Of a stretch of 13,158 nucleotides of DNA, positions 1 through 13,158 are shown one piece after another. A program made the translations under genes and the position numbers. The DNA is from Trichoplax adhaerens (taxonomy: Eukaryota > Animalia > Placozoa): NCBI RefSeq assembly GCF_000150275.1, contig NW_002061069.1, positions 1 through 13,158 of the forward strand. The letters run 5' to 3'. Positions within the stretch are counted from its first letter, which is position 1, and each line of letters starts with the position of its first letter. Below the pieces are notes generated by a model that saw only the letters and a program-made list of their open reading frames with translations, was not told the origin of the DNA and made no database searches.

Positions 1-191
1 CTCAGCTTATGCTAGATGTTGAGTTCACGCAATTAATTATTTCTAAATGGATATTTAAATCAATATATTCCATTTTCAATTCGTAGATTTTAATAATTAA
101 TTTAACCTATAAAACGTTTTATCACCGGTAATATAGCATTGAAGTACCTATATCCTTCTAATTTAAATTGTCCTTCATCTATTAACTATAG

Positions 192-1246
192 ACATTCGAC
201 ACGTGAATACTTATGTTGCGTTGCGCCATCCTCAGTAATTGTATGCAGACCAAATCCGAATCAATTTAGCCTATCTACGTGCTATAATATTTTGGCGCAT
301 GATTTATTGCGTGTATTTATCTGGGTAATTGGTATAATTTCAGTCGTTGGTAACACAGTTTCTATAAGGTGGCATTCTCAAAAAAAATCTTCTAAAAAAC
401 TTGGAATAGTAGAAATGTTATTAATTAACTTATCGGCTGCGGATTTTATCATGGGTATCTACCTAATTATCATAGCATCAGCCAATGTATATTATGCAAA
501 CCGTTATTATGAAATTTTTCAAGAATGGCTACGTAGTGTACCATGTCTAACGGCCTCGTTTTGTATCTCATTATCGAGCTTAATGTCGACATTTGTGCTC
601 TTTCTAATAACTCTTGATCGTTATCTGCACCTAGTTTATCCTTTTCAAAATTATCGCTTATCTACTAAAACTACTATTTTAGCATTGGTAGTTCTTTGGT
701 TAATATCAATCGCATTTGTTGGATTACCAATTCTTTATAGTATTAATCAACCGTCAATTAATCGTCTATATTCTAGCAATAGTGCATGCTTACCTGGTAA
801 TTTTAATAACCCATATTTATTAACATGGCTATTATGTTATGCTGGATTAACCTTAATCGTTTGGATTTTTATTGCAATCATGTATGCCGCAATTCTATCG
901 ACATTAGCAAATTCACGTAAAGAAGCTCATAGACGTTTATCAAAGAATGATAAAATTATTCGCGCTAAATTGATTACTATTGTAGCAACGGATTTAATAT
1001 GTTGGCTACCATTATATATAGTATTAATTCGAGGTTTTGGTTATGGATTAGACACGCATTCACTACCATTTATCGCTGTGTTATCATTGCCACTAAATTC
1101 ATGTATTAATCCGATCATTTATACGCTCTTTACAACTACATTTATCGATTACATTAACTTAGCTATTGGAAAGTTAAATTGCTGTTCATGTTTAGCATTC
1201 TTTCGATCAATTCGTAAGTCAAGTCAAGGTAGTCAACTACAAGGGA
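192..1246 (+). CDS. Large exon of a class A leucine-rich-repeat GPCR (LGR; RXFP/GRL101-like): Cys-rich hinge plus 7TM domain. Gene is 5'-partial; the LRR exons are probably upstream of the window
   Basis: Translation shows the LGR hinge (YLCCVAP...C.P.PNQFSLSTCYNIL), TM1 LRVFIWVIGIISVVGN, TM2 NLSAADFIMGIYL, TM3 ITLDRY, ECL2 YSSNSACLP, TM6 IVATDLICWLP and TM7 LPLNSCINPIIY (NPxxY). Acceptor 'attaactatag' ends at 191 (phase 2, typical of LRR-exon junctions). Donor 'GGGA|gtaagt' at 1247 (phase 1). The ORF-track TTG start at 139 is probably intronic. Confidence 0.93.
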
Positions 1247-1437
1247 GTAAGTTAAGACCTATTTCTAAATTAAAGTGATTAATATACTCTGACACCTTAT
1301 TAAATGAGAGTTCTATAACCGTTAAGTAGTAACATATATCTTAACAACAAGTAAGCAGTACATAACGATTATATTTACGCGTTGTTTCGATGATGTGTAT
1401 GCTTTATTTAAATAACACAAAGGCAATTTCCATCTAG

Positions 1438-1505
1438 ATATTTATACCGGCTCGATTCATCCATCACTTGTCATTGCACTCTCCAGTAACCCTGAACTAT
1501 CTAAG
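1438..1505 (+). CDS. Linker exon after TM7 / C-tail (NIYTGSIHPSLVIALSSNPELSK)
   Basis: Acceptor 'tttccatctag' ends at 1437 and donor 'AAG|gtaat' begins at 1506. The exon is 68 nt, phase 1 in and phase 0 out, open, and in frame with the 1246 donor. Confidence 0.72.
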
Positions 1506-1589
1506 GTAATCCTTTTTATAAGATTTGTTATCTTTATTGAAAATTATCAACTATCTTGGCTTGGCAGGGCTAATTTTAAAATCTTTCAG

Positions 1590-1610
1590 CAATATCCAAC
1601 ACAATCATAA
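1590..1610 (+). CDS. Possible alternative terminal mini-exon (QYPTQS*) giving a receptor without the kinase-like domain
   Basis: A good acceptor 'atctttcag' ends at 1589, giving an 84-nt intron from the 1505 donor. In phase 0 it reads CAA TAT CCA ACA CAA TCA TAA. Confidence 0.3.
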   Translation, partial: QYPTQS

Positions 1611-2091
1611 ACTTCTTATGTCCAATACTCGCTTTAACTATTGCACAACCTAAACTGGATCAATAGCATTTACTTTACGTTACTCCGTATAATGACTATT
1701 GTTAGATCGAAAGTATCGTTATGATATTCTTGCAATGAGCGAAACAAGTGCATAAGGCGATTGCATGGCATAACTAGGTCTTTTTTATGACGTAAATTCT
1801 AGAGTACACTATAATAATATTTAAGGGAGATGCAATTTCACCAGTAAGAAATAGTTTCTTATAAATTAATTAATTAATGAATTATAAATCCAATTAGTCT
1901 AATGTTTACGTGGCTAGCACAATAGCTAAAATCACTAAAATTACGTTATATTTTGCTAAGATTTTTAAACGGTATAGACATATCATTTATTTACTGTGAT
2001 AAATATTATCTATCACCGGTAGTACAGAACAGCATGTAAGCTGTGATTCGCGTAAAGCTCTTACGAATATTTAACTTTGCTTTGATACAAG

Positions 2092-2321
2092 GTTTACATT
2101 AAAGTCGAATTACCTCATAATTATGGAGTGAATAATTTGGGGTGGCTGCAGCTTTATAACGCAAAAGATAACTTACCTTGGGAAAAAGAGATATCATTTT
2201 ATACATACATCAAATCAAAAGACTGTAAATTAAAGAATGTTATGGGTTGTTTGTGGTACTGTAAAGGAAATGAATGTAGAATCGAAATAGATGGTGGCAA
2301 GAAGCTATTTGCGGATAAATT
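2092..2321 (+). CDS. Pseudokinase exon K1 (N-lobe: VYIKVELP...GWLQLY...WEKEISFY...KNVMGCLWYC)
   Basis: Acceptor 'tttgctttgatacaag' ends at 2091 (phase 0), with an in-frame TGA at 2083 just upstream. Donor 'TT|gtaggt' at 2322 (phase 2). EKEISF resembles the alphaC Glu and KNVMGCL resembles the HxNIVxL motif. Confidence 0.7.
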
Positions 2322-2407
2322 GTAGGTCGTGTTTTTTTAGCTTTCACAAGGTATGTACATTCTGTATTTATACAGGTATATTTACAAGATATATCCTTTT
2401 TTCGCAG

Positions 2408-2606
2408 TATAACTTGTTTTACAGCAGACGCCAATGACATTATGCTTCTGAGCAATTCCATCCGTTTGCAATCCGATTACCTGACATCACATCGGATTCT
2501 GCAAATTAGTATGAATATTATACAAGCAATTCAATCTTTGCACCTGAATAATATAGTCCATGGATCAATAAATACCGATGCTGTTATTCTACTTATTTCG
2601 CCGAAG
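2408..2606 (+). CDS. Pseudokinase exon K2 (alphaE and degenerate catalytic loop: ILQISMNIIQAIQSLHLNNIVHGSINTDAVILL)
   Basis: Acceptor 'ttttttcgcag' ends at 2407 (phase 2, matching K1; 86-nt intron). Donor 'AAG|gtacgt' at 2607. LHLNNIVHGSINTDAVIL aligns with the kinase consensus LHxxxIVHRDLKPxNIL. Confidence 0.82.
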
Positions 2607-3084
2607 GTACGTAATAGCATATTTAAAGACAGATATTCTAACGATAATACAACAATTCTGAAATATTTAAGTTCTATTAGTTTATTTTAACCATGCCTAT
2701 AATTTGTGCATGGTTTGCCTACAAAACTAATATCTTCATTGATTTACTTGAGTGTAGTCTATGCCAATGGTATTAATCAATATAAGAATGGGTCATTAAA
2801 TAATTCTTACTATGTTTAATCTACTTATAAAATAAATTTAGAATTAGAAATTTATAGATTCATGAATATCGCTTTCCTCTCAAATACAATGCAGAAATAC
2901 TGTATCGCTACTAAAAATTATTTGTAGTCAATAAATTTCAGAGAACAATTCTGGTCATTCGAATATCATGCTTATTACGAACTAGTCGAATTTCTATTAC
3001 TATTTATATCGGTACTATCTATCCTTTATCGAAAAGTTATGATATAACTGATAACTTATTACTTGTTTAAATTTATATATCTAG

Positions 3085-3333
3085 GAACCGATTACCGCCT
3101 TATTAGGCAAATTTTCAAATACGACGATATTTAAAAACGATCTTCATGAAAAGTACAGAAATCGATACCGTCAATTAATGAAAACAGATATTTCTGACTT
3201 TGCATTATTGTGCAATGAATTAAGTTCATACTGCCAAACGCAAATCGATCAAATTAATGAGAGCCAATTGCAACCAGATAAAGTGATGCAAGCTAGCGAA
3301 GGTATTGAATCTTGGAGATCAGTAAACGAAAAA
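3085..3333 (+). CDS. Pseudokinase exon K3 (ALLGKFS = degenerate DFG; KTDISDFALLCNEL = subdomain IX)
   Basis: Acceptor 'atatctag' ends at 3084 and donor 'AAA|gtaagt' begins at 3334. The exon is 249 nt, phase 0-0 and open. The motifs align with AKLGDFG and KSDVWSFGILLWEL. Confidence 0.82.
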
Positions 3334-3617
3334 GTAAGTATCTACTTTAATAAACTGCATTAACTGTACGTAGTTGACTTCTAGCGACAAGTGCTTAGCG
3401 AAGCAGTAATGATATAACTAAACTTTGAGTAACACAAGCATATTGTAAGGTAGTAAAACAGCAATTACTGTCGTAAACTGTTATATTATACTCGTATGTC
3501 TGTGCATAACTAGCTGTATTGACATATAGTGATTGATGTAAATGCCAATGATATTACGAAACTATAATAGATTCTTTGATGTTCATTAATCTAGTAAAAC
3601 ATTTATCAAATTTTTAG

Positions 3618-3716
3618 TTACGTATTGTCAAAGATGCCATCGATGATCAATTACAGGAAAATAGAGAACCAAAGCAAATTTTAGCTGATCTATGGGCCAT
3701 TACTAGTGGTGACTAA
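3618..3716 (+). CDS. Terminal exon K4 (LRIVKDAIDDQLQENREPKQILADLWAITSGD*), kinase subdomain XI-like
   Basis: Acceptor 'tttttag' ends at 3617 (phase 0). 32 codons are followed by TAA at 3714-3716, with AATAAA about 60 nt downstream. Confidence 0.72.
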   Translation, partial: LRIVKDAIDDQLQENREPKQILADLWAITSGD

Positions 3717-3778
3717 AAGGATTTCATAGCCTACTCATCACTAAGTGTACCGAATAGTGTGAATTAATCATTCCCAAT

Positions 3779-3784
3779 AATAAA
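3779..3784 (+). promoter_or_regulatory. Candidate polyadenylation signal for the LGR-pseudokinase gene
   Basis: AATAAA begins 63 nt after the K4 stop. The motif is common in AT-rich DNA, so support is positional only. Confidence 0.4.
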
Positions 3785-4891
3785 TCCCTGATGACATAAT
3801 AGCCTGAAAATTAAAATAGAAAATCGAACTCAGTAAGAATGATGAAAGTAACTTGTAACTCGAGTTTGTGCTTTTTTTAAATATAGCTTTAATAATGAGA
3901 GTAGCTCATTAAATCTATATTATTATGGATATTTGACCAATGTCTGAATACACTGGTAGATTTCTGTTTCCGTAAACGGTTGTATTTATCATAGTAATTT
4001 TACTATAATAATTTTAGAAAGTAAGTACTGTCCTTTACCTTTCGGCTAGTACTGTTCAGTCAGCGTAGGATAAGGTTAGCGATGAATGACCTAGAGAACT
4101 CTGGTAACTTCCCGGATAAGTTCGTAATTTCCAAAAAACATAGAAATGACTGTATTGCTTGCGAGTAATTTTTTGCTGCCTTAATTAATTTCAAGAGTCT
4201 ATGATAGGAACATTTAATTACATTTATCGTCTGGTACCTGATAAATACATATCCCAGTAATAATATAAAGTTAGCATTAACATACGTGTAAAGGCACTGA
4301 AACCAATTTAAATCGTGATTCTCTTGCTAATAAACTTCGTTCTTTCAATCTTGAAGCTCTCATATAAAAATTTTACGTGTGTAATGTTCTCGTCTCCTTC
4401 TTAAACCTAGTCTACCGGTAAAATTTAAACTAGTGCACATCAATAAAATCTTTATATGCTTCTGTTGTGCTTTTAGTGACTTTGATGCCACCTATCGAGG
4501 CATCTTGTATTCTCACTTAAGGCTACAACTATCGTTTCTAAAACTGTCCATTGACAGTACTCGACTATTCTAACGTCTAAATGTAATATCCTTGATACCG
4601 CTAGTCCACTCAGATCTTTACTGCAAATTTTATGCTTTGGTGAATATGCTATTGCTGCAAACCGAAAGTTGTGCACAGGCAAAATATAACTATTATAGAA
4701 CTCTACAACTACGAACCTTCTGTCGGGGTTATCCTCCCTGACACTATAACTTTAAATTCGGGCGATCTGCTATCGATAGGAGGAACAACAGCGCCACTAG
4801 TCTCTCGTTAGACAAAGCTGAGGCCAAGCATTATTGAAAAAGTCAGCCAATTTATAGTAAATCTACATAAATATTAATTGTCAGTTTGTAG

Positions 4892-5479
4892 TGTCACAAC
4901 CCTCACTTGTGGCAAAGGAAAGTAAAGAACTCTAGTGTAGTTACTTAAAACTTGGGCTATTTCTCCCAGTACTTTCAGTTTCTATGAGAGAAGTATTTGA
5001 GAACTCGATTTCTCGGCTGATCTCCACAGACAACTGACTAATTATTACACTATTCTTCACGATATGAGTCTTGCCGTTTCTTGAGCAATTACTTACTTTA
5101 TTCTACAAACACACGCGCTTAAATAGGTTTCTACAGTGAATTCCAATATTAACGAGTGAGAATTCATGCTTTACAAGTTACATTAATTAGTATAATACCA
5201 TTACTAAATATACATGTCGATATTCTCAGACTTAGATAGCTACAAGCTATCAGGTGTTAAGACGCTTAACCTTCGTCCATATACAGCTCAATTTTTAGAG
5301 ATTAATACACCTTATAAACCTACAGTAAATTAACTGCTAACAACTTCTATTTTTATCTCACTTCTACCATCCTATTATCAGCTACAAGCGCATTAAAACA
5401 TAGCACATAACCTTATCTTATCTATTCATAAGCATTCATTAATTTACAGTTACTTAATTAGTAACGGCGTACCGTGACA
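4892..5479 (-). mobile_element. Solo LTR (588 bp) of an LTR retrotransposon
   Basis: Termini TGTCAC...GTGACA form a perfect 6-bp inverted repeat (TG..CA). A perfect 5-bp TSD TGTAG flanks it (4887-4891 and 5480-5484). On the minus strand a TATA-like TATTTAA (5125-5119) precedes AATAAA (5102-5097). Confidence 0.8.
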
Positions 5480-5824
5480 TGTAGATATTACAAAACTAAG
5501 CAATTGTCTATTAAAAGCATGTAAAACGTCATAGATAATTTCAATATGAACACATTTCTAGATAAGTTATCTTACAGAACCTAAGTTACAACAGCTACAC
5601 AAAAGTAACTTTAATAGTTGCTAGTGGATAGAATGATTTACAATCAGTTGCCCTATGATATCCTATCTAGTAAATAAGATTTTATAACTGTCAGGGAGTG
5701 ATGTCTGTGAAGCTATATTGATTTTGTTAATAATTAAATAATTGTTTACCAGCATTAGTTAGTTATCTGGTGCTTTAAGAATTGTAATAAGTAATGAAGT
5801 GTTAATTGCAATTAGAGCCTACAA

Positions 5825-6321
5825 TGTTGTGAAACGGTATTATCGTGCTTATGTGTCACATCATTAGCAGTTGTTAATTAATTAATTGCAATTAAGGTTG
5901 TTTACAAATATTAACCTCTAGTGAACTATATAATTTATTGTTAAATAATTTCTCATACTAATGTATGTAAATCTCGTATAGCGATATTGCACCATTGTTT
6001 ATATGTGCACCACTTATCAGCGCCGAAAACTATAAAAGCTTGAGCAGTTCTGCTGGTAATCAGTTAGTTCCTCAGCTCTTGTTGTATAAGCAAGTATCTG
6101 CTTTACCTTAATAAACTTAATGTACAATTTTTATTCGAGTAACTTTATACTTGTGTGGTTGTATCTTAGAATAGATCTCCACAACGAAAGAGGTATACTT
6201 ATTCTAGTAGAATTGTATCGTTCGCAGTGTTACTCAAACAGTAATAAGAGGAATACCGCGACAATAACACCTATAATAAAGCTTATTTCAGGGCCCTAGC
6301 TCTAGTGATCTTTCTGTGACA
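5825..6321 (+). mobile_element. Probable solo LTR (~497 bp) with a degenerate TSD
   Basis: Starts TGTTGTG and ends TGTGACA. TATAAAA at 6031-6037 is followed by AATAAA at 6110-6115. The flanks share only CAA (tacaa versus caaaa). Confidence 0.5.
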
Positions 6322-6654
6322 CAAAAAAACCTTACAAAAGGAGAATTGTAATGGAGTATTAATAGGATCTTTGTTTCTATCTTGATAATTTAAAAATTAG
6401 CCTGATCGTAATAGGTTAGATACATAAACTCTTTAACATAATGCTACGAAACAGAATTTCCCAATTGGTTTAGTATGCTTAATTTAGCGTGTATAATTTT
6501 TGGAAGCTATATATAGTGGTCTAATAATTAAAATACAAGCCCATATTTCAACTTGAAAGCAAACTGTAATAGTTGAGATTGGGTCTTAGATAATACAGCT
6601 AATGCAATGTGTTTATATCGAATTTTGTATACCACAAAGTAGTGGTGTATATGA

Positions 6655-7071
6655 TGTGATAAAATACCCGTTAATGTTTATGGTTTGCCATTCTACAAAG
6701 TTTTGCTATTGTTTTCTACGTATAGCTCCGGTGATAAAATCCGATCACGAAAATTCCAAAGTTGTAGAAAATTAGAACTTTATTAGATCAAATACAAAGA
6801 CTAGCTACACACAGCTCTACTCTAGCTGAATACAACTACTGAAAGACTTCTAGAAAGAACAATCAGATAATCTCCTGCTTTTATACTCTCCGCAGTCTTC
6901 GCATCTACAATCAGCGTAGCAGCATTCTACCTTATTTTGCACATAATCAGCTTATTATTAAGTATGTCTGCATGCTTATTTGATGACTAAATGGAGACAT
7001 CTATTTCTGCTTTGAAACTATCATCTTTGAGTTTAGTCTTAGATAGCTGTCCCAATTTATACATTGCGACA
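6655..7071 (-). mobile_element. Possible solo LTR remnant; left boundary uncertain (6655 or ~6731)
   Basis: The minus strand begins TGTCGCA (7071), then shows TATAAAAGC (6885-6877) and AATAAA (6784-6779), and ends at TATCAC(A). No TSD was found. Confidence 0.35.
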
Positions 7072-8489
7072 AAAAAACGTAAAGTAATGTCTATTAGTAA
7101 CTACTGACTTAAATATTCTTTTACTACACATTAAATACAGTCAGCAAAGTATCGTAAAGATAGAGCTTTTGTTAGTATAGACGCATCTACAGCTTTTTCA
7201 CGTACACTACTAAACTCAAAATGTCCCCGTTTATATAGGAACCGTCTATCTTGCAAGTAACAAAAGTATTATTATTACTCCAGATAGATTGAAGCTGGAC
7301 CCATGGCAAAATAATAGAATATGATAATATTATTATAATTATCATTATTACATGAGAGAAATAAAAAGCAAATAAGATCGTCAAGAGAGATATCTCGAAC
7401 CGAGATATTCCTTATTACATAGACTTTTTATCAATAAATTTTTCCAAACACTGCAAATATGGATATTTTCCATATTATCCACTAATATACTATTCAATTA
7501 TCTTAACGGTAAGGTACCACCGCAATAATAGCACATTTAACACAATGAATATCCTGTTCCTAGACATAATGATAATTGATATTGTAGATATGTTACTATA
7601 ATCTACTTGTAAATTGTAGTAAGTATATGAGCATATTGTAAATAGGCAAAAAAAAAAAGAGACATAAACTCATTCTTTTCTATACATCTTCTGTTAGTCT
7701 GCGTTCTAGTAGACTTTGCTGCTGCGGTAGACGATTAGCGAATTTTCTACAAATTATAGTGAAGCTACTTGAATAGAGACGCTTAACGTTGCGATTACTT
7801 ATAGTGCTTACAGCAGCTATTCAATATTGGTAGAGCCGTAGAAGTTTTCATTGTGAAAGAAGATTTCTTGTGTTGCAATTGTGGTTGGAATACATGATCA
7901 TCGTAATTTTATTACTGACGTCTTGCTATTATTTCCACGAAATGTAAAGTATATTAACATATTCTTAATTATTGTACACCTATTGTGACAATTGACCTCA
8001 AATATAATTAGGTAATGTATAAAACTTAAATTTTGTTCTGTAAACATGTTAATATTATATAATAATCTACGGCATAGCTCACGATATGAATATAAGACTA
8101 TTAATATTCGACTCTAGATGTAATCTTACTAAAATATAATTAAATTTTACGTGGATCTATATCTCATTAAGAAGTATACTAGTATTTGAATTAGCTTTGA
8201 TTGTAATCGTTACTTTAAAAACACTGTGACAATAACCTTCCGCCAGCTGTAATATAATCTCAAGCATAGTCGTAAGTCACCGTAATGCCAATATCTTTAA
8301 AACTTTGACTTAGTCTTTTATCTGATTTCGATGGAATTAAATTAGAATTATAGCTATTATGGTCCTCTAATAATAAGAGTTGCACCTTGTTGTTCAGTTA
8401 TGTCTATGTTGAGATCACAACGTAACGCCACGTTGGTGAGAACTTACCCGTAATTGTTATATTGTTGTTGCGGAATAGCTTTACTGTAT

Positions 8490-9010
8490 TGTTGCGATGC
8501 TGTCATCGCATTTTTGCAGATTAGTTTATTACATTAGATGTTAATGGAAATCTGAATTAATTGTGTTTACGATGACGACGTTAACTGCTAGTCTTAACTT
8601 AGCACCAATATTGTTTTATTTACTTCAGCTTGAGATGTTATTCATAATTAATGTTGTTTTACAACTGGACTCTATGCTGAGTCATATTACAATTCATGCC
8701 TTGTTTCTCATACTAGTGTAAGTAAATGATATAAGACATGTTTCTCTGCATTACACCACCTACGTGTGGCGATCGTATATAAGGCCGAGCAGATGCTACA
8801 TCGCGGAGTTGCTATTTTATTGTTTTACGATAAGATCTATACTTTTCGGGTACTCTTAGAATAAAACTCATAAAGCTGAACAACCTTCCAGCCACTCATA
8901 GTACTTGTGAGTCTGTTGTTAGTCAAACTTACGGTATTTTCCTTAGTTAGTAGGAGCCCTGAAGCAGCTAGTAGCGAAGTTTAGACGATCACAAAACTGA
9001 GTTTGTGACA
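8490..9010 (+). mobile_element. Solo LTR (521 bp) of an LTR retrotransposon
   Basis: Starts TGTTGC and ends GTGACA (TG..CA). A perfect 5-bp TSD TGTAT flanks it (8485-8489 and 9011-9015). TATATAA at 8776-8782 and AATAAA at 8860-8865. Confidence 0.8.
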
Positions 9011-10819
9011 TGTATATATTGAGCTACATTTCTTGGAATATTAATTAGTAGATTTTGTATTAGAATTGCGTTTACGGTTATCCAAATTTATTTTAAAACT
9101 TTCTCTGAAAAATGAAACTGTTAATATAGTACAATTTGTCAATGTTTTCAACACGATGTCTTTCGTTAGTTTGAAATTTATTATTTTTCTTATAGTTTAT
9201 TTACGACAGTAACTTTAGGATTCAATTTCCACATCAGCTTAAATCATATTTCGTAATATTATTTTACAAATTATAGATGCAAAGCTTGTGAAAGTCAATA
9301 AAGCAATTTGGTAAAGCCTAACAAACAATGAGATATTGTTCTATAGTCTCCCAATCTTGAACTTGATTTCTTTGACCTTATACACTACTACAATTACTCC
9401 TTTCGTATAGAACTGTCTGCAAATACAAAGAACATAAGAGCAACATGAATATAACTGTATTCATTAAGATCCATTAGCTATAGTTACAATAAAATTTACT
9501 ATGCTAGATAACTGATCTGTATGAGACTAATTCAATAATGACATTATAATGTATTTTCAAATATTTCAATGATTGAATACTATAATAGAAATTGTCGAAA
9601 TCTGATGTATTAGTAAAATATAATTGTGATGACAGAATAAATTTCGTATTTAACGTCCACTGCAACCATTTGTAAACTCATGATTGAGATAGAATTAGCA
9701 CCTAAAAATGAGGCAAATAATTAATCTTGTTACTTTTCATAATGCGATAATTTCTAATATACTGTTAAAAGCTGTGATTTTGGAGCTACACTAGACAGTA
9801 TTAGTAAATTTTATTGTTATTATCTGTACTAGTGCCGTAATTAAAAAAGTAATGGGGGTTTAATGAATATCTTTCAAAACAAAAGTAAATTTGGTCTAGA
9901 CATTCGTATGGAGTATATCCGCTAATCAGGGATATAATACTCGCTCTGAGATATCGAACTTGATTGTTTATGGCTTGTTTTAGTCATGGAAACGATTCGT
10001 TGTTACTGCAAGCTGTTTATATATTCCTGTTCTGATACTCAAGATGAATGATAAACTCCATCATTAAATGGTAATAATCCGTTAAATAATTTAAAAGTTT
10101 TAATTTCATAAGCTTAAAGATGATTTTGCTTAATCTAGTGAAAAAGTGGCTAATATGATACAAGAGCTTACTGATCCGATTAAATCTATACACAATGATA
10201 ATCTTTTCATTATATTAAATATCATAATTTTAGTCTGGCAGAAAACTGGTTTAATAATTGATTATGATATAATGCAAGATGTAAGATATTTCTTCTGTCT
10301 AGATGTCGTAAGATTTACAATGACTGGAAGTCGAAAACAAATAAACAAAAGCATTATAATTAAGAACATTGAATTGTCTAAATTTTAGCTATTAAAAATG
10401 TTCTATTAATTTGAGGTTGTCATAATTTACGCTAGAGGGTATAAATATACAGCTACGCCGTTAAAATTTTCTCACTCAGTTTTCTTTAAGTGACTCGATC
10501 TTTCTGATCATCAGAATGGTAAAAATTATTCTGGAATACATACTCTTGTATTTGATTCTATGTTGCACATTAAATAGGCTTGCAGGTGGGATGATAACAT
10601 ATACGAATATATCCTTATGATTAATTACGTCTTTAACATCATATTTGTGTCCTTATAATTGTTAATAATTTTTACATGATATCATCTAGAAAACACCAAA
10701 GACTACTGATATTTTTGTTATAATTTCATATCACGTAACTTGATATACTATAAATATCAAGTCAATGTAGAATATATGTATAGTGTATAGATATACCAAG
10801 CTGTAATATCTTTTGGTAG

Positions 10820-10924
10820 TTTTGGAAGGCCTTCAATGTGGTAGCTCATCGCAACAAATTCCATCCAGTAAATTCTGCGACTGTAAGACCGATTGCCACA
10901 ATGGACAAGATGAAAGAGATTGTA
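10820..10924 (+). CDS. LDL-receptor class A (LDLa) module exon (LEGLQCGSSSQQIPSSKFCDCKTDCHNGQDERDC), probably the N-terminal part of the next LGR gene
   Basis: Acceptor 'tcttttggtag' ends at 10819 and donor 'TGTA|gtaagt' begins at 10925. It is a 105-nt symmetric phase 1-1 exon with the hallmark C-D-x3-D-C-x-(D/N)-G-x-D-E-x2-C motif. It is too short for the ORF track. Confidence 0.85.
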
Positions 10925-10986
10925 GTAAGTATCGTACTTTATATAAACTTAAGTATTATCATTTACATTATTAATCTTCGACCTCT

Positions 10987-11202
10987 AGTACTGACAAATT
11001 GAAGCATGAGCTATCGTATCCCTCGATTCTACATTTGAGCGTAGGCTTTGCAGCTACAATTAATATAAGTTACTGGTGAAATTAAGGTGGCTAAATAAAA
11101 GCTAACGATTAATCTTGTATCTTACAGTACTGTATAACAAAGTTGCGGTTCTTGTAAAAAGTTGAGGTATACGATAGCTTTCTTACTAGTTCTAGGAGTA
11201 CT
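10987..11202. repeat. Degenerate inverted repeat / MITE-like foldback
   Basis: AGCTATCGTATCCCTC (11009-11024) pairs 15/16 with GAGGTATACGATAGCT (11164-11179). Weaker pairing extends inward, and AGTACT lies at both outer ends (10987 and 11197). Confidence 0.5.
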
Positions 11203-11733
11203 TTCATTGATTTACAGAGTAGTTCAATCGCGTTTATCTGTATCTCAGATACTGTAAAGAAGTTTCCAATTAATTTGTAAGTTTTCTGAAAGATTTTTAT
11301 CGTAATTTGCAGTAGTCATTCTATACTAGTAGTACTAATGTATAGATTTAAGATTTTGTTATTATTACTAGTACATGTATCTCGATCATGGTAAGCACTA
11401 TACTCTATCTATTAACAATAGTATGCAAAACAATATCATGGTTTCGTTTATTACGGTACTTATTCTGAACACATTGAGATTCAAATGTTGCACTACCAAA
11501 TTTTAGTCTTCTATATAAGGTATTATGAATAAGTACTCCACGTATTTGAAGTTTGATAATATCTATGGCGGATAGATTTCATGCCCTACATGATAACTAG
11601 AAATTAAATGAGCTCGAATGTTACAATAACGTAGTTTCAGAAAGCAGTTTATAATTCTAGTTGTAGTAAGCTATACTTTGGTGTTGCATTTTACTGCGTA
11701 TTTATTTAGGGCACTGCTACAGTAATATCAGTA

Positions 11734-11783
11734 NNNNNNNNNNNNNNNNNNNNNNNNNNNNNNNNNNNNNNNNNNNNNNNNNN
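11734..11783. other. Assembly gap (50 N; true size unknown)
   Basis: Run of n characters. Confidence 0.99.
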
Positions 11784-11904
11784 ATACATACATCAAATCA
11801 AAAGACTGTAAATTAAAGAATATTATGGGTTGTTTGTGGTACTGTAAAGGAAATGAATGTAGAATCGAAATAGATGGTGGCAAGAAGCTATTTCCGGATA
11901 AATT
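11784..11904 (+). CDS. Copy 2 pseudokinase exon K1 (5' part hidden in the gap)
   Basis: Homologous to 2201-2321 with V->I and A->P changes. Donor gtaggt at 11905 is retained. Confidence 0.7.
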
Positions 11905-11991
11905 GTAGGTCGTGTTTTTTTTAGCTTTCATAAGGTATGTACATTCTGTATTTATACAGGTGTATTTACAAGATATATCCTTTTTTCGTAG

Positions 11992-12190
11992 TATAACTTG
12001 TTTTACAGCAGACGCCAATGACATTATGCTTCTGAGCAATTCCATCCGTTTGCAATCCGATTACCTGACATCACATCGGATTCTGCAAATTAGCATGAAT
12101 ATTATACAAGCAATTCAATCTTTACACCTGAATAATATAGTCCATGGATCAATAAATACCGATGCTGTTATTCTACTTATTTCGCCGAAG
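11992..12190 (+). CDS. Copy 2 pseudokinase exon K2
   Basis: Homologous to 2408-2606 with two synonymous changes only. The acceptor changed cag->tag and is still canonical. Donor gtacgt at 12191. Confidence 0.8.
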
Positions 12191-12670
12191 GTACGTAAAA
12201 GCACATTTAAAGGCCGATATTCAAACGATAATACAACAATTCTGAAATATTTAAGTTCTATTAGTTTATTTTGACCATGCCTATAATTTGTGCATGGTTT
12301 GCCTACAAAACTAATATCTTCATTAATTTACTTGAATGTAGTCTATGCCAGTGGTATTAATCAATATAAGAATGGGTCATTAAATAATTCTTACTATGTT
12401 TAATCTACTTATAAAATAAATTTAGAATTAGAAATTTATAGATTCACGAATATCAATTTCCTCTCAAAATACAATGTAGAAATACTGTATCGCTACTAAA
12501 AATTATTAGTAGTCAATAAATTTCACAGATACAATTCTGGTCATTCGAATATCATGCTTATTACGAATTAGTCGAATTTCTATTACTATTTATATCGGTA
12601 CTATCTATCCTTTATCGAAAAGTCATGATATAACTGATAAATTATTACTTGTTTAAATTTATATATCTAG

Positions 12671-12919
12671 GAACCGATTACCGCCTTATTAGGCAAATTT
12701 TCAAATACGACGATATTTAAAAACGATCTTCATGAAAAGTACAGAAATCGATACCGTCAATTAATAAAAACAGATATTTCTGACTTTGCATTATTGTGCA
12801 ATGAATTAAGTTCATACTGCCAAACGCAAATCGATCAAATTAATGAGAGCCAATTGCAACCAGATAAAGTGATGCAAGCTAGCGAAGGTATTGAATCTTG
12901 GAGATCAGTAAACGAAAAA
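12671..12919 (+). CDS. Copy 2 pseudokinase exon K3
   Basis: Homologous to 3085-3333 with a single ATG->ATA (M->I) change. Splice sites are intact. Confidence 0.8.
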
Positions 12920-13158
12920 GTAAGTATCTACTTTAATAAACTGCATTAACTGTACGTAGTTGACTTCTAGCGACAAGTGCTTAGCGAAGCAGTAATGATA
13001 TAACTAAACTTTGAGTAACACAAGCATATTGTAAGGTAGTAAAACAGCAATTACTGTCGTAAACTGTTATATTATACTCGTATGTCTGTGCATAACTAGC
13101 TGTATTGACATATAGTGATTGATGTAAATGCCAATGATATTACGAAACTATAATAGAT

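Follow-up and report, generated by a model that had tools for sequence, protein, structure and literature searches.

A placozoan family of putative LGR-type receptors with a TKL-like pseudokinase tail

Does the LGR-type receptor encoded at one end of this Trichoplax adhaerens contig stop at the usual place, or does it run on in frame into the kinase-like exons that follow it, and if so, what is the tail? The original prediction, read from the letters, was a six-exon chain leading from an LGR hinge through a seven-transmembrane (7TM) core into a pseudokinase. Our analysis confirms the exon chain and supports this reading, to which we assign a probability of roughly 85%: the window (the whole stretch of 13,158 nucleotides that was analysed) would hold the 3' two-thirds of an LGR/GRL101-like gene that continues through a 22-residue linker exon into a TKL-like pseudokinase of about 260 residues, in one transcript and one frame, as one of about 15 related placozoan loci stemming from a single fusion.

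The locus and its transcripts

The window is the whole of the 13-kb contig C1288, which is ~98% identical to C1394:306970-313000. Whether the two represent one locus or two concerns what the window is and not the identity of the gene. We consider the odds even that the contig represents the other haplotype of the C1394 stretch, or a duplicate of it made in assembly, and not a separate locus. The ~98% identity takes in introns and flanks over positions 1-4891 and is patchy beyond, the kinase-like exons of the two differ by two synonymous and zero non-synonymous changes, and the contig is just 13 kb long and starts inside a gene. However, the region between 4.9 and 11.7 kb aligns only patchily with the stretch compared, and the tandem array contains copies at 94-96% identity, so that the window could also be a very young extra copy.

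The gene model was recomputed from the sequence (Table 1). All six exons are preceded by AG and followed by GT, they sum to 1900 nt, and reading from position 193 they give 633 codons including a single, terminal TAA, with junction phases of 1,0,2,0,0; junctions, codon count and phases are as first proposed. Equally accurate were the statements that exon 3 has an in-frame stop 9 nt upstream (TGA, 2083-2085) with no ATG between it and the exon, that 586 nt separate this exon from the linker exon, and that the kinase-like part comprises 258 aa.

Nor is the chain a matter of chance: all five of its junctions are present in spliced X8 contigs at exact GT..AG borders, including the one that makes the fusion. 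Here the X8 joint runs from 1502 to 2089, equivalent with the cut shifted by +3 to the predicted 1505 to 2092; its shorter side has 65 letters and the contig a depth of 24. X8 behaves like cDNA, its depth falling to zero in introns 2 (across 1585-2016), 4 and 5, and no X8 contig has a 5' end near 2092. For intron 1, a joint from 1235 to 1438 with 11 replaced letters corresponds to 1246 to 1438 in a paralog copy, and the contig joining exons 1 and 2 carries an 11-mer specific to the paralog at C1394:~351,070. X8 depth is 1.06 in the bin at 1297-1440, which is nearly all intron 1, compared with ~15 in the flanking bins. The joint from 2321 to 2408 is seen in X8, and those from 2606 to 3085 and from 3333 to 3618 are seen in X12, recorded as an RNA-Seq library, as well as in X8; a single 561-nt X12 contig covers exons 4, 5 and 6. 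This support takes the form of overlapping contigs, among which no single molecule reaches from exon 1 to exon 6 or combines LRR, 7TM and pseudokinase, and since they were placed at ≥95% identity they may derive from any of four copies that are 94-99% identical.

The receptor part is an LGR as judged from its motifs and domain matches, with a rhodopsin-class 7TM, a Cys-rich hinge and an LRR ectodomain. Pfam 7tm_1 scores 93.8 bits over 193-1245 against a cut-off of 30.5, the hinge cysteines can be read directly in the window, and the activation motifs DRY in TM3 and NPxxY in TM7 (as NPIIY) are intact, as had been claimed. Its best named protein matches are GRL101-like and "Relaxin receptor 2". 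The LRR part lies outside the window because the contig begins at the 7TM exon; one X8 contig exits the window at precisely the 192 acceptor, upstream of which it runs on into LRR-coding sequence, the 98% identical sister copy is preceded by four exons of one LRR each, and a GRL101-like protein of Trichoplax sp. H2 (P0002), 99% identical, carries LRR_8. The JGI model TRIADDRAFT_61227, 96% identical, ends at the read-through stop: retention of intron 1 brings a stop at 1276-1278 into frame, hence a 7TM-only model.

Table 1. Features of the window, with the observations on which each is placed
Feature	Positions	Strand	Content and evidence
Exon 1	192..1246	+	Cys-rich hinge, seven TM helices, helix 8, proximal tail; codons 193-1245, split codon starts at 1246; Pfam 7tm_1 E 1.6e-26; open frame; acceptor 192 used by X8 contig
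DRY	616-624	+	in exon 1
NPIIY	1108-1122	+	in exon 1
Cys-Cys	1180-1185	+	in exon 1
Intron 1	1247..1437	+	GT..AG; X8 joint and low X8 depth
Linker exon (exon 2)	1438..1505	+	68 nt, 22 codons plus split codon; both borders used in RNA contigs
Intron 2	1506..2091	+	586 nt; fusion-making junction; X8 joint, GT..AG
Kinase-like exon 3	2092..2321	+	N-lobe strands, beta3 position, alphaC helix; paralog matches, secondary structure of model
WLQLY	2143-2157	+	in exon 3; beta3, Lys in most paralogs
WEKE	2179-2190	+	in exon 3; alphaC
Kinase-like exon 4	2408..2606	+	alphaD/alphaE and degenerate catalytic loop; Pfam PK_Tyr_Ser-Thr E 0.042 (sub-threshold), profile A1
IVHGSINTD	2553-2579	+	in exon 4; HRD reads HGS, catalytic-loop Asn reads Ala
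Kinase-like exon 5	3085..3333	+	DFG equivalent, shortened activation segment, alphaF-like helix; paralog translations, X8/X12 joint
LLGKFS	3100-3117	+	in exon 5; DFG equivalent, Asp to Lys and Gly to Ser
DISDFALLCNEL	3187-3222	+	in exon 5; alphaF-like helix
Last coding exon (exon 6)	3618..3716	+	C-terminal helix, TAA 3714-3716; X8/X12 joint; conserved in recent copies
3' UTR (minimum extent)	3717..4268	+	X8 contigs over 3794-3965 and 4084-4268; AATAAA at 3779 and 4329
LDL-receptor class A exon	10807..10923	+	Pfam Ldl_recept_a E 5.2e-5, 23.8 bits, just below cut-off 24.1
Assembly gap	11735-11783		directly before second copy
Second copy of kinase-like exons and introns	11784..13158	+	repeat search; 97-99% identical to 2201-3560; exon 3 partial (to 11904), exon 4 (11992-12190), exon 5 (12671-12919)

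The kinase-like tail and its possible function

The window was searched exon by exon, and whole-domain analyses were made on public paralog proteins. Among the single exons only exon 4 gave a Pfam kinase match, a weak one of 13.6 bits, and no family member tested reached the gathering score of a Pfam kinase model (Pkinase or PK_Tyr_Ser-Thr); the best scores were 21.7 (P0193), 20.9 (P0052) and 20.5 bits (P0194) against a gathering score of 23.1. These sub-threshold alignments are nevertheless colinear and consistent. A profile of exon 4 built from 14 paralogs (A1) matches PDB kinases, KSR1 among them, at E 2.5e-5 and weaker, and retrieves 349 proteins at E<1e-3 from a library of 1.84 billion; five matches from outside the family were checked and all are true kinases. 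A phmmer search of the PDB with P0046 as a single sequence returned no kinase match, because single sequences are too divergent and the fold becomes visible only through profiles and structure. A homology search with the kinase-like region of P0035 recovered P0035 alone; its word filter is too stringent for sequences this divergent, and the result is no evidence of absence. The TALE-effector matches that topped the exon-4 profile search are an artefact of summing weak repeats of an "LTPE..V.IA"-like word, and no stretch of them passed alone.

Structure comparison used AlphaFold models of two paralogs that are 27-41% identical to the window's domain, and is to be read with the caution that AlphaFold may favor a fold well known to it. 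Both models have a pLDDT of 80-96 over the core (80-92 over residues 143-345 in P0035; mean 78.7 and pTM 0.76 in P0046). In Foldseek, the best 50 of at least 500 matches at E≤0.001 are all kinases. VIA-align gave P0035 a Z of 13.4 against ALK1/IRAK4, and P0046, independently of Foldseek, reached 14.9 against ActRII and 14.8 against RIPK/IRAK1, with kinases or pseudokinases in all of its top 50 rows, IRAK3, STRADalpha and NFR5 among its structural matches. The alignments cover 183-205 residues at an rmsd of 3.4-4.2. Together, the exon-4 profile and these models support the prediction that exons 2-6 encode a kinase fold, TKL-like and very divergent. The residues of the linker exon correspond to a strand at 21-30 in the P0046 model, and this exon is probably the source of the first N-lobe beta strand of the kinase-like domain.

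The catalytic residues have been replaced, which makes the window's domain a pseudokinase by sequence, as proposed: the beta3 Lys is Gln, HRD reads HGS, the catalytic-loop Asn is Ala (TDA) and DFG reads KFS. The domain has no Gly-rich loop motif (GxGxxG), and its activation segment is ~10-15 residues short and is devoid of APE.

We suggest that such a tail most likely serves as a non-catalytic scaffold or allosteric module. Hypothetically, a ligand would bind the LRR ectodomain, and the resulting rearrangement of TM6, TM7 and helix 8 would be passed to the tethered pseudokinase ~45 residues away, which may then work without catalysis: by docking or by allostery it could bring in or switch on a partner, for instance an active TKL kinase or an adaptor. 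This mode of action would resemble that of IRAK3, STRADalpha, KSR and the kinase-homology domain of receptor guanylyl cyclases. We offer this sequence of steps tentatively, giving it somewhat less than an even chance. The next most likely role, to which we give clearly lower odds, is to regulate G-protein or arrestin coupling from within the receptor itself.

An unlikely alternative to a non-catalytic module is that the domain serves as a working, if atypical, kinase or as a nucleotide-binding switch. Some pseudokinases bind ATP or catalyse atypically, and the family consensus has a Lys in the strand before alphaC (WLK) and the alphaC Glu (WEKE), both kept by most paralogs. The DFG Asp survives in two paralogs and HGD...N in the C1404 exon, so that nucleotide binding is still conceivable. 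Activity is argued against by the four substitutions in the window, by the missing glycine loop and short activation segment, and by the HRD Arg, replaced with Gly in 13 of A1's 14 exon-4 sequences.

The paralog family

The same design is repeated at ~15 loci in T. adhaerens. Each of the ten distant paralogs of the 7TM exon (54-62% identity) has homologs of exons 3, 4 and 5 at 0.7-4 kb downstream on the same strand, and none of ~95 7TM matches at ≤41% identity has kinase-like exons downstream. Conversely, wherever a paralog of the kinase-like exons, close or distant, has a 7TM beside it, an LGR 7TM exon precedes it on that strand; the check on paralogs proposed with the original prediction thus has a positive outcome. 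Gene models of three distant paralogs have in common the layout of a 7TM exon, a linker exon of 23-24 aa and exon 3. Fused public models of paralogs exist (RDD45091.1, RDD39592.1, XP_002116412.1). Of the full fused models, P0194 combines LRR_8 (8e-38), 7tm_1 (1e-25) and PK_Tyr_Ser-Thr (3.3e-4), and P0195 and P0052 belong with it.

The sequence is extremely divergent, and in the paralogs the kinase-like exons are only 24-48% identical to those of the window compared with 54-62% for the 7TM, indicating a domain that evolves faster than its receptor. Several copies are also broken, with stops in the 7TM and kinase-like exons at C1394:267794 and in the 7TM exons at C1357, C1414:99599 and C1390:641449. 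One could therefore imagine a decaying relic that has no role and is carried along by recent tandem duplication, but we regard this as improbable, slightly more so than an active kinase. The dN/dS values of 0.24-0.41 among recent copies (diverged pairs) show purifying selection, open frames and the core motifs CY, LTPE, IVHG, LLGxF[ST] and YC persist in deeply diverged paralogs, the exons are expressed and spliced, and the structure models are confident over the core.

Least probable of all, and very unlikely in our view, is that two genes lie side by side, one for an LGR that stops at 1278 after its 7TM and one for the kinase-like protein, with the RNA contigs as occasional read-through or chimeras. 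The truncated JGI model, the kinase-like-only models TRIADDRAFT_61685, TRIADDRAFT_62588 and TrispH2_008134 and two loci where kinase-like exons occur but no 7TM is close by fit that account. Against it, exon 3 has no Met and a stop upstream closes its frame, in the window and in 14/14 paralogs; X8 is silent before this exon; RNA contigs join the linker exon to both of its neighbors; strand, order and linker exon are kept even at the low identities of the kinase-like exons; and full fused models exist in H2.

Relation to known receptors and pseudokinases

To our knowledge, GPCR-kinase fusions were formerly thought to be restricted to protists. The original prediction likewise placed GPCR-enzyme fusions mainly in oomycetes and amoebozoans; they do occur there, but GPCR-TKL/K has since been described in acanthoecid choanoflagellates and GPCR-TK in choanoflagellates and sponges but, in that paper's own words, "not in other metazoan lineages" (PMC12716839, eLife 2025), and the general kind is thus known in holozoans. 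Those fusions, none of which has been functionally characterised (PMC12716839), resemble the one described here in combining an N-terminal 7TM with a C-terminal TKL/TK-like kinase fold in a holozoan. However, their 7TMs do not group with any other GPCRs, rhodopsin and LGR receptors included, they have no LRR ectodomain, and their kinases are recognised by Pfam/InterPro (PMC12716839), whereas the Trichoplax 7TM is an LGR-type rhodopsin and its kinase is degenerate and sub-threshold. Given the LGR 7TM, the placozoan host and the degenerate kinase, and set against the published descriptions, the Trichoplax fusion is most likely independent of the choanoflagellate and sponge ones. The oomycete and amoebozoan GPCR-bigrams (GPCR-PIPK such as Dictyostelium RpkA, and GPCR-TKL) similarly bear an enzyme-fold domain on the C-terminal tail of a 7TM, but they are protist proteins with other 7TM classes, their accessory domain is a lipid kinase or an apparently active protein kinase, and they have no LRR ectodomain (PMC6033456, PMC5784254, PMC10463195).

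The architecture had been called possibly undescribed. Our literature searches found no paper describing a placozoan LGR-kinase receptor, but fused paralog gene models are already in GenBank, where they are not annotated as kinase-bearing. With in-frame exons, RNA joints and fused paralog models, 7TM and kinase-fold domain belong to one polypeptide. We think it probable that placozoans independently evolved a family of LGR-type rhodopsin GPCRs with a built-in TKL-derived pseudokinase, coupling LRR sensing and a G-protein-competent 7TM core to kinase-scaffold signaling. Such a family would have been overlooked because its kinase domain falls below Pfam thresholds and because the first annotation split or truncated its genes, as is the case for most of the family's v1 models in T. 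adhaerens. It would attach a kinase fold to a genuine class of animal hormone receptors, in a lineage that was among the first animals to branch off. Being expanded, expressed and constrained, it would offer a natural experiment on how a 7TM can be wired to a kinase scaffold with no G-protein intermediate, and it illustrates how sub-threshold pseudokinases conceal domain architectures from InterPro-based surveys.

Like IRAK3, STRADalpha, NFR5, KSR and the kinase-homology domain of receptor guanylyl cyclases, the tail has a kinase fold that lacks catalytic residues. These modules serve as allosteric or scaffolding elements; unlike the Trichoplax domain none is tethered to a 7TM, and the mechanistic likeness is one that we infer. 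With the animal LGR/RXFP/GRL101 receptors the family shares one LRR per exon, a Cys-rich hinge, a 7TM contained in a single large exon, and the DRY and NPxxY motifs. The sole LDLa exon in the window probably opens the receptor gene that follows in the tandem array. In known LGRs the cytoplasmic tail is short, whereas the Trichoplax family adds ~280 residues of kinase fold.

Gene structure and transcript evidence

The candidate gene is a chain of six exons, each preceded by AG and followed by GT, with a total length of 1900 nt; translated from base 193, it gives 633 codons with a single terminal TAA. Recomputing the borders and the frame reproduced every detail of the original prediction, including the in-frame stop 9 nt 5' of the first kinase-like exon (exon 3), with no ATG between that stop and the exon. 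Exons were joined solely for this frame check and for estimating dN/dS; searches were run exon by exon, and public paralog proteins served for analyses of the domain as a whole.

Features of the window (first six rows: the exon chain)
Feature	Position	Strand	Remark
Exon 1 (7TM)	192-1246	+	AG before, GT after
Exon 2 (linker)	1438-1505	+	AG before, GT after
Exon 3 (kinase-like)	2092-2321	+	AG before, GT after
Exon 4 (kinase-like)	2408-2606	+	AG before, GT after
Exon 5 (kinase-like)	3085-3333	+	AG before, GT after
Exon 6 (kinase-like)	3618-3716	+	AG before, GT after
DRY	616-624	+	read in exon 1
NPIIY	1108-1122	+	read in exon 1
TGA closing the exon 3 frame	2083-2085		
LDLa exon	10807-10923		Pfam E 5.2e-5
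Assembly gap	11735-11783		~0.8 kb after the LDLa exon
Second copy of kinase-like exons 3 (partial), 4 and 5	directly after the gap, to 13158		97-99% identity to the first copy, also in the introns

The G-protein-type 7TM core encoded by exon 1 is intact (Pfam 7tm_1, E 1.6e-26), with DRY and NPxxY motifs and, following helix 8, a Cys-Cys pair. Its ORF shares 96% identity with T. adhaerens TRIADDRAFT_61227 and 99% with a Trichoplax sp. H2 protein named 'GRL101-like, partial', which has LRR_8, and 24-aa single-LRR exons lie upstream of a ~98% identical copy on contig C1394. The combination of 7TM core, LRR ectodomain and hinge identifies an LGR-type receptor, as had been predicted.

Four public sequencing runs were mapped to window 1-4300, with contigs accepted at ≥95% identity. 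Run X8 is cDNA-like, covering the exons with zero depth over 1585-2016, 2737-3024 and 3457-3600, and each of the five joints occurs in its contigs, with GT..AG borders as predicted (1246->1438, 1505->2092, 2321->2408, 2606->3085 and 3333->3618). The fusion joint 1505->2092, for which an RNA check had been proposed, is present at a depth of 24 with a shorter side of 65 letters. Given the acceptance threshold, four copies with 94-99% identity may each be the source of the contigs; the one joining exons 1 and 2 bears an 11-mer exclusive to the paralog at C1394:~351,070. Run X12, recorded as an RNA-Seq library, also has the joints 2606->3085 and 3333->3618, and one of its contigs, 561 nt long, covers exons 4-5-6. 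At the other end, an 815-nt X8 contig on 192-637 exits the window exactly at the 192 acceptor, and its loose end encodes ...FGGVAGIRSI, the end of the LRR region as in TRIADDRAFT_61227. No single molecule among the mapped X8 and X12 contigs runs over the whole exon chain. Runs X1 and X4 are DNA-like, with introns covered and joints absent.

The window is an entire contig (C1288) of the 105.6-Mb assembly. It is ~98% identical to C1394:306970-313000, on a 981-kb contig (positions 1-4891 compared with C1394:306970-312300, L022), and the kinase-like exons of the two copies differ by two synonymous changes only. The identity extends to the introns, and C1288 probably represents a haplotig of the C1394 locus or a very young duplicate of it. 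Further along, the LDLa exon and the second kinase-like copy look like parts of a further receptor gene, next in the tandem array, and the gap would conceal its LRR and 7TM exons.

Conservation of the fusion across the family

The family has expanded in T. adhaerens. The receptor-kinase block was recently duplicated, at four places on C1394 and on C1357, and ten more distant 7TM paralogs (54-62% amino acid identity) lie on C1394, C1390, C1397, C1396, C1414 and C1400. Each of the ten is followed within 0.7-4 kb, in the same orientation, by homologs of exons 3 and 4 and in most cases of exon 5 (24-48% identity); kinase-like paralogs that neighbour a 7TM thus do follow an LGR 7TM exon. Such exons are next to none of the ~95 weaker 7TM matches in the same genome (≤41% identity). 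In 14 of 14 paralogs the exon 3 frame has a stop 0-19 codons upstream and no Met, and an exon thus closed cannot ever start a protein. Public models mapped on three distant loci run alike, from the 7TM exon through a 23-24-aa linker exon to exon 3 onward. Fused models already stand in GenBank: RDD45091.1 (H2, 1129 aa; LRR_8 8e-38, 7tm_1 1e-25, kinase match sub-threshold), RDD39592.1 (H2, 'Relaxin receptor 2', 896 aa) and XP_002116412.1 (TRIADDRAFT_60495, 697 aa). On this genomic evidence, the LGR-pseudokinase fusion is a conserved architecture in T. adhaerens.

The 2008 gene models split the family. Some are 7TM-only and end at the intron 1 read-through stop (TRIADDRAFT_61227, P0001), and others are separate kinase-like fragments (TRIADDRAFT_61685, P0046; TRIADDRAFT_62588, P0193); two kinase-only fragments are labeled 'Protein kinase domain-containing protein' in UniRef.

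At C1394:267794-270632 (L025) in-frame stops interrupt 7TM and kinase-like exons alike; at C1357:35304-38783 (L026), C1414:99599 and C1390:641449 they lie in the 7TM exon. These copies look like pseudogenes or misassemblies, and they point to a family in birth and death. An orphan exon 4 (L038:6723-6968, C1404:~1078788) keeps HGD...N, nearer an active catalytic loop than every receptor-linked copy. The 6.7 kb upstream contain no LGR 7TM, and a 189-bp satellite repeated ~12 times in tandem (L038:2034-4250) precedes the exon, which may be what remains of a stand-alone relative or of the donor gene. At another locus that lacks a nearby 7TM exon (L037:5053-6199, C1385:~243000), kinase-like exons 3 and 4 follow a coatomer-delta-like gene, and an exon-5-like piece (L039:6481-6723) is ~20 kb away from them; this locus may represent a gene of its own, a fragment or a pseudogene.

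A metagenome contig (L041; ENA ERZ23499115, scaffold_6618, 3662 nt, 29% GC) that begins at exon 3 holds homologs of exons 3-5 in the same order and structure. Because these share only 35-50% identity with any copy in T. adhaerens, their sequences suggest that the family is present in another placozoan-like organism.

Fold and role of the kinase-like domain

Single sequences match kinases weakly. Exon 4 reaches only E 0.042 against the Pfam kinase model, the longer public paralog proteins reach E-values between 1.4e-4 and 3.3e-4 in alignments that are without exception colinear and short of the 23.1-bit cut-off, and a phmmer search of PDB with P0046 alone matched no kinase. A profile of exon 4 built from 14 paralogs (A1) matched kinases of the PDB in the stretch of alphaE and the catalytic loop (CDKL3 2.5e-5, STK4 1.8e-4, then RAF1, KSR1, PAK1 and VRK3). 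Against 1.84 billion protein representatives it gave 349 matches at E<1e-3, with Trichoplax family members on top, and all five of the non-family matches inspected were true kinases. TAL-effector repeat proteins, which head the PDB list (E 1e-20), are an artefact: their score is the sum of 15-18 repeats of a weak 'LTPE..V.IA'-like word, none of which passes alone. Such summed words are a trap in profile searches with short queries.

AlphaFold2 models were built from family-only alignments for two paralogs, P0035 and P0046, which are 28% identical to each other. For P0035 (pLDDT 80-92 over 143-345), Foldseek returned at least 500 PDB matches at E≤0.001, and all 50 among the matches listed were kinases; VIA-align gave Z 13.4 to ALK1 and 13.3 to IRAK4 and SYK (~195 residues aligned, rmsd 3.8). 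For P0046 (mean pLDDT 78.7, pTM 0.76), a Foldseek-independent scan of 48,161 PDB representatives gave Z 14.9 to ActRII and 14.8 to RIPK/IRAK1, followed by TbetaRI, and the best 50 were all kinase folds, including the pseudokinases NFR5, IRAK3 and STRADalpha. The nearest structures to these models are thus TKL-group kinases. The predicted kinase fold is clear from profiles and from paralog models (Z 13-15), but it does not pass the Pfam kinase threshold. In the P0046 model the linker-exon residues form the first N-lobe strand, so the 22-aa linker exon probably belongs to the domain.

The fold lacks catalytic residues, as the term pseudokinase had implied, and canonical catalytic motifs are replaced in the window copy. 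HRD reads HGS (H-G-x in most paralogs), the catalytic-loop Asn is Ala (kept in L029 and L038, two of the stretches compared), DFG reads KFS (G[KND]F[ST] in paralogs) and the beta3 Lys is Gln (WLQLY; Lys in most paralogs). The Gly-rich loop is absent, and the activation segment is short and without APE.

We hypothesize that the pseudokinase, tethered ~45 residues past helix 8, would act as a non-catalytic docking or allosteric module through which a partner kinase or an adaptor would sense that the receptor is active; we consider this the most likely role, at a probability of about 45%. That it instead regulates G-protein or arrestin coupling of the intact 7TM core is a rather unlikely alternative. 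Residual nucleotide binding or atypical catalysis appears quite improbable. A domain without function is very improbable, the kinase-like exons being under selective constraint (dN/dS 0.24-0.41 in six diverged pairs).

Relation to known GPCR-kinase fusions

Fusions of a GPCR to an enzyme are known from oomycetes and from amoebozoans (PMC6033456, PMC5784254, PMC10463195). The original prediction placed them mainly there, but in 2025 GPCR-TKL/K was described in acanthoecid choanoflagellates and GPCR-TK in choanoflagellates and sponges (PMC12716839). These GPCR-kinases were stated to be 'not in other metazoan lineages', and none is characterised (PMC12716839). Our literature search found no description of an LGR-pseudokinase family. 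The RNA joints and the conserved paralog layout support the proposed fusion, and we read the placozoan family as an undescribed form of GPCR-kinase fusion, as had been suggested. It differs from the fusions of PMC12716839 in its host, which is a placozoan, in its 7TM, which is of the LGR rhodopsin class with an LRR ectodomain, and in a kinase domain that has become too degenerate for Pfam.
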